From: Candidatus Moraniibacteriota bacterium
Lineage (GTDB): Bacteria > Patescibacteriota > Minisyncoccia > Moranbacterales > UBA1568
DNA length: 64,000 bases
Assembly: GCA_028711705.1 (NCBI GenBank)
Contig: JAQTRS010000001.1
Span: 98,761 to 162,760 of the forward strand
Reading direction: 5' to 3'
Made by a program: the position numbers and the translations under genes. The notes beneath the pieces are model-generated. The model was not told the origin of the DNA, searched no databases, and saw only the letters and a list, made by a program, of their open reading frames with translations. Shown piece after piece: positions 1-64,000 of this stretch; positions within the stretch are counted from its first letter, which is position 1; every line of letters begins with the position of its first letter.

Positions 1-319
1 ACCTGACAAAAAGATCAGAGGTAATGCTTGGCAGGAGAGATATTTGCCGATTTAAGGAACCGATATATTGATAGGAATCACTGAGCCTTTGGCTGGAGGA
101 ATGGAGGTTATTTTCAACCTGCATTCTCCTCATTTTTTCTTTTTTTATTTCCCGTTGATGCAGGAGATAGACGATATACCCGATACCTAAAAGAATTACC
201 GTTACCATCGATTGAGCGTACGCGCCGGGTACGAAAAAAATATGTCCGCTGATGAAATGAGGCTCAACAACAATCAAAAGAAGTAGTGCTGCGTAAATGA
301 TATTTGTCAGTCGAAACAT
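1..319 (-). CDS. Hypothetical membrane protein, N-terminal part. The ORF runs off the window start and is absent from the ORF track.
   Basis: Manual minus-strand translation from the ATG (complement of 317-319) gives MFRLTNIIYAALLLLIVVEPHF...LLPSITSDLF with no stop before position 1. It has two hydrophobic helices and sits 12 nt upstream of the next same-strand gene. Confidence 0.4.
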   Translation of the reverse strand, partial: MFRLTNIIYAALLLLIVVEPHFISGHIFFVPGAYAQSMVTVILLGIGYIVYLLHQREIKKEKMRRMQVENNLHSSSQRLSDSYQYIGSLNRQISLLPSITSDLFVR

Positions 320-330
320 AGCTTTAACGT

Positions 331-966
331 TCATACACTTTTTCGATGAGGAATAAAAGTGGGCGTTCGCTTGGCGTAATTTTCCCATTCCTCGCCGAAC
401 TCTTTTTTAGCCTCTTGCTCTTCGCTTTTGGCAAGGCGGATATACATCCACACGAGAATCGGAAACATAATCGCTGTGAGAAGCGTCGGCCATTGCAGGA
501 GGAAGCCAAGCATAATCAGTATGAAGCCGACATACTGCGGATGACGGATGCGTGCGTACGGACCGGTCATTGCCAGCGTGTGATTTTTTTGCGCCTTATA
601 CAGCGCCCCCCACGCATCGGCGAGAAGCGAGAAACCGTAAAAGATGAGGATATAGCTTGCGATATGGAACGGTCCGAAATGCGGATCGCCTCCCCACCCG
701 AAGAAATCCTCGAGGAGGTGGCCTGAGTTGTGAGAAAAGAAATCAATGCCCGGAAATGTGGTCGAGAGCCAGCCGGAAAAGAGATAGATCGTCAGTGGGA
801 ATCCATACATCTCAGTAAAGAGCGCCACGATAAATGCCGAGAAAGCGCCGAGCGATCGCCAATCCCGAGAAGTCTTCGGCTTCGTAAAACTGAAGGCAAA
901 AATGATGAAGATGAGCGAATTGATGATGACGAGCGGCCAGAGGCCGTAGGCGGATGATCCGTTCAT
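331..966 (-). CDS. Isoprenylcysteine carboxyl methyltransferase / phospholipid methyltransferase family membrane protein
   Basis: Polytopic membrane ORF with the C-terminal RHPQYVGFIL motif characteristic of the ICMT/PEMT family. Confidence 0.65.
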   Translation of the reverse strand: MNGSSAYGLWPLVIINSLIFIIFAFSFTKPKTSRDWRSLGAFSAFIVALFTEMYGFPLTIYLFSGWLSTTFPGIDFFSHNSGHLLEDFFGWGGDPHFGPFHIASYILIFYGFSLLADAWGALYKAQKNHTLAMTGPYARIRHPQYVGFILIMLGFLLQWPTLLTAIMFPILVWMYIRLAKSEEQEAKKEFGEEWENYAKRTPTFIPHRKSV

Positions 967-975
967 ACGTATCTG

Positions 976-1236
976 TTAGTGATTATGACGCTGTTTCTCG
1001 GGACTGGCCTGACTGTCGTTTTCACTTGCGGAACCATGTCCGTGCCCGCCATGACCTCCGTGCATAAAAAGGTGCATCAGCGGACAGGCAAGCAAAATGA
1101 GGTACGGCAGAATCGATAGAATATGCGAGGTGTGATCCCTGAGAAGAGACACGAGACCAATAAAACCGATGACGAAAATAATGAGCCATGTCTTCTTTGA
1201 AAAGGTGCTTCCGTCGGGCGATTGAGAGTGCTCCAT
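976..1236 (-). CDS. Small His-rich membrane protein (DUF2933-like), putative metal-binding
   Basis: Two TM helices, a CPLMH motif and a HGGHGGHGHG tract; it lies inside the copper cluster. Confidence 0.5.
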   Translation of the reverse strand: MEHSQSPDGSTFSKKTWLIIFVIGFIGLVSLLRDHTSHILSILPYLILLACPLMHLFMHGGHGGHGHGSASENDSQASPEKQRHNH

Positions 1237-1246
1237 ATGATTAAAA

Positions 1247-1516
1247 TTATTTTTGAATTACCAAACTTGAATTATGCATCCAGACGAAGTACCAGGCGAA
1301 TATCCAGGCAAAAACAAAGAAATAGATAGCTCCCAATACCACGCTTCCGGTATTGATCCATGTAAAACCGGGAAGAGTTTCGAAGAGCGTATGATGCAAT
1401 TCCGTTCCTCTGGCGGTGCGCAAAGGCAGAAGCCCGCCGATGAGACACACAGCATACGTTATTTCCGAGCCCAGAACACATTTCCAACCGTATTTTTGTA
1501 ATGATAGCTTCTCCAT
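1247..1516 (-). CDS. Hypothetical small membrane protein
   Basis: 89-aa ORF with a hydrophobic C-terminal half (VVLGAIYFFVFAWIFAWYFVW), co-oriented with its neighbours. Confidence 0.4.
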   Translation of the reverse strand: MEKLSLQKYGWKCVLGSEITYAVCLIGGLLPLRTARGTELHHTLFETLPGFTWINTGSVVLGAIYFFVFAWIFAWYFVWMHNSSLVIQK

Positions 1517-1549
1517 AGATGTAAAAATAGTTGATTACCTGCGTTTATT

Positions 1550-2071
1550 TTACTCAATAATTATCACTCCGGTCATATCGATATGTCGGTCACCGCAAAA
1601 GGTCGAGCAAAGAAACTCAAAGCGACCTTTTTTACTCGCAACGAATTCAACCGTCTTCGTCTCCCCTACCGGAATATCGGTATTATCGATACCAAGACCG
1701 GGGATGACAATTCCGTGCAAGACATCCTCGCTTGTGATCTTGAGTCGTACCGTGTCGCCCTGCTTGACTTTGATAGTTGCCGGCTCCCATGCGAACTGTC
1801 GCCCAATCATGGCAAACTCTTTCACAATTCCTGTATTCCCCTTCTCTGTTTTTTGAGTCACATCCGGTACGCTCTTATCGATGGTTTTTTCAACAGCGGA
1901 CGCGGGCATCTCGGGTTTCATTACTTGCATCTCGGTGTTTTTTGATGGCTCTACCGGCATCGCTTCTTGCGTGTTTTGCGTATCTTTTTTCTGTGAATCG
2001 GTATATACAAACCAAGCGATTCCTTCAAGGATAACCAAGAAAAATAATGCTAACAATAAACCTTTTACCAT
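1550..2071 (-). CDS. Membrane-anchored cupredoxin-domain protein with a COX2-like binuclear CuA motif
   Basis: N-terminal signal anchor, then H-x36-C-x3-C-G-x2-H-x2-M (VLHGIV...FEFLCSTFCGDRHIDM), which matches the CuA ligand pattern of cytochrome oxidase subunit II. Confidence 0.7.
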   Translation of the reverse strand: MVKGLLLALFFLVILEGIAWFVYTDSQKKDTQNTQEAMPVEPSKNTEMQVMKPEMPASAVEKTIDKSVPDVTQKTEKGNTGIVKEFAMIGRQFAWEPATIKVKQGDTVRLKITSEDVLHGIVIPGLGIDNTDIPVGETKTVEFVASKKGRFEFLCSTFCGDRHIDMTGVIIIE

Positions 2072-2090
2072 ATCTCCCGCTTTAAAGAAA

Positions 2091-2501
2091 CTATTTATCG
2101 TCTAACAAGACTTCAAGTACTTTCACTATATGTTTATCCGCCTCATCGGCAGCATCTTCAAGCGCGGCATTTCCCGTCACGCCAAGCATCAGTTTCGGTT
2201 GTTGTGCGGAGACGATGGTCTCGTCGCCATTTCGATACACGATAACATTGCACGGCAGCATCAAACCGATTTCCTGCTCTGATTCGAGTGCCTGAAACGC
2301 AAGCGTCGGATTACACATGCCTAAAATGACATACTCATCCATTTCTTTTCCCAACTTCTCTTTCATTTTTTCTTTCATATTGATTTCCGAAAGCACACCA
2401 AAACCTTCGACCGCAAAAGCGCCCTTCACCGCCTCAACTGCCTGCGAAAAAGCGCCAGGGAGTTGTATCGAATAGCCATACTTCGTGGTAGATATTTTTT
2501 G
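2091..2501 (-). CDS. DUF302 domain protein
   Basis: ILGMCNP...LPCNVIVY matches the DUF302 signature. The start is placed at the internal Met (MQKISTT) because the longer ORF would overlap the upstream SHOCT gene. Confidence 0.6.
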   Translation of the reverse strand, partial: QKISTTKYGYSIQLPGAFSQAVEAVKGAFAVEGFGVLSEINMKEKMKEKLGKEMDEYVILGMCNPTLAFQALESEQEIGLMLPCNVIVYRNGDETIVSAQQPKLMLGVTGNAALEDAADEADKHIVKVLEVLLDDK

Positions 2502-2520
2502 CATAATGTTTTTTACCCAT

Positions 2521-2754
2521 TTACCTTTCAAGCATTTTTTTCTTTTCCTCAAATTCTTCTTTGGATATTTCCCCTTTCGCGTAGCGCTCTTCAAGGATAT
2601 TCAATGCCGAGTGGCTCTTTGTTTCTCCTCCCTGTCTTATCGCCCATTGGATGAACACGATAATAGCCCAGATAATAAGCACCCAAAAAGCGAGCATGAT
2701 CACCCACCCGAAACCGGATCCATAGTAATTCCAATTGCCCATCATAGTAATCAC
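2521..2754 (-). CDS. SHOCT-domain small membrane protein
   Basis: Two TM helices followed by ILEERYAKGEISKEEFEEKKKML, the SHOCT C-terminal motif. Confidence 0.6.
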   Translation of the reverse strand: MITMMGNWNYYGSGFGWVIMLAFWVLIIWAIIVFIQWAIRQGGETKSHSALNILEERYAKGEISKEEFEEKKKMLER

Positions 2755-2791
2755 CTCCTTTCTGCTTATGTGTACTGCACAAAATAATAAT

Positions 2792-4432
2792 CTATTCCAC
2801 TGTGAACGGAATCATCATACCGCTCTCGGCATGTTCGAGGATGTGACAGTGCGCCATCCATACACCGGGATTGGACGTTTCAAGGAGAATGTCGACCGTG
2901 TCACCCTTCAAGATGAGCGTCGTGTCCTGCCAGACGGGGTTATCGTTTTTCACCCCATTGGTCGAGAGCACCAAAAACCGCTGCCCGTGAAAGTGTATCG
3001 GATGCTGCATCGGATGCGCTGACTTCGGATCATTGAAAATCCGTATCTTCACTTTATCCCCCACTTTGAATTTCCAATCCTTCACATCCATATTGGATTT
3101 TTTGGTCGCATCATCCGTAAGCCTCCAGGTCATCATCTTCGCCGTCGTCTGCGAGTTCATCGCGCTCATCGTATCTTCCCACTCGATAGCGTCGCCATCA
3201 TCGCCCATGCCCATATCTGCGCCGGACATCATCGAGCCATTACTCATCATATGCCCGCCTCCCATATGTCCTCCGCCAGCGCTATTCATCATGCCTTGTG
3301 CCGCACCGCTCATATCGAGTTCAAGGCTGAGTTTTTTGTCAGGCGCCTTGCTCAGATAGGTATCCATCAAAGCGTTCGTTTCTTCGCCAACGGACGCATT
3401 GTGTCGCAACGTATTGAATTCTTGCGCATAACTTGTCGTGACATTCTCATCCGAAACGGCAATTGTCTCAAGAGTATGGCTCTTTCCTGGGGTCTTATGT
3501 ATCAGTTGATACGCACCCGCTTTTTCAAACAACACGTCCACGACGCGTCGCTCACCGGGAGCGATCATAACTTCGTCCGTGAATTTTTCCTGCGCGTATC
3601 GTCCCAGATCAGCTCCAACCAGTTTCATCTTGGCACCGGGGATAGCGACATTGAAAACACGGGTATTGGCCGCATTGGTGAAATAGAGACGTACGACCTC
3701 ACCTTGTTTCGCGTTCGGCCTAAACCCCGTCTCCCCATTCGTAAACATGACATTTCCAAATCGTCCCATCAAGGTATGGTCCGTCGTATCCTTTGAGAAT
3801 GGAAGCAATCCGCTTTTGTCCATGGCGATATCATCGAGTATGATCGGCACCTCCCGATTGGCTGGCAACCAATAGGCGGTGTCGGTCGGTGTCACGATGT
3901 AATTGCCATACAGACCGGATTCCAAGGTATAGTCTGTTCGTACATGCGGATGATACCAAAACACCCCCGCATCTGGAAACTTCAGTTTATACTCGAATGT
4001 CTCGCCTGGCTCGATAGCTTTTTGCGTCACATCAGGCACGCCATCAAACGCGTTCTCCATACGGACACCATGCGAATGTAAAGTCGTCGCTATATCCCCG
4101 TTATTCGTGAGTCGCACGGTAATCTGAGCACCTTGCGGGATACGCAGTGCCGGTCCCGGAACAGATCCGTTATACCCAAGCATCCTGACCCATTGACCAT
4201 TGATATTTTTCTTGACTGGCGTGATGCTCATATCAAACACATCGCCATCCTGAAGCGCTACCGGTTCGGATTCGAAAGGTTTCGCTTCGGGAAGATTCGC
4301 AATGTCTTGAGCTATCGGAATTTGAACTCGAGTAAAATCCGATAGATTGATCTTGTTGTTTCGAAGAAGGAAGATATTGACGGCAACCGCTATAATAATG
4401 AGGACGGCTCCTATTTTAAGAATTGTTGTCAT
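2792..4432 (-). CDS. Multicopper oxidase (CueO/laccase-like) with a Met/His-rich insert
   Basis: MCO copper-ligand motifs HSHG, WYHPH, HPIHFHG and HCHILEHAESGMM, plus a Met-rich segment GMMNSAGGGHMGGGHMMSNGSMMSGADMGMG typical of Cu(I) oxidases. An N-terminal anchor is present. Confidence 0.9.
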   Translation of the reverse strand: MTTILKIGAVLIIIAVAVNIFLLRNNKINLSDFTRVQIPIAQDIANLPEAKPFESEPVALQDGDVFDMSITPVKKNINGQWVRMLGYNGSVPGPALRIPQGAQITVRLTNNGDIATTLHSHGVRMENAFDGVPDVTQKAIEPGETFEYKLKFPDAGVFWYHPHVRTDYTLESGLYGNYIVTPTDTAYWLPANREVPIILDDIAMDKSGLLPFSKDTTDHTLMGRFGNVMFTNGETGFRPNAKQGEVVRLYFTNAANTRVFNVAIPGAKMKLVGADLGRYAQEKFTDEVMIAPGERRVVDVLFEKAGAYQLIHKTPGKSHTLETIAVSDENVTTSYAQEFNTLRHNASVGEETNALMDTYLSKAPDKKLSLELDMSGAAQGMMNSAGGGHMGGGHMMSNGSMMSGADMGMGDDGDAIEWEDTMSAMNSQTTAKMMTWRLTDDATKKSNMDVKDWKFKVGDKVKIRIFNDPKSAHPMQHPIHFHGQRFLVLSTNGVKNDNPVWQDTTLILKGDTVDILLETSNPGVWMAHCHILEHAESGMMIPFTVE

Positions 4433-4446
4433 AAATATTTTATTTA

Positions 4447-7400
4447 TTATTTAGCTTGAGGCTCGTCTTGCTGAATTATATCTTGATTCACCGGTTTACC
4501 CAAAGCCTGAGTCTCCATTCCTGAACTGAACTTTGCAAATTCGAAGAACCCGAATGTGAATACTGCCATCATTATGAGCGGTGCGACCAAGGATATATAG
4601 TTTCGCTTACCCGGCCTGAAAATCCTGAGCAAAAGAGAGTTACCCACAACGGAAATAGAACTCATCGCCATCGCCAGTCCTGCCAATTCCGGCTTAAGGA
4701 CAAGCCCGAATACGAAGAAGACGCGGGCGGCGATCGGAATCCCGATCACGTTATAGAACAGGGCGAAGAACATATTCTGACGTATCTTGCCCATAGTCTC
4801 TTTGGAGAGCTGAAACGAGGTCACCACATCATTAAGATCGCTCTTCATGATAACGATATCCCCCGCTTCCATAGCAACATCCGTTCCGGAGCCCATTGCG
4901 ATTCCCACATTGGCCTGAGCCAGCGCGGGTGCATCATTGATACCATCGCCGACCATCGCTACCTTTTTGCCGAGTGCTTGGATTTTTTTGACTTCATTGG
5001 CCTTATCTTCCGGCAATACCTCTGCCAAAATATTGGTGATCCCCACTTGTTTGGCGATCGCCTTGGCGGTGCGTTCATTATCTCCCGTAATCATCCATAC
5101 CTCGATGCCCATTTTTTGCAATTTGGCAACCGCTTCTCGCGACGTTTCTTTGACCGTATCGGCAACGGCGATCGTGCCGACCAAACCCTCCTTGGTTGCC
5201 AAAAGCATCGCTGTCTTCCCCTGTTCTTCAAGGCGAGACATTTTTCGATCGATCTTATTGATTGCCAAGCCAAGCGTCTCCGTCATGAGCTTTCGATTCC
5301 CGAAATAATACGTCGTGCCATTCACTTCACCCTGTACGCCGTGCCCCGGGATGGCATTGAAATTATGCACTTCTTCCAGATCGATCAGCTCCTCTTGAGC
5401 GTAGGTATAGATAGCCTCGGCCAACGGATGCTCCGAAAGTTTTTCCAGACTTGCCGCGATAGCCATGATTTCATCTTCATCCATGGCACAAAATGAAACA
5501 ACATCCGTCACTTCCGGTTTTCCATTGGTCAGTGTTCCGGTCTTATCGAAGATGACCGCGGAAATATTGCTGGCGGCTTCCAGCGCTTCGCCGCCCTTTA
5601 CCAAGATTCCGTATTCGGCACCCTTGCCTGTTCCCACCATAAGCGATGTCGGGGTTGCCAGTCCTAAAGCGCATGGACAGGCGATGACAATCACCGACGT
5701 AAACGCCATAAGCGCAAATGCAAGCGTCGAACCAAGAATGACATACCACACGAAAAACGTGATGATGGCGAGTCCGATAACCGCAGGTACAAACCATGCG
5801 GAAATATTATCCGCAAAATTCTGAATCGGCGCTTTGGAACCTTGGGCATCCTCGATGAGGCGGATGATCTGCGCCAGCGCGGTTTCACTCCCGATTTTCG
5901 TCGCCTCGAATTCAAAGCTGCCTGTCTTGTTCACCGTTCCACCGATCACACTGTCACCGACGTGTTTTTCAATCGGCAGACTTTCTCCGGTAATCATGGA
6001 TTCATCCACAGTGGATGATCCCTTAGTAATCTTTCCATCCACGGGAATCTTTTCTCCCGGGCGAACAAGGATGATATCGCCATGAACGACGCTCTCGATA
6101 GCAATATCGAGAGTCTTTCCGTCGCGTAGCACACGTGCGGTCTTCGCTTGAAGCCCCATGAGCTTCTTGATCGCATCGGACGTCTTGCCTTTCGTTCTGA
6201 TTTCGAGCCACTTACCCAAAATGACAAAAGTGATCAGGTACGCGGCCGTTTCAAAGTAGAGGTCGGGAATCTTCATGCCGCCCACGCCGATCAATGCATC
6301 GTTCGCCAGGACATAGGCAACATAGTTGTACAGGCTGTAGAAAAATGCCGTGCTCGTACCGATAGCTATCAGGCTATCCATATTGAACGTTTTCATCTTG
6401 AGCGCCGACCACATACCCTTGTAAAATCCCGCTCCGATAATGAACTGTATCGGTATGGTCAGGAGGAGAGAAAAAACGCCGATATATGGAGCAAATGCCG
6501 TTTCTCCGGGAAGCCACTTGAAAAAATCCAGTAACATAAAATACAGCATCGGCAAACTCAGGATGAAACTGAACATGAATTTGCTGAAGTACGAAGAAAT
6601 TTCCTTCTCGCGTTTTCGTGTCTCATATTCCGTATCCTTCGCATCCACTTCCTCTCCGCGATATCCCACTTTTGCAATCGCATCGATAAGCGCCTTCGTA
6701 TCCGAAACGCCCCCGTCGAAAAGGATAGAAGCTTTTTCAGCGGAAAAATTAACGTTCGCTTGTTTGACACCGGGAACCTTCTTGAGCTGCCGTTCGATGA
6801 TGTTTGCGCACGAAGAACAATGCATCCCGAAGAGCGATAGGCTCACGCGCTTGTTCGAGGAGTCTGGAGCAGCACTATTCGTAGCATCTGACACCATTTT
6901 GTTCTCAGAAGCGGCCGCTATGCTGTGTTGTGACAGAGTATTGTTCTGATCACCGCCAACAACCGCATCGAACAGATGCGAAAGGTTTGTCGCATTCACG
7001 AGCTGATCGACAAACCCGCGGGCTTGCATATCACCCTGAGGAATATCGAATTCCGCACTCCGATTATTCTTGATCTTACCCTCGAAATACGGTCGTCCGT
7101 CGGGTCCTTCGAGCACTTTTCCTTCTGCCTCGATCTTCGATTCAAGTTTCATGGTCATCGATGTATCATTCGCTACCGTGTTTTCGATAACCGTGATGTC
7201 CGATTTCTCCGGGGATACATCAGACGCTACCGTTTCTTCATCCGTAATCATAGCATCATATCCGGCGCGTTTCACCGCATCGATCACATCCTGTCGAGAA
7301 TTCATATCACTCTCCAGAGTCAGCGCTCCCGTACCGAAATTCGCATCAACAGTAACATCGCTCACACCGGGAAGCTCGCTCAATTCTTCTTTCGTAAGCA

Positions 7401-7461
7401 CTTCGCAAGATGCGCAGTGCATTCCGGTAATCCGTAGTCGTATTCTTTCTTTCATAGGCAT
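4447..7461 (-). CDS. copA: Copper-translocating P1B-type ATPase with two N-terminal HMA domains
   Basis: GMHCASCE and [11 protein letters not shown] motifs, a CPC ([11 protein letters not shown]) metal site, and DKTGTLT, TGDN and GDGINDAP P-type ATPase motifs. Confidence 0.95.
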
Positions 7462-7487
7462 TCTTTAGAATTAATTTCATCGAATAG

Positions 7488-7694
7488 TCAGATGGATGTC
7501 ACCGTATAACCAAGTCCGTCCAATGCTTCGGATATTTCATCACGTGCAATGACTCGACTGGCGCATACTTTGGATGCTCCATCCGGCTGGATGGTTACCT
7601 CGGTCACGTAGCTAATCTTCTTGATTTTCAGAGTTGATAATTTGACGCAGGCTTCGCAATGAAAACCGTTGATTTTGAATGTTGTTTCGTTCAT
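7488..7694 (-). CDS. copZ: Heavy-metal-associated domain copper chaperone (CopZ-like)
   Basis: 68-aa ORF with a GFHCEAC metal-binding motif at the canonical HMA position. Confidence 0.75.
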   Translation of the reverse strand: MNETTFKINGFHCEACVKLSTLKIKKISYVTEVTIQPDGASKVCASRVIARDEISEALDGLGYTVTSI

Positions 7695-7721
7695 ACGTAT
7701 TCTTTCAGAATAAAAAGTTGG

Positions 7722-9134
7722 TTATTCCACGATAAATGCTCCGGTATACATTCCCATCGCGCATGAGAACGGAATTTTTCCGGTTTTTTTAGGCGTGAAC
7801 TCGATGATGTTTTCACCCGCCTTCAAGGTTTTTTGAATTTTCAAACTCGAAACCACAATGCTGCTCGCGCAAGAATACGGATCATTGGCGGTAATCACCC
7901 ATTTCACAGGAACGTCCTTTTTGATCGTAAACTTATCGGGCGTATAGCCACGAGAACTTTCGGTCATCGTCACTACCTGCACGCCGTTCGCCAGCTTCAC
8001 ATTCGCATCATTAACCGGAACACTCTTAGGCGTGCTCTTAAGAGCACCCGACGTGCTGCTGACAACACTGGATGACCTATTGCTATTCGCATCCGATCCC
8101 CACTCCCATCCTGTCAGATTGTATCCATTGTTGATATTGAATACGGCTAAAAGAATCACTACGATGCCGGCGAACTTAAAGAATCGCTGCGCGAAAATTC
8201 CTTTTATGATCGAGGTGAGGCCGCCCACGCCGAGCAATCCCGGAGCCGTTCCCAGTGCGAATATTCCCATAATGAGCGCTCCTTGAGTGAAGCTTCCCGT
8301 ACTGATCGCATAGAGCTGCATCGCCTGCGTAAATCCGCATGGCAGGAAAAAGGTGAGCGCGCCCGTAATCATCGAGCCTTGATGCGAGTATTCTTTCTCA
8401 TGATGCTTTTTGATGCCGAAAAACCTGCTGATTCCTTTCGGCAAAGTAATGCCGGCATGTTCCATGCGGGGAAATATTCCCGTGAGTTTCATACCAAGCG
8501 TGAGCATCACCACGCCCACGATGATAGTGAGTAATCCCAAGGTACTTCCGGAAAGTTGTAGCACGGATCCAAGCGAACCCAATATGCCACCCAGAAGCGC
8601 ATACCCTCCGATTCTTCCGAGATTGAAAAACAGATGCGGTCTGAATTTTTGCATGGATGTTGCCTCGGGGTGGAGCTCCGCATGCCTCGCAGAAATACCC
8701 AGGATCAAACCGCCGACAAGCGCCATGCAGGTGGAGAGACCGGCGGTCAATCCCACAAGAAACACGACCGGCAAACCTGACGGGTTGGAGACCGATCCGA
8801 TATTGATGCTCGTAATACCGAGGTTTCTTAGCAGCAGATAGATACCGATAAGAAACAAAAAGGCGACGCCCAAGTCTTTATACTCTTCCGGGTCCTTACT
8901 CAAGAAAGGTTTTTTCGTGCCTGTGCCTACGGTATATCCCGCTTCTCTGATAGCTGTCTCAATGACATGGGTATCCGGCTTTTTTGTTCCGTAGTAAACT
9001 TCGACAGTCCCCTTTTTATACTTCACGACTGTTTTGTGAATACCAGGAATCCGAGTCAGGGCGTCTTCGATTAAGAGTTCGCACGAACGGCAATGCATGC
9101 CATTGATAGATAGGGTGAATTTGTTTTTTTCCAT
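7722..9134 (-). CDS. HMA domain fused to a polytopic permease (DsbD_2/TauE-like) with a C-terminal cupredoxin-like domain; putative metal transporter
   Basis: N-terminal GMHCRSCE HMA motif; about 8 TM helices carrying Cys motifs (GLSTCMAL, FFLPCGFTQA); C-terminal soluble domain ending FSCAMGMYTGAFIV, which resembles the Cupredoxin_1 family. Confidence 0.65.
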   Translation of the reverse strand: MEKNKFTLSINGMHCRSCELLIEDALTRIPGIHKTVVKYKKGTVEVYYGTKKPDTHVIETAIREAGYTVGTGTKKPFLSKDPEEYKDLGVAFLFLIGIYLLLRNLGITSINIGSVSNPSGLPVVFLVGLTAGLSTCMALVGGLILGISARHAELHPEATSMQKFRPHLFFNLGRIGGYALLGGILGSLGSVLQLSGSTLGLLTIIVGVVMLTLGMKLTGIFPRMEHAGITLPKGISRFFGIKKHHEKEYSHQGSMITGALTFFLPCGFTQAMQLYAISTGSFTQGALIMGIFALGTAPGLLGVGGLTSIIKGIFAQRFFKFAGIVVILLAVFNINNGYNLTGWEWGSDANSNRSSSVVSSTSGALKSTPKSVPVNDANVKLANGVQVVTMTESSRGYTPDKFTIKKDVPVKWVITANDPYSCASSIVVSSLKIQKTLKAGENIIEFTPKKTGKIPFSCAMGMYTGAFIVE

Positions 9135-9237
9135 AATTACGCTGCTGTTATAAAGTTATCGCCTCAGAATCAACGTCATTCTGAAGTACGTAAGAGCACC
9201 CTTTCCTTCGATAAAGACGGGTGTATAACAGCAGAGA

Positions 9238-9636
9238 CTACTCTTTTTTAATCACCGAAAACAAGTTATCGATTCGCGGCGGAGGCAAATATGATGCGAT
9301 ATGCACAGCATCCCCGGCAAAGGGCGCTCGTTCAGAAAATGTATCCGCTACGGTAATGTCGGGCGCTGAAAATTTGAGCGTATTCTTTGTTGAAGATACA
9401 GTCGTGGCATCAATAATGCGTCCCGATGTATTGGTATGGCATTGTTTTGCACTCTTTTCGTGTGCGGTATAAGAATCAATCGTCGTTGTATTGCCATCAA
9501 GCATTTTATAATGGATCGGCGTGTCATGAGAGGCTTCCGATGCGAAAGCACTCGATCCGCAACAAAAACCTCCCGCGATAGCAAGAAATGTTGCAACCAA
9601 GAGAGAGGCTATAATTTTCTTTCGAAAGAAATTCAT
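9238..9636 (-). CDS. Secreted hypothetical protein (signal peptide)
   Basis: N-terminal MNFFRKKIIASLLVATFLAIAGG signal, followed by a hydrophilic domain. Confidence 0.5.
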   Translation of the reverse strand: MNFFRKKIIASLLVATFLAIAGGFCCGSSAFASEASHDTPIHYKMLDGNTTTIDSYTAHEKSAKQCHTNTSGRIIDATTVSSTKNTLKFSAPDITVADTFSERAPFAGDAVHIASYLPPPRIDNLFSVIKKE

Positions 9637-9714
9637 ATGCTTTTATAATACCATGTATCGTCCAGGATTGCTGCGAGCCGCCAAGGCGGGGCAAATCTCA
9701 CCCGTAATGACACG

Positions 9715-9987
9715 CTAATTCGATAGATTATATATCTTCAAAAGTTCCTCGATCGCTTTCTCTTTGTCCTCCGCCATCTGGTGTGCGACGCAGGTATCAA
9801 GGTGCCCCGCAAGCAATTCCCGCTTGGTTGTTTTGAGCAAACCGATCACGCTGTCGATCTGCTGGATCACCTCCGGGCAATACCTCCCCGCACCGATCAT
9901 CTCGGTTATTTTCCCCAGCGTCCCCTGCGCCTGCTTGGCACACTTCTGCGCCTTGAGTTTCTTTTCTGATAACACTTTTTTCTCCAT
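9715..9987 (-). CDS. csoR: CsoR/RcnR-family metal-sensing transcriptional repressor
   Basis: 90 aa with the RYCPEV...AGHLDTCV arrangement of Cys, His and Cys ligands typical of CsoR (DUF156). Confidence 0.8.
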   Translation of the reverse strand: MEKKVLSEKKLKAQKCAKQAQGTLGKITEMIGAGRYCPEVIQQIDSVIGLLKTTKRELLAGHLDTCVAHQMAEDKEKAIEELLKIYNLSN

Positions 9988-10116
9988 ATATGCATGCGTA
10001 TTAATACTAACCTCCTACCTACAGTATAGGTTATATGCAAACGGTGTCAAATAGGTACTAAAAAACGCCGCGAACGACGCAGTTTAGCGTATGAAAATAT
10101 GGAGATGAGCGATTCT

Positions 10117-11088
10117 TTACCCGATGCCGATGGAAATCAAGAATTCGGTCAGAGCTTTGCCGCGGAGTTCCTTGTACTGCCCTGGCTTGAGGAGGCCGAT
10201 GCGCAGGCCCATGATACGGACACGCTTGAGGTCGCGGACTTCATAGCCCAGTGCGGTACACATGCGGCGGATCTGATGCTTCTTGCCTTCGGTGAGGATG
10301 ATCTTGAAGACCTGGTCATCGACGGCCGTCACGATGCAGGGCTTGGTCTTGAAGTCCTCGAGCTGGATTCCCTCGCTCATCCAACGGATGAAGAAGGTGT
10401 TGACCTTTTTGTTGACGCGCACGACGTATTCCTTCTCATGAGCGTACTCCGGATTGAGCACCTTGTCGGTCACGCGTCCGTCATTGGTCATGATCATCAA
10501 TCCATGCGAAGCGCGATCGAGCCTCCCTACCGGGAAAACATCGGCCGGAAGTCCGGAAACATCGCGAATACTCTTTTGTCCGATAGTCGAGGTGTGTGTC
10601 GCGATCTTGGCCTGCTTGTAGTACAGGAAATAGCGATACTTCTTCCACGCCTGCTTGAGTTTGCCATCCACTTCGACAGTATCGGTCTCCTTGACCTTAT
10701 CCCCCACTTTCGCGGTAACGCCATTGATAGTCACGAGCCCTTTCTCGATCAGTCTGTCTGCTTCACGACGGCTTGAGAAATTCTTGATAGCCAAGTGACG
10801 GTTGAGACGCATCGGATAGACAGGCGCCTCGAACACGCTCGGCACCGTTTTCTTTTGCTTCGGGAAATAGCTCGCCTTCAGCTTCGGAGCATATTCCGGT
10901 CGCTCATACGAAGAGGTGATGTCTTTCGAATCGGCATGCTCTTTCACGAAAGCCTTGGAGGATTTTTTGACCGGGTTCATACGCTTATTCCCCTTGCGCT
11001 TCGTAGCCGGACGATACGATGTATCCTCCCGCTTTCCCTTAAATTTTGATTGCGTAGCTTTCATAAGATAAATGTAATAGTAAATCAA
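10117..11088 (-). CDS. Pseudouridine synthase, RsuA/RluB/RluF family (S4 domain plus catalytic domain). The core probably starts at MRLNRHL (ending at 10812); the upstream Lys/Arg-rich extension is of uncertain reality.
   Basis: S4-like N-terminus (MRLNRHLAIKNFSSRREADRLIEKGLVTING) and catalytic GRLDRASHGLMIMTNDG motif. The 92-aa basic N-terminal extension in the long ORF has no homology support. Confidence 0.85.
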   Translation of the reverse strand: MIYYYIYLMKATQSKFKGKREDTSYRPATKRKGNKRMNPVKKSSKAFVKEHADSKDITSSYERPEYAPKLKASYFPKQKKTVPSVFEAPVYPMRLNRHLAIKNFSSRREADRLIEKGLVTINGVTAKVGDKVKETDTVEVDGKLKQAWKKYRYFLYYKQAKIATHTSTIGQKSIRDVSGLPADVFPVGRLDRASHGLMIMTNDGRVTDKVLNPEYAHEKEYVVRVNKKVNTFFIRWMSEGIQLEDFKTKPCIVTAVDDQVFKIILTEGKKHQIRRMCTALGYEVRDLKRVRIMGLRIGLLKPGQYKELRGKALTEFLISIGIG

Positions 11089-11193
11089 GGAAAGAAAAGT
11101 GGGAGCAAGATTTTTTCATGACCGTTTGACGTACTCGGCAAGGTCTTGAAAAAATGCTTGCGAACGCTTTTCGGACTATAGTCAAAGCAAAAG

Positions 11194-12897
11194 CTATTTC
11201 TTCATGGCAACATTCGCCAAGCGACGGACCATGAACTGCGCTTCCTTGGCGAGTCCTGCAGCATATTCCTCATAGTCTCCCATATGCGTGAGTTTGCCGT
11301 CGGAGAGGAGCGAGGTATCGAGTTTCGGGATACGTTCCAAGAAGTAGCGGTCATGCGTCACGAGGATGACGGTACCGGCATATTTCTCCAGGATTTCCTC
11401 GAGCGCTTCGATGGCCTCGATATCCAAATGATTGGTCGGCTCATCCAATACCAAGACATTCACATTCATTTCGGAATAGATCGCCAAGAGCAAGCGGGCC
11501 CGTTCCCCGGGACTGAGTTCCCCGATGGTATCCCGGCTCGCATCCATCGCGCTGATATGGAAGCGGTGCAAAAGGAGAGCGATCTTACTGGTATCATGGA
11601 TGCCCGCCATCTCACCGAACAGCCATTTGATGGTCTGATACTTCGGGAGATTCTCGTGTTCCTGCGCGAAGTTTCCGATACGGAGCAACTCTCCCCGTTC
11701 TACCGTGCCCGAAAGCGGCAAAAGATCTCCGGTGATAGTTTTAAGCAGCGTGGATTTTCCGGATCCGTTGGCACCGACGATACCGATGCGCGATCCGAAC
11801 GGAATCTGCAGCGAAAGCGGTGCGAGTTGGAATTTCCCCTCGTACCCAGCAACCACATCCGTCAGTACGATGCTTTGGTGCTCCTCATCCGGGATAGCGG
11901 TAAAGCAGATCTGCAAAGGCATACGCTCTTCGAGTTTCTCGACACGCTCGATGTTTTCCATGCGAGTGGTGATGGCATTACCGGTAACGCTGAGCTTTTT
12001 GGATCGATCGCGGGCGAAGTTGCGGCCCATCTTGTCGTTGTCTGTCCACGGCTGAATGGCGCCCTTGGCAGCCCAATCGTGTTTTTCTAAAGCGGCAGCC
12101 CGAAGCCGTTTGAGTTCTTCTTGTTGCAAACGGTAGGCCTCACGCAATCGGCGGATTTCAAGCGCCTTGCGATTGGCATAGTCGGTATAGTTTCCCGTAT
12201 GCAAGAAGGCATCGCGCTTGAACCAATCGATTTCCAGTATCTTGGTCACGACGCGATCCAAAAAGCGCCTGTCATGGGATGCGATGATGCAGATAGCCGG
12301 TGAAGCGATCAGAAACTCCTCGAGCCAAATCAAAGCGGGCAAATCGAGGTTATTGGTCGGCTCATCCAAGAAGAGCATATCCACACCCTTAAGCAGGATA
12401 GCCGTGAGGGAAACCTTGGTCTTTTGTCCGCCGCTGAGCTCCGCGACCGGGTGATCGAGCGGTATAGCGTTCAATTGGAACCCATCCAGCACGGCACGGA
12501 TGCGGCGCTCGAAATCATACCCGCCAGCACGCTGATAGAGCTCCGTGATTTCCGTGTACTCTTCAAGAATGGCTTCCTCATCCAAACGTGGCTCGAGCGC
12601 TTTCATCTTGTTCTCGATCTCGATGATACCGGAAACACGACGGACATATTCCTCGACCGTCTCATGAGGGAGCGCATCGACTTCCTGCGACAAATACCCG
12701 ACGCCGATATGGCGCGCGATACTCACCTCTCCCTTATTGGGCTTTTCGATACCGGCCAAAATCTTGAGCAAGGTGGACTTCCCTACCCCGTTGGGTCCGA
12801 CGAGGGCCGCTTTTTGTCCCGGTCCGAGCGCAAAGGTGATACCGGCCAAGATGGTACGGATGCCGTAAATTTTCGATACTTTTTTGACGACGAGCAT
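11194..12897 (-). CDS. ABC-F family ATPase (tandem ABC domains, no TMD; EttA/Uup-like)
   Basis: Two Walker A motifs (GPNGVGKST, GANGSGKST), two LSGGQ-type signatures (LSGGQKTKV, LSPGERARL) and an inter-domain linker. Confidence 0.9.
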   Translation of the reverse strand: MLVVKKVSKIYGIRTILAGITFALGPGQKAALVGPNGVGKSTLLKILAGIEKPNKGEVSIARHIGVGYLSQEVDALPHETVEEYVRRVSGIIEIENKMKALEPRLDEEAILEEYTEITELYQRAGGYDFERRIRAVLDGFQLNAIPLDHPVAELSGGQKTKVSLTAILLKGVDMLFLDEPTNNLDLPALIWLEEFLIASPAICIIASHDRRFLDRVVTKILEIDWFKRDAFLHTGNYTDYANRKALEIRRLREAYRLQQEELKRLRAAALEKHDWAAKGAIQPWTDNDKMGRNFARDRSKKLSVTGNAITTRMENIERVEKLEERMPLQICFTAIPDEEHQSIVLTDVVAGYEGKFQLAPLSLQIPFGSRIGIVGANGSGKSTLLKTITGDLLPLSGTVERGELLRIGNFAQEHENLPKYQTIKWLFGEMAGIHDTSKIALLLHRFHISAMDASRDTIGELSPGERARLLLAIYSEMNVNVLVLDEPTNHLDIEAIEALEEILEKYAGTVILVTHDRYFLERIPKLDTSLLSDGKLTHMGDYEEYAAGLAKEAQFMVRRLANVAMKK

Positions 12898-13061
12898 ATA
12901 CGTTTGTTTAGGCTGTTATCGCAACAGTGCTGATTAATATCTATGAATACTCATTATGCCTTATTTCTCCAAAAAAAGCAAGGGTATCGCCTATCGATAC
13001 CCTTGCCTGCTCTGAGATGTGCAATTTGTGGCTTGTGCTAAGGGATATACAGGTATCGATT

Positions 13062-14954
13062 TTAGACGTCCATCGCTTTGAGGATGCGGTCGAGCTTGGC
13101 GGTGGCCACGCCCACGACGCTGTCGCCTCCTCCATAGTAGAGGTATATCGTGCCGCCCCGGTTCACGACGCCGCAGGGGAAAACCACTTCATTCACCTGG
13201 CCGTTCTTTTCGTACTCGGTTTCCGGTTCGAAGATGGCATCGGTTGTCCTGGCAAGCAATATGGTCGGGTCTTTCAGCTGCAAGAGCACGGCTCCTACGC
13301 GATAGGTGCTGCTGGCTGACACGCCATGATAAAAGAGGAGCCACCCCTTCTTAGTTTTGATCGGCGGTGCGGCGATACCGACCTTGGCACCGTCCCACAT
13401 GCCGATGCGCGGTCCGATGATCGGCGTGAAGCTTTCCACCTTATCGACGGCGAAATCTAAGGACCTGATCGGATCGAGGCAGATATGGTTATGCGCCCGA
13501 TGGAAAACCAGATAATGCCCGTGTATTTTCTCCGGAAACAGACAGGCGTCCTTATTATCGATGCCGACCGGGGTCACCAGTGCCGGCTGTGTCCACTTCC
13601 AATCCTGCTTGAGGAAATCCTTGGTGGCGATGCTTGAGGCCGCGACCACCGGAGGATTCACGCCGTCATAGGCGGTATAGAACATATGCAGCTTGTCTTC
13701 GAGTTCCGTGATGCGGGGGTCTTCGCAACCGGAATTTCCCGGGTGCGTCTTCCCTTCGAATGCCTGCCGCGGCCCGTATATCGGCTGATCGAACCGTTCA
13801 GTGATATCCTTCCCGTTCTTGGAGGTCGCATAGCCCATCACCGATGTATCATCCATCCCCATCGCGCGGTAGATAATGTGGACCTTGCCCTTCAGATCGA
13901 TGGCGGCCGGATTGAAGACCGCCTTATTTTCCCAGGTGTTCTCTGTAAGCGGCTTGAGAATAGGGTTATCGTGATGACGCACGAATACCGGTTCTTTCTT
14001 GATGCTATACAAGAGGTCTTCCAGATCGACGCTCGCCCGGCAGCCCGTTGTGTCCGTCGCGCCATAGTAGATGAAAAGTTTCTTGCCGGCAACGAAAGCC
14101 CCTGACGGGAAAATGACATTGGGCACCTGCCCGAATTCCTCATAGGTCTCTTCCGGAACCAAAAGCGGCCCGGAGGTGCGCGCGATGATTTTTGAGGGAT
14201 CTTTCAGATCCAAAAGCAGAGCCTCGATGCCGAAGATCTTGTGATCGCTGAAATAATTTTGGATATGCGAATACACGAGCAGCCAGCCGTCCTTGGTCTT
14301 GATAGGTGCGGCCCCGATTTCCACATGATCGCTCTCGCTCCTGCGCAGATCGATACGATGGTCATTAATGTTATCGTGCCACGTCTTCCAGTAGCGCTCC
14401 GACCACATCTCCTCGAGAGTATCGAAGTAAGCCAGCGCCGTGATGACCGGCGGGCTATCTGTGTGCGCACTCAGCATGGCCACATACTTCCCGTTGATCT
14501 TCTCGGGGAAGAGCGTCATCGCTTTGGCATTGAACGGCGTGACCAGGTGGCGCTCCTCTATCCTTTTGAAGTTCTTGGTCAGGGCCACGGCGATCTTGAT
14601 GCCATCGGCGCCGAACGGAAATGTCGAGAGCGCGGTATAGAAAATATAGTAGGTATCGTTGATCTTCGTGACCCTGGGATCTTCGCAGCCGAATTTCTCC
14701 CACTCGAATACGGGCGCGATAAGCTGCTTGCGTTTTTCGAAGTGATGACCATCCGCGCTTTCCGTATAGCCGATGGACGAGATGCGCAGTTCCTGCTTGT
14801 GCACATACTTCACATCCGACACCGCCCGATACACGGAATGCACCTTGTCCTTATCCTGTATAGGGCACCAGTTGAAGGCGCCGAAGGATTCCCAAGCATG
14901 ATCGGATATCGGTTTCAGCAACGGATTGTGAGTGGATCTTCGTATGACGAGCAT
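13062..14954 (-). CDS. Glycoside hydrolase family 130 protein with two tandem GH130 beta-propeller modules (beta-mannoside phosphorylase/hydrolase-like)
   Basis: The motif N-P-[IL]-[IL]-K-P...W-E...F-N-P...YRA occurs twice (HNPLLKPISDHAWESFGAFNWC...YRAVSD and HDNPILKPLTENTWENKAVFNPAA...YRAMG), along with CEDPRVT/CEDPRIT motifs. Confidence 0.8.
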   Translation of the reverse strand: MLVIRRSTHNPLLKPISDHAWESFGAFNWCPIQDKDKVHSVYRAVSDVKYVHKQELRISSIGYTESADGHHFEKRKQLIAPVFEWEKFGCEDPRVTKINDTYYIFYTALSTFPFGADGIKIAVALTKNFKRIEERHLVTPFNAKAMTLFPEKINGKYVAMLSAHTDSPPVITALAYFDTLEEMWSERYWKTWHDNINDHRIDLRRSESDHVEIGAAPIKTKDGWLLVYSHIQNYFSDHKIFGIEALLLDLKDPSKIIARTSGPLLVPEETYEEFGQVPNVIFPSGAFVAGKKLFIYYGATDTTGCRASVDLEDLLYSIKKEPVFVRHHDNPILKPLTENTWENKAVFNPAAIDLKGKVHIIYRAMGMDDTSVMGYATSKNGKDITERFDQPIYGPRQAFEGKTHPGNSGCEDPRITELEDKLHMFYTAYDGVNPPVVAASSIATKDFLKQDWKWTQPALVTPVGIDNKDACLFPEKIHGHYLVFHRAHNHICLDPIRSLDFAVDKVESFTPIIGPRIGMWDGAKVGIAAPPIKTKKGWLLFYHGVSASSTYRVGAVLLQLKDPTILLARTTDAIFEPETEYEKNGQVNEVVFPCGVVNRGGTIYLYYGGGDSVVGVATAKLDRILKAMDV

Positions 14955-14958
14955 AGGT

Positions 14959-16812
14959 TTATTTCTGTTTTGGCTTATTAATCTTTTTGGGCGGAGACGG
15001 CTTATTGGTCTTGTATTCGATCTGCTTGGTCAGATCCCCTAAGAATTCATCGATATTCTCCGTCGCGACACACACCACGCTATCCGCTCCCCCGTAATAC
15101 ACGAACAATGTATCTTCCTTGATAACCGCGCCGCACACATAAACCACTCCGGATTTGGCACCGTGATTCTCATAGGCAGCCGACGGCTCCAGGATCGGAT
15201 AGGTGCAGCGGTGCAGGATCTTCGCGGGGTTATGATGATCCAAAATCATCGCGCCCACCTTGTATCTGTTCGGATCACGCTTGTCCATCGCATGATAGAG
15301 CACCAGCCAACCATACTTCGTCATAAGCGGCGGCGCTCCGGCACCGCGTACGATATTGTCCCAACGGTGCTCGTCCACCCCCGGCATCTTCATGCTCTCG
15401 ATCACCAATTTCTCATCATCGAGGCTGTCGATATATTCGATAGAGATCTTCGGCGTGATGCTATGCAAAACAGCATATCTCCCATTGATCTTTTCCGGGA
15501 AAATCATCCAGTTTTTCTGTATCTCACCGGGCTTGGAAATGAGGACCGGCTTTTTCCATTTCCAATTCTTCTTCAGAAAATCCTTCACGCCAATGGATGT
15601 TAGCGCGACACCCGGCGCATGATGCCCGTCGAACAGGACATAGGTCATATAGATGCGGTTGCCGATATGCGTCAGGCGCGGATCCTCGCAGCCCGCCCAG
15701 CTGCCGCCGGAAACATAGGAAGATGCGGGCAGGGTGTTCCGCTGTGCCCCCTCGAACGGATGCACCAGGGTGAATACCGGCCGATCCAACCGTTCGCTTA
15801 TAGTGAAGCCGTCTTCCGACGAAGCGTATCCCAATACCGACATCCCGTTTTCACCGATAGCGCGATACAGAAGGTGGATCTTGCCATCAAGGTGCAGGGC
15901 AGCCGGATTGAATGTCGCCTCCTTTTCCCAGACACTGTCGAGTTTCGGCTCGATGATCGGATTCTTGTGGTGGCGTTTCAGCTGTCTGATCACCTTGGCG
16001 CGCACCAATCCGGACGAAACGAGATTGATGCTCTTGGCGATCACTTCACCCTCGGCAGACACCCAGTATATATGCAAGGCATGCTCGATAATGACCGCGC
16101 CCAAGAACCGCTCGGGATAGTCTTTCTTTCCGATGACCTCTTCCCAGATCGGCGCATCCGACCTCCACAACGGCGGCATATACGGTTTGTCCAACGAGAA
16201 CAGCGCGGCGCCCACCTTCACCGTGCGCGTCGCCTTCTTGCTTTTCGACTCATATAGCACCAAGATACCCTGATCGATAAGGAGCGTGCCGATAACCCTA
16301 AGCGCCCCGTCATCGAAATGGCCTTTTCGCGGCGACAGCAGCTCGCCCGACGTATGCCACGACACAAGGTCGCTTGAGGCGGTGACGGCGATGGACCTGT
16401 CGCCGTAGTAGGAAAGGAATCTTTTCTTATGCTTGTAGCTTGAAATGATGCAGGCGGCATTCGAAGGAAGATCGACATCCTTCTTTATCACCTCGAAGCG
16501 CCGCATATCCTCCGACTGCGCGATCATCATATACCCCCTTCCGCGCACCGTGTGAACATAGGCCAGATAGTACACGCCTCCATATGCAAAAAAAGAACGT
16601 ACATCGCAGTTCTTCAGGGCAACGCTTCTTTTCCCGGAGACGATTTCGATCTCGGACGCCTTCGAAAAATCCAGTCCGTCATGGCTTTGGGCGATGAAGA
16701 TGCGTGTCTTCGTCCCTTCCGTCAAACCATACAAATACACGGCTTTCTTGTCGTGCGCGGTGAGCGTGAAAGGATGTGATATGGCATCGTTTTTCGTTAT
16801 CGCCCTAGTCAT
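14959..16812 (-). CDS. GH130 family protein: divergent N-terminal propeller plus a canonical C-terminal GH130 module
   Basis: The C-terminal half has HKNPIIEPKLDSVWEKEATFNPAALHLDGKIHLLYRAIG and CEDPRLT; the N-terminal 270 aa are weaker but beta-propeller-like. Confidence 0.75.
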   Translation of the reverse strand: MTRAITKNDAISHPFTLTAHDKKAVYLYGLTEGTKTRIFIAQSHDGLDFSKASEIEIVSGKRSVALKNCDVRSFFAYGGVYYLAYVHTVRGRGYMMIAQSEDMRRFEVIKKDVDLPSNAACIISSYKHKKRFLSYYGDRSIAVTASSDLVSWHTSGELLSPRKGHFDDGALRVIGTLLIDQGILVLYESKSKKATRTVKVGAALFSLDKPYMPPLWRSDAPIWEEVIGKKDYPERFLGAVIIEHALHIYWVSAEGEVIAKSINLVSSGLVRAKVIRQLKRHHKNPIIEPKLDSVWEKEATFNPAALHLDGKIHLLYRAIGENGMSVLGYASSEDGFTISERLDRPVFTLVHPFEGAQRNTLPASSYVSGGSWAGCEDPRLTHIGNRIYMTYVLFDGHHAPGVALTSIGVKDFLKKNWKWKKPVLISKPGEIQKNWMIFPEKINGRYAVLHSITPKISIEYIDSLDDEKLVIESMKMPGVDEHRWDNIVRGAGAPPLMTKYGWLVLYHAMDKRDPNRYKVGAMILDHHNPAKILHRCTYPILEPSAAYENHGAKSGVVYVCGAVIKEDTLFVYYGGADSVVCVATENIDEFLGDLTKQIEYKTNKPSPPKKINKPKQK

Positions 16813-16830
16813 TTCTTTTGTTTTACGATA

Positions 16831-17181
16831 TTAGGAAACGCGGCCATATGCATCGTCCAGCCTGACGATATCGTTTTCGTCGAAATCCCCGAAGGCGATC
16901 TCGAGCACCTCCGCGCTATCATCCGGCGCCCCTATCCGATGAATGGTCTGTGCTGGCACAAAAAACTCATCCCCTTGTTTGGCCTGTATGGTCGTCTCAC
17001 CGATAGTGATGCTCGGATGACCCGAAAGCACCCTCCAGAACTCGCTGCGCTTACGGTGCAGCTGCAGACTCAGACGATGCCCGGCGCCCACGCTCAAAAT
17101 CTTTACGGTCGTGGCTTCATTGTCAGTAAACTGGCGAAACGATCCCCACGGACGCTCATCATTTTTGATATCCATGTTCAT
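16831..17181 (-). CDS. Cupin-domain protein, mannose-6-phosphate isomerase type II C-terminal-like
   Basis: ERPWGSF...HRLSLQLHRKRSEFWRVLSG...IHRI resembles the cupin of PMI/GMP (ManC C-terminal domain). Confidence 0.7.
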   Translation of the reverse strand: MNMDIKNDERPWGSFRQFTDNEATTVKILSVGAGHRLSLQLHRKRSEFWRVLSGHPSITIGETTIQAKQGDEFFVPAQTIHRIGAPDDSAEVLEIAFGDFDENDIVRLDDAYGRVS

Positions 17182-17440
17182 AGCTTAAGACTGGAAATGC
17201 ACCCCCTCGTATACCTCTATTAAAGCCTCTTGGGAGCAGTCCGTCAAGCCGCTACATTTACCGCATCATTTCCGCGAACTTCCGGATGGTGTTGACGTTC
17301 CGGGCCGTCATATTCTTGTATACGGCCGTCCCAATAAACTTTTTCATACCACTGTTAGACTAACGCTCCCGCACAACAAAATACAAGGCTTATGAGAGCC
17401 TTGTATTTAATGTTGGCAATGTGGGACAGTTTTTAAACCA

Positions 17441-17683
17441 CTCACGCAAGCAAATGTATCTTCTCGAGAATCTTCTTGAAACGCGGGTGGGGATAATGCA
17501 TAAGTTCATCAATTGATAACCAGATATAACCGCTCACCTCTTCTTCTTGAATCGTAATAACACTATCATCAGCAATGCATGCGAAACAGAAGTCGTAATG
17601 CTTGTGTTCGGGTTCGCCTTTCTTCGGGTTATGCGGGATAGTATGGATGTCGATATCAATAGGAACACCCGCATGAGATAAAA
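17441..17683 (-). pseudogene. Start-less C-terminal fragment of a Nudix-like hydrolase (remnant)
   Basis: The minus-strand frame reads VTILSHAGVPIDIDIHTIPHNPKKGEPEHKHYDFCFACIADDSVITIQEEEVSGYIWLSIDELMHYPHPRFKKILEKIHLLA, bounded upstream by a stop. No start codon or Nudix box; an AT-rich context. Confidence 0.3.
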
Positions 17684-17738
17684 TTGTAACTTATTTAGCC
17701 TGTTCTGCGCCTATTATAGCATATTCAAATTTTGGGTA

Positions 17739-17776
17739 TTTTAAAACGGCAAGGTAAATACTATTACCTTGCCGTC
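17739..17776 (-). terminator. Rho-independent terminator downstream of the 17832..18563 gene
   Basis: A perfect 12-bp stem (acggcaaggtaa / ttaccttgccgt), followed on the minus strand by a T-run. Confidence 0.6.
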
Positions 17777-17831
17777 TTATCTCTTGCTGTGTCTAATTTT
17801 TTAACCTCTTTCTAAGTAACCATTCAAATTG

Positions 17832-18563
17832 CTATCCCTGCTTTTCTTGTAAAGCTACTGCCATCACCTGAATGACTTTGCTTTTTGCGAGTCCGTTATC
17901 AACAATAGATTGGAGTTTTGCAAAGGTTTCATTTACAAGCAAATGCGGAGCTTCATCTCCATCAAATATAATTAAATGATGATTTATACTGCCATAAGCT
18001 GCCTTAACCTCTTTCTTAACAAGCTCAGCCTGAGTTGAACAAGGGCAATACCCTGTAGTGAAGCCCCCTTTATCAAGACCTCTCCAATTCCCGCTAGCTC
18101 TCACTGGTCTCACATCAAAATTGAGTATTTTGAAAACATCTCCTTCAAAGCAATTTTGAAACCACGGGCACAATGACTCTTCCAACCACTTATTCACTAC
18201 CTCTTGAAGGAATCCAGCAACCACCTCAACTTGCTTTTTGTTGTACGAAAATGGATAAGTCATGCCAGAAACCTCAATATTTTCTACAAACTTTTCCATT
18301 TTTGAAAACGCTACCGCATCACAATTGTTGCCGGCGCTCTTCAAAAAAACATACTGGGGACTCGCACCCGCAGACATCGCAACCATCGGAACATCGAAGG
18401 ATAAAAGAACTGTGCTTTCAGCCAAAAGATTATTGTTCGGACAATACCTAAAAGTGTCCAAATCGCAACTTTTAGCAAACTCACTTTTGCGATCTAACAG
18501 CACTTTTACAAAGAAAAGGGCGAAAAAAGTTTTTTTACCAACAGCTATGTCAATTGGTATCAT
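17832..18563 (-). CDS. Hypothetical Cys-rich protein (AT-rich, probably acquired)
   Basis: 243-aa ORF with motifs CDLDTFRYCP, CPWFQNC and GYCPCS; no recognisable family. Its GC content is clearly lower than the flanking sequence. Confidence 0.55.
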   Translation of the reverse strand: MIPIDIAVGKKTFFALFFVKVLLDRKSEFAKSCDLDTFRYCPNNNLLAESTVLLSFDVPMVAMSAGASPQYVFLKSAGNNCDAVAFSKMEKFVENIEVSGMTYPFSYNKKQVEVVAGFLQEVVNKWLEESLCPWFQNCFEGDVFKILNFDVRPVRASGNWRGLDKGGFTTGYCPCSTQAELVKKEVKAAYGSINHHLIIFDGDEAPHLLVNETFAKLQSIVDNGLAKSKVIQVMAVALQEKQG

Positions 18564-18731
18564 TGTTGCTCTCCAAAGTTATTTATGAAATTATGAGCTT
18601 CACGCTCACAATATTTTTAATGTGCTTCACGCACGTCGCCAATTCAATAAAGATCGCTCTTTTTGAACTGATTACGCAATATACGCCTATTTTTAACTTT
18701 TGTCAAGATGAATTCTGTTTTCATTCAATGT

Positions 18732-18802
18732 TGGGGAAGAGGGATTCGAACCCCCGATCATAGGACCAGAACCTATTGCCTTACCGCTTGGCTATTCCCC
18801 AG
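18732..18802 (-). tRNA. tRNA-Gln (anticodon CUG)
   Basis: The reverse complement folds as a cloverleaf: acceptor TGGGGAA/TTCCCCA, D-arm GCC-AAGCGGTAA-GGC, anticodon arm ATAGG-TTCTGGT-CCTAT and T-arm GGGGG-TTCGAAT-CCCTC. Close to E. coli tRNA-Gln; CCA is not encoded. Confidence 0.85.
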
Positions 18803-18884
18803 TGATGGCTGCGTATATAAAAGCGAGACCGAAATCTCACTTTTATATACTAGCAAAAATCATAAAAAATGCAAGCGTCCTGCT

Positions 18885-19796
18885 TTAGACCTTCAAATAC
18901 TTTCGTACGGCCACGAATCCGCCCAAAATGCCCAAGAGTATGCCCAATCCCGTGATAGAGAGCGCTATCTTGAAGAAATGGCTGGAATAGTACTGGAAGA
19001 GCGTCCCATCGGCGATGACCCCTTCGGTCAGCGGCGTCATCAGTCGGATGGACACGAAAACGAGGGCAATCGTCACGAGAGCCGCCGTCACCCCGTAGAA
19101 AATACCCTCGAATACCGACGGCATGCGGACATAGGTATTGGAAGCCCCTACGAGGCGCATAATCTCGAATTCATTCCTTCGGGAGTGCATGTTGATGCGG
19201 ATAGTATTGAACGTGATGAGGAACGAGATGGAAATGAAGACGATGCCCAGTACCAGGCCGACCTTTCGTGTCATCTTGTTGATGTTGTCCAAACGCTCGA
19301 TGGCGGTCCTGTTCTTCTCATAGTTGATGCGGCTGATGTCTTCCTTGAACGCGGACTGATTGAGCGCCTGCGCGATGATATCGTATTGCTCCGGGCTGTG
19401 CGCCTTGATATTGAGCGATGCCAAGAGCGGGTTTTCGCCGATTTCCTCGAGGGCCTGCGTGATGACCGGATCATTGCCGCCCATGGAGATGAAATCCGAA
19501 AGGGCCTGGTCGCGGGAAATATATTTCACGGCCGCCACTTCCTTATATTTCTCCAGGCTCTGCTTGATGGAGAGGATGGACTCCTCGGGGACTTCCGGAT
19601 TGAATGAGACGCTGATATTGATCTTGTCCCGCAGGCTGTCCAGGATAAGGCCGGTGGTGACGCCCAGGATCATCGTCATGCTCACGATAAACAAAGACAA
19701 TGTCATGACGACGACCGTTGCCACTGTGAGCCATCCGTTACGCGTGTAGTTTCGGGCGCCTTCCTGAAATGTTCTCCACAACTTAAGTCCTTTCAT
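18885..19796 (-). CDS. ftsX: Cell-division ABC transporter permease FtsX
   Basis: Four TM helices, a large extracellular loop and a C-terminal FtsX-like permease domain, directly downstream of ftsE. Confidence 0.85.
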   Translation of the reverse strand: MKGLKLWRTFQEGARNYTRNGWLTVATVVVMTLSLFIVSMTMILGVTTGLILDSLRDKINISVSFNPEVPEESILSIKQSLEKYKEVAAVKYISRDQALSDFISMGGNDPVITQALEEIGENPLLASLNIKAHSPEQYDIIAQALNQSAFKEDISRINYEKNRTAIERLDNINKMTRKVGLVLGIVFISISFLITFNTIRINMHSRRNEFEIMRLVGASNTYVRMPSVFEGIFYGVTAALVTIALVFVSIRLMTPLTEGVIADGTLFQYYSSHFFKIALSITGLGILLGILGGFVAVRKYLKV

Positions 19797-19824
19797 ATGA
19801 TAAAGCTTTATGTATGAGTAAATG

Positions 19825-20511
19825 TTAGAGTACGTATTTCCCGTTCGCCTCGTCGCGGGTCACCCGGCCATTATCCAAGGTGATGACCCGGCGGCCGATC
19901 TTATCCACGATGGATTTATTGTGCGTCGCCAGGATGACCGTCGTGCCGAGCTTATTGATTTCCAAAAGCAGGCTGATGATGTCTTTGGTGGCGATAGGGT
20001 CGAGGTTGCCGGTCGGCTCGTCGGCGATGATCACCTTCGGGTCGCGGATCAGGGCGCGTGCCATGGAAACGCGCTGCTGCTCGCCGCCGCTCAATTGCTT
20101 GGGATACTTATTTTCCTTGCCGGTCAGCCCCACGAGTTCCAGAATCTGCGGCACCTCGTCTTGAATCTCCTCATTGGTCTTGCCATAGACCTCGAGCGCA
20201 TAGGCGACGTTCTCGAAAACCGTCTTCTGGGAGAAGAGCTTGAAGTCCTGGAATACGTTGCCGATATTCCTGCGCAAAAATGGCAGATGCTTCCGCTTGA
20301 TGCCGCTTATCGGCCGTTCGTCGAAGTATACCTCCCCCGTCGTCGGCATTTCCTCCGCATAGATGAGCTTGAGGAATGTAGACTTTCCCGCGCCGCTCTG
20401 GCCGACGAGCGAGACGAACTCTCCCGCCTCGATCGACACATCGACATCCTGCAAGACGATGATGTCTTCCGGGTATACCTTGGAAACATTTTCAAAGCGA
20501 ATCATAGCCAT
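19825..20511 (-). CDS. ftsE: Cell-division ATP-binding protein FtsE
   Basis: [12 protein letters not shown] Walker [16 protein letters not shown] signature, about 228 aa, and paired with ftsX. Confidence 0.9.
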
Positions 20512-20535
20512 ATTTTTATATTCATTTTTTACTGA

Positions 20536-21625
20536 TTACCTGACGCGATTATACTGTAAATAGCTCTCCATAAATGGCCTAAGGTCCCCATCCAATACTT
20601 TATATACATCCGTGGCTTCATGTTTCGTGCGGTGATCCTTGGCCAGCGTATACGGGTGCAGGACATAGGACCTGATCTGACTCCCCCACTCCACGCTCGC
20701 CGATTCACCCTTGATGGCTTTGAGCTTCTGCTCTTGCTCCTCCACATACGTTTTATGCAGCTTCGCCAACACGATTTTCATCGCCTGCTCGCGATTCTGC
20801 AGCTGCGACCGCTCACTCTGACATGTTACCACAATTCCGCTCGGAATGTGAGTGATACGGATAGCGCTTTCCGTCTTATTGACATGCTGGCCGCCCGCAC
20901 CCGATGCCCGATAGGTATCGATGCGCAAGTCCTGCGCATCCACCACCACCTCCGGCATCTCCTCGATGATCGGCAGAACCTCCACCGAGGCGAAGGATGT
21001 CTGCCGGAGATTATCCGAGTTGAAGGGAGAAAGACGGACCAACCGGTGCACGCCGTGCTCGCTTCGGAGGTACCCATAGGCATACGCCCCGTCTATTTCT
21101 ATCGTCACGCTCTTGATACCGGCTTCCGCCCCGCGTGACTCATCCAAGATTCTGGTTGAAAAGCCTTCCCGTTCCGCCCACCGAAGATACATCCGCATGA
21201 TCATCTCCGCAAAGTCCTGTGCATCCACCCCTCCCGCTCCACTGTGAATCGTGATAATCGCCGCATTCCGATCATAGGGTCCGCCAAGCAGGGCCTGGAA
21301 TTCCATCTGATCAACCGTGCGGGCGATATCCTCATAGGAGGCCGAAAGCTCCTGCTTCTCGGTCTCGCTTTCGGCTATCGGCGCCAGATCCTCGATATCC
21401 TGCAGGGCATGCATGAGCTTATCGAAAGCCCCGAGTTCTTCGCGCAGACCCTCGAGCTCTTTCATTACCTGGGCCGCCTTCTGCGAATCGTTCCAAAACC
21501 CGTCCGCATGGGTTTTTTCCTCCAATTCAGCGATGAGAGCCGTCTTTTTTTCCCTGTCAAAGACGGTCCTGCAATTGCAGGAGTTTGTGGCGTAGCGATC
21601 CGATTTTTTCAGTCATATCCTCCAT
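20536..21625 (-). CDS. prfB: Peptide chain release factor 2, with a programmed +1 frameshift (CUU UGA C) about 20 codons from the start
   Basis: SPF tripeptide (RLSPFNSDN) and GGQ motif (RASGAGGQHVNKTESAIRITHIP). The upstream frame encodes M(ED)MTEKIGSLRHKLLQLQDRL and ends at the in-frame UGA inside CTT TGA C; the +1 frame continues DREKKTALIAELEEKTHADGFWND. A TATACT -10 box sits about 7 nt upstream of the ATG(MED), suggesting a leaderless start. Confidence 0.85.
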
Positions 21626-21700
21626 ACCCACAGTATACCACGAAACACCGGGGTCTTGAAATTTTTTCAATCTTTGGTATACTGAGACAGTTGCTAAAAT

Positions 21701-21745
21701 ATATAGCCAAGATATATTCAGACTCAGTCGGTAGAGCAACGCATT
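21701..21745 (+). other. Degenerate partial copy of the tRNA-Thr 5' half plus its upstream 10-mer (pseudo-tRNA remnant)
   Basis: atatagccaa + gactcagtcggtagagcaacgca repeats atatagccaa + agctcagtcggtagagcaacgca of the intact tRNA 80 nt downstream. No T-arm or acceptor 3' strand follows. Confidence 0.4.
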
Positions 21746-21785
21746 CTCAACGAGTAAACCGCATACTGCCATTACCATAAATATA

Positions 21786-21858
21786 GCCAATGTAGCTCAG
21801 TCGGTAGAGCAACGCACTCGTAACGCGTAGGTCACCAGTTCGATTCTGGTCATTGGCT
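21786..21858 (+). tRNA. tRNA-Thr (anticodon CGU)
   Basis: Cloverleaf: GCCAATG-TA-GCTC-AGTCGGTA-GAGC-A-ACGCA-CTCGTAA-CGCGT-AGGTC-ACCAG-TTCGATT-CTGGT-CATTGGC-T. A TATACT promoter lies about 110 nt upstream. Confidence 0.85.
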
Positions 21859-21868
21859 CACACAAAAA

Positions 21869-21894
21869 ACCACCCCGCAAAGGGTGGTTTTTTC
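21869..21894. terminator. Bidirectional rho-independent terminator (serves tRNA-Thr on the + strand and the DsbA-like gene on the - strand)
   Basis: Stem ccaccc / gggtgg with loop cgcaaa, flanked by an A-run upstream and a T-run downstream. Confidence 0.7.
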
Positions 21895-21920
21895 TACTGT
21901 CTTCTCCTGAATAATACGGC

Positions 21921-23012
21921 CTACTTCGACAATTCGGCATCGATAGCCTTCTTCAATTCGTCCACGGAGACGGCGCCTCCGATGAACTGATCGTTGACGA
22001 AAGTTCCCGGGGTTCCGGTCACGCCGAATTTCTTCCCTTCTTCGGTGTCGGCACTAACCTTGTCCTGATACTTCTTGCTATCGAGACACTCATTGAATTG
22101 CTTGCCGTTCATACCGAATCGCAACGCATAGTCCTTGAACTTCTGCACGCCCTCGGTCTTTCCCCACTCATCCTGCTTGGCGAAAAGATTGTCGGCATAT
22201 GCCATGAACTTTCCCTGCTCATTGGCACACTCGGAAGCCAATGCGGCATTGTTGGCCTGCGGATGGAACACCAAAGGATACTGTTTGTACGAGAACAAGA
22301 CCTTATCTTTATACTCCTTGAGCACCTGCTGCATAGCCGGGTGCATCAATCGGCAATACGGGCACTGGAAATCAGAGTACTCCACGATCCTTACTTTGGC
22401 ATCTTTGGGTCCGACCTGGATATCCGTGTCCTTGATTTCGGGGAACACCAAAAGCTTGCCGGCTGGAATACCGATCTGCTCGGTGTTCAATGTGTAGCGG
22501 TTGTCATCCTGTTTGGAGAAAAGCGTCTCGGCCTGCGTGAACATCTCTGTCTTGTTCACCTCTTCCGAAAAAACGAAAGCTGGCAACGACACGGCTCCCG
22601 ACTTTTCGATGAGCGCCTTTCCCTCTTCGCTGGCATAGTCGACTTCCTGAGCCACGATGGTCGGCATGATGCGGCGCAACCAGACGAGCGCCTGGTCAGG
22701 AGCGCACTTCTCGCAGGTCGAATCGGTAATAACGTCCAAATGCACGACAGGATCACCATAGGCCACCCACGTCTTTCCGCCCGCTTCCAACACATTGACC
22801 TTCTTCACGATGCTCTCGGAAAATCCGCTTCCCTTGACGAGCTGCGCGATATCCACGAACAAGCTCCCTACAAAAAGGCCTGCGAGCAAAATGATGCCCG
22901 CGATCAAATTTTGCATCTTTTTCGATTCCGCTTTCGGATCAGATTCCGTTGTGACGGAAGTGTCCGTATCCACCGCGATCTCTTTAGCATCTTTCATATC
23001 TTGATTTTCCAT
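21921..23012 (-). CDS. Membrane-anchored thiol:disulfide oxidoreductase with tandem DsbA-like thioredoxin domains
   Basis: N-terminal TM anchor; first domain CEKC and second domain FQCPYCR CxxC motifs; DsbA-like helical insert. Confidence 0.8.
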   Translation of the reverse strand: MENQDMKDAKEIAVDTDTSVTTESDPKAESKKMQNLIAGIILLAGLFVGSLFVDIAQLVKGSGFSESIVKKVNVLEAGGKTWVAYGDPVVHLDVITDSTCEKCAPDQALVWLRRIMPTIVAQEVDYASEEGKALIEKSGAVSLPAFVFSEEVNKTEMFTQAETLFSKQDDNRYTLNTEQIGIPAGKLLVFPEIKDTDIQVGPKDAKVRIVEYSDFQCPYCRLMHPAMQQVLKEYKDKVLFSYKQYPLVFHPQANNAALASECANEQGKFMAYADNLFAKQDEWGKTEGVQKFKDYALRFGMNGKQFNECLDSKKYQDKVSADTEEGKKFGVTGTPGTFVNDQFIGGAVSVDELKKAIDAELSK

Positions 23013-23050
23013 ACATTTTCTAAAAATTTCTTATTCCGTATTATGCCTGC

Positions 23051-23344
23051 CTACTGGGAGCACGAACCGCCTGTCGGCTGCGGACTGGCGAGTCCTGCGC
23101 TATCACCCTTTGCCGAAAGCTCTTTTTGCATCGCATTGAGATCATAGGCACCCGCATCCTTCTGCGACAAGAGATAATCGCTCGAACCCATAGTGATCCG
23201 CTTCGCAGCCTCTGTCTTTACAGAAAATCCAACCAGAATACCCAATACCAGCAAAAGCGCCAGCTCAAGCGTCCTGTAATTGCGCTTGCTCGGTGACGCT
23301 ACCTCGGGCTGCACACGTTCTTCTTGCATAGGCGTTTCTTTCAT
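23051..23344 (-). CDS. Hypothetical small membrane protein
   Basis: 97 aa with a single TM (LELALLLVLGILVGF), co-oriented immediately upstream of the DsbA-like gene. Confidence 0.4.
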   Translation of the reverse strand: MKETPMQEERVQPEVASPSKRNYRTLELALLLVLGILVGFSVKTEAAKRITMGSSDYLLSQKDAGAYDLNAMQKELSAKGDSAGLASPQPTGGSCSQ

Positions 23345-23460
23345 ATTTTTGCAACATGAAAATCTTAAAGATATTATCCGAAGCTTTCCAGAGCCTTAAT
23401 TCGCTCTTTAAAAAATAATAGCATATTTTGAAACTGGCAACAACCGGCATTATATCCGAT

Positions 23461-23781
23461 TCAGAGGAACAAACCGTCCAAAACATCATCGAGCTCATCG
23501 ATGCTTTTCGTGCCGGCGCCCTCGATCTTGCGGGAGGGTTTGTCGATCTCGCGCCGTACCTTCGATGTCGCATCATTCAAGTGAACGCCATGCAAGATGG
23601 TGCCGTTTACCGAAACATTGGGGCCGATCTTGCAGAAACGGAAACAATCGATAGTTTTGCCGACATCGACGGTATCGCCCAAATCTTTCGAGAGCTTCTC
23701 ATAGATCTTTTCTGACCCGCGCATGCAGCAATCGACATGCACGCACACCCTGACGCGAACTTTTTTCGCAGGTACCTCCAT
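23461..23781 (-). CDS. Thioredoxin-like [2Fe-2S] ferredoxin domain protein
   Basis: Cys ligands arranged C-x4-CC ... C-x3-C (VCVHVDCC...DCFRFCKIGP), as in the NuoE/Fd4-type ferredoxin fold. Confidence 0.55.
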   Translation of the reverse strand: MEVPAKKVRVRVCVHVDCCMRGSEKIYEKLSKDLGDTVDVGKTIDCFRFCKIGPNVSVNGTILHGVHLNDATSKVRREIDKPSRKIEGAGTKSIDELDDVLDGLFL

Positions 23782-23961
23782 ATGTATTCTTTAAGACTAG
23801 TGTTAATGGGAATCACACTTCATCTTAGCTTATTTTCAGAAACACATCAACAACGAAAAAGGCCGCATACCCCCATTAAGCGCAGTCCTTTCCTTGCGCA
23901 CTATCATTTGATGCTATACTACCTCTATACCAAGCACCCATCAAAAAAACCGACCCTACCT

Positions 23962-24249
23962 ATGGATACCCTCCGATTGCAACTTATCGCTATCTTTCTT
24001 CTGATCAACACCGTCGCCTTTTTCATCATGCTCTCCGACAAGATACGGTCACGGAAAATAGGCGCTGAAAGGATTTCCGAAGGGTTGCTCTTTTTCATGG
24101 CCGCTGCCCTGGGTAGTGTCGGCGTTTGGGCGGGCATGTTCGCCTTCCGTCACAAGACCCGCAAGTGGTATTTCCTCCTCGGCATTCCGCTTCTCATCCT
24201 ACAAAACATCGCGCTCCTCTACCTTGCATATCTTTTGTGGCGAAAGTAA
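23962..24249 (+). CDS. DUF1294-domain small membrane protein
   Basis: FIMLSDKIRSRKIGAERISEGLLFFMAAALGSVGVWAGMFAFRHKTRK matches the DUF1294 pattern. The start is moved to the internal ATG (MDTLRL) because the upstream 75 codons overlap the ferredoxin gene. Confidence 0.6.
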   Translation: MDTLRLQLIAIFLLINTVAFFIMLSDKIRSRKIGAERISEGLLFFMAAALGSVGVWAGMFAFRHKTRKWYFLLGIPLLILQNIALLYLAYLLWRK

Positions 24250-24282
24250 ATAAATTTTTCCAATGATTTTTCACTCACAACA

Positions 24283-24326
24283 AAAACGCAGGCCTTCTAT
24301 AGAACAATTATAGGACCTGCGTTTTC
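24283..24326. terminator. Bidirectional terminator between the DUF1294 gene (+) and the DUF1189-like gene (-)
   Basis: Stem acgcaggcc / ggacctgcgt with A- and T-runs on either side. Confidence 0.6.
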
Positions 24327-24347
24327 ATATATACGCTATGACAGAGG

Positions 24348-25292
24348 CTATTTCTTTTCTTCGACCTGGGCATCGGGGGCAACCTCTCCGGAAGCCGATG
24401 CTTCTGGCCCTGCGTGCGGGGCAGCATGCGCCTCTGCCGCATCGATTTTCATTGCCGGCTGTTTGAAATTGATATATGCCATGATGAAGAACACGATCGA
24501 GAACAAAAACGGCACCCCAAAGAGCGATGGCACCACGAAACTGACAAGCAGCGGTAAGGTCACCAAATGCAACCCGAGCCTATACGCCTGGCCATAGGTC
24601 AGGATCTTGCCAGTCACATTGGCTGCAAGCCAAACCACCAGCGCGCCGAACACGAGATATATTCCATACCCGATGAACAGCGCCACGAACAGAACGAACG
24701 GAAGCAAAATCAAAACAACGACACCCGCTATCCTCAGCATCTTCCACGCCATATCCACCAGGCCGGTAAAGCTGGATCGATCAAGCGTATAGTCGATATT
24801 GAATGCCTGTATATTCTGAACCTCGACCTTGCCTCGACCCGGATTAAAAATGCCTACCTGATTTTTCCCGACCATCACGAGCGTCTGATGCGTCTCAAAA
24901 TCGCTCATCTGGATCGGCTTCGTCGTATCGATAACCAAGAGCTGCTCCACCGGAGGGATATCCTTCTCGCGCCGTATCTCTCTTTTGAGATTCTCCGGCA
25001 TAGCGATGGCATAAGGTTCCTGAACATTGGTGCTGATTTCGCCGTTCTTGATGCGCACCGAAAGTTCCGCCGGGAACGTCGCGATAATTTCCGAACGGAA
25101 GTTCTCCACGGACGCCTGCTTCCACGTCAGCAAACCTATCCCGCCAACCAATGGAATGATCGCGATGATGCATGAAACGACGAGCACGAGCTTCGCGAAG
25201 TACTTCACCGACACGGATGCAGACTGACCCGCGATATCCCTATAGAACCGCGGGTTATAGATGCTATCCTTGACCATCTGAAAGAATTTCAT
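24348..25292 (-). CDS. DUF1189-like polytopic membrane protein
   Basis: N-terminus MKFFQMVKDSIYNPRFYRDIAGQS resembles DUF1189 family starts. It has an N-terminal TM, a large loop and four C-terminal TM helices. Confidence 0.5.
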   Translation of the reverse strand: MKFFQMVKDSIYNPRFYRDIAGQSASVSVKYFAKLVLVVSCIIAIIPLVGGIGLLTWKQASVENFRSEIIATFPAELSVRIKNGEISTNVQEPYAIAMPENLKREIRREKDIPPVEQLLVIDTTKPIQMSDFETHQTLVMVGKNQVGIFNPGRGKVEVQNIQAFNIDYTLDRSSFTGLVDMAWKMLRIAGVVVLILLPFVLFVALFIGYGIYLVFGALVVWLAANVTGKILTYGQAYRLGLHLVTLPLLVSFVVPSLFGVPFLFSIVFFIMAYINFKQPAMKIDAAEAHAAPHAGPEASASGEVAPDAQVEEKK

Positions 25293-25343
25293 ACTCGTGT
25301 CTCAAAAATTATATCCCCCCTAACGCCTTATCGAAGCGAAAGC

Positions 25344-25760
25344 CTAGGAATCGCTCTCCGCATATTTCCTGAAATTATCCAGTATCGCCTGCCAACCCGA
25401 TCGCTGCATTTCCTCGGAATTCTCGCTCTCCGGTTCGAAGACCTCCGTCACGCGGGTGCTGCCGTCGATTTCTTCGAACGATACCACGAGCCTCCGTCCG
25501 TCATCGAGGATAGACTCGATCACTTTTCCCGCCTCGATTTTCGTATAGGTCCCGCCGAACTCGAAAGAGGTCGACTTATCCTTCGCACCCATCACGAAGA
25601 CGAATTTCCCACCCTCTACCAAATCGTTCCTCGCGGCGGTGCACTCCCAATCGTCCGACGCATAATTCCAATTGACGATATGCTTGGGGTTGGTGAAGTA
25701 TTCCCACGCCGTGCTCAGATCGACGTGCACCACCGTTTGTACGGTTATCGGATTGTTCAT
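25344..25760 (-). CDS. SRPBCC / AHSA1-like (activator of Hsp90 ATPase homolog) domain protein
   Basis: 138 aa; its size and composition (VHVDLSTAWEYFTNP...SGWQAILDNF) match the SRPBCC fold family. Confidence 0.6.
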   Translation of the reverse strand: MNNPITVQTVVHVDLSTAWEYFTNPKHIVNWNYASDDWECTAARNDLVEGGKFVFVMGAKDKSTSFEFGGTYTKIEAGKVIESILDDGRRLVVSFEEIDGSTRVTEVFEPESENSEEMQRSGWQAILDNFRKYAESDS

Positions 25761-25790
25761 AATGGTGTTCGAATAGTGAATTATGCCGAC

Positions 25791-26225
25791 CTATTCCTTG
25801 CTCATGCAATTGAACATCCACATCACGCCGAACTTGTCCGTCAAACTTCCGAAGTATCCGCCCCAAAACATTTCCATCAAAGCCATCCCCACCTTTCCCC
25901 CTTCGGACAGTTTCGCAAACAATGCATCCGTCTCTGCGCGGGTGTCGGGCTCGAGATTGATGTAGATATTATTCCCGAACACGACCTTGAAGCCCATCGA
26001 CTCCGGAGCATCGGTGCCGAGCAACCTGTGCCCGCCCAAAATCGGCAACTCGATATGCATAATCAGATTCTGATCTTCTGCTGCCGGCCCCTGCGCGCCC
26101 GCTTGCGCCGGTATATCCGAGAAGCGCTGCAACATCGCAAACTCCCCACCGAACACGGACTTGTAGAAATTAAACGCTTCCTCGGTTTGACGAGGGAAAT
26201 TCAAATACGTGCTTACTTTCGCCAT
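25791..26225 (-). CDS. VOC-family (glyoxalase/PhnB-like) protein
   Basis: N-terminus YLNFPRQTEEAFNFYKSVFGGE is typical of PhnB-like VOC proteins. Confidence 0.65.
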   Translation of the reverse strand: MAKVSTYLNFPRQTEEAFNFYKSVFGGEFAMLQRFSDIPAQAGAQGPAAEDQNLIMHIELPILGGHRLLGTDAPESMGFKVVFGNNIYINLEPDTRAETDALFAKLSEGGKVGMALMEMFWGGYFGSLTDKFGVMWMFNCMSKE

Positions 26226-26549
26226 ATGCGTGTTCTTAGTACATTATACTCACTTACCTGGAGATACGTCTCCAGTATAGCAGATATTCCTATTTATCCT
26301 GCTCTCTGAGCTTTTCATCCGCTTCGGATACGCTTACCGGTTTTCCCATGACAAAAAGCCTGGCAGTACCGCTTGCCAAAAGCCAATACACCACCATCGC
26401 AAGCAGCGTCGTGCGCTCTCCGTATATATTCCGATGCTTCGATAAACACGGTATTCCTGTTGACACAATCATCGCATTGCCGTATAGTTCACTATCATCG
26501 ATACGATGATAAACACAAAAAAATCGCAACTTAACAAGAGGGCACAACC

Positions 26550-26996
26550 ATGTCAAACAGAACATTTTGCACTGTCAGAAAGAAATTCCATAAAGCTGCC
26601 TTGAGAAACGATGTTCTTCAAAATGAGCTGACCGAGCTTCTCAGGCAAATGCTCTTATCCGCCACGACGATCGCGGAAACGATCGAAGTCTGGCGCCTGG
26701 ACACGCCCCGTCATGACCTGCTGCCGACCGATGAATTTTTCGATTATGTGGCCGATCTTCCAAAAACCATCGATGAATTCTGGGAATTGGTGAAACTCCA
26801 AGATTCCTATCTCAACGACGATGACTACGAAACCGAAGTCTTCAGGAACTTTTCCAAAAAAATCGCTGATGAAAGCAGTGCCGAAGTCATCATCAAAAAA
26901 CTGCGCGATGAATGGCCGACAGACACCACCGAAGAGTTTATGCACTTCAACGCACTGCTCAGTATAATCGTCAGCCGAAAAATCGAAGTGGCCTGA
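26550..26996 (+). CDS. Hypothetical protein
   Basis: 148-aa acidic ORF followed by a strong terminator; no family recognised. Confidence 0.5.
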   Translation: MSNRTFCTVRKKFHKAALRNDVLQNELTELLRQMLLSATTIAETIEVWRLDTPRHDLLPTDEFFDYVADLPKTIDEFWELVKLQDSYLNDDDYETEVFRNFSKKIADESSAEVIIKKLRDEWPTDTTEEFMHFNALLSIIVSRKIEVA

Positions 26997-27023
26997 TTCC
27001 AAAACACGGAAACCGAAAACACG

Positions 27024-27060
27024 AGCGACCTCCCATAATACTGGAAGGTCGCTGTTTTTT
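27024..27060. terminator. Rho-independent terminator (bidirectional)
   Basis: agcgacctcc ... ggaaggtcgct stem followed by TTTTTT. Confidence 0.7.
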
Positions 27061-27080
27061 ATTCCGAAATATTTTCTGCC

Positions 27081-27371
27081 TTATCCGCGCGCCTCAAAGC
27101 CGATAGAATCCGCCGGGGCATCGGCCGTCTTGATAACCCCGAAAGCATCCTCATATTTCTTAAGATTCTCCTGAAGTGTCTGAGCGATGCGCTTCAGATG
27201 GCTCGGCGAAACGATGACCCGGGCATTGAGCGTCCCCGTCGGCGGGAACATATTCAAGAAATCCAGCACGAACTCCTCCCTCGTATGCAGCACCTGCGTC
27301 GCATTGGCATACACCCCCCGCAACGTCTCATCCGCCGCCTTGATCTGGATCTGGTTTGGTTGTTGTGTCAT
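27081..27371 (-). CDS. DUF3467-domain protein
   Basis: GVYANATQVLHTREEFVLDF...ARVIVSPSHLKRIAQTLQENLKKYEDAFG matches the DUF3467 signature. Confidence 0.7.
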   Translation of the reverse strand: MTQQPNQIQIKAADETLRGVYANATQVLHTREEFVLDFLNMFPPTGTLNARVIVSPSHLKRIAQTLQENLKKYEDAFGVIKTADAPADSIGFEARG

Positions 27372-27382
27372 ATTTATCAGTG

Positions 27383-27877
27383 TTATTTAATTACCAGTTT
27401 ATCTATTTTTGATAAAGCATCATCAGTATACATAACTGCTCTCAAAAGCTCTTGTTTTGTAATACCATCAATCAATTTATGGTGCGATGGATTTCTTAAT
27501 AAATCATGCACAATGCAACACAACGAGTGACAATGCGATAAAGGATCAGCATATACAAGAATTGAAGCTCCTGGTGTAAGAGCTTTTCCTATTAGTCCTC
27601 GGCCAATAAAGGCTTCTGTCAAGCCTGATTTTTTTCTAAGCCTATCTTCAAGAATAACCGTGATTTCTCTGTATGCTGCATCAAGGTTTACATCCTTATC
27701 AGAAAGAATAGATCGTAATCTTGATTTTAAGATACTATCAGAAGTCATGGCGAGTATATCATCATACTTTGTCAAAAAATACCAGTGTTCAAAGTATTGA
27801 ATTAACATGTCAATCCTCAAAAACGCCTGATTTATATCAACAAATTGATAGCTGCTTGAAGTTGAAGATAGAACCAT
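27383..27877 (-). CDS. Hypothetical protein (AT-rich)
   Basis: 164-aa ORF in a markedly AT-rich stretch downstream of dnaK; no family recognised. Confidence 0.45.
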   Translation of the reverse strand: MVLSSTSSSYQFVDINQAFLRIDMLIQYFEHWYFLTKYDDILAMTSDSILKSRLRSILSDKDVNLDAAYREITVILEDRLRKKSGLTEAFIGRGLIGKALTPGASILVYADPLSHCHSLCCIVHDLLRNPSHHKLIDGITKQELLRAVMYTDDALSKIDKLVIK

Positions 27878-28040
27878 TGAATCTATGATTTTATATGAAC
27901 CGAATTGCGCATCACTTGTATCAGTTATACACTTATCGATTTCTTTATTATAAAAATCGGCTTCGACTCGAGGGAGATTAGGGGCTTTCTTTCATCCCAA
28001 CCATTTTGTATCGATTTAAAATGATTATAATGTAAGTATA

Positions 28041-28124
28041 AACCCGCCCTTTGTTTTTTAGTCATACTAACTTAACTCAAGGGCGGGTCCCTATTACTTA
28101 CCCGCCCTTTTTTCTACCTATTAT
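28041..28124. terminator. Terminator region downstream of dnaK, with three GGGCGGG / CCCGCCC repeats forming alternative hairpins on both strands
   Basis: aaacccgccctttgttttttt ... aagggcgggtccctattacttacccgcccttttttct, a hairpin plus T-run readable on either strand. Confidence 0.55.
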
Positions 28125-30044
28125 TTACTTTTTCTCTTCGTCGTCTTTCTTGTCCTCTACCTCAGCGTCTTTGACTTCACCTTCGGGCTTTGCTTCGCCT
28201 TCAGTGCTTCCTGCTTGGCTCGCCGTAGATTCATCGGAGGAGGCAGCGGCTTTGTAAAGCTTCTCGCCGATGCCTTGGGCGGCTGCGGAGAGGGCTTCGG
28301 TCGCTTTCTTGATCTCATCGAGGTTGTCTCCGTTCTTGACCTTATTGAGTTCGTCGAGCTTTTCTTGGACCGGCTTCTTCTCGTCCTCGGTCAGCTTGTC
28401 GCCAGCATCCTTCATCGCTTTTTCCGTGGTGTAGGTGAGCGAGTCGGCCATATTGCGAGCCTCGACAAGTTCTTTCTTCTTCTTGTCTTCGTCCGCGTGC
28501 GCCTCAGCATCTTTCTTCATTTTCTCGATTTCTTCTTTGGAAAGTCCGGTCGATGCTTCGATGCGGATAGACTGGCTCTTATTCGTCGCCTTGTCCTTGG
28601 CAGTTACGGAGAGAATTCCGTTGGCGTCGATGTCAAATGTCACTTCGATCTGCGGAATACCGCGTGGAGATGGTGGAATACCGTCGAGGATAAATCTTCC
28701 GAGAGATTTGTTGTCGGCAGCCATTTCACGCTCACCTTGCAAGACGTGGATCTCTACGCTCGGCTGATTGTCAGCGGCGGTCGAAAATACCTGCGACTTC
28801 GCAGCAGGAACCGTCGTGTTGCGCTCGATCAAAGCAGTGCGCACGCCACCCATGGTCTCAATTCCAAAAGTAAGCGGGGTTACATCGAGGAGCAATACAT
28901 CCTTCACCGATCCTTCGAGCACACCTCCCTGGATAGCGGCGCCCATAGCTACCACTTCATCAGGATTCACGGAGATATTCGGTTTCTTGCCGAAGAATTT
29001 CTCAACAGTCTGGAGTACGAGCGGCATGCGGGTCATTCCTCCCACCATCACGACTTCATTGATATCGCTAGTCGAAAGCTTTGCATCGGCAAGCGCTTTC
29101 TTCACCGGCTCAAGCGTCTTTGCCACGAGGTCGCCCACCAATTCTTCAAGCTTCGCACGGGTCATCTTGAGCACCAAGTGCTTCGGCCCGGATGCATCCG
29201 AAGTGATGAATGGCTGATTGATTTCTGTATCATTGGCAGTTGAAAGCTCGATCTTCGCCTTCTCAGCCGCTTCTTTGATGCGCTGCAATGCGAGCGGATC
29301 TTTGGAAAGGTCGATTCCTTCCTGCTTGCGGAATTCATCGATGATCCAGTGGATGATGGTCTGGTCGAAGTCGTCTCCACCCAGGTGCGTGTCACCGTTG
29401 GTCGAACGCACTTCCACCGTGTCTTCGGATACTTCGAGGATAGAGATGTCGAATGTTCCTCCACCCAAGTCATACACAGCGATCTTCTCGTCTTTCTTCT
29501 TGTTGAATCCGTATGCGAGCGCTGCGGCTGTCGGTTCGTTGATGATTCGACGGACATTGAGTCCCGCGATTTCTCCGGCTTCCTTGGTCGCCTTGCGCTG
29601 CGAGTCATCGAAGTATGCCGGAACGGTAATCACCGCTTCCGTGATCTTTTCTCCCAAACGTTCTTCGGCATCGGCCTTGAGCTTGCCCAAGATCATAGCG
29701 GAAATTTCCTGCGGAGTGTACTCCTTACCACCCATCAGAACTTTCGTTCCCTCGCCAGCCTGCACGATCTTGTACGGCAAGGTCTTCAAATCGCGTTGCA
29801 CCTCCGCGTCGTTGAAGTGCCTTCCGATCAATCGCTTGATAGAGAAAAGCGTGTTTTCCGGATTAGTCACGCCCTGGCGCTTCGCCAAAAGACCCACCAA
29901 TCGCTCACCTGTCTTGGACACTGCTACCATGGAAGGTGTTGTGCGGTTCCCCTCCTTATTCTCGATAATCGTAGGCGTCCCACCCTCGACGATAGACATC
30001 GCGGAGTTGGTCGTTCCCAAGTCGATTCCCAAAATCTTTCCCAT
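28125..30044 (-). CDS. dnaK: Molecular chaperone DnaK (Hsp70)
   Basis: 639 aa, collinear with Hsp70 throughout ([21 protein letters not shown] motifs) and ending in an acidic EEKK tail. Confidence 0.97.
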
Positions 30045-30087
30045 AGAATTTTTATTATATGATTAATGCTTGTGCACTTACCTCTGT

Positions 30088-30093
30088 AGTATA
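30088..30093 (-). promoter_or_regulatory. Putative -10 box (TATACT) of the dnaK promoter, just downstream of CIRCE
   Basis: The minus-strand reading gives CIRCE, then cgtttggTATACTacag, then about 40 nt, then the ATG. Confidence 0.5.
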
Positions 30094-30101
30094 CCAAACG
30101 A

Positions 30102-30128
30102 TTAGCAGTCGTCAAGTCCGAGTGCTAA
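30102..30128. promoter_or_regulatory. CIRCE operator (HrcA binding site) upstream of dnaK
   Basis: TTAGCAGTC-N9-GAGTGCTAA versus the consensus TTAGCACTC-N9-GAGTGCTAA: one mismatch with a perfect right arm. Confidence 0.85.
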
Positions 30129-30377
30129 TTCTTCAGACAACACTGGATTAAAGGCTTAACAAAGTGAATAATTAACGGTTATCGACTATCTTAGCACTCT
30201 TTATCGCTAGACAAAAACGCGAATGGTATGCTAGCATGAATCTTCTCCCTTAGCTATGATAATGCAAGATTTCCTTGTTTTCTCTTCGGTGAGGAAGAAT
30301 CGTTTTTCCTTATCCTGCCGGGCGACTGGCGGGCTGGTCTGCGAAGACCTTCATCACTCCTTTATGAGGATACGACC

Positions 30378-31415
30378 ATGCGTAGTTTTTTAACAACCAC
30401 CTCGTTCTTGGAACAGCTTGCCGTCCAATATTGCGGATCTCGTGAACGCCTTTCGATTAAGAAATATCCGGTGAACGGATACCCATATATCTTAAGCGGA
30501 CACTCCATACATCCCGCTAAACGAGGACTCTATGATTCTCAAGCGCTGCAGAAATTCATCACGAAACTCTTCAACAAAATTATCGACGCAGAGGAAAAAG
30601 ACAGCGGTAAGGTCAAAATCTTACGCGAAGCTTCACTGATCGATGACGGGCTTATCGCCAACAAATCAGCATTGCAAGACGTCTTCCAAAACGAAGATGC
30701 ATTCGTTGTCGAAGTCCCTCCCCTGCATGCGCAATTCAAGTGCAAACGCTTCGGAAGCGACTACGGTATAAGCGTACTCAGTACGAACGGCAGGAATGAG
30801 AAGCATCAAAAAATATCCTCCCTGCTCGATGATTGGCTACTGGAAGAAGATCGCCCCACCGGCCTAAGAACGCTCGAACATCGATACGTGATAACGACAC
30901 AAAGAACGTTTAGCGATTCAAGAAGCTCTGAAAAGTTCAATCTTTATGATGTATTAGAGGGTTTGAAAAAATATATCCCCTGGATCTGCTGGTTCGGTGG
31001 GTCTACTGATGTGGAATCCTTTGCCGCGAATCTTGTCGACCAATGGCGAAGCGAGTATCACGATACTACCTCTCTTGGAGAATACAAGGAGATCGATATT
31101 CGTGGCAGACTGCTCTACGGTACGGAAGAGCAAAGAAAGATGTGGGCATGGCGCTGCGGCAGCCTTGATACGGAACACCCTTTCGATGAAACTTCCGGAG
31201 TGGTGTCGTTTCGAAAAGGCCATTCCTCTCAAAATGATAACCCTCATATAGAGCTTATCATTTCCGCACCGGGGTTTTCCGAAGACAGCTGGGCTTTCGA
31301 AGGCGATGATGGCGCTCGCTGCTATCAGCATCAGTTCAAAATGGAAGCGGCAGCCATTCAGATCATCACAGGCCTCGGATTGTACGGGGATAAGGACATC
31401 GTGCGTTATATGTAA
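30378..31415 (+). CDS. Hypothetical protein (first gene of the insert between dnaK and grpE)
   Basis: 345-aa soluble ORF with no recognisable motifs, followed by a terminator. Confidence 0.55.
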   Translation: MRSFLTTTSFLEQLAVQYCGSRERLSIKKYPVNGYPYILSGHSIHPAKRGLYDSQALQKFITKLFNKIIDAEEKDSGKVKILREASLIDDGLIANKSALQDVFQNEDAFVVEVPPLHAQFKCKRFGSDYGISVLSTNGRNEKHQKISSLLDDWLLEEDRPTGLRTLEHRYVITTQRTFSDSRSSEKFNLYDVLEGLKKYIPWICWFGGSTDVESFAANLVDQWRSEYHDTTSLGEYKEIDIRGRLLYGTEEQRKMWAWRCGSLDTEHPFDETSGVVSFRKGHSSQNDNPHIELIISAPGFSEDSWAFEGDDGARCYQHQFKMEAAAIQIITGLGLYGDKDIVRYM

Positions 31416-31467
31416 CGCTAAAAAAGAACCATAGAAGCACAACTGTTTTCTCTGGTATCATCAATCA

Positions 31468-31505
31468 AAGGCCGCCTGACTTGATACAAGCGGCCTTTTT
31501 ATTTT
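31468..31505. terminator. Rho-independent terminator
   Basis: ggccgc-N14-gcggcc followed by TTTTTATTTTT. Confidence 0.65.
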
Positions 31506-31645
31506 TCATACACATGCATACGAATCACTCATTGTAAAAAGACAAGGGAAATCAAGAGTCGATAGAATATCGAAGTAAAATAAAACAGCGCTACTCATCC
31601 TTTATGTTATAAAGAATTTTTGCGCTGTATTGTTTGTTTGACGTT

Positions 31646-32161
31646 TCAGGCTGCCGCCATACGATCTTTTGAACCTTTCGAGCAGCACTTCATGACATAA
31701 TCAGCCACGTGGCCGATCAGGCGTGATTGATCACCTTTAAAACTCATCGAGTCCAGATACGCTATGGCAAATTCACGCCATGGCGCTTCAACGGACATCG
31801 AGGGCGTATCACCACGCGATGAAGTGGCATATACCAACTGTGTTAAAAAACCATCCAGTTGATTCAACCCCAAAACATTGGTAAGAATCGTCCTGACTCT
31901 TAGGTTGTTCCAGTTTTCCGTCGCATTCATCAACGCAGTCAATCGGAGCACTTGCTTTTGACAGGCATCCTCCCCAGTTGGCTGAATCGGGAATTTACTT
32001 TTGATTTGAGCGAACGCCATTCTTGAATGCATACCAGATGCAACCCACAAATGTTCTAAAATGGTCGCTTCCGGCAGGCCAAGCCGATATAATTCTTCCA
32101 CAATGGGAAGTTCATCCGAATTCAGGCATCTTGATCCTGCAACAGGCATATTGGTATTCAT
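31646..32161 (-). CDS. Hypothetical protein (divergent from the RT gene)
   Basis: 171-aa ORF with no recognisable family; it shares a 240-nt divergent promoter region with the RT gene. Confidence 0.5.
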   Translation of the reverse strand: MNTNMPVAGSRCLNSDELPIVEELYRLGLPEATILEHLWVASGMHSRMAFAQIKSKFPIQPTGEDACQKQVLRLTALMNATENWNNLRVRTILTNVLGLNQLDGFLTQLVYATSSRGDTPSMSVEAPWREFAIAYLDSMSFKGDQSRLIGHVADYVMKCCSKGSKDRMAAA

Positions 32162-32330
32162 GACAGACTCCTAGGGCATCACCCTATCTCATTGATATAT
32201 AGCCCTCCCTCGACATGAAGGGGACGTTTTTTAAACAACTACCTCATATTCCCAAAATAGCTTCCGTTTCTGAGAATAAGCCATCCTAACACATAGGACG
32301 CCTCTAGTCAAGGACTTTTGTCACTGATTA

Positions 32331-32359
32331 TTGACAAGAGAACCCGTTTACACTATAAA
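32331..32359 (+). promoter_or_regulatory. Consensus sigma70-type promoter for the RT gene (TTGACA-N17-TATAAA)
   Basis: TTGACA at 32331-32336, a 17-nt spacer, then TATAAA at 32354-32359. The RBS GGGAGG lies 5 nt before the ATG at 32401, and an in-frame stop sits 7 codons upstream of the ATG. Confidence 0.6.
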
Positions 32360-32400
32360 GAACTCAGTTCCTTTTACTATAAACTCGTCCGGGAGGTTCT

Positions 32401-33111
32401 ATGAAAATAAAAAATACACCTCCCGGATTCGCTTCAAAGCTTCTCGGGAATGGGCGGCGTGTCTTTATAATAAAGCCCCGCAGCCTGGATCTATACACCG
32501 TCCAACAAGATGTCAAACAAGAATTGGGACGTATAACCGCGTTCACTAATCAATTTGATTGCGTGAAACGGCACCTGATTCGCAAGAGCAGATTCTTCTG
32601 GAAGGTGGACTTGCGGAAAGCATTCGATCATGTGACATTCGCATCAGTCACCACCATTCCCAACCTTCCTGATGATATAAGGCATTCCCCACAACTCTTT
32701 TTCCATACGAACGGAGGACTCATCCAAGGTGCCCCATCATCCCCGAAAATCTTCCAGCTGTTTTGCCAACAACGCTTGGATCCAGAGATTCAGAAGTTCT
32801 GCGGGAAAAATACTATCGTCTACACGCGTTTCGCTGACGATCTTCTGTTCTCATCGAGGAAGGCTATCGGGAAAGGCGCACGCGAAAGAATACGCATCAT
32901 CATCCGCTACGCTGGATTTCACGTCAATGAGAAAAAGGTATCGCTCGTGGACAACAGCTATACACCCATCGAATATCTCGGCATGGAAATTTTTCAAGGA
33001 AGAGTCTCTCCCGAAAAAGAATTCCTCAAAAGATTCTCACTCATTCCGGATGGGCCGGAAAAAACCGGGATGCGCGGCTGGATAAAATCGGTGCTTGCGC
33101 TCAATACATGA
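32401..33111 (+). CDS. Mini reverse transcriptase (236 aa; fingers/palm only, no thumb/X, maturase or endonuclease domains)
   Basis: RT motifs in order: FFWKVDLRKAFDHV (motif 2/A, catalytic D), GLIQGAPSSPKIFQLF (motif 4/B, QGxxxSP), YTRFADDLLF (motif 5/C, FADD), GFHVNEKKVS (motif 6/D) and YLGMEI (motif 7/E). The protein ends about 35 aa after motif 7. Confidence 0.8.
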   Translation: MKIKNTPPGFASKLLGNGRRVFIIKPRSLDLYTVQQDVKQELGRITAFTNQFDCVKRHLIRKSRFFWKVDLRKAFDHVTFASVTTIPNLPDDIRHSPQLFFHTNGGLIQGAPSSPKIFQLFCQQRLDPEIQKFCGKNTIVYTRFADDLLFSSRKAIGKGARERIRIIIRYAGFHVNEKKVSLVDNSYTPIEYLGMEIFQGRVSPEKEFLKRFSLIPDGPEKTGMRGWIKSVLALNT

Positions 33112-33134
33112 AACGTGTACATTGAAGACAAGCG

Positions 33135-33160
33135 TATCTGCAAGGACGCAGACTTTTTGC
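33135..33160 (+). terminator. Weak terminator hairpin after the RT gene
   Basis: tctgc-aaggac-gcaga followed by cttttt; only a 5-bp stem. Confidence 0.35.
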
Positions 33161-33170
33161 TTCGTGGCCG

Positions 33171-33430
33171 AGAGCACATCACCGCCTGAGACAAGGCGAT
33201 TCTTACGCTAGAATCCATCCTTCTCAGGTATTTTTCTAGGGTCAACGCGCCCTACGACACGCCTCATCGGCTTTGCACTCCAAAACAGCACGCTTTTCTG
33301 GCTATACAATAGAATCCTATTGCCAAGAAGTAGAATCCTCCTTAATTCCAATGACATCCCTGCTCCGGCCACGGTCAATCTGGAACAAACTAAAACCCTC
33401 TCAAGCAAAGCTTCAGAGCGGTTTTTTATT
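33171..33430 (+). ncRNA. Candidate structured non-coding RNA downstream of the RT (possible RT template or partner ncRNA)
   Basis: About 250 nt without an ORF between two terminators. It has nested hairpins (cctgaga[...gattct-tacgct-agaatc...]tctcagg; taggg-tcaacgcg-cccta; caatag-aatc-ctattg), three TAGAATCC repeats, and ends in a good terminator (ccctctcaagc-aaa-gcttcagag + CGGTTTTTT) at about 33398-33428. Confidence 0.25.
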
Positions 33431-33527
33431 ATCTTTGCAACGTTCCCTCTTGAGAAAACCTGCGTCTATGCTAAACTGTAGCTGCACATTAACAATCCCA
33501 TAAACCAAAACCAAAAGGAGCGATGCT

Positions 33528-33872
33528 ATGTCCGTACTCATAGTACCGAAATCGATAATCAGAATCGTTATCGACCCCAATTCCAAAAAAATAGGTTCTA
33601 AACGAATCCAAAGAACAAATTCCGACCAAGCGCTGGATATCCAATATCCTGTCGTGGAAAAAGTCACAAAACAGACCTTGCTTATACAAGAGTTCGACAG
33701 CGATAATGGCAAAGCGCTCATACGATGCCGTCCCAACTCTAAAAAAACGGGTGAATATACCTATCTCTACTACGACAGAAACCACGAAAAAATTGAACAG
33801 ACTATCACCTCTTTGGCATTATTCGATGAAGGTGATGAGGAGATCAAGGTCAATGTCTTCCTTACCTGTTAG
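33528..33872 (+). CDS. Hypothetical protein (last gene of the insert)
   Basis: 114-aa ORF with a strong RBS (AAGGAG, 8 nt before the ATG), followed by a bidirectional terminator. Confidence 0.55.
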   Translation: MSVLIVPKSIIRIVIDPNSKKIGSKRIQRTNSDQALDIQYPVVEKVTKQTLLIQEFDSDNGKALIRCRPNSKKTGEYTYLYYDRNHEKIEQTITSLALFDEGDEEIKVNVFLTC

Positions 33873-33890
33873 ACCCTTCAACAAGCACAC

Positions 33891-33924
33891 CAAAAAGCCA
33901 TACACCGCGATGCATGGCTTTTTA
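33891..33924. terminator. Bidirectional terminator shared by grpE (-) and the 33528..33872 gene (+)
   Basis: aaaaagccat-acaccgcgatgc-atggcttttt. Confidence 0.65.
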
Positions 33925-33951
33925 CATATCCATTTTTCGAATACCGATTCC

Positions 33952-34521
33952 TTACTTCACGGACACCTTGGCCGGGCGGATGACCTTGTCCCCGATCCTG
34001 TATCCCTTCTGAAGGACTTTCGCGACCGTCTGCATCTGGGGTGCCTCCTCCTGAGACTCCGCCTCTTCCGTTGACTGTTCGTCGCTGATCGCCTCGTGGA
34101 TGCTCGGGTCGAAGGCGTCGCCTTCTTTCACCTCGATCACCTGCATACCGTTGGCGGTCAACACATCTTCCAATTGCTTCTCGATATACTGGATACCCAC
34201 CACCCATGGATCGGATTTGGAACCTTCCGGAACATGATTGGTCGCCATGCGGAAATTGTCGAGCACCGGAATAAGATCCAGCACCAGTCGCTCGATCAGA
34301 TAGCCGGAGAGCTCCTTCTGCGACTCCTGCTGGCGCTTCTTGTAATTCGCAAAATCCGCCTGCAATCGCTGCAAGTCATGCAGGTATTCCTGCGCAAGCT
34401 CTTCCGGCGTTTTTTCCTTCATTTCCTCGGGGGTAACTTCTTGAGCAGCCTCTTTCGGCGAAGTTTCCGTTTCTTTCATATCTTTCTCTGCCTTTGTTTC
34501 ATCATGCTTCTTTGATTTCAT
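33952..34521 (-). CDS. grpE: Nucleotide exchange factor GrpE
   Basis: 189 aa; coiled-coil N-terminal half and C-terminal GrpE beta-domain (VLDNFRMATNHVPEG...QKGYRIGDKVIRPAKVSV), immediately downstream of hrcA. Confidence 0.9.
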   Translation of the reverse strand: MKSKKHDETKAEKDMKETETSPKEAAQEVTPEEMKEKTPEELAQEYLHDLQRLQADFANYKKRQQESQKELSGYLIERLVLDLIPVLDNFRMATNHVPEGSKSDPWVVGIQYIEKQLEDVLTANGMQVIEVKEGDAFDPSIHEAISDEQSTEEAESQEEAPQMQTVAKVLQKGYRIGDKVIRPAKVSVK

Positions 34522-34535
34522 ATGGTTGTAGGATC

Positions 34536-35300
34536 TTACAAAATTACTTTGACCAGGATAATCGCGACTGGAAGCGATGCGCCCGACGACGAACTCAGAA
34601 GCTTCTTCACGTATTCCAAGAGCGATTTATTCTTGGCATACTTCATGCGCTTGGGACCGATAATCGCCAAAACGCCGCGTTCCCCGTCCTTATTGCGATA
34701 CGGCGCCACCATCATCGAGCAGTTCTTGGATATTTCGGGAATAGGATTCTCTTCGCCGATGAATATCCGCATCGAATCGTCCTTCATGCCCGCAAGCAAT
34801 ACATCGAATTTCTCATCCAGCGAATCCAGCGTCTCCACCAAGCGGCACAATTCATCAAGCTCCCGGAACTCCGGCGCCTCGATCAGTTCCTTGATACCGA
34901 AATCATAGAACTCATCTTTAGAGGCATCACCCATCACCGCAAGGTTACCCGACAGCGCCGAAAGGAGTTTGGCTGTCGTGCGCGAAAGCCGCGTCTGCTT
35001 CGCTTTCATCATCAAAAGTTCGGCCTGCAATCGCCGCTGCTCTTCCTTGGAAAGTTCCTGATCGCCCATGACTTCCTCGATATAGAAGCGATAACCCTTG
35101 TCCGTCGGGATGCGCCCGGCACTGATATGCGGCTGATACAGGAAACCTTCCTCTTCCAGGTGCGCCATATCGTTGCGCAAAGTCGCCGAACTCACGTCGA
35201 ATTTATGGCGCTCTAAAAGGACCTGCGAACCCACGGGCAGAGCCGTTTCCGTATAGATCTCGACGATAGCCGCGAGCACTTTTTGTTGGCGTGTATTCAT
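34536..35300 (-). CDS. hrcA: Heat-inducible transcription repressor HrcA
   Basis: The N-terminal winged helix (QQKVLAAIVEIYTETALPVGSQVL...SSATLRNDMAHLEEEGFLYQPHISAGRIPT) is collinear with HrcA. A CIRCE lies immediately upstream, and a TATACT -10 box sits 8 nt before the ATG, so the transcript is near-leaderless. Confidence 0.9.
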   Translation of the reverse strand: MNTRQQKVLAAIVEIYTETALPVGSQVLLERHKFDVSSATLRNDMAHLEEEGFLYQPHISAGRIPTDKGYRFYIEEVMGDQELSKEEQRRLQAELLMMKAKQTRLSRTTAKLLSALSGNLAVMGDASKDEFYDFGIKELIEAPEFRELDELCRLVETLDSLDEKFDVLLAGMKDDSMRIFIGEENPIPEISKNCSMMVAPYRNKDGERGVLAIIGPKRMKYAKNKSLLEYVKKLLSSSSGASLPVAIILVKVIL

Positions 35301-35323
35301 ATGCTTTCAGTATACAATCCGAA

Positions 35324-35350
35324 TTAGCAGTCGTCAATACTGAGTGCTAA
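35324..35350. promoter_or_regulatory. CIRCE operator upstream of hrcA-grpE
   Basis: TTAGCAGTC-GTCAATACT-GAGTGCTAA: a 9-9-9 architecture with the same C-to-G variant in the left arm as the dnaK CIRCE. Confidence 0.85.
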
Positions 35351-35372
35351 GCGCATGGTCCGGACAGTCCGG

Positions 35373-35414
35373 ATAAAAAAAGCCCAAGGCGATATATTAC
35401 AACCGGCCTTGGGT
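35373..35414 (-). terminator. Rho-independent terminator on the minus strand downstream of yidD
   Basis: Minus strand reads cccaaggc-N16-gccttggg followed by CTTTTTTT. Confidence 0.55.
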
Positions 35415-35670
35415 TAAGCGATACCCTGCTTTGAAGGATTCTATTTGCTGCGATCGGGTGTATCAAACAAAAAAATACCAACCGACTGCAATATCCCGTT
35501 TCGAAGCTCCTGCTTTACTCATAAGAAACCGGACATCTATGCTGACTCTTTTGCAATATCTGCTCCCCTGCAGGAAATATTTCTGCCTCCTCTCATGAAA
35601 CATCCGCTTGCGTATCATGCACACATACGTTGCGAAAGGCGGAGCATTTTTTCCCGCCGCCGCTCGATAA

Positions 35671-35988
35671 TTATTTCTTACCTTTACGGGTAAATGTATC
35701 CTTAACACCGTCTTCACCTTCTTTCGTTTCTGTTTTCACAACCGGATCATACCCGCCCGGATTCCAGGGATGGCAACGAAATATCCTGTGCAGTCCCATC
35801 CAACCGCCCCGCAGCACCCCGAAGCGCGAAACGGCTTCATACGTATACTGCGAACAGGTCGGATAGAACCGGCAAAACTTCACCGGCGTGAACCACGAAA
35901 CAATCCCCGTATCGAATGAAAGGGTCTTTTGGTACACGCGTATGCAGAATAGAATAATCTTTTTCAACACGTACGCATAGTAGTTCAA
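35671..35988 (-). CDS. yidD: Membrane protein insertion efficiency factor YidD
   Basis: [15 protein letters not shown]...[10 protein letters not shown], the conserved core of the YidD/hemolytic-domain family. Confidence 0.75.
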
Positions 35989-36077
35989 ATACCGGATTTT
36001 GTCAATAACGGAAACCGGTATATACTAAAAACAGAAACTCACTAAAAACTGTTCACCGGAACTGAAAAAACAAAAAG

Positions 36078-36986
36078 ATGAAGATCATAGAACACAAGAC
36101 GGTCAGTTGGGTCGATTTCGAAGAACCCAGTCACGACGACATCCTCTATCTGCACGAGCACTTCAATATCCATCCCCTCGCGATAGAAGAGTTTTTCACG
36201 CCCACTTACCAACCCAAAATCGTCAACTATGACAACTGCCTTTTCCTTTCCATACACATCCCCCTTTTCGACGTCGAAAATCGCACCACCTATTCCGGAG
36301 AGCTCGACATGATCATCACCAAAGATCATCTGATCACCGCTCACCGCCACCGAATCTATCAATTGGAAAAATTCTTCCACGATATCTCCACAAGCGAAGG
36401 AAAACGCAGGCTTCACCTCACCAAGACCCCTGCCCACCTGCTCTACACCGTCCTTAACATCCTTCTTGAATCCTGTTTTCCGCGCCTCGACCACATCTCC
36501 AAAAACCTCGATCATATCGAGGATCAGGTGTTCGCCGAGAAAGAAAAGGAAATGGTGCTCGAAATATCCATCGTCAAACGAGACATCCTCAACTTCAGGC
36601 GTGCCGTCAAACCCCAGCGCGCCATCATCGAATCCATCCTCCAGAAGGAAAACACTCTCATCCCATCCGATCTCAAGCCCTATTTCCAGGACCTCATCGG
36701 AACCAATATCCGCATCTGGAATATCCTCGAGAACAATAAGGAAATCATCGAATCATTGGAGGAAACCAACAACTCCCTCCTCTCCAACAAGCTCGATATG
36801 ACCATGAAGGTCCTCACCATCTTCTCGGCTATACTCCTTCCGGTGACCGCCTATTCCAACATCATGTCCATGAGCGTCAGTATCCCCTTGACCCACAGCC
36901 CGAACGCTTTCTGGCTCCATGCCGGCATCATCATAATCATCTCGATCCTCACCATCATCATCTTCCGTCTCAAGAAGTGGTTCTAG
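36078..36986 (+). CDS. corA: CorA-family divalent cation transporter with a non-canonical GMN position
   Basis: Cytoplasmic alpha/beta domain plus two C-terminal TM helices. The loop that normally carries YGMNF reads YSNIMSMSV. Confidence 0.75.
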   Translation: MKIIEHKTVSWVDFEEPSHDDILYLHEHFNIHPLAIEEFFTPTYQPKIVNYDNCLFLSIHIPLFDVENRTTYSGELDMIITKDHLITAHRHRIYQLEKFFHDISTSEGKRRLHLTKTPAHLLYTVLNILLESCFPRLDHISKNLDHIEDQVFAEKEKEMVLEISIVKRDILNFRRAVKPQRAIIESILQKENTLIPSDLKPYFQDLIGTNIRIWNILENNKEIIESLEETNNSLLSNKLDMTMKVLTIFSAILLPVTAYSNIMSMSVSIPLTHSPNAFWLHAGIIIIISILTIIIFRLKKWF

Positions 36987-37085
36987 CGTTCCTACGACCG
37001 AAAATCGAATATACTCCTGCCAAGACTACCCCGAAGGCCGCATACAAGGTATACTAGGGATATATTTCATTATATTTCCCATTCT

Positions 37086-38558
37086 ATGCTCAGGATTTAC
37101 AATACCCTCACCAAACAAAAGGAGATTTTCGAACCGCTCTACCCGGGAAAGGTCGGTATGTATACCTGCGGGCCGACGGTCTATGGGAAAATCCATATCG
37201 GCAATCTGCGCGCCTATCTCCTCGGGGATATGATACGCCGCTACTTCGAATACGCCGGCTATGAAGTGCGGGCCATCAAAAACATTACCGATGTCGGACA
37301 CCTCACCGACGACGATGTCGCCCAAGGCGATAGCGGCGATGACAAGATGATCAAGCAGGCCCTCAAAGAGCACAAAACGCCTCAAGAAATCGCACAGTTC
37401 TACGAGGAGTATTTCCACGTGACGGAAAAACAGATAAATATCCTCCCGGCTCACTATTTCCCTCGCGCCACCGCCCATATCCCGCAAATGATCAAACTCA
37501 TCGAGGAACTGATAACCAAAGGCCATGCCTATGAAAAAAACGGCAATGTCTTCCTCGATGTCACCACCTTCCCCGAATATGGCAGGCTCTCGGGCAACAC
37601 GCTCGACAAGCTCAAAGTCGGCGCCCGCCTCGAAGAACATCCCGACAAGAAAAACCCGTGGGACTTCGCGCTCTGGCTCAAGGCCCCAAAGAATCACCTG
37701 ATGAAATGGGAATCCCCTTGGTCCTTGGGGTATCCGGGATGGCATATCGAGTGCAGCGCGATGAGCATGGAATACCTTGGCGACACCTTCGACATCCACA
37801 CGGGCGGCGAAGACAATATCTTTCCGCACCATGAAGCCGAAATCGTGCAGTCCGAAGGCGTGACCGAAAAACCCTTCGCCCGCTACTGGCTGCATGTCCG
37901 CCACCTGCTTGCCGACGGCGTCAAGATGTCCAAATCCAAAGGCAATCTCTACACCCTCGAAGACATTCTCGACAAAGGCTATTCCGCCATGGACGTACGT
38001 TTCCTCCTCCTTTCGAGCCACTACCGCTCCCAGATGAATTTCACCTGGGAAGCCATGGATCAAGCCCGCTCCAATCGGGAGACGCTGCAGAATTTCCATG
38101 ACCGGCTTACCGAGTGTCATCCTGAGCCTGTCGAAGGATCTTTCCGATCAGAGCAAGATGCCTCGACTACGCTCGGAATGACACAGGATAAAATCTCTCT
38201 CGATACCGAGAAATATCGAGCCGATTTCGATGCCGCACTCGAAGAAGATTTCAACACGCCGCAGGCCCTGACCGTATTGTTCGACATGACCAAAAACGGC
38301 AATAAACTTATCGACGAGGACAGATTGGACAACCCAACCGATGTCCTGAAATTTCTGGAAACAAGCGCTGCCGTTCTCGGCCTGCAATGGACCAAAAAAG
38401 AAGCCATCCCGGAGCATATCCAAAAGCTCGCCGCCGACCGGGAAGAGGCCCGCAAACAAAGGAACTTCGCGCGTTCCGATGAGCTGCGAGAAGAGATAGA
38501 AAAAGCCGGGTTCAGTATCGAGGACACGGCCCAGGGTGCGAAACTCAAACGGATATAG
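37086..38558 (+). CDS. cysS: Cysteine--tRNA ligase (carries an in-frame palindromic-repeat insertion)
   Basis: HIGH motif (HIGNLRAY), KMSKS (VKMSKSKGN), Zn ligands and a DALR-like anticodon-binding domain ([10 protein letters not shown]). The 23-aa segment [23 protein letters not shown] is encoded by the repeat at 38115-38184. Confidence 0.95.
38115..38184 (+). repeat. Palindromic repeat family, copy A (in-frame inside cysS)
   Basis: tgtcatcctgagcctgtcgaaggatc...cgctcggaatgaca; the arms are imperfect reverse complements (GTCATYCYGAGC / GCTCGGAATGAC). Confidence 0.7.
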
Positions 38559-38565
38559 GACAAAT

Positions 38566-38604
38566 GAAAAACGGGAGTTCAATTCTGAATCTCCCGCTTT
38601 TTTG
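38566..38604. terminator. Bidirectional terminator between cysS (+) and the small 38624..38887 gene (-)
   Basis: aaaaacgggag-ttcaattctgaat-ctcccgctttttt. Confidence 0.7.
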
Positions 38605-38623
38605 ATTAAGACATAATGATGTC

Positions 38624-38887
38624 TTAATTTTCAATCCTTCTGTACTCGTTACAGCGATGCCCTCCGCACATGTGGATGGCATTTTTTTGATACGCTTCCG
38701 CCCATTTCCTATCATGCCCATCCACGACGGCGGATACAGCACGCTGCGAAAATTGCCGATCCGCAGTTTTATGAAACAATGCTATGCCTCCTCCGAATAG
38801 TATGCCCAGAAGAATCGCTAACGCAGCCGTCACTCCTATGACTTGGCATACTAACACGTAATCGGTCTTGAACTTATATTGAAGCAT
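38624..38887 (-). CDS. Hypothetical small membrane protein with a Cys/His-rich C-terminus
   Basis: 87 aa with a TM helix (VLVCQVIGVTAALAILLGILFGGGIALF) and a C-terminal HMCGGHRCNEY. A strong SD (AGGGGGAT) lies 3-6 nt before the ATG, and the gene has its own bidirectional terminator. Confidence 0.55.
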   Translation of the reverse strand: MLQYKFKTDYVLVCQVIGVTAALAILLGILFGGGIALFHKTADRQFSQRAVSAVVDGHDRKWAEAYQKNAIHMCGGHRCNEYRRIEN

Positions 38888-39059
38888 GTATCCCCCTATT
38901 TGATGTGATATCTCAGTTATTTATTTCTGCTGTATTGTGCCTGAAAATGCGGTGTATTCCGCACCTATTCATTTGTTAATGAACAAACCATAGTAGCATA
39001 TATTTTTCATTCCGTCAAGACTACCCGAAAGGCCTGGGCAAGTGTATACTAGAAGAACT

Positions 39060-40442
39060 ATGGCGAAGAGCTCCAACAATAATTTGGTGACGCAGTTGCG
39101 CATCCCGCCCAACAATCTCGAAGCTGAGCAGTCCGTGCTCGGCTCTTTGATGCTGGATAAGGACGCGGTCATCAAGATCGCCGACCTTCTCAAAGTCGGA
39201 GACTTCTACAAAGACGCCAACAACGACGTCTACGAGATCATGCTCGAACTCTACGAGAACCGCGAACCGCTCGATGTGCTCAGCATCTCCAACCGGCTCG
39301 AAGAAAAAGGCCGCCTTGATCGGATCGGCGGCGCAAGTTACCTTGCTTCCCTGGTCAACTCCGTCCCCTCCGCATCCAATGTCGTCCACTACGCCAAAGT
39401 GGTGCAGAAAAAAGCCATGCTCAGGCGACTCATCGGTGCCGCGAGCGATATTCTCGAAATGGGGTATAACGAATCCGAAGATGTGCAGAAAATCCTCGAC
39501 GAAGCGGAACAACGGCTTTTCAGGGTTTCGCAAAAATACATCAAGCAGGATTTCATCCCGATCAAATCCATACTCGAAAACGCCTTCGAGCGTATCGATG
39601 AACTGCACCGCAGCGACAACACCTTCCGCGGCGTGCCCAGCAATTACCCGGACCTCGACAATATGCTCTCGGGATTCCAGAAATCCGACCTCATCATCCT
39701 CGGAGCAAGACCATCTATCGGTAAAACGACTTTCGCGCTCGACCTGGCCAGGCAGATCAGCGTCTATTCCAAAGTTCCGGTGGGTATCTTCTCATTGGAA
39801 ATGGGTTCCGACCAGCTTGTGGATCGTATGATCGCCGCGCAATCCGGCGTGGATTTGTGGCGCCTGCGCACCGGAAAACTCCAAAGCGATGACTTCTCCA
39901 AGATTGGTGAGGCCATCGGCATCCTAAGCGAAGCGCCTATCTTCATCGACGACAGCGGCTCACTTAATATCATGGAAATGCGCACCATGGCACGCCGTCT
40001 CCAGTCCGAACACAATCTCGGTATGATCATCATCGACTACCTCCAGCTGATGGAAGGCCGCAGCCGGGGCGGCGACAACCGCGTGCAGGAAATTTCCGAA
40101 ATCTCCCGCGGACTCAAGCAGCTGGCACGCGAACTCAATATCCCGATCATGGCGCTCTCGCAGCTGTCCCGCGGTATCGAAGCCCGTCAGGATCAGATGC
40201 CCAAGCTCTCCGACCTCCGCGAATCCGGATCCATCGAACAGGACGCCGACGTCGTGCTCTTCCTCTCCCGCGAGGACCGCTACAAGCCCGACACCCCGAA
40301 CAAAAACATCGTCGACGTCGTCATCGCCAAACACCGTAACGGCCCGATCGGTAAGATCCAACTCTACTTCCAAGAGAACTCCACGACTTTCAAGTCTCTG
40401 GAGCGCCTCCACGATGCCAGCCAAGCTCCGCAGGAACATTAG
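39060..40442 (+). CDS. dnaB: Replicative DNA helicase DnaB
   Basis: N-terminal domain (PPNNLEAEQSVLGSLMLD), Walker A GARPSIGKTTFAL, Walker B IIIDYLQLM and arginine finger region. The start is taken at the ATG (MAKSS) rather than the upstream GTG. Confidence 0.95.
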   Translation: MAKSSNNNLVTQLRIPPNNLEAEQSVLGSLMLDKDAVIKIADLLKVGDFYKDANNDVYEIMLELYENREPLDVLSISNRLEEKGRLDRIGGASYLASLVNSVPSASNVVHYAKVVQKKAMLRRLIGAASDILEMGYNESEDVQKILDEAEQRLFRVSQKYIKQDFIPIKSILENAFERIDELHRSDNTFRGVPSNYPDLDNMLSGFQKSDLIILGARPSIGKTTFALDLARQISVYSKVPVGIFSLEMGSDQLVDRMIAAQSGVDLWRLRTGKLQSDDFSKIGEAIGILSEAPIFIDDSGSLNIMEMRTMARRLQSEHNLGMIIIDYLQLMEGRSRGGDNRVQEISEISRGLKQLARELNIPIMALSQLSRGIEARQDQMPKLSDLRESGSIEQDADVVLFLSREDRYKPDTPNKNIVDVVIAKHRNGPIGKIQLYFQENSTTFKSLERLHDASQAPQEH

Positions 40443-40461
40443 AATCATTTTCGGGTAGTTT

Positions 40462-40497
40462 AAAAGGCTAGAGTGATTTTCATCTCTAGCCTTTTAA
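40462..40497. terminator. Bidirectional terminator after dnaB
   Basis: aaaaggctagag-tgattttcat-ctctagcctttt. Confidence 0.7.
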
Positions 40498-40506
40498 TGA
40501 CGAATG

Positions 40507-40803
40507 TTATCCGCCATCGCAATACTTGCCGAACTTAGCTACCAAATCTTTTGGCGGAATTGTATCGGTAATATCATATTTATCATCAATAGTAATTTTC
40601 AAAGATCCATCTCTTGCTTTAGCAATAGCGCCATGCAAGTTGACTGTTCCGCAAACATAGTTTGTTGAATGACGCGCCTCATATTCCATTTGTCCCGTAC
40701 GCCACACTCCTAAAGGAATTGCAAGTATTGTTGCTAGCATTAATATCCTCGCGACCCATTTCCCTACTCCACCAAATAACAATTTGTCTATTGTGTTACT
40801 CAT
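40507..40803 (-). CDS. Hypothetical membrane-anchored small protein
   Basis: 98 aa with one TM (VARILMLATILAIPLGVW); AT-rich. Confidence 0.4.
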   Translation of the reverse strand: MSNTIDKLLFGGVGKWVARILMLATILAIPLGVWRTGQMEYEARHSTNYVCGTVNLHGAIAKARDGSLKITIDDKYDITDTIPPKDLVAKFGKYCDGG

Positions 40804-41002
40804 GATGTTCCCCTTATGGATGAATCTTATCCGACATCAAGCGGACAGACTCGGTTAAAAAATATTTCCTACGACGCCTCTAACCGACTTTTGTCAGCGA
40901 TATCCGCTATCTCCAGATTGTTAAAGGATGCTTTATCATAGCAAAGATACCGTATTTTGTCAAGTACAGCGAAAGCAGGTATACTGAAATGACTTCTTTA
41001 TG

Positions 41003-41105
41003 TGTCATTTCGAGCTTGCCGAGAAATCTTCTACGCTTGTAAACAGATCCTTGCGCCACCGCTAAAGCTTTATGCGACACGCGGTCGGCTACGCTCGGGA
41101 TGACA
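41003..41105 (+). repeat. Palindromic repeat family, copy D (intergenic, in the 5' leader region of recR; long variant)
   Basis: tgtcatttcgagcttgccgagaaatc...gctacgctcgggatgaca, 103 nt, with the same terminal inverted repeats as copies A-C. It lies downstream of a TTGTCA-N17-TATACT promoter. Confidence 0.65.
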
Positions 41106-41191
41106 ATCGTGAGTCTTGTGCTTTATAAATTGTCCGACGTTTACTATTGTTTGTTTTTTTGTTGACTATTAATTGTTGTCTGTTATCCGAT

Positions 41192-41785
41192 ATGTATCCC
41201 AAACCATTTGAAAAATTGATAAGCCACTTCACTTCCCTGCCGTCCGTCGGACCAAAGATGGCGGAGCGTTTGGTGCTCTATCTCTTCAAGCAGGACCAAG
41301 AGAAACTCGAAGACTTCGCGCAGTGCCTCGAAGATATCCATAAGCTCCAAATCTGCAAACAGTGCTTCCATATCGCCGAAGGGACGCTGTGCAGCATCTG
41401 CATGGATCCGCGCCGCGACATGGCGGTTTTGTGCGTCGTCGAAGAGCCGCTCGACATCATCGCCATCGAACGCACCCGAAGTTTCCAAGGACGCTACCAT
41501 GTTTTGGGCGGCGTTATGGAACCGGCCAAAAAAAACTCGGTGGCGGCTCCGCTCCATATCCCTGAACTTTTGCAGCGCATCGAGGACGAGAATATCAAAG
41601 AGGTCATCCTGGCCACCAACCCCACCACCGAAGGCGACCTGACCGCCCTCTACCTCAAGAAAAAACTCGAACCCTTCCATATCAAAGTTACCCGCATCGC
41701 CAGGGGCCTCGCTACCGGCGGTGACATCGAATACGCCGACGAGATTACCCTCACCTCCGCCATCACCAATCGCAAAGATTTATAA
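41192..41785 (+). CDS. recR: Recombination protein RecR
   Basis: HhH motif (LPSVGPKMAERL), C4 zinc finger (CKQC...CSIC) and Toprim domain (AVLCVVEEPLDIIAIERT...ILATNPTTEGD). The start is set at the internal Met (MYPKPFEKL). Confidence 0.9.
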   Translation: MYPKPFEKLISHFTSLPSVGPKMAERLVLYLFKQDQEKLEDFAQCLEDIHKLQICKQCFHIAEGTLCSICMDPRRDMAVLCVVEEPLDIIAIERTRSFQGRYHVLGGVMEPAKKNSVAAPLHIPELLQRIEDENIKEVILATNPTTEGDLTALYLKKKLEPFHIKVTRIARGLATGGDIEYADEITLTSAITNRKDL

Positions 41786-41908
41786 ATGACCCGATTTTTT
41801 TCCTCTTTTTAAACGATTTATAGGCTTGCGCAATACCGTTGTTATCTTTATAATGAAAAGAGCTTACGGAAAAGGCTGTTATAGTGTTAAGTTATTGAAA
41901 TACCCTCT

Positions 41909-43189
41909 ATGAATCACGAAAAGACAGTGTGCGTCATCGGACTCGGTTACGTCGGACTTCCGATGGCCATCCGTTCAAAAGAAGTCGGCTATGAGGTGTA
42001 CGGTCTCGATCTTGATCAATCCAAACTCGACCTGATCAATCAAGGGAAAAGCCCGATCGAAGAGGCCTACATCGAAGAGCGCATCGCACAATTCCCTGTC
42101 ATCGCCACAAACGATGCCGCCGTCATCCGAAAGGCGGACATCGTTTTGATATGCGTGCCTACTCCGGTCGACGAATCCTATTATCCGGACCTGACCCCGG
42201 TCATCAAGGCAGTGGAAACGACCGTCAAAAATCTCAAGAAGGGCGCGCTCGTCGTGCTCGAATCCACCGTCAATCCCGGCGTGAGCGAAGAGATTATCCG
42301 CCCCCTTTTCGAATCAGCCGGGCATATCGTCGGTCAGGATGTATTCATCGCGCATTGCCCTGAACGCGTCAATCCGGGAGACAAGACATGGAATGTTTCC
42401 AATCTTCCGCGCGTGGTCGGATCATTCGATCAGACCGGCCTTGATATCGCGCTGGAATACTATCGCTCCATCTCATCCGGCGAAATCCGCCCGATGAAGT
42501 CCATCCGCGAAGCCGAGGCGGTTAAAATCGTGGAAAACTCTTTCCGCGATATCAATATCGCCTTCGTGAACGAGCTCGCGAAATCGTTCGATAAGCTCGG
42601 CATCGATATCAAAGACGTCATCTTGGGTGCCGCCACCAAGCCGTTCGCTTTCATGGCTCACTACCCATCCTGCGGCGTCGGCGGACACTGTATCGCTGTC
42701 GATCCCTACTACCTGATCGAACGAGCCAAGAAATCCGGATTCGATCACAAATTCCTCAAGATTGCCCGTGAAATCAATAACAGCATGCCGGAATACACGG
42801 TTGAGAAATTGCAAGACGCGCTCAATCTCGTGAAACTCCCTATGAACGGCACCGCAATCGGCGTGCTCGGACTCGCCTACAAAGCGAACGTGGACGATAC
42901 TCGCGAATCACCGGCTTTCGAAGTCATCAAAAACCTCAACAAGCATCTGGCAATCGTTGAGACATTCGATCCGCACGTGCTTGGGAAGTCAACTTCGCAA
43001 TCATTGGAAGCGATTCTTGAAAAATCAAAGGCTGTCATCGTCACGACCAATCACAAGGAATTCATAGACATGCTGACTCCTGAGCTCCTCAACAAGTACG
43101 GCATCTTGGTCGTCATCGATGGAAAGAACTGTCTGGATAAAGACTTATTGGAATCTGCCGGTATCATCTACCGAGGCATCGGCCGCTAA
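41909..43189 (+). CDS. Nucleotide-sugar dehydrogenase (UDP-glucose/GDP-mannose dehydrogenase family)
   Basis: N-terminal Rossmann fold (VCVIGLGYVGLPMA), catalytic Cys region (GVGGHCIAVDPYYL) and a C-terminal UDP-binding domain. Confidence 0.9.
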   Translation: MNHEKTVCVIGLGYVGLPMAIRSKEVGYEVYGLDLDQSKLDLINQGKSPIEEAYIEERIAQFPVIATNDAAVIRKADIVLICVPTPVDESYYPDLTPVIKAVETTVKNLKKGALVVLESTVNPGVSEEIIRPLFESAGHIVGQDVFIAHCPERVNPGDKTWNVSNLPRVVGSFDQTGLDIALEYYRSISSGEIRPMKSIREAEAVKIVENSFRDINIAFVNELAKSFDKLGIDIKDVILGAATKPFAFMAHYPSCGVGGHCIAVDPYYLIERAKKSGFDHKFLKIAREINNSMPEYTVEKLQDALNLVKLPMNGTAIGVLGLAYKANVDDTRESPAFEVIKNLNKHLAIVETFDPHVLGKSTSQSLEAILEKSKAVIVTTNHKEFIDMLTPELLNKYGILVVIDGKNCLDKDLLESAGIIYRGIGR

Positions 43190-43295
43190 CCCGCACAACA
43201 AACACCCATAAACAATGAGCGGGTCTTTGCCACAACCATACACCCTACCGTTTATCCCTCGTTCATTGTTGATTGTTAACTGCTAACTATACGTT

Positions 43296-43535
43296 ATGTT
43301 TCACCTTATCCGCTTTATCATTTGGCTCGCAGGCGTTCTTGTCGTCAGCTATTTCGTGCTGAGCTACTTCGGCTACGAAGTTAATCAGCATTATTTCGAC
43401 CAAAGCAAAGCGAAATGCCAAGAATTGATCGCGCAGTGCCAAAAAAACGTTATCCATAAAGGTGTGGATGACGTTAAAAACTGCGAATACCAATGCGTCA
43501 ATCCAAGCCTTATCATCCAAAAGAAAGCCAAATAA
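43296..43535 (+). CDS. Hypothetical small membrane protein with four Cys
   Basis: 79 aa with an N-terminal TM and a CQELIAQCQ...CEYQC tail; no SD, so possibly leaderless. Confidence 0.4.
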   Translation: MFHLIRFIIWLAGVLVVSYFVLSYFGYEVNQHYFDQSKAKCQELIAQCQKNVIHKGVDDVKNCEYQCVNPSLIIQKKAK

Positions 43536-43571
43536 CCAACGTGTCGTGACTTTATTCACTATCCATAGCCT

Positions 43572-44522
43572 ATGAGACTTATCGTAAACATCCCCGCATT
43601 CAACGAAGAGGAGAAGCTCAGTGAAACCATCAAGCGCATACCGACCCGATTTTCGGGAATCGACGAGGTATTCGTGCAGGTTATCGACGACGGATCGAGC
43701 GACAACACTTTCGACATCGCCAAAACTGCCGGGGCGCATTTCGTCTATGCAAACGGTATCAACCGCGGCATCGGGAAAACCTTCCGCCATGCCGTCGAGA
43801 GAGCTCTCGAAAACCACGCCGATATCATGGTTAACATTGACGCGGACGGTCAGTTCAACCCGCAGGATATTGCGAAACTCATTGCACTGATACTCGAACA
43901 CAAGGCGGATATCGTAAGCGCCGACCGTTTCGGTGAGCACAAAGCCAAAAATATCCCATGGATAAAGGATAGCATGAACCGCCTCGCTGCCAATCTAATC
44001 GGATGGTTTATGAATGTACCCATCAAGGACCTCACCTGCGGATTCCGCGCTTACAACAAAGAAGCGTTGCTTCGCCTCAATCTGCCAGGCGATTTCACCT
44101 ACACCCAAGAAACCATCATCGACGCCTTGGGCAAGGGACTCAAGATACGGTGGGTACCGGTCGAGGTCACCTATTTTGCGGAGCGAAAATCCCGCGTCGT
44201 CAAGAGCATTTTCAAATATATCAATTCCAGCGCGCGCATCATCATCAAGGCCGTGCGCGATGTCCGTCCGATGAAATTCTTCGGTATCCCCGGAGCGATA
44301 CTGATGCTGCTGTCTTTCGTATTCTTCGGCATGTTCATCGTCAACTACCTCGGGGATTTCAAGATCAGTCCATATCGTAATCAGCTCTTTTTCGGAGGCG
44401 GATTCTTCATCGTCGGATTGCAATTCGTTGTCTTCGCGCTCATCGCCGATATGATCAGATCCAATCGACGCTTGAACGAAGATCAGTTTTATCTCACCAA
44501 AAAAGAACTGTACAAAAAATAA
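43572..44522 (+). CDS. Family 2 glycosyltransferase, polyprenol-phosphate sugar transferase type (DPM1/ArnC/GtrB-like) with two C-terminal TM helices
   Basis: GT-A fold with VIDDGSSDNT and a DAD (DADGQ) motif; two C-terminal TM helices as in GtrB/ArnC. Confidence 0.85.
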   Translation: MRLIVNIPAFNEEEKLSETIKRIPTRFSGIDEVFVQVIDDGSSDNTFDIAKTAGAHFVYANGINRGIGKTFRHAVERALENHADIMVNIDADGQFNPQDIAKLIALILEHKADIVSADRFGEHKAKNIPWIKDSMNRLAANLIGWFMNVPIKDLTCGFRAYNKEALLRLNLPGDFTYTQETIIDALGKGLKIRWVPVEVTYFAERKSRVVKSIFKYINSSARIIIKAVRDVRPMKFFGIPGAILMLLSFVFFGMFIVNYLGDFKISPYRNQLFFGGGFFIVGLQFVVFALIADMIRSNRRLNEDQFYLTKKELYKK

Positions 44523-44543
44523 ATCCCCTTCCATTTTTATTCT

Positions 44544-45635
44544 ATGAGTACGAGTGAACAAACGAAAATCCTCTTTATTTCTCGTGCCTACCCGCCCATC
44601 ACCGGCGGCATCGAAAACCAGAATTATGAACTCTCCGTCTGGCTGCCGAAAATCGCCCAGGTAAAAACCATCGCCAACCGCAAAGGGAAAAAAGCCCTGC
44701 CGTTTTTCTTGCCTTGGGCGACTGTGCGCGCCCTATGGCTCGCGCCCCGCTATGATGCGATACTTTTGGGTGACGGCGTTTTAGGTATCGTCGGATACGC
44801 TGTAAAATGCCTCTACCCGAAGAAAACCGTCGTTTCCGTCGTGCACGGACTCGACCTCACCTTCACCTCCGGTATATACCAACAGTGGTGGGTCAAAAAA
44901 TTCCTCCCGAAGCTCGACAAACTCATCGCCGTCGGCAATGAAACCGTCCGGGTCGGCGTGGAACGCGGCATTCCTCGGGAAAAATTCGTCTTCATTCCCA
45001 ATGGTGTCGATACGGAAAAATACTTCCGTAACTATTCCCGTCAAGACCTCGAGCGTATCCTGAAGGAATCTGTATCGGATAAGAAAGTACTGCTCACTTC
45101 CGGGCGGCTCGCCAAAAGAAAAGGCGTGGCCTGGTTCATACGAAACGTCCTTCCGAAACTTCCGGAAAACATCGTCTATATTGTTGCTGGTGATGGCAAT
45201 GACAAAGAGAACATCCGAAACGCCGTAACACAAACGTCTATGTCCTCACGCCTCCGCCTGCTCGGTTTCGTAAACGATGAAACACGTGACATCCTCCTCA
45301 ACACCTGCGATCTGTTCATCCAGCCCAATATCCGTGTTCCCGGCGATATGGAAGGATTCGGCATCTCGGTCATCGAGGCGGCCTCATGTCAGATACCGGT
45401 CATCGCATCACGCCTCGAGGGATTGCAGGACGCCATCAAGGATAGCGAGAACGGATTTCTGGTAGAGCCGGAGAATGCAAATGGTTATATCGAAAAAATA
45501 CGCCTCCTGCTCGCGGACGACACCCTGCGGGAAACATTCGGGAAGCAAGCGCGGCAATACGTCATCGATAACTTCCACTGGGACTCGATCGCCAAACGGT
45601 ATTTAGCTATAATCGAAGCAACTCTTAAAAAATAA
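44544..45635 (+). CDS. Family 4 (GT-B) glycosyltransferase
   Basis: EGFGISVIEAASCQIPVIASRLEGLQDAIKDSENGFLVEP, the GT4 E-x7-E signature region. Confidence 0.85.
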   Translation: MSTSEQTKILFISRAYPPITGGIENQNYELSVWLPKIAQVKTIANRKGKKALPFFLPWATVRALWLAPRYDAILLGDGVLGIVGYAVKCLYPKKTVVSVVHGLDLTFTSGIYQQWWVKKFLPKLDKLIAVGNETVRVGVERGIPREKFVFIPNGVDTEKYFRNYSRQDLERILKESVSDKKVLLTSGRLAKRKGVAWFIRNVLPKLPENIVYIVAGDGNDKENIRNAVTQTSMSSRLRLLGFVNDETRDILLNTCDLFIQPNIRVPGDMEGFGISVIEAASCQIPVIASRLEGLQDAIKDSENGFLVEPENANGYIEKIRLLLADDTLRETFGKQARQYVIDNFHWDSIAKRYLAIIEATLKK

Positions 45636-45639
45636 GCCT

Positions 45640-47685
45640 ATGCACTTCATCCAGGAACAAGTTCTTTTCTTTATCGCGATTTTCCTTGTTCTTTTCGTGC
45701 CGGGACTGGTTTTGCTGCGCTCTTTTTTCAAACACTCGTTCACATCGCTCGAGTGCTTCGTCTTTTCAGTGCCGCTCAGCATCGCCGCCACCAATTTCCT
45801 GATGATAACCTTAGGGAGATCCGGCATCACGCTGATGGTAGCCTCCATTATCGCAAGCATTATCGCTTTTACGCTGGTGACTTTCCTTGTCTCCAAAGCG
45901 ATTCCGCAGAAAACGACTCAGGAAAAGCGCAGCGGAATCAAACCCTTCACCAAAAACCAAGGTCGGCTCATCATCCTGATCCTGATTCTGACCATCTTCA
46001 TCAAGACAATCTATCTCTCGCAGGTCATCCTCCCGACCGCGACCGACCTTGGGCACCACATGTACTGGTCGAAGTCCATCGCCGTCACGGGCGAGCTTCC
46101 ACAGTATGTCGAGCGCAATATCGTCCGCTCCGAAACGGATGGTACATATGCTCTCGGCGAGGCGGAACCTATCGACGACTTCATCATTGGCGAACACCTG
46201 ATCTTCGCTGCCATCGCCCTCATCGCGGGCCTTGATTTCATATCCGGATTCCCGGCCATCATACTCCTTCTCATCAATATATTCTCGCTCCTCGCTCTTT
46301 TCCTGTTCGTCTTGCGCGCTTTTTCGCACCGATCGCTCGCGAAAACGGGCATCTCTGCGAACACGGTCGCCATTCTCACGCTCTTCGTGCTCGGTCCGCT
46401 GTATACCATTGCTTCACCTCAGGCAAAATTCGTTTCCGGCGGAGTAATCGGCAATACTATCGGCAACCTTTTTATACCGGTAATCCTCTATTGCTACTGG
46501 CGCGCGCTCCAAGAAAAAAGCTCGAAGCTTTTAACGCTCGCCTTCTTCCTTACCTTTGGACTCGTCTATATCCATCATCTCAGCACGCTCGTTTTCCTTT
46601 TCATTATCTTCTTCACTATCGTCATTTTCAGCATCCTCCACATCAAAACCATCCATATTAGCATCAAAGAGTGGGCGTTGCTCGTTTTCAAGCCGGCTCC
46701 CATCATCCTCGCTATCGCAGCCATTCTCTTTTCCTTCTTCGTCCTCGCGCCCAGCTATGCTGATCCGAAGTCGCTCAATACCGCCCTGGGCGCTCCAACC
46801 AAGGCGACCCGCACCGGGCTGACATTTCTGCAACTCACCTTCTCGACCGGAGAAGGGCGGCTCGGCTTGGGACTGGTCGGACTCCTCGCTTTAATTTTCT
46901 TCCGATTAAAAGAAAATCGTTCGATCAAAGAAGCTTCCTACGCGATTGCCTTCTTCTTCGCCTGGGGATTATCACTCCTCATCATGTCGCTTCGCCCACA
47001 GTGGCTTTTCCTCGACATCCCTTCCAATCGCATCAGCACCTATGCCATTTTCCCGTTCGCGATACTTTCAACCCTTGCTTTCACGCTTCTGTTCAAGCAA
47101 CAGAAAACCATTAACAGTCAACAATCTACCCGAAATGCTTCGGATAACGATGCCGGCGGGTCAACAATCAACGAAAAACACTCCCGTAACAACACACCCC
47201 TAACAATCAGCGCCTTCATCGTTATCCTCACATTTTTTATTGTCGGAGGATTCTACGATAACGGACAAAGCCTCCTTGGGAAAACCAAGGCGCAGGAAGC
47301 TATCGAAACCTACCACGTTTCTGATTATCTCGCGCAGCATACAAATCAGAACGACATCATCCTCAAGGATCACAACTATATCGTCGCTGATTCCTGGATG
47401 AAGCTCTCATTCCTTCGAGGCTACACCTATCCGCTCTCACGCGGTTACTTCAAACGCTACGAAGACGAGACCAAGCCGCGCGAACAATGCTCGCTCTGGA
47501 TGATCGCCGTACCAAACACCGACAAAGGACAGAAATGCTTCAATGAAACCGGCACTGATATCATCGTCGTCAACCCTCATTTCGACAGCACTCAATTCAA
47601 AAAATCCCCAGATTTCAACTCCATATACCAATCCGGTGATATCGCGGTGTATATGAGAAAAAACCAGTCAACAAACAGCGATTAA
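45640..47685 (+). CDS. Large polytopic membrane protein with a C-terminal extracytoplasmic domain (probable cell-envelope glycan polymerase or GT-C-like protein)
   Basis: 681 aa with at least 12 TM helices and a roughly 200-aa hydrophilic C-terminal domain, inside the glycosyltransferase cluster. Confidence 0.65.
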   Translation: MHFIQEQVLFFIAIFLVLFVPGLVLLRSFFKHSFTSLECFVFSVPLSIAATNFLMITLGRSGITLMVASIIASIIAFTLVTFLVSKAIPQKTTQEKRSGIKPFTKNQGRLIILILILTIFIKTIYLSQVILPTATDLGHHMYWSKSIAVTGELPQYVERNIVRSETDGTYALGEAEPIDDFIIGEHLIFAAIALIAGLDFISGFPAIILLLINIFSLLALFLFVLRAFSHRSLAKTGISANTVAILTLFVLGPLYTIASPQAKFVSGGVIGNTIGNLFIPVILYCYWRALQEKSSKLLTLAFFLTFGLVYIHHLSTLVFLFIIFFTIVIFSILHIKTIHISIKEWALLVFKPAPIILAIAAILFSFFVLAPSYADPKSLNTALGAPTKATRTGLTFLQLTFSTGEGRLGLGLVGLLALIFFRLKENRSIKEASYAIAFFFAWGLSLLIMSLRPQWLFLDIPSNRISTYAIFPFAILSTLAFTLLFKQQKTINSQQSTRNASDNDAGGSTINEKHSRNNTPLTISAFIVILTFFIVGGFYDNGQSLLGKTKAQEAIETYHVSDYLAQHTNQNDIILKDHNYIVADSWMKLSFLRGYTYPLSRGYFKRYEDETKPREQCSLWMIAVPNTDKGQKCFNETGTDIIVVNPHFDSTQFKKSPDFNSIYQSGDIAVYMRKNQSTNSD

Positions 47686-47726
47686 CAGTTAACGAGAAAA
47701 CAGCCTCACCGATAATCAACTACTGC

Positions 47727-47901
47727 GTTAATAGAGAGGTGACATGTTTGATTGAGAGTCCGGCACCTAGGCGCGATAAGAGCCAGGTACGCAAAGGCAA
47801 GACCTGTATGGATGTTATCTTCCCTCTATCTCGAAAGAGATTCCCATCGCTAACGCCGATCATGTCGGACTCGAAAGCGAACATGTCACCTCTCTATTAA
47901 C
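47727..47901. repeat. 175-nt element bounded by perfect 22-bp inverted repeats (MITE-like or highly structured RNA)
   Basis: gttaatagagaggtgacatgtt (47727-47748) is the exact reverse complement of aacatgtcacctctctattaac (47880-47901). Nested internal pairings include gagtccg/cggactc and an atctc-gaaa-gagat GNRA hairpin. It occupies the gap between two + strand genes. Confidence 0.55.
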
Positions 47902-47912
47902 CACACAACATC

Positions 47913-48263
47913 ATGTCTCAAAAATCCGTCATCATCGCCATCATCTCCCTCCTCGCCCTAAGCTTCATCAGCCTCGGCTTCATCGAAAACCGCGCTAAAG
48001 ACCCCAACCTCAATAAAGATTGGTGGGCGCTTTCTTTCCAGAATCCTCACGGAAACAGCCTTGATTTCACCATTGAAAATCATAGTAACTCGAACAACTT
48101 CACCTACGAGGTAACGCAGGACGCAACCACACTCACCAAGGAAGCGATCATCATCCCAAAAGGGACCACAAAAAACATCTCGATAAGCCAAAGAACCTCA
48201 GACACTAAAACGATGATCAGCGCCTGGACGAACGATGAAGATAAGAAAGAGATTTATAAATAA
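47913..48263 (+). CDS. Hypothetical secreted or membrane-anchored small protein
   Basis: 116 aa with an N-terminal signal anchor (VIIAIISLLALSFISLGF) and a Thr/Asn-rich body. Confidence 0.5.
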   Translation: MSQKSVIIAIISLLALSFISLGFIENRAKDPNLNKDWWALSFQNPHGNSLDFTIENHSNSNNFTYEVTQDATTLTKEAIIIPKGTTKNISISQRTSDTKTMISAWTNDEDKKEIYK

Positions 48264-48288
48264 ACACGCTTCTCAAACAACACATCCT

Positions 48289-49527
48289 ATGTCAATCAAA
48301 AAAATCCTGCTCGCAACGCGGCCGCTCACTCCTCCTTGGGACGAAGCTTCCAAAAATTTCGCGTATTTCCTCGCTAAGAGCATCAAAGATCCGGAATTGC
48401 AGATGAATATCCTTACCACGTCGACTCCGCTCGATGGCTTGGGAGACAATGTCGTATCACACCCTATATTCCCCCTCTACGATGCCTCGCGCGCCGGGCA
48501 TTCTTTCTCACAAAAAGTTATCCTTTCAAAATACCTCTTTACTGAAAGCCACCGCTACGATATCGTGCACTACCTTTTCACACCGACCGCGCTCAATTCA
48601 GCCCTCATCAGAAATTTCACCTATCGACGTCCGAAAACCGTACAGACCATCGCTACATTACGCGAGGATTTGTACGGGCCGAAAGACTGGAAGAAAATGC
48701 TATTCGCCGATCGTATCGTAACCTATTCGGATTATTCCAAAAGAAAGCTCGAGGCGAACGGATTTACAGGAATCGAACGTATTTACCCGGGAATAGACCT
48801 CGACCTCTATGCTCCGAAACCGAAAAACGAAGAGGCTCTCAAGCACTTCGATCTTACACGTGAAGATGTTGTCGTGATGTATCCGGGAGAATATGTCCGC
48901 CTCGGCGCAACCGATATGCTCGTAGAGATGCTCATTACATATTTAAAATCACAATCTTCTGATTGTCATCCCGAGCTTGTCGAGGGATCTTCCCAGATAG
49001 AAACAGATTCCTCCACTACGGTCGGAATGACACGTGCAAAAACCATCACATTCATCTTCGGTTGCCGGATTAAAAACGAAGCGGATCAAAAGAAAAAAGA
49101 CGAAGTTGTCGCCAAACTCACCCAGGCAGGCATCATCGACTGCGTCAGATTCACCGACACCTGGAAAGATATGCCGACGCTCTACAATCTTTCTGATATC
49201 GTCATCTTTCCGGTCGAGAATATGCGTGGAAAATTCGATATCCCACTCGCCATCATCGAAGCCTATGCCTGCGGAAAGCCGGTCATTCTCTCTGATCTGG
49301 AGATTTTCCAAGAGTTCTCCTCGCCGGAATTTTCCGTCACCATTCCTTTGGCACGCCAAAGCCTAAGCGAAGGCGGCCGCACCCTCTGGCAAACCATCCT
49401 TGACCTGCAATCCGATGAATCAAAAAGAAAAAGGCTCGGCACAAATGCACGAACTTTTACTGAGCAATTCTTCGATTTAAAGAATACCGCTCAAAGCTAC
49501 GAAAGGTTATATGCTTCACTGCAGTAG
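48289..49527 (+). CDS. Family 4 glycosyltransferase (carries an in-frame palindromic-repeat insertion)
   Basis: GT-B fold with a C-terminal EAYACGKPVILSDLEIFQEF E-x7-E-like motif. The segment CHPELVEGSSQIETDSSTTVGMT is encoded by the repeat at 48964-49032. The start is chosen at MSIKK to avoid overlap with the upstream gene. Confidence 0.8.
   Translation: MSIKKILLATRPLTPPWDEASKNFAYFLAKSIKDPELQMNILTTSTPLDGLGDNVVSHPIFPLYDASRAGHSFSQKVILSKYLFTESHRYDIVHYLFTPTALNSALIRNFTYRRPKTVQTIATLREDLYGPKDWKKMLFADRIVTYSDYSKRKLEANGFTGIERIYPGIDLDLYAPKPKNEEALKHFDLTREDVVVMYPGEYVRLGATDMLVEMLITYLKSQSSDCHPELVEGSSQIETDSSTTVGMTRAKTITFIFGCRIKNEADQKKKDEVVAKLTQAGIIDCVRFTDTWKDMPTLYNLSDIVIFPVENMRGKFDIPLAIIEAYACGKPVILSDLEIFQEFSSPEFSVTIPLARQSLSEGGRTLWQTILDLQSDESKRKRLGTNARTFTEQFFDLKNTAQSYERLYASLQ
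48964..49032 (+). repeat. Palindromic repeat family, copy B (in-frame inside the GT4 gene)
   Basis: tgtcatcccgagcttgtcgagggatcttcccagatagaaacagattcctccactacggtcggaatgaca, 69 nt (23 codons). Confidence 0.7.
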
Positions 49528-49624
49528 CCCTCTCGCTTAAAAGCAAGACGGGGGTACATCCACGTGTTTCAAACTCAAGGCTCAGGTTGCAAACCTGAAC
49601 TTGCGAAATAAAGTAAACATTGTA

Positions 49625-49658
49625 AAACCGTCATAAGAGCTCTTATGACGGTTTTTCG
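49625..49658. terminator. Terminator built on a perfect 30-nt palindrome
   Basis: aaaccgtcataagag|ctcttatgacggttt followed by TTCG; an A-run precedes it, so it could act in both directions. Confidence 0.65.
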
Positions 49659-49716
49659 AACGTTATATCTTCGGAGTCTTAAAACCACAATTGAGCCAAA
49701 AGGCCAAAAAACATTA

Positions 49717-50010
49717 TCAAAAAAACGTATATGCATATGCTGGCACAACCGAACCAAAATCCATATCATCAAAACCACTTTGATTAATGTTTTTTTGTTT
49801 GGATATTTCCGCTTCATCTTGACAAAGCATAAGAACCATTCCGAAAAACAAAAGGAATAATCCTATGGCCACATGCCTTTCATAACTTATCCGAAACAGG
49901 TTTTCACCAAACGGAAGCATAAGAAATCCCAAACCGGAAATAATTCCGCAAAGAATGCCTCTCAAAAAACCTTTTGAATCTCTTGCATCGCCTTCTTTAT
50001 TCTCAAGCAT
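49717..50010 (-). CDS. Hypothetical small membrane protein (AT-rich)
   Basis: 97 aa with two TM helices; SD-like GAGGT 8 nt upstream; terminator 60 nt downstream. Confidence 0.4.
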   Translation of the reverse strand: MLENKEGDARDSKGFLRGILCGIISGLGFLMLPFGENLFRISYERHVAIGLFLLFFGMVLMLCQDEAEISKQKNINQSGFDDMDFGSVVPAYAYTFF

Positions 50011-50135
50011 GATCTCTACCTCGATTTTTAAGTTTCAAAAATGGAAAAGGCTTTAAATAAACTTGCCCGTGACCATTGTTTCCTGGTATACTTCATATGT
50101 ATGCCAGCTTTCCAATATAGTATATATTCCTCTCT

Positions 50136-51722
50136 ATGTCAACCATAAAAATTGAGAAATTAGCCGAACATAAACAGCAGTTCCAGACGGAAAAAATGAA
50201 GGTTCCGGTGGTTTTACATATCAACGATGCGCTGCTTCCCGAAGAGTCCACGCTTTTGCAGCTGCAGTCCGTCGCGTCCAATGACTGTTGCTTTCATCAC
50301 ATCGCCGGCATGGCCGATGTTCACTCCAAACCCGGACGCAAAAACGCCACCGGCACAACCGTAGCTTCCGAAAAGTTCATCCTGCCTCAGGTCAACGATT
50401 CCGACCCGGCCTGCGGTATGCGTTTGGTCCGCACCAACCTGACCGAAGACAATATCACACCGGAGGAACTCGACAAACTTTTCAAGGAACTCGTCTACAA
50501 GGTACCCACCAAAAAATATGTCGGTACCTATATCCCCTTCCGCGTCGTCGTCGACATCTGCCGCAAGGGTATCGGTCCGCTTATCGATCACCTCGGCATC
50601 AAGACCAAATTCGAAAAGGAGAACGCCTTGGGAGGCGAGAACTTTTTTACCACCACTCGTCATCCCGAGCTTGTCAATGGATCTCCTCAAACAGAAATAG
50701 ATTCCTCCGCTACGGTCGGAATGACAAATGGAAGCGCCCCCTCCCGCCAAGACATCTTTAACATTATTCCCAAACTCTTCCTATTTTTCGCGCAATTCCG
50801 TCTCGGTATCTTAGGCGCAGCCGGCAACCACTTCCTTGACCTCATGAAGGTCACGGACATTGAGGACGAGGAAACCGCGCAGAAACTGGGCATCAAAAAA
50901 GGCCAGTACCTCTTCATGGTGCACTGCGGATCAGGCATACTCGGGCAGTACACGATGTATATGTATACCGCCAAGAAACGCGAACACCTCTCGACCGCTA
51001 TCCTCATGAATATCGGGCGCTTCTTCTGGAGCACGCCGTACAGAAAAACCATCGACCTGATCGCCAAGAAAATACGCGAATCGGACTTCGGAAAGAAAGA
51101 GCCGCTTATCACCTTCGATGGCGAGGGCGACGACGGGAAAATGTATATGGCGGCCCGCAATGCCTGCTCCAACTTCGCCCATGCCAATCGCGCCGTTATC
51201 ACGCACAATGTCGGCGAAACGATCCAGAGAGTGCTCGGCCGCGACGCAGGGCTTGAGCTTCTCTATGACATGCCGCATATCCTCGTGAGTAAAGAGGAGC
51301 ACTTCGGCAAAAATATCTGGGTGCACCGCAACGGGACCTCACGCGCCTATGGCCCATCCCGCATGAAAGAGCATCCGCTCTTCAGCCAGACCGGCGAACC
51401 CGCCTTCATCCCGTCCTCCATGAGCACCGAAGCCTATATCTGCGTCGGTACCGACCACAACGAATCCAGCTTCTTCTCCTGCAACCACGGCGCCGGAAAA
51501 GCCGCTAAAAAAACGGAAGATATCGTCCCGGAAAGCCAAGAGGAGCTCCGCAAAAAACTTAAGTCCAAGGGAGTCCAGCTCTATAACGGTCAGTCCAAGA
51601 AAGTCATCGAGCAGGACTCCTCGCACTACAAGCGCATCGAGGATGTCATCGCCGGAGCCAAGGCGAACAATATCGTAAAGCCCATCGCCAAGATGCAGCC
51701 GATTTCGATCATCATGTACTAA
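50136..51722 (+). CDS. rtcB: RNA-splicing ligase RtcB (carries an in-frame palindromic-repeat insertion)
   Basis: RtcB motifs ACGMRLV (metal-binding Cys), HCGSGILGQY and CNHGAGK (catalytic His region). The 23-aa segment RHPELVNGSPQTEIDSSATVGMT comes from the repeat at 50658-50726. Confidence 0.9.
   Translation: MSTIKIEKLAEHKQQFQTEKMKVPVVLHINDALLPEESTLLQLQSVASNDCCFHHIAGMADVHSKPGRKNATGTTVASEKFILPQVNDSDPACGMRLVRTNLTEDNITPEELDKLFKELVYKVPTKKYVGTYIPFRVVVDICRKGIGPLIDHLGIKTKFEKENALGGENFFTTTRHPELVNGSPQTEIDSSATVGMTNGSAPSRQDIFNIIPKLFLFFAQFRLGILGAAGNHFLDLMKVTDIEDEETAQKLGIKKGQYLFMVHCGSGILGQYTMYMYTAKKREHLSTAILMNIGRFFWSTPYRKTIDLIAKKIRESDFGKKEPLITFDGEGDDGKMYMAARNACSNFAHANRAVITHNVGETIQRVLGRDAGLELLYDMPHILVSKEEHFGKNIWVHRNGTSRAYGPSRMKEHPLFSQTGEPAFIPSSMSTEAYICVGTDHNESSFFSCNHGAGKAAKKTEDIVPESQEELRKKLKSKGVQLYNGQSKKVIEQDSSHYKRIEDVIAGAKANNIVKPIAKMQPISIIMY
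50658..50726 (+). repeat. Palindromic repeat family, copy C (in-frame inside rtcB)
   Basis: cgtcatcccgagcttgtcaatggatctcctcaaacagaaatagattcctccgctacggtcggaatgaca, 69 nt. Confidence 0.7.
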
Positions 51723-51733
51723 AAATGATGAAG

Positions 51734-51764
51734 GACTGACGCATATTATGTGTCAGTCCTTTGG
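51734..51764 (+). terminator. Rho-independent terminator after rtcB
   Basis: ggactgac-gcatattatgt-gtcagtcc followed by TTTGG. Confidence 0.55.
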
Positions 51765-52024
51765 CTGCTCTGAGTATCGTTTCAATGGGAATTGAGCTCC
51801 CACAATACTTGGAGGAAAATCGCTTGCCACAGCGACGGAGGGATTGTCCTTTTCGGACGTCTGCCCCTCTCATCCTGCTTCGCAATCTCCCCTGCTTCTT
51901 TATTGGTAATATGTATCGCCCTTATTCTTGGATCAGTCGTATGATGCAGCATAGAACACCTCCGCTTGTTGAAAATACAAAAACACTCGCCTCTCTTGTA
52001 TAGCATAAACCATAAGCCACGTCA

Positions 52025-52636
52025 ATGACTCAATTCATTACCCTCTCGGGTGTCGACGGTTCCGGAAAATCCACGCAGCTCAAACTCCTCAAAGAGCATC
52101 TGGAGCAGGAGCACAAAGAAGTCTTCTACTTCCATGCCATCGAGTTTTCGCTCGCCAACCGTTTGGCTCGCATTCTCAAAAGAAAAGAGGCATTCGTCCC
52201 CGGATCCGAAAAGGCCTCGACACAAAGCTCCTGGACCGCTCTGCAATTGCGCAAGATCTTCTTGCTTATCGATATCCTCCGTTTCAAATGGCTGCTGCGA
52301 AAACTGACACGGAAGCGCTACGACTATATCCTTTCGGACCGGTATTTCTATGACTCGGTCATAAATATCCTCTACCTCTCCAAAAGCGATGGCACGCTCT
52401 TTCTCGAGCGCTTCATCCCTCGTCCGGACCGAGCTATCTATCTTCGGATCAGCGCGGAAGAAATCATGCAACGGGAACGCGTTCCTGAGCAGGGCATCAA
52501 CTATCTCAAAAACAAAATCGCCCTTTTTGAACAAAAAAAAGGCGTCTTTGGATTATTATCCGTCGACGCCTCTCAGACCGTGCCAGTGTTATTGAATACC
52601 ATTATTTCCTTAGTTCTCTTCCATCCATGGCGCTGA
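52025..52636 (+). CDS. Thymidylate kinase-like P-loop nucleoside monophosphate kinase
   Basis: N-terminus FITLSGVDGSGKSTQLKLL matches the Tmk P-loop (FITFEGIDGAGKST), with DRY-like and lid regions; divergent elsewhere. Confidence 0.6.
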   Translation: MTQFITLSGVDGSGKSTQLKLLKEHLEQEHKEVFYFHAIEFSLANRLARILKRKEAFVPGSEKASTQSSWTALQLRKIFLLIDILRFKWLLRKLTRKRYDYILSDRYFYDSVINILYLSKSDGTLFLERFIPRPDRAIYLRISAEEIMQRERVPEQGINYLKNKIALFEQKKGVFGLLSVDASQTVPVLLNTIISLVLFHPWR

Positions 52637-52819
52637 AAATGGCTCTTGCGGTGACAAGTCCTTTGCAACGAAGATACTAACCAATGAAATTATTGGCAGC
52701 ATACCGCCAAAAGCGGCCCACCTGAGTGCATGTCTTTTTTTGGCCACTGCTGTAGCAGTGGTGAAGTATGCCAATCCCGCCCATGCAAGAGCGAGCCATC
52801 CTACAAACAACGTGGTCAT
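52610..52819 (-). CDS. Hypothetical small membrane protein
   Basis: 69 aa with two TM helices; overlaps the tmk-like 3' end by 27 nt. Confidence 0.35.
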   Translation of the reverse strand: MTTLFVGWLALAWAGLAYFTTATAVAKKRHALRWAAFGGMLPIISLVSIFVAKDLSPQEPFSAPWMEEN

Positions 52820-52919
52820 GATAACCTCCTACCGAGTTGTAAAAAAATACCCTGCTGTTACAATGAGGATAGCATCCTCATCTAACCTGCTGCGGCGAGT
52901 ATAGCATATAAAAACCCCT

Positions 52920-54383
52920 ATGTCAAGACAAACGGCGATCAAATCCATCTTTTGGCTTACTTTCTCGGAAATCCTCTTCAATCTTTCGGGCTACATCATC
53001 CACGCAGTGGCAGGCCGCACCCTAGGACCGGCCGACTATGGCCGCTACAGCCTCGTCATCACACTCACTACCGTCATCGTCGTGCTCATCGGCAACGGCA
53101 TCCCGACCGCCATGTCCAGATACCTCAGCGAAGCGTTCGAAAAAAACCCGGCGCTGGTGTTGGCCATCAAAAAGCAGAGCATCCGATTGCAGTCGCTTCT
53201 CATGGGAGGCGTGACCGTCGTGTTCTTCCTGGCCTCACCGCTTATAGCAGAAGCCCTCAATGATCCGACGCTCACACCGCTTTTCAGGCTTTCAGCCTTC
53301 ATCATCCCGGCCTTCGCCGCCGCCTCTTTCTATTTCTCCTATTTCACCGGGCTCCACCTCTTCAATAACCAATCGATCCTCAAATCCTTCCGCTCCGTCG
53401 CCCGCATCACCGTGACCGTCGGACTCGTCCTGACGTTCGGGCTAAAGGGTGCTATCGCCGGCTATATCCTCGCCCCGCTCCTCACCTTTTTCCTCGGCCT
53501 CTACCTGGACAGTAAGGTCTTTGCCAAAGACTACGCGCGCCTCACGCCCGACCAGACCTTCCCCTACCAAAAACTCCTCTACTACGCCTGGCCCATCACC
53601 CTCTTCATGCTGTTCTATGAAATCTTCGTCTCCGTGGATCTCTACCTCATCAAATCCATCCTCAGGGACGATGTCGCGACCGGGCTCTATAATGCCGCAC
53701 TCACCATCGGGCGTATCCCGTACTATCTTTTCTATGCGCTTTCCATTTTCCTCCTCCCGGCGCTCGCTAAGATAAAATCCGAAAACGACACCAGGAAAAT
53801 AAGCCAGGTCATGACCCAATCGCTTCGCTACGCAGGCATCATACTCCTCCCGACCTATATCCTCATCGTTGCCTATGCGACGCCGCTCACAGAGCTTTTC
53901 TTCGGCAACAAATACATCGCTGCTACGCCTGTGCTCCAGGTCCTCGTGCTCGGCCTGAGCTTCCTGACCGTTTTTTATCTCCTTTGTTCCGCATTCAACG
54001 GCATCGGACATGCCAGGCTTTCGATGTGGCTTTCCATCATCGGGACTTTCTTCAATATCATCCTCAACTACATCCTCATCCGGCAATCCGGCATCATGGG
54101 CGCCGCCTATGCCACCACCATCAGCGCTGCTGTCACCACCGCCATAGCGCTTATCATCTCACAACGATACATCCCGCTCACGCTTCACTGGTCAAGCATT
54201 ATCAAGACCCTGCTCGTATCCGGTGCCCTCTGGCTCATCGTATCGGCATTCCCGGCACACGACTGGCTCTTCATCCCGTACAGCCTCGTCTTTGGCGCAC
54301 TCTACACCCTCGCGCTCATACACCTGAACGTTATCACCAAAGAGGATATGGCTCGCTTCCAGAAAAAAAAGAGTCTCGCGTGA
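52920..54383 (+). CDS. MOP-superfamily polysaccharide flippase (Wzx/MurJ-like)
   Basis: 487 aa with 12-14 TM helices and the typical Wzx-like topology. Its start (MSRQTAIKSIFWLTFSEILFNLSGYIIHAVAGRTLGP) resembles the polysaccharide biosynthesis protein family. Confidence 0.8.
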   Translation: MSRQTAIKSIFWLTFSEILFNLSGYIIHAVAGRTLGPADYGRYSLVITLTTVIVVLIGNGIPTAMSRYLSEAFEKNPALVLAIKKQSIRLQSLLMGGVTVVFFLASPLIAEALNDPTLTPLFRLSAFIIPAFAAASFYFSYFTGLHLFNNQSILKSFRSVARITVTVGLVLTFGLKGAIAGYILAPLLTFFLGLYLDSKVFAKDYARLTPDQTFPYQKLLYYAWPITLFMLFYEIFVSVDLYLIKSILRDDVATGLYNAALTIGRIPYYLFYALSIFLLPALAKIKSENDTRKISQVMTQSLRYAGIILLPTYILIVAYATPLTELFFGNKYIAATPVLQVLVLGLSFLTVFYLLCSAFNGIGHARLSMWLSIIGTFFNIILNYILIRQSGIMGAAYATTISAAVTTAIALIISQRYIPLTLHWSSIIKTLLVSGALWLIVSAFPAHDWLFIPYSLVFGALYTLALIHLNVITKEDMARFQKKKSLA

Positions 54384-54421
54384 CATTGCATCGCAAGACT
54401 CTCCCTATTATCGGAATCTAT

Positions 54422-54841
54422 TCAAGATTCAGTTCTTCTGATTACCTCGCACGGTACCCTAGCGACCCTGCGAGCATGTTCCCGTTCATAGGTCTCGCAA
54501 ACACACACCCATTGTTTATGAAGGTCTTGTGTCCGTAATTTCTTCTTTATCTTATCCCGTACATGCATCGTTTCCTTTTTATGCCGACAGGCAGCATCGC
54601 TATCGGATTGTCCGGGGTTGTCAAGATCGTGGAGATTCATAATCTTGATGGTCTGCGTCAGATGATACGCGATATCCCCAAGATCGATGACGATATTTTG
54701 CTCATAATTGAACAAAAGATTCCCCAATTCAAACCGATTATCGCGTAAAGCCTTCAAGATAGGCTTATCCGCGTCAACCATGTCCGAAAACACATCTCTG
54801 ATTGCCGACACGAACCATTCAGGATACACGAGCTTGCTCAT
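54422..54841 (-). CDS. Hypothetical protein (divergent from the SNF2 gene)
   Basis: 139-aa soluble ORF with a Cys cluster (WVCVCE...PCE); no family recognised. Confidence 0.5.
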   Translation of the reverse strand: MSKLVYPEWFVSAIRDVFSDMVDADKPILKALRDNRFELGNLLFNYEQNIVIDLGDIAYHLTQTIKIMNLHDLDNPGQSDSDAACRHKKETMHVRDKIKKKLRTQDLHKQWVCVCETYEREHARRVARVPCEVIRRTES

Positions 54842-55053
54842 GGATCGCTCCTTTTATAAAGTAACCTAACATTGCACATTCGCACAATACCGTATCTCTT
54901 TTTGAGATACCGATAGGATAATACGCCGCCACCCTTTCGTCAAGAGCCATGCCGACGCGTCCATTCATGCAAAAATATCTATTTTTCAGCCGAAGCTGGC
55001 TTTTTTTGGCAATCAATGCTATACTTTCCCCTTACCGGTAACAGCCCTCTATC

Positions 55054-58000
55054 ATGTCCGAAATCCCCTTCAACAAACAGAAACTGACCGATCAGCTCCG
55101 AAGCTTCTTCGGCGGTGTCATGTTTCATAGCGGCAGAGAATTCCTCGAGCAAAATACTGCCCCAAATATCAGTGTCATAAAAACGAACTCGCCCGAAAAG
55201 ATACAGATCGAAGCGACGATACGAGACGGCAGCGAACATAAGACCAGCCTCAAATTCAATTTCCAAACCGGGCAATTCAGCCATTCCCGCTGCTCTTGCC
55301 CCTATGACTGGACGACCTGCAAGCACGCCGCGGCCCTGGGCCTTTCCTTCGTTCAGAATGCCGAAACGCTCTTGAACTCCGAAGATGCCATCGACAGCAA
55401 ACTGACAGAAACGAACCATCGCAGCAAACCCAAGAAGGCCCAAGCCGCTCAGTCGGTGCATATCAATAAGAATGCGCTTGAGCTCCGGAAAATAAGCGGG
55501 CCCTCCACAGTTTCCTCATCGACAGGTTACTATCTCGTCATCGGCACACGCTACTCGCTCAGCATAGACATATACCTGAACACGGAAGGAGTGTGGAACA
55601 GCTGGCCTATCTCGCCGGAAACCATCCTGCAATCAAAAGAACATCGCCCCACAGCAAAACAGAAGGTATTGTTCGAATTTTTATGCACCGCACGCTCGCA
55701 AGAAGGCGCCATCGATCTCGGCAATCTCTTTTCGCTGCTTCGCGATTCGGACCTTCCGGTCTATCTGGGCAAGAAATCGAAAAAGAATTCTCTCGTTTTC
55801 ACGGACGCTCCCAAAAAAATAGCCGCCACCCTCTATGCGAAACAATCTCCGCGCGCCGGATTCGTAGGCAGTGCCCCGCACACGGATTTCGTATTGAGAA
55901 TCGATGAGCCGCTCTATGCCGAATCCATCGTGTATTCTTTCTTCGGCAAAAACCACCTCATCCTCATCCGCGAAAAGAAACGCTCCATCGAGATACATCC
56001 CCTTTCAAGCGACCTTTCGACCCTCGTAGCCGCCATCACACAGGAGGCCCGTGACAACGCCTATTCCTATGAGAACACCGCCCACACGGATGGATCGTAT
56101 CAATGGGAAACGGTTTTGGACGAGAAAAACATCCTCGATATCAATCGGATCATCACGGATTCTCAGGAGGCCTTCGACCTTGAAACGACGCTCACGCCGA
56201 ATTTTTATACCGAGCTATCGGATATCGCTGCGCCGCTCATATCCGTCGACTACGACAATACCAAACATACCCTCGTCGTACGGGCACTCATCGATTACGG
56301 CTTCTTCAAGATCGACATCGCGAGCACCATCTATAAGAGCATGCAGGGAGGCAAAACAGGATTCAAACGCAGCCTCATCAGCGGCCGAGAGAAGTATCAC
56401 ATCGCCGTCGATGGGAATATCATCCGCTATGCGCCTATCGACCACGAAAAAGAGGCGAATCTTTTCAAAAAATTCCATAGCGACAATCGCTACGGCTTCA
56501 CCAAGCGGATCAAATGCGTACGGAGCGGTTCCAAAAATATCACCGACTACCACAAAAATCACTGGCCGCATGTCCAAAAACTGGGCCATGCTATTGAATA
56601 TACCCGGCATGAACTGGATTTCTTCGAGGAGTCTTTCAAAGCGGATGTGCGCGTCGATATGGATGCCCAAAACGACTGGCTCACCTTCGATGTGAACTGC
56701 TACTGCGGGAAAGACCGCGTGACGCTGGAAGACCTGAAGCGCTACATCCACAATAAGGAAGAATTCATACGGATGGAAGACGGCCGCTTGATGCGGGTGT
56801 CCAATACAAAGGACCTGGAACGCTTCGTGCTTATGCTCGAAAGCTTTTATCAGAAAGAGAACGATCGTTTCGAGGGACGCGCCTATCACGCGCCGGAACT
56901 GGAAAACATCTTCACCAACTCCCCGTATTACAATACCAAGATCGAAAAAAGCTTCCAGAAATTCATGAAGGAAGCTCAGAGCGGAAGACCGATCGAAAAA
57001 GTGAAGCTCCCCGCTTCCGTTCAGAAAACGCTCCGGAAATACCAGAAAGAGGGGGTCCACTGGATGCACTTTCTCCGCAAGTACCGCTTTGCCGGCATCC
57101 TTGCCGACGACATGGGACTCGGGAAAACCCTTCAGACCCTGACGCTTTTGGAAATGAACAAAAAGACCGATAAGCCGTCCATCGTCATCTGCCCCAAGAC
57201 GCTCCTCTTCAACTGGGAGCAGGAGACCGCGAAGTTTTTCCCGAATATCAAGACCCTCCTCATCGAAGGGACGCCCAAGGAACGCGCCGAAAAGATACGG
57301 CACATAGCGGAATACGATCTTATCATCACCTCCTATCCGTCAATCAAGAAAGACTTCCCGACCTATGACAAACTCGGCATCCGCTTCCACTACTGCTTCA
57401 TCGACGAGGCGCAGTTCATGAAAAACCACAAGACGCAGAATGCTCAGGTGGTCAAAAGGATACCGGCCGACTACCGCCTCGCGCTCACGGGTACCCCGCT
57501 TGAGAACAATGTCTCGGAGATCTGGTCTATCTTCGATTTCCTCATGCCCGGATTTTTGGGAAACTACGCCACCTTCGTCAAAAAATTCCAAACACCGATC
57601 ATGAAAAACAACGATGCGCGGGCCCTGAATGAGCTTCAAAAGAAGGTCTCCTGCTTTATGCTGCGCCGCACCAAGGAAAAAGTGCTCAAGGAACTCCCGC
57701 CCAAAGTCGAACAAACCTTCGGCTGTGAGCTTGAAGAGGCACAGAACGTCCTCTATCAGGAAATCCTCGCCAATGTCAAAAGCAATATCTTCCAAACCGT
57801 TCAGGAAAAAGGCTTCGCCAAATCCCAGATCCACATCCTGGCCGGACTCACCAAATTACGGCAGGTCTGCAATCACCCGGCCCTTCTCCTAAAGGACGAG
57901 GACTTCGAAGCCTATGAATCCGCCAAACTCAAGATATTCGAGGAACTTATCGATGAGATCATCTCCTCCAATCGGAAGGTGCTCGTTTTCAGCCAATTCA

Positions 58001-58425
58001 CCAATATGCTCGACATCCTGCAGAAGGTCTTGCAGAAAAAAGGGGTCGAGCATCTCTACCTTTCCGGAAAGACCAAGAACCGCAAAGAGCTCGTGGAAGA
58101 ATTCAATACCAGCACCGCCAAGAAAGTCTTCCTCATCAGCCTCAAGGCCGGAGGGACGGGACTTAACCTCACTTCCGCCGACAATGTGATCATCTTCGAC
58201 CCGTGGTGGAATACGAGCGTCGAGAATCAGGCCGTCGACCGCGCCCACCGCATGGGACAGACCAAGTCCGTCAATGTCTACCGCCTCGTCACCAAAGGCA
58301 CCATCGAAGAGAAGATTCTCAAACTGCAGGAAAAGAAACAATTCCTCTTCGACAATCTGGTCAATGAGAATAAGGAACTGTTCAAGAATATCACCTGGAG
58401 CGATATCAAAGAACTCTTCGTATAA
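55054..58425 (+). CDS. SNF2-family helicase/ATPase with an N-terminal SWIM zinc finger
   Basis: SWIM CxC-x-CxH (CSCPYDWTTCKHAAAL); SNF2_N motifs LADDMGLGKTLQT (I) and DEAQFMKN (II); helicase-C motifs LISLKAGGTGLNLTSADNVIIFDPWWN and QAVDRAHRMGQ. Confidence 0.9.
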   Translation: MSEIPFNKQKLTDQLRSFFGGVMFHSGREFLEQNTAPNISVIKTNSPEKIQIEATIRDGSEHKTSLKFNFQTGQFSHSRCSCPYDWTTCKHAAALGLSFVQNAETLLNSEDAIDSKLTETNHRSKPKKAQAAQSVHINKNALELRKISGPSTVSSSTGYYLVIGTRYSLSIDIYLNTEGVWNSWPISPETILQSKEHRPTAKQKVLFEFLCTARSQEGAIDLGNLFSLLRDSDLPVYLGKKSKKNSLVFTDAPKKIAATLYAKQSPRAGFVGSAPHTDFVLRIDEPLYAESIVYSFFGKNHLILIREKKRSIEIHPLSSDLSTLVAAITQEARDNAYSYENTAHTDGSYQWETVLDEKNILDINRIITDSQEAFDLETTLTPNFYTELSDIAAPLISVDYDNTKHTLVVRALIDYGFFKIDIASTIYKSMQGGKTGFKRSLISGREKYHIAVDGNIIRYAPIDHEKEANLFKKFHSDNRYGFTKRIKCVRSGSKNITDYHKNHWPHVQKLGHAIEYTRHELDFFEESFKADVRVDMDAQNDWLTFDVNCYCGKDRVTLEDLKRYIHNKEEFIRMEDGRLMRVSNTKDLERFVLMLESFYQKENDRFEGRAYHAPELENIFTNSPYYNTKIEKSFQKFMKEAQSGRPIEKVKLPASVQKTLRKYQKEGVHWMHFLRKYRFAGILADDMGLGKTLQTLTLLEMNKKTDKPSIVICPKTLLFNWEQETAKFFPNIKTLLIEGTPKERAEKIRHIAEYDLIITSYPSIKKDFPTYDKLGIRFHYCFIDEAQFMKNHKTQNAQVVKRIPADYRLALTGTPLENNVSEIWSIFDFLMPGFLGNYATFVKKFQTPIMKNNDARALNELQKKVSCFMLRRTKEKVLKELPPKVEQTFGCELEEAQNVLYQEILANVKSNIFQTVQEKGFAKSQIHILAGLTKLRQVCNHPALLLKDEDFEAYESAKLKIFEELIDEIISSNRKVLVFSQFTNMLDILQKVLQKKGVEHLYLSGKTKNRKELVEEFNTSTAKKVFLISLKAGGTGLNLTSADNVIIFDPWWNTSVENQAVDRAHRMGQTKSVNVYRLVTKGTIEEKILKLQEKKQFLFDNLVNENKELFKNITWSDIKELFV

Positions 58426-58429
58426 GTTA

Positions 58430-58466
58430 AAACCGGCCAGACGATTTATCGTAAAGCCGGTTTTCT
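58430..58466. terminator. Bidirectional terminator between the SNF2 gene (+) and the GT-C gene (-)
   Basis: aaaccggc-N18-gccggtttt. Confidence 0.65.
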
Positions 58467-58483
58467 GACTGCGCGTACATCGG

Positions 58484-60022
58484 TCAGAAGCGATAGACAC
58501 TCACCTGGCCGCGAACTGCCGGGTTACTGACGCGCTCCATGGTCTTTTCGATAAGCTTCATCGCGTCATGGGAAACGAAGGTATCATCGTTATCCGAAAG
58601 GATGATCCAGCCGTGCGGATACTGCGCCAGTATGCCCTGCAGGCGCTCGAGCGTGAGCTTGTCCTTGGTCGCCTCACCGCCGATATTCTCGATGTGTGCG
58701 TGCGCGCCGGAAACATAGTAGCTACGCAGATCGCGCGTGATCAGGATATCTTCCACGCTGCGATTCTTCATGAAATAGCCGAACACTTTCTTGTACTGGG
58801 GATTATCCGACTGCGATGTCTGCGCATAGGTGTTATCGCTTTGGAAAAAATAGCCGTAATTCGGAAGCAGGAAAAGGCTCAGGACCAGGGCGGCCGCAAA
58901 GGTTTTCTTGCCGAATCCCGGCATATGCTTTTCGAAAAATCTGGCCACAGCATACACGCCGATCGCCACAAGCATTATCTTGAAGGGTTGCGCGAACGAG
59001 ATGTATTGCTCGCCGACATTCCTACGCCACATGAAGACCGCCATAAAAAGCGGCGTCAGAAACGACAGTGCAAGCCACAGACCCTCTTTGGTGAATTTTT
59101 CCTGGCGAATCATATATCCAACGCCGGCCGCCAGAAAAATCATCGCCAAAAGCGGCTGACTATAATCTTTCAGCACGATTTCGAAATAGCCATAGTGATT
59201 ATCCGGAAACGAGAAGGAGCTCGCCAAAAGCGCATAGGCTTCCGATGCGAAAAGCTGCAACCCGATAACGCCCGCTGCAAACCCGATGATGATGCACAGG
59301 TACTTATTGAATTGCCAGCCGCTCGTACGCACCGAAAGGATTGCCTGCACGATCGCATAGAAGAGGACGATAAAAACGATATTGGCGGTCAGAAGATGCA
59401 GATGCAGACTCAAGAGTCCCAAAACAATGGCGGGAATCACATACGCCAAGTTCAATCCGAATCGCTTCTGCATGGCGCGGAGCCAGCGTATCTTTCCCTG
59501 ATACCGCTCTTCCAAGACGCGATAGGTCATCCACGAAAACGTCAGGAACACCGAAACGAACATCGCATACATACGCAAGCGCCTGTCCATCACCAATGCC
59601 GAGATACTGACGGCATACAGGAAGGCGGCTATAAGACCGATTTCCTTGCGCTTGGTGAAAGAGACTGTCATATAAAATACCAGCAGCACCGTCACCACTC
59701 CCCACAGGGCGCTCACCGATCGCGCCGTTGCCTCTGTCGGAGGAAGGATACGAAAGAGTTGCGCCACCTGCCACTTATAGGCGAAAGCGCGCTCATCACG
59801 GGCGATATTGGCATTTTCAGCCGTATCGGGACGCTCGAAATCAAAATCCCACGCCTGCCATTCCCCTGTCTTGAAGTAGCCATAGGAGGCATTGATATCC
59901 AAGAATTCATCCGCCACGAACGAGGTCGCACCCAAGGCAAAGAATCGTAAGAAAGCCCCGACCAACACTACCGCCACCAGCACCTTCTTCCAATCCCTGA
60001 AAAAATTCACTATAGTCATCAT
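58484..60022 (-). CDS. GT-C fold glycosyltransferase, family 39/83 (ArnT/PMT-like)
   Basis: About 12 TM helices; first extracytoplasmic loop with the DE motif (SFVADEFLDINASYGY), characteristic of GT39/ArnT. Confidence 0.8.
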   Translation of the reverse strand: MMTIVNFFRDWKKVLVAVVLVGAFLRFFALGATSFVADEFLDINASYGYFKTGEWQAWDFDFERPDTAENANIARDERAFAYKWQVAQLFRILPPTEATARSVSALWGVVTVLLVFYMTVSFTKRKEIGLIAAFLYAVSISALVMDRRLRMYAMFVSVFLTFSWMTYRVLEERYQGKIRWLRAMQKRFGLNLAYVIPAIVLGLLSLHLHLLTANIVFIVLFYAIVQAILSVRTSGWQFNKYLCIIIGFAAGVIGLQLFASEAYALLASSFSFPDNHYGYFEIVLKDYSQPLLAMIFLAAGVGYMIRQEKFTKEGLWLALSFLTPLFMAVFMWRRNVGEQYISFAQPFKIMLVAIGVYAVARFFEKHMPGFGKKTFAAALVLSLFLLPNYGYFFQSDNTYAQTSQSDNPQYKKVFGYFMKNRSVEDILITRDLRSYYVSGAHAHIENIGGEATKDKLTLERLQGILAQYPHGWIILSDNDDTFVSHDAMKLIEKTMERVSNPAVRGQVSVYRF

Positions 60023-60045
60023 ATGCGGTTTACAAATAAATAATC

Positions 60046-61842
60046 CTACTCCCCCTCCTCATCGACAGGCTCGTCATCCGCGGATCCGCCCTGATGATTC
60101 CACCACTCGCTCCAGGTGTAGCGCTCGGGAACACCGGGCGCTGATGCGCTGCTTGACGCCTTCGCCTCGAATACCTGGCGCTTTCCGGTCACCGCTCCCG
60201 TTTTTGGCTGCAATTGGATGATTGTCAACGTGCCGAATGCTTTCCGGTCTATCACATCGTACACGGACGAGTATTTCGCGTTCAGCATTTCCGTATGGCC
60301 CGAACCCGTACGGAACACGAGAAAATAGTTCCCCTCAGCATACACGCCGCCGCTGAAACCGACAACATCGTTTTGCATGCCGCGGCGCTCCATAAGATAC
60401 TTAAGCCCCCGCCTATACTCCGGCTCGCTGAACATATATATCGGATACCCGTTCTTCGTTTGGAATGACTGCATATAGCTCACCACCTGCTCTTGCTGCT
60501 CCAGCGTGACGCGGGCCTTTTCCTTGAGTATCCGATCCGGCACTATGGCAACATTCTCAAACGAAGCCCGCTCCAGCTCGCGGAGGCGCTGCGTGACGAA
60601 GAACGTGTTGGAAACGATGAAAAGAAGCAATCCCAGCCACAAGACACGTGTCGCCATCACGGAGTATCTCCCGATATATCTTCTGATCTCAGCAAAGATC
60701 AGTCCGAGAAAAAGGAATGGGAAGGGCGTCACAAGCAGAAAAAATCGCGGGGAGAAATCATACGATAACGGGAGGAACAAGGCAAAGCATGCGCCCAGCC
60801 AGAGCATCGAAAGCGACAGGAAGTCCTTTTTGCGAACCTGCGTCTCCATCCACCACGCATGAAACAGCAGCACGATTCCCGATACGAATAGCAAAAGCGC
60901 TGTCAAAGCGGAAGCGAAATGCGTATGACACTCATCGCTGCAGGTCAATTCGAAATCAAAATTCCCTTTGCTCGCAAACTGCCCCATCGCGGATTCCTCA
61001 TGACCGGTCAATATCAGCCAGTATCCCAAGGCATGATTGGTGGTATTACGCACCAATTGCTCTGCGAACGTGTGATCCGATTTATTGGATTTCCCCTGCA
61101 CCGCCTGCAGGAATTCCTGCGTATTGGCACCGCCGGTGATGGTTTCGTTCAGGATCATCGGGACATACAAGGCGATAACGATCGCTATCGCCGCAAGCCA
61201 CACCTTAAGCGAAAAGCGCGGCCGCTTCATAAGCAAAAACGCACCGACGATAATCGGAAGCGAAACGAAAGCAAGAAAATGCAGATGCGTCGCGAATCCG
61301 AGTAAGAATGCCGACCCTGCAAGCCAACGCCCGCGATGAGCATCGCTTGTATCGACCGCCCGAAGCAGCGCATACATACCAAACAGCATGAAAAACGGCA
61401 ACGGGTTCGGATTCCACGAAAAGCGTCCGTAGAGCACCAAAAAGGCCGAGACCGAAAACAGGAGCGTCAGTCCCAGAGCGATCCGGAACGGCAGATATCT
61501 CCGTATAAAGGCATAGAACACAAGGATCGATGCGATGGACAGCAATGCGATGAGAGCGACCCGTCCTCCGGGGGTATTGCCGAACACCATTGCGCTTACG
61601 TATTCCAAATAATAAAAACCTGGGCCGAGGCGCAAAAATGTCCCGCCGGCCCGGGGCCCGAGCAGCGGCAGGCTTCCGGGGCCATCATTGACCGCCAGAT
61701 CGATAACCCTCGCATCCCGTGCCTGATCGATCTCGAAATGCAGCCAATCGGACACATGATACAGACGCAAAAACGCGCCCAAACAAAGGATGAGAGCCAG
61801 GGAAATCAAGATACTTTTGCGACGTGAAAAAAATTCCTCCAC
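60046..61842 (-). CDS. GT-C fold glycosyltransferase, family 39/83 (ArnT/PMT-like), paralog
   Basis: Polytopic; first loop HFEIDQARDARV (a DE-like motif); an approximately 200-aa C-terminal soluble domain. Confidence 0.75.
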   Translation of the reverse strand: MEEFFSRRKSILISLALILCLGAFLRLYHVSDWLHFEIDQARDARVIDLAVNDGPGSLPLLGPRAGGTFLRLGPGFYYLEYVSAMVFGNTPGGRVALIALLSIASILVFYAFIRRYLPFRIALGLTLLFSVSAFLVLYGRFSWNPNPLPFFMLFGMYALLRAVDTSDAHRGRWLAGSAFLLGFATHLHFLAFVSLPIIVGAFLLMKRPRFSLKVWLAAIAIVIALYVPMILNETITGGANTQEFLQAVQGKSNKSDHTFAEQLVRNTTNHALGYWLILTGHEESAMGQFASKGNFDFELTCSDECHTHFASALTALLLFVSGIVLLFHAWWMETQVRKKDFLSLSMLWLGACFALFLPLSYDFSPRFFLLVTPFPFLFLGLIFAEIRRYIGRYSVMATRVLWLGLLLFIVSNTFFVTQRLRELERASFENVAIVPDRILKEKARVTLEQQEQVVSYMQSFQTKNGYPIYMFSEPEYRRGLKYLMERRGMQNDVVGFSGGVYAEGNYFLVFRTGSGHTEMLNAKYSSVYDVIDRKAFGTLTIIQLQPKTGAVTGKRQVFEAKASSSASAPGVPERYTWSEWWNHQGGSADDEPVDEEGE

Positions 61843-61927
61843 TTTCTTTTTTTAGCTTTTTAGACTAGAATACAGTTATCTTTTATGGTTCTATTATAAA
61901 CGAATTCCTAATCTTTGTCGAAAAAAT

Positions 61928-64000
61928 ATGAGCACCATGTTTCAGCGTACGGAGCACAAAATCCTCGCGACGCTTGCGGGATTACTTGGCCTAAATACGG
62001 TATTTTTTATAGTGCGTGAAATCGAACCGCTCAATTTTCTCGTCATCACCCAAGACACCCATATCTTCTACCTTATCTACGCCGCCCTGGGCATCATGAC
62101 CGCCGGAACGATCGCCTTCTATGCCGAATCCGTCCGTTGGCGCGAATGGATCACCAAAAAACTCCTCGTCTTTTTCCCTACCGCCTTTTTGCTCATTTTC
62201 GGCCTTTTCGAATCGAAACATTTCCACTACATCTTCCAAATCTTCGTCGGGTTCTACATCATCACTGCCGGACTCGTGCTCATCAGCCTGTATCATACCA
62301 CCATCGCGAAGACCCGCAAAGAGACGGCTCCGCTGGGCGCAAGGCAATGGTTCCGCAAGCAAAAGACCGCCACGCTGGTGCTCCTCACCTTGCTCGTCGC
62401 CGTGAACCTCGGCTTCGGCACCTACCGTATCGCTCAATTCGCGGCCGTCGATGAGGCGCTCTGGACATTCGGGAAGCGTATCAGCAAGTACTGGAACAAT
62501 ATCAGCGAACGGGAATGGAGCAAAACGACCGTCAGCGACAAGCCGGGCGTGACCGTCGCCATCATCTCGGGCGCCGGACTGATTTTCGAGGACCCCAAAG
62601 ACTTCAAACCGGTCAAATCGACCGGCACGACGCTGCATCCCAAGGACGATATCACCAAGATGAATTTCGCCCTGCGGTTCCCTATCCTCCTGTTCACCTC
62701 GCTCATGCTACCGGTATTCTATTTCTTCCTTGAAAGACTCTTTGGGAGAAGGAAGGCGCTCATATCGACCATCCTTATCGGCACGTCGCCCATCCTTTTG
62801 GGCATGGCGCGCATCATCAACCCGGATTCCATCCTCTGGGTATTCGCCCCGCTTTCGATGATAAGCTACCTCGCCTTCCTGAAACGGCGCAATCTCCATT
62901 ACCTCTACTGGACCGGCATCTTCCTCGGTCTCGCGCTGCTCACCAAGTACGTCGCCAATATCCTCTTCATCTTTTTCTTTGCGCTCATCTTCCTCGAATA
63001 CCTCTTGACCGACAAGGAAACGAGAAAGACTCTCGATTTTTCCGACTATATGAAGCAATCCTTCCTACGCTACGCGATCATCACCTTCATCGCCCTCGCC
63101 GTATTCTATATCCCGTATCCGGCCGCCTGGGTCAAACCGTCCAAACTCCTCAACGCGACACTCCTCAGTCAGGCCTTCGAAAGCACCTGGCCGCTCTTCA
63201 TCGGCTGCCTTTCCTTCATCCTCATCGATCAGTGGGCTCTCAAAAACAGGGTCACCAAGGGTATTCTCGACGCCATCGCCGACAAAAAGCAGTGGCTATC
63301 CGTGGTCATCCTTTCCCTGTTCTCCGCATCGGTGCTCTTCGCGATCGTCAACACCCTGGGCCATATGCAATGGTATAATTTCCCGGAAATCCTCGCTTCT
63401 CCGAAATCCTCCTATCTGACCGCCGGGTTCACGGGCGTCTTTCTCACCAATTTCTACCCGCTCCTTTTCGGCATCCATCCGTTGGCGCTCATCGCCATCA
63501 TCGCGCTCACCTTCTTCCTCTATAAAAACTCCAAACAACTCACCCACACCTATCAATCCAGCCTCTACCTCATCCTCTTCATCCTCCTCTACTATCTAGG
63601 CACCACCATCAATCATGTCGCAACCATTTTCCGCTACCAAATCATGCTCTTCCCGATCATATTGATTCTTGCCGGCATCGCGCTCGCCACGTTCTTCAGG
63701 ATAGCGGAGAAACAATATCCGCGTATCAGCTTCAATGTCAGCGCACTCATCACGCTTATCATCGCCGCCTCATCGCTTTGGCTCTCATCCCCGCTCCACC
63801 TCGGGTATGCCTCCGGACTTCTCCCTCATCGATACCATATCGATATCAAGGACATGGGCACGGGAAGCTATGAGGCCGCCGCCTTCCTCAACACCCTTCC
63901 TGACGCCAAAAACATCACCATTTGGTCGGATAAGAACGGCGTCTGCACCTTCTTCGTCGGAAATTGCTACAGCAGCTTCAATTTCTCGAACCTCAAGAAC
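61928..64000 (+). CDS. Polytopic membrane protein, 3'-truncated by the window end (probable further GT-C-like glycosyltransferase). Absent from the ORF track.
   Basis: Manual translation from the ATG at 61928 (MSTMFQRTEHKILATLAGLLGLNTVFFIV...) stays open for about 690 codons to position 64000, with at least 12 hydrophobic helices. The listed minus-strand ORFs 61991-63556 are its antisense shadows. Confidence 0.6.
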   Translation, partial: MSTMFQRTEHKILATLAGLLGLNTVFFIVREIEPLNFLVITQDTHIFYLIYAALGIMTAGTIAFYAESVRWREWITKKLLVFFPTAFLLIFGLFESKHFHYIFQIFVGFYIITAGLVLISLYHTTIAKTRKETAPLGARQWFRKQKTATLVLLTLLVAVNLGFGTYRIAQFAAVDEALWTFGKRISKYWNNISEREWSKTTVSDKPGVTVAIISGAGLIFEDPKDFKPVKSTGTTLHPKDDITKMNFALRFPILLFTSLMLPVFYFFLERLFGRRKALISTILIGTSPILLGMARIINPDSILWVFAPLSMISYLAFLKRRNLHYLYWTGIFLGLALLTKYVANILFIFFFALIFLEYLLTDKETRKTLDFSDYMKQSFLRYAIITFIALAVFYIPYPAAWVKPSKLLNATLLSQAFESTWPLFIGCLSFILIDQWALKNRVTKGILDAIADKKQWLSVVILSLFSASVLFAIVNTLGHMQWYNFPEILASPKSSYLTAGFTGVFLTNFYPLLFGIHPLALIAIIALTFFLYKNSKQLTHTYQSSLYLILFILLYYLGTTINHVATIFRYQIMLFPIILILAGIALATFFRIAEKQYPRISFNVSALITLIIAASSLWLSSPLHLGYASGLLPHRYHIDIKDMGTGSYEAAAFLNTLPDAKNITIWSDKNGVCTFFVGNCYSSFNFSNLKN

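Follow-up and report, generated by a model that had tools for sequence, protein, structure and literature searches.

A tagged palindromic repeat dimer with a private internal insertion in the recR leader of a Moranbacteria genome

The 103-nt palindrome upstream of recR in this Candidatus Moranbacteria genome is a canonical member of a dispersed repeat family, enlarged by a single 33-nt insertion and by 1 nt in its spacer. It is a derived singleton rather than an ancestral or autonomous form, and relatives conserve the element poorly or do without it; it is probably an old, decaying passenger repeat, and any effect on recR is incidental. The family fits the head-to-head dimers of CGTC/TGTC-tagged REPs, judged by the portion of their published description used here, and would extend this known kind of repeat to Moranbacteria. 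The analysis covered the window, a 64-kb stretch of a MAG from the candidate phyla radiation (CPR/Patescibacteria), together with 172 related loci (L numbers below), 1.7 Mb in all. The nearest recR loci, drawn from public genomes and metagenomes, belong to Moranbacteria. The RecR of the window matches a Candidatus Moranbacteria protein at NCBI without a difference, and an exact-sequence look-up of RecR gave only an identical Logan contig of 7.4 kb, which contributed no new sequence.

The element lies in a divergent intergenic region of 388 nt that separates recR from a small gene on the minus strand (Table 1). Translation of recR starts at ATG 41192, and the residues MYPKPFEKL begin all homologs. 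No Shine-Dalgarno motif was found in the leader segment between the element and this start codon (41106-41191).

Table 1. Coordinates of the repeat copies, the parts of the 103-nt element and the surrounding features in the window
Feature	Coordinates	Strand	Description
Canonical 69-nt copy	38115-38183	+	in frame and sense in cysS
dnaB	39042-40442		followed by a hairpin, with the 98-aa minus-strand gene next downstream
Divergent 98-aa gene	40507-40803	-	occupies variable slot between dnaB and recR
Promoter-like site of the divergent gene	40935-40963	-	TTGACA-17-TATGAT with TG extension; 11/12 consensus matches
recR promoter-like site	40957-40985	+	TTGTCA (40957-40962), 17-nt spacer, TATACT (40980-40985); promoter scan, 10/12 consensus matches
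103-nt palindromic element	41003-41105	+	head-to-head dimer of two (T/C)GTC-tagged hairpin units; recR-sense orientation
Left unit	41003-41030	+	tag TGTC (41003-41006), stem ATTTCGAG (41007-41014), loop CTTGC (41015-41019), stem CGAGAAAT (41020-41027), tail CTT (41028-41030)
Inter-unit spacer	41031-41044	+	CTACGCTTGTAAAC; 14 nt
Right unit, inverted and interrupted	41045-41105	+	AG ATCCT (insertion) TCG GCTACG CTCGGGAT GACA
Private 33-nt insertion	41052-41084	+	TGCGCCACCGCTAAAGCTTTATGCGACACGCGG; within one stem strand of the right unit
Remaining 5' leader	41106-41191	+	T-rich; 63% identity to the alignable L038 leader
recR	41192-41785	+	197 aa; RecR Pfam domains
Canonical 69-nt copy	48964-49032	+	in frame and sense in GT4 glycosyltransferase gene
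Canonical 69-nt copy	50658-50726	+	in frame and sense in rtcB-like gene

Two divergent promoter-like sites, whose -35 hexamers overlap on opposite strands, precede the element. An earlier note had placed the palindrome between a TTGTCA-N17-TATACT promoter and recR, and this position is confirmed: the promoter-like site was recovered by the scan, and its -35 and -10 are unchanged across five lineages (the window, L038, L162, L168/L169 and L171), in all of which TGTCAAG...GGTATACT is invariant upstream of recR. The same string occurs at no further place in the window or in the other related loci searched. Because it stands only 25 nt from the recR ATG in L162, the conserved motif is read as the recR promoter. 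From its consensus and conservation we infer a transcription start near 40992; with such a start the element, which begins 18 nt past TATACT, would occupy approximately +11 to +113 of a 200-nt recR leader. The minus-strand promoter block is likewise kept in L038, L162, L168 and L171. The bidirectional promoter as a whole lies at 40935-40985 in the window, at 9715-9771 in L038 and at about 4540-4594, 2540-2594 and 1195-1252 in L162, L168 and L171, respectively, and the small divergent genes found beside it are non-homologous (98 aa in the window, 166 aa in L038, 97 in L162, 103 in L168 and 143 aa in L171). The dnaB-recR interval thus resembles a slot whose gene content varies while its promoter cassette is conserved.

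Membership of the element in the same repeat family as the three in-frame 69-nt copies of the window was established with a covariance model for which four 69-nt copies were the sole input. The model matches the 103-nt copy end to end (model positions 1-69; 41.7 bits, E 1e-10) on the plus strand, in agreement with the earlier description of this copy as a longer member of the family to which the intragenic copies belong. The minus strand scores 22.7 bits; because the plus strand outscores it, the orientation of the element is taken to be that of recR. An nhmmer profile of the short copies matched the long copy in two pieces, covering model positions 1-55 and 49-69. The ends of the element, TGTCATTTCGAGC and GCTCGGGATGACA, pair at 13 of 13 positions on the plus strand (11 Watson-Crick pairs and two G.U). 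They had been described as the same termini as those of the intragenic copies, which holds for their family character but not for their identity: the left terminus agrees at 11 of 13 positions (TTT against CCC or CCT) and the right at 11-12 of 13. In the window, terminus matches with 0-1 mismatch number eight and pair into exactly four elements, namely the long copy and the three canonical copies of Table 1. With up to two mismatches there are 18 matches in the window against 6.7 expected, a number that none of 100 shuffles reached.

Each unit of the family is composed of a (T/C)GTC tag, a stem of 8 positions, a loop of 5-6 nt, the complementary strand and a short tail. The tag reads TGTC or CGTC on all eight units of the four window elements, and likewise in L162, L038, L082 and L003. 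Stems have 8 positions in every unit and start AT...AT. In the window's clade six of these positions are Watson-Crick, while positions 6-7 form a conserved tandem G.A/A.G (CGAG opposite CGAG), seen in 8/8 units of the window and in the copies at L162 13506-13574 and L038 8916-8984; the more distant copies at L082 1403-1487 and L003 8192-8275 have perfect 8-bp stems. Loops measure 5 nt in left units (CTTGT or CTTGC) and 6 nt in right units (CGTAGC or CGTAGT), and the tail, CTN in the window's clade, is CCC in L082. Each of the four window elements is a head-to-head dimer with the tags outside and a spacer of 13-14 nt. Elsewhere in the window no lone units were found at 0-1 mismatch, and no properly oriented family ends lie 0.5-5 kb apart.

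The long copy follows this plan as a heterodimer, its left unit being of the TTTC type and its right unit of the CCC type. The left unit shares 27 of 28 positions with L038 8916-8984 and as many with the leader copy of L168. In the covariance-model alignment the two consensus ends fall on 41003-41022 and 41085-41105, with 62 nt between them. Once 41052-41084 is removed, the resulting 70-nt element can be aligned over its full length with each of the canonical copies and adopts their two-stem hairpin fold (-31.2 kcal/mol). The 33-nt segment forms, with adjacent bases, a small hairpin of its own, and blastn-short found no second copy of it in the 1.7 Mb of the window and the 172 related loci.

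The comparison of long and short forms proposed in the earlier note was carried out over the 64 kb available from the source genome and some 150 kb from close relatives (209 kb of close clade); it yielded no second 103-nt copy, although other long copies may exist outside this DNA. The covariance model recovered about 12 dimers in this clade, four of them in the 64 kb of the window; six measure 68-69 nt, five 79-85 nt and a single one 103 nt. Thirteen more, of 55-90 nt, were found in 0.95 Mb of other CPR loci, which makes this a dispersed, multi-copy family. Searching by regex for paired termini brings in further copies from other Moranbacteria and CPR relatives, 94-110 nt long and in one case 150 nt. 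These carry unrelated GC-rich sub-hairpins in either unit, and internal insertion is therefore a common source of length variation in the family. A long subfamily sharing the 33-nt centre of the window copy was not found in the 1.7 Mb searched.

The 69-nt copies occupy sites shared with relatives and are therefore regarded as old; the sharing of sites between species suggests that the family has not moved recently. Occupancy can nevertheless differ at a given site. At the cysS site of 38115-38183, L163 carries a different variant (1429-1507; 79 nt, encoding CHCERNETI...ATLPRKDN), L162, represented by the 3' part of cysS, retains only the remnant SVGMT, and the cysS of L165 has nothing, which suggests that the insertion site is old or has been used repeatedly. 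The rtcB homolog at L163 13012-14810 was called as two ORFs flanking a 79-nt repeat copy (13526-13604), whose length is not a multiple of three, and a glycosyltransferase gene in L162 holds a cluster of full and partial copies (13506-13720). For the three in-frame copies of the window, the antisense strand folds 4-7 kcal/mol better than the mRNA strand, as C.A mismatches in the sense become G.U pairs in the antisense; selection against stable structure in the coding RNA might account for this. The window also contains an unrelated intergenic palindrome of 175 nt (47727-47901; 39-nt arms, 87% complementary, -83.5 kcal/mol, z -9.0), which lies between a 681-aa and a 116-aa ORF and has no Rfam match. 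Because the gene pairs matching its flanks are only 3-10 nt apart in L162 and L163, it looks like a lineage-specific insertion.

Relatives whose RecR is 88-93% identical show two gene orders between dnaB and recR. In L082, L083, L163/164, L165-167 and L170, as well as in the more distant L173, L084 and L002, recR directly follows dnaB, with neither promoter block nor element. A small minus-strand gene and the bidirectional promoter intervene in the window, L038, L162, L168/L169 and L171, and within this second group the state of the leader varies. L168/L169 carry the element at the same place, 16-17 nt past the -10; it is 68 nt long, its left 28 nt are those already compared with the window, and its right end has decayed to GCTCAAAACAACA. 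In L038 the right unit is intact (AGATCTCTCGACTACGCTCGAGATGACA) and the left arm has decayed; because the right unit is intact, this copy lacks the window's insertion. It has instead a different expansion of about 58 nt, which forms a long hairpin of its own (z -4.4). A common origin of the two expansions was considered and rejected, as the right unit of L038 is uninterrupted and only the short motifs CCAC and GGTCGG are shared. L162 has no element, though it has the same promoter. The leader of L171 is ambiguous: all that it has in common with the window is a 14/16 match to the spacer, whose homology is itself ambiguous because alignments disagree.

Across these orthologs the element is the least conserved segment of the leader, with an identity of 42-55%; the corresponding values are 50-63% for the downstream leader, 65-84% for the promoter block and 78-84% for the recR coding sequence. 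The 33 nt of the window copy we take to be a gain rather than a deletion in L168, on grounds of parsimony and canonical length, because a deletion in L168 would have needed to restore exactly the canonical length. A RecR tree was not usable for polarising insertion against deletion, being too shallow and in disagreement with gene order. Nor could L162 serve as a clean empty site for a target duplication, as it also lacks the whole T-rich leader. At the site next to dnaB in L038, a perfectly self-complementary 69-nt copy (8916-8984; 27-nt arms, -44.8 kcal/mol) lies 38 nt past the dnaB stop codon, and the gene-plus-promoter cassette of this locus is accordingly bracketed by two repeat copies.

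As RNA, the palindrome is predicted to form a hairpin, as the earlier note had anticipated. The fold of the UTR that it had called for gives -40.5 kcal/mol for 40995-41115 (z -2.8; two of 200 shuffles fold as well), with a 13-bp closing stem whose predicted pair probability is about 1 in the UTR context. Local unit hairpins were rejected as the dominant RNA fold, as they reach -2.5 kcal/mol against a probability of about 1 for the long-range stem. The two strands of the element fold equally (-37.3 kcal/mol for the plus and -37.8 kcal/mol for the minus strand). When the whole leader is folded, its minimum-energy structure has the element as an independent domain that ends 86 nt before the recR ATG and does not pair with the recR start region. 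No terminator-like site was found in 40400-41400; past the stem there is no U tract and the sequence runs on as ATCGTGAG. Rfam returned only two tRNAs for the whole window at the gathering threshold, and nothing relevant for 40800-41250 at E values up to 10. A 21-codon ORF starts in the leader at ATG 41100, inside the right end of the element; it was discarded as an upstream ORF or leader peptide, as its ATG is lost in L168 and it is in frame with recR in L038.

CGTC-tagged REPs are the known repeats that the family resembles most closely in plan. In the portion of the survey used here (Di Nocera, De Gregorio and Rocco, 2013; PMC3733652), this group includes Rickettsia RPE-4/RPE-6 and Neisseria dRS3, and its units have an unpaired terminal tag, CGTC and often TGTC or CCTC, a stem of 8-9 bp opening with the pairs A-T and T-A, a loop of 4-5 nt (other lengths in some families) and a short tail with the consensus CCA. 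According to the same portion, they are found chiefly in head-to-head dimers, which may form a single large stem-loop, lie mostly downstream of genes and have no dedicated transposase, while their intragenic inserts are mostly dimers or grouped repeats encoding 20-30 residues (PMC3733652). Measured against this partial account, the Moranbacteria family agrees in its (T/C)GTC tags, its inverted units, a dimer foldable as one stem-loop, units that differ in loop and stem (heterodimer), and intragenic dimers that encode approximately 23 amino acids in frame. It differs from that account in the tandem G.A/A.G at stem positions 6-7, the 6-nt right loops, the CTN or CCC tail and a spacer of only 13-14 nt, and the copy studied here differs further in lying in the 5' leader of a divergent intergenic region with one unit interrupted by 33 nt. 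CPR lineages, to which the present host belongs, are not among the hosts named in that portion of the survey (PMC3733652). On these features of sequence and predicted structure, the family fits CGTC/TGTC-tagged REP dimers.

Other classes of short repeat share fewer of these traits. The family resembles MITEs in being short, multi-copy and non-coding here, in its terminal inverted repeats (13/13 pairing, including two G.U) and in its presence or absence among relatives. Unlike MITEs, it shows no target-site duplication, as no flanking direct repeat was found at the four window copies or at L038 8916-8984, and the 64-kb window gave no sign of a cognate insertion sequence sharing its ends. Rickettsia palindromic elements, of which the RPE-1 type measures about 100-150 bp and belongs to alpha-proteobacteria, are similar in forming a palindromic family with copies both in frame in conserved housekeeping genes and in intergenic DNA; the recR leader copy is an intergenic, non-coding one. 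Correia insertions carry TA target duplications. The Correia element of mtrCDE offers a parallel in position, being a palindromic non-coding repeat just past a promoter whose inverted ends give a hairpin in the 5' UTR, which is here a prediction. There is, however, no sequence similarity between the two, and an IHF site, RNase III cleavage and internal promoters are features demonstrated for the Correia (CREE) elements of Neisseria gonorrhoeae (about 100-200 bp; PMC10969869). Literature searches with the repeat DNA and the encoded peptide strings returned only unrelated primer matches or nothing, and a search on MITEs in the Candidate Phyla Radiation found nothing relevant.

An RNA-level effect on recR mRNA is possible. 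One reading holds that the hairpin has been co-opted for control of recR, either as a 5'-end stabiliser, in which a stable structure beginning some 5-11 nt into the transcript would shield the mRNA from 5'-end-dependent decay, or as an RNase III site, in which a stacked stem of about 19 bp would be cleaved as in Neisseria leader Correia elements. The closing stem itself speaks for this, with its predicted probability near 1 and a possible extension by six weak pairs to 40997; the two non-Watson-Crick pairs are U.G only on the recR-sense strand, and the window copy keeps its 13/13 stem while orthologs decayed, which could hint at lineage-specific selection. There is precedent as well: RNase III cuts at the inverted repeats of the Correia element just past the mtrCDE promoter (PMC10969869), and REP dimers may be RNA hairpins sensitive or resistant to endoribonucleases, according to the portion of the REP survey used here (PMC3733652). 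Co-option is nevertheless unlikely, as the structure is not kept in orthologs (the L168 copy folds at only -7.4 kcal/mol, and L038 has lost the left arm and forms a different hairpin), L162, under the same promoter, and the relatives in which recR follows dnaB lack the element, no other part of the leader is conserved so poorly, and the recR-sense strand folds no better than its complement. More doubtful still is a version specific to the window's lineage, in which the hairpin of the REP dimer, spanning recR mRNA positions from about +11 to +113, would have become a 5'-end stabiliser or RNase III entry site, its stability or protein recognition altered by a third helix that the 33-nt insertion would contribute. 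If this were true, a selfish palindrome would have become a working part of an mRNA leader, in a CPR bacterium whose regulatory repertoire is minimal.

The earlier note had also suggested that the element attenuates recR at the level of transcription or translation. A strong hairpin between promoter and start codon invites that view, but such a role is very improbable: the hairpin lacks the U tract and the surrounding kilobase the terminator-like sites that transcriptional attenuation would draw on, the domain closes 86 nt short of the ATG and does not pair with the start region, neither its structure nor the 21-codon ORF is conserved in L168 and L038, and no cis-regulatory family of Rfam matches. 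We give equally little credence to an outward promoter at the right end of the element driving recR. Read from the sequence, ATGACA (41100-41105) and TATAAA (41124-41129), 18 nt apart, each match the consensus at five of six positions, and promoters borne by MITEs have precedent in some Correia subtypes (PMC10969869); this pair was, however, unreported by the promoter scan, its -10 is without the final T, neither L038 nor L168 conserves the motif, and the conserved upstream promoter, which adjoins recR in L162, already explains recR transcription. The suggestion that the long form is an ancestral or autonomous master copy, the source of the 69-nt copies, can draw on its being the longest copy in the window and intergenic, yet it is hardly credible. 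Its 103 nt have no ORF and no coding capacity, the excess over canonical length is a single 33-nt insertion that breaks one stem strand of an otherwise canonical unit, the orthologous copy of L168 has canonical length (68 nt) and that of L038 is expanded elsewhere, the centre is unique in 1.7 Mb, and the 69-nt copies are themselves old, at sites shared with relatives.

The element is thus most probably an old passenger in decay, and its history may be pictured as follows. A non-coding CGTC/TGTC-tagged REP-type dimer would have inserted near the beginning of the recR transcript, 18 nt past the -10, in an ancestor common to at least L168 and L038, which presumably already had the small divergent gene and the bidirectional promoter between dnaB and recR. 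The orthologous copies would then have drifted, through independent decay and independent internal insertions: the window copy would have gained 33 nt in its right unit while keeping complementary ends, the L168 copy would have kept its canonical length and lost its right end, and in the L038 copy the left end would have disappeared and a separate expansion arisen. If the conserved promoter transcribes it together with recR, as its position suggests, the window copy would yield a multibranch hairpin with the 13-bp closing stem near the 5' end of the mRNA. An effect of this hairpin on the stability or processing of recR mRNA, if any, would be incidental rather than that of a selected attenuator.

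The practical value of these results is for annotation: it would be a mistake to label the long form a master element or a riboregulator of recR, and the repeats of this genome may be catalogued among the CGTC-tagged REP dimers, a kind that they extend to Moranbacteria in the candidate phyla radiation. The orthologous leaders, with a copy of canonical length in L168, one enlarged by 33 nt in the window, another expansion in L038 and no element in L162, offer a small natural history of palindrome decay in a 5' leader, and the same series provides ready-made constructs for studies of REP-type hairpins and mRNA fate in CPR bacteria.

Follow-up and report, generated by a model that had tools for sequence, protein, structure and literature searches.

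The window, by which we mean the whole stretch of 64,000 nt of DNA that was analysed, comes from an uncultured member of Candidatus Moranbacteria (Patescibacteria/CPR) and contains a surface-glycan gene cluster encoding a UDP-glucose dehydrogenase, a GT2 and a GT4 protein, a DUF6541/DUF1616 membrane protein, a small protein and a second GT4, with a Wzx/MurJ-type flippase further along. A 227-nt intergenic gap, from the stop of the membrane protein gene at 47685 to the ATG of the small-protein gene at 47913, houses the element studied here, and the small-protein gene is followed by the second GT4 glycosyltransferase gene. The features of the junction are the following.

45640 to 47685, plus strand: upstream gene, a 681-aa polytopic membrane protein (DUF6541/DUF1616, assigned by Pfam)
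47663 to 47726, plus strand: extra non-hairpin sequence of about 64 nt to the left of the element, including the 7-aa protein extension NQSTNSD
47689 to 47716, plus strand: weak sigma-70-like site TTAACG-N16-GATAAT, scoring 9/12, just upstream of the hairpin
47727 to 47748, no strand assigned: left arm of the perfect 22-bp inverted repeat (5' strand of helix P1), GTTAATAGAGAGGTGACATGTT, fully paired with 47880-47901
47749 to 47755 (TGATTGA) and 47873 to 47879 (GAAAGCG), plus strand: 5' and 3' sides of a 7x7 'internal loop' between P1 and P2 in the predicted fold
47756 to 47765, plus strand: 5' strand of helix P2, GAGTCCGGCA, pairing with 47863-47872
47767 to 47770, plus strand: CTAG at the P2/P3 junction
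47770 to 47773, plus strand: 5' strand of helix P3, GGCG, pairing with CGCC at 47854-47857
47797 to 47833, plus strand: most conserved block, GCAAGACCTGTATGGATGTTATCTTCCCTCTATCTCG, which contains the extended -10-like sequence TGTTATCTT
47857 to 47862, plus strand: CGATC(A/T), opposite CTAG
47863 to 47872, plus strand: 3' strand of P2, TGTCGGACTC, pairing with 47756-47765
47880 to 47901, no strand assigned: right arm of the inverted repeat (3' strand of P1), the exact reverse complement of GTTAATAGAGAGGTGACATGTT
47913 to 48263, plus strand: downstream gene, encoding 116 aa with a hydrophobic segment at the N-terminus; no family matches the protein

A first-pass annotation of this DNA had described a 175-nt element with 131 nt between two perfect 22-bp arms, ending 11 nt before the ATG at 47913. 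The sequence and coordinates of the arms, the dimensions of the element and its placement all proved exact, and the inner complementary segments listed there (gagtccg/cggactc, caggt/acctg, atctcGAAAgagat and ggatg/catc) were every one found within it. The arm 22-mer has two sites only in the 64-kb window, both of them here, and a match of this kind was not seen in any of 100 dinucleotide shuffles, even with 3 mismatches allowed. Beyond the perfect 22 bp, complementarity of the arms reaches 39 nt at 87%. Just four inverted repeats in the window have arms of 16 nt or more; that of the element is by far the longest, the other three being short palindromes. The predicted RNA fold of the element has an energy of -81.7 kcal/mol on the plus strand (z = -9.65) and -79.3 kcal/mol on the minus strand (z = -8.1). 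The sequence downstream of the element reads CCACACAACAUC. The Logan assembly of run SRR22315508 (L001), possibly from the same sample as the metagenome-assembled genome, has an identical element in the same orientation, hence the element is not an artefact of one contig's assembly.

The mechanical ORF of the downstream GT4 begins at 48235 and overlaps the 116-aa gene (48235-48290 of the window); since the orthologues begin at MSIKKILL, translation probably starts at the ATG some 51 nt further on, so that a short spacer would remain. In the gap of 600 nt between this GT4 gene and rtcB we also observed a perfect 16+16 palindrome with a spacer of 0, AAAACCGTCATAAGAG/CTCTTATGACGGTTTT, at 49624-49655.

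Used to scan GTDB species genomes, the membrane protein gave 80 Moranbacteria loci, to which homologues of the small protein added about a dozen contigs. The pair of membrane gene and small gene is conserved in about 90 of these loci and its two members are usually separated by 1-20 nt, with a median of about 10 nt. Given that some 90 loci keep the pair at about 10 nt and that the gap here is 227 nt, the element is an insertion; it is missing at about 88 of the 90 orthologous junctions. In the nearest relatives the gap measures 1-3 nt (L087, L091-L093), 21 nt (L089), 87 nt (L002) or 127 nt (L090, L094-L096). The insertion also bears on the upstream gene, as the ancestral stop codon of the membrane protein is lost or displaced along with it, and the C-terminal seven residues NQSTNSD are absent in relatives. 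The protein ends in VYMRKNQSTNSD (47663-47685), and close relatives all end in VYMRK or alike.

Gaps of more than 50 nt at this junction were found in 19 loci (among L002-L081 and L084-L099), and 12 of these 19 fold far better than shuffles, with z from -3.8 to -9.8. Examples are the junction hairpins of L058 (188 nt), L059 (180 nt), L060 (179 nt), L077 (124 nt) and L090/L094-L096 (127 nt). These 12 hairpins are unrelated in sequence to the element and mostly to one another too; homology to the element was rejected for those of L090/L094/L095, L002, L058 and others (p > 0.05). The content of the L047 gap (218 nt) is obscured by a masked run of N bases at about 5950-5990. Two readings fit this junction: a hotspot of palindromic insertion, or a place at which a hairpin is favoured.

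Palindromes are also found inside genes. A palindromic repeat of about 75 nt lies in frame in three genes of the window, its form being GTCATCC CGAGC ... TCGGAATGAC (also written GTCATCC...GGAATGAC) and its translation ...HPELVEGS...DSSTTVGMT....

38116 to 38190: copy in the CysRS gene
48965 to 49039: copy in the GT4 gene
50659 to 50733: copy in the RtcB gene

The GT4 orthologues of L090 and L092 are without this repeat, and other palindrome-derived insertions occur in the GT4 orthologues of L087 and L090, at the same or another position. Furthermore, the junction gaps of L059 and L060 carry palindromes with GTCATT-type terminal repeats, like that of the in-frame repeat of the window. The in-frame repeats, the differing GT4 insertions and the junction palindromes together argue that small palindromic insertions are active and tolerated in the clade.

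The sole sequence related to the element occurs at the same junction in one other species, represented by three independent assemblies (L084, L085 and L086), whose small protein is 72% identical to that of the window. Positions 13-178 of the L084 gap align in reverse orientation to the window gap, with 63% identity over 167 nt (E = 1e-13; local-alignment z = 23), and this inverted copy has arms of its own of about 30 bp. Positions 194-264 align in forward orientation to the 3' 71 nt of the window element with 69% identity, and this partial copy stops 8 nt short of the ATG. At the inner edge of the right arm L085 agrees in orientation with L084. Orientation is opposite between the two species and single within each species across all assemblies. 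A neighbour-joining tree of the flanking proteins, a weak tree made from short sequences, places the window and L084 as sisters.

The element regions in this relative lie at 555-826 of L084, 1-147 of L085 and 1-134 of L086. The assemblies of L085 and L086 end 15 nt and 2 nt, respectively, inside the inner edge of the right arm. These ends could reflect branching of the assembly graph, at a repeat or through a mix of orientations, or nothing more than low coverage; that of L084 is only 2.2x.

In the two-species alignment all 32 arm pairs (P1, P2 and P3) are intact in both species. Compensatory double changes affect 11 of the 32, as against 0-2 in slid-register controls, and one of 500 shuffles reached the observed compensatory value. 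Four of the 10 pairs of P2 and two of the 4 pairs of P3 have compensatory changes relative to L084. As judged from these sequences, the element's arms co-evolve, and their complementarity has been maintained over evolutionary time.

The unpaired parts show a mixed picture. CTAG and CGATC(A/T) are conserved in L084; both are unpaired and they are mutually non-complementary, yet they are kept in both species, and the terminal TTAAYAGAGAG is likewise kept in the L084 homologue. Direct counting gave 31 of 37 positions (about 84%) of the central block the same as in L084, and 20-nt windows within it reach up to 90% identity, as compared to about 50-65% elsewhere in the element. The 7x7 loop, with the oppositions U.G, G-C, A.G, U-A, U-A, G.A and A.G on the plus strand, is not a conserved motif, since the equivalent stretch of L084 is fully paired. 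The nested internal helices of the first-pass annotation are present in the window, but none of the four has compensatory support: two of them, caggt/acctg and ggatg/catc, are missing from the two-species consensus, and just four pairs of the atctc-GAAA-gagat hairpin recur there, none of them compensatory. The window's arms have five oppositions that are not Watson-Crick, and on the plus (mRNA) strand each of them is G.U or purine-purine, a pattern (about 1 in 16) which hints weakly that the transcript matters.

Two ORFs traverse the element, one of 53 aa and one of 54 aa. Both were absent in an exact look-up against a collection of 15 billion proteins, and the 54-aa ORF, on the minus strand, had no homologues in a protein-level search. 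A small conserved peptide (MDVIF...) was rejected, as its lengths are 30 aa and 14 aa and it is without a ribosome-binding site.

At gathering thresholds Rfam reports two tRNAs alone in the whole window; at E <= 10 the 400 nt around the element give chance snoRNA matches, mostly in the adjacent coding region. The silence of the Rfam covariance models rules out identity with 6S RNA, a riboswitch, a ribozyme, RNase P or Y RNA, and an apparent likeness of GAGUCCGG...GCCAGGUA to RNase P P4 was dropped on the same ground. A GAAA tetraloop/11-nt receptor pair (UAUGG / CCUAGG) was rejected because its halves are unable to face each other in a helix. Intrinsic terminators consist of a short GC-rich stem followed by a U tract; at the element nothing resembles such a site and the stem runs into no U tract, and a terminator was rejected. 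Integron attC sites are marked by RYYYAAC at the 5' end, GTTRRRY at the 3' end, extrahelical bases and an IntI integrase. The element's ends, GTTAATA...TATTAAC, are the reverse of the RYYYAAC/GTTRRRY order, the first 22 bp of its stem have no bulged bases and the window has no integrase, so that attC was likewise rejected. Retron msr-msd RNAs lie directly upstream of their own reverse transcriptase; the only reverse transcriptase of the window is 15 kb off, beyond housekeeping genes, and this identity was rejected as well.

That reverse transcriptase (236 aa, 32401-33111, plus strand) gives weak retron-type matches to RVT_1 and to NCBIfam retron St85/Ec67, far below the cut-offs. No obvious msr/msd-type repeat was found upstream of it, and its neighbours at 30378-31415, 31646-32161 and 33528-33872 are without a family match.

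The organism uses standard sigma-70 promoters, as can be seen at the CIRCE operators TTAGCACTC-N9-GAGTGCTAA (30101-30128 and 35323-35350), which overlap canonical TTGACG-N17-TATACT promoters of dnaK and hrcA-grpE. No canonical promoter of the TTGACA-N16-18-TATAAT type was found inside the element. The extended -10-like sequence TGTTATYTT of the central block is at homologous positions in both species. The 9/12 site TTAACG-N16-GATAAT did not rise above chance in a regional scan; the L084 copy is preceded, on the same strand of the element, by the look-alike TTAATG-N18-TATAAT, and homology of the two promoter-like left flanks was rejected. No complementary target for the central block turned up anywhere in the window.

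The search for other copies that the first-pass annotation had proposed returned none in the other genomic contexts covered. There is no second copy in the 64 kb of the window, which is roughly 10% of the genome. Searches by blastn, nhmmer and a covariance model across 80-94 Moranbacteria loci found no further homologues beyond the L084 group, and a profile HMM and a covariance model made from the two copies gave no further match when run over the window and 807 kb of Moranbacteria DNA. Exact scans for the 17-mer and 19-mer of the terminal repeat in IMG/VR and JGI metagenomes, the latter with the 19-mer only, yielded nothing real, the one single-arm match in each being a chance occurrence in an unrelated high-GC contig. 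The central-block pattern had 0 matches in IMG/VR, and plasmids and phages had no blastn match to the element. Pfam scans of about 55 ORFs of the window revealed no transposase, tyrosine or serine recombinase, resolvase or integrase.

The flanks that had been suggested as the place to look for a target duplication, ...ACTGC|G and C|CACAC, share no direct repeat. A candidate TTAA/TA duplication can be laid out as gcgTTAA|TAGAG...CTCTA|TTAAcc; being itself palindromic, it merges with the inverted repeat, and hence a TTAA/TA target-site duplication is not demonstrable. The unoccupied junction in L089 reads TCATCTGTTAACA.

Of the readings considered, the one we favour, tentatively and at a little under an even chance, is a low-copy, MITE-like palindromic insertion that is co-transcribed as a long mRNA hairpin. 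Terminal inverted repeats bound a short element without a transposase gene, and orthologous sites show presence/absence polymorphism, both as expected of a MITE; multiple dispersed copies were not found, the sole duplication being the two copies at the L084 junction. The first-pass annotation had offered a very recent MITE-type insertion as one of two readings. The insertion stands, but 'very recent' finds no support, given a 63%-identical homologue at the same junction of the sister species; comparison of the orthologous intergenic region, as had been suggested, showed the element to be absent from most relatives and inverted in L084. The same annotation had named four findings that would count against its proposals. 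Three of them were made, namely that the element is unique, that no duplication is demonstrable and that there is no conserved multibranch fold; the fourth, lack of conservation, was not. The MITE-like reading is weakened by the lack of a second copy, of a demonstrable target duplication and of a known parent IS. It is weakened also by a centre that is better conserved than the terminal repeats, the reverse of what recognition by a transposase predicts.

Under the MITE-like reading, the insertion would have become fixed in the spacer of two co-transcribed surface-glycan genes in the common ancestor of both species. The operon transcript would include the element, which would fold to an irregular hairpin of about 45 bp with a perfect basal duplex of 22 bp and so may return the upstream stop codon and the downstream start codon to proximity. 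By analogy with Correia-type MITEs, the hairpin would probably be a processing or stability site for the double-strand-specific RNase III. A review of MITEs describes copy numbers down to 1, nesting, inversion and cleavage by RNase III at terminal repeats, and for Correia elements promoters, inversion, nesting and an RNase III cut at the paired terminal repeats (PMC10969869). Neutral decay would not be expected to leave two diverged copies with perfect arms, so a maintenance process is needed. The arms may be kept complementary by selection for a closed mRNA hairpin, by homogenisation at the DNA level, or by both. Selection for the mRNA hairpin is independent of orientation and thus fits the flip, and homogenisation could proceed by template switching or by gene conversion between the arms; template switching can both create and maintain such stems (PMC8794818, PMC13100816). 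The flipped copy in L084 may stem from recombination between the arms or from a second, nested insertion.

The element may instead be a structured RNA, acting either as a leader at the 5' end of the small gene's mRNA or as a separate sRNA transcribed on the element's own strand, whose stem presents the central block to a protein or RNA target. The three covarying helices, the conserved unpaired CTAG and CGATC, the central block at about 84%, the fold z-score of -9.65 and the G.U or purine-purine nature of all five non-Watson-Crick arm oppositions on the plus strand are consistent with this, as is a promoter-like TTAAYG ... [G/T]ATAAT that in both species closely precedes the base of the hairpin, on one and the same strand of the element. 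However, the upstream flanks that carry these promoter-like sites are non-homologous, and such sites occur at chance level in AT-rich DNA. Rfam is silent even at E = 10, the range is two species only, the inner helices are not conserved, there is no terminator, the window offers no target complementary to the central block and the partial copy in L084 resembles decay. A shared role as a cis-acting leader is impossible, because the L084 homologue is antisense to the operon. The structured RNA of the first-pass annotation therefore survives in its long stem, with 11 compensatory pairs, but not in the rest, having no Rfam match, an inverted homologue and a range of two species, and we consider an RNA of this kind unlikely.

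A further explanation is an invertible DNA switch (inverton), in which recombination between the arms flips the segment and turns expression of the downstream small protein and GT4 on or off, giving phase variation. Perfect repeats do bound a segment of 131 bp (or 97 bp) directly upstream of surface-glycan genes. The orientation is opposite at the same junction of the sister species, the element is confined to a single locus, and its arms are identical within a species and diverged between species, as expected of recombinational homogenisation. The extended -10-like TGTTATYTT is conserved inside the segment that would flip, and two of the assemblies from the L084 species are interrupted right at, or close to, the right arm's inner edge. 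Against this, no tyrosine or serine recombinase was found among the roughly 55 ORFs of the window scanned with Pfam, although one may lie elsewhere in the genome, and the element holds no canonical promoter although the organism uses TTGACG-N17-TATACT. The complementarity runs well past a recombination site, through the covarying P2 and P3, and a simple flip leaves the additional partial copy of L084 unaccounted for. Each species shows one orientation only across assemblies, and unrelated hairpins occupy the same junction in other lineages. We regard a switch of this type as distinctly unlikely. Stated more generally, a functional orientation-switching module, be it an inverton for phase variation of the surface-glycan operon or a selected lineage-specific structured RNA, appears rather improbable.

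Last, the palindrome could have been made in place, by template switching that copied a neighbouring spacer inverted and then kept correcting a quasi-palindrome to a perfect one, which is a documented mechanism (PMC8794818, PMC13100816) and would agree with the lack of other copies and of a transposase, with perfect arms in both lineages and with the resemblance of L084 to an inverted duplication beside a forward remnant, but relatives contain nothing equivalent to the entire gap of about 240 nt that could have been copied, and the 75-nt centre is not palindromic. We regard this origin as very doubtful. It differs from the MITE-like reading only in how the palindrome arose, and the present data do not separate the two.

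Among known systems, the element is close to the bacterial MITEs Correia/CREE of Neisseria, ERIC and RUP. Like these it is about 100-200 bp long and non-coding, has long terminal inverted repeats and lies, presumably co-transcribed, in an intergenic spacer near a start codon; it shares with them a plausible RNase III hairpin, copies that nest and invert, and a possible TA/TTAA target (PMC10969869). Those families are dispersed in tens to hundreds of copies and have TA duplications that can be demonstrated, whereas the element occupies one locus in two species, is best conserved at its centre and not at its ends, and has no known parent IS.

The element also recalls the Rickettsia palindromic elements and the GTCATT-type palindromes of its own clade, as small palindromes tolerated at permissive sites of reduced genomes, but it has no sequence similarity to them, is intergenic and longer, and occurs once per genome sample; it is the 75-nt in-frame repeat of the window that resembles Rickettsia palindromic elements in coding genes. 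With invertons such as the Bacteroides capsular switches, C. difficile cwpV/flgB and E. coli fimS the element has in common repeats of about 20-30 bp, a segment of 100-300 bp, a position upstream of surface-structure genes and an orientation that differs between two related genomes. In contrast to invertons, it shows no recombinase and no convincing internal promoter, its hairpin runs past the repeats, and both orientations were not seen within one population in the assemblies. It resembles 6S RNA and long-hairpin ncRNAs in its size of about 175 nt, its long closing stem and its internal loops, and it departs from 6S RNA in lacking a covariance-model match and a rod-like conserved centre, in its narrow range and in being inverted in its only relative. 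The element is real and statistically well founded, and it is most likely a new, low-copy member of a familiar bacterial class of palindromic insertions, at a junction that has taken up such elements repeatedly.

If the MITE-like reading holds, streamlined CPR genomes accommodate hairpin insertions not only at a few permissive junctions within operons but also inside genes, and such hairpins hold their pairing across species-level divergence. This kept pairing calls for caution, in that covariation between two sequences is not proof of an RNA gene. To our knowledge, regulation in Moranbacteria and Patescibacteria is almost unexplored. Should the inverton or the structured RNA be true after all, it would offer a rare handle on regulation or phase variation in an uncultured episymbiotic lineage, and such a switch or selected RNA would be the first for Moranbacteria/Patescibacteria.

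Elsewhere in the window we observed a partial duplicate of the 5' half of tRNA-Thr(CGT) at 21700-21785, directly upstream of the intact gene at 21786-21859. The duplicate carries the repeated leader TATATAGCCAA, is not called by ARAGORN or Rfam, and may be a remnant of an integration or of a duplication.
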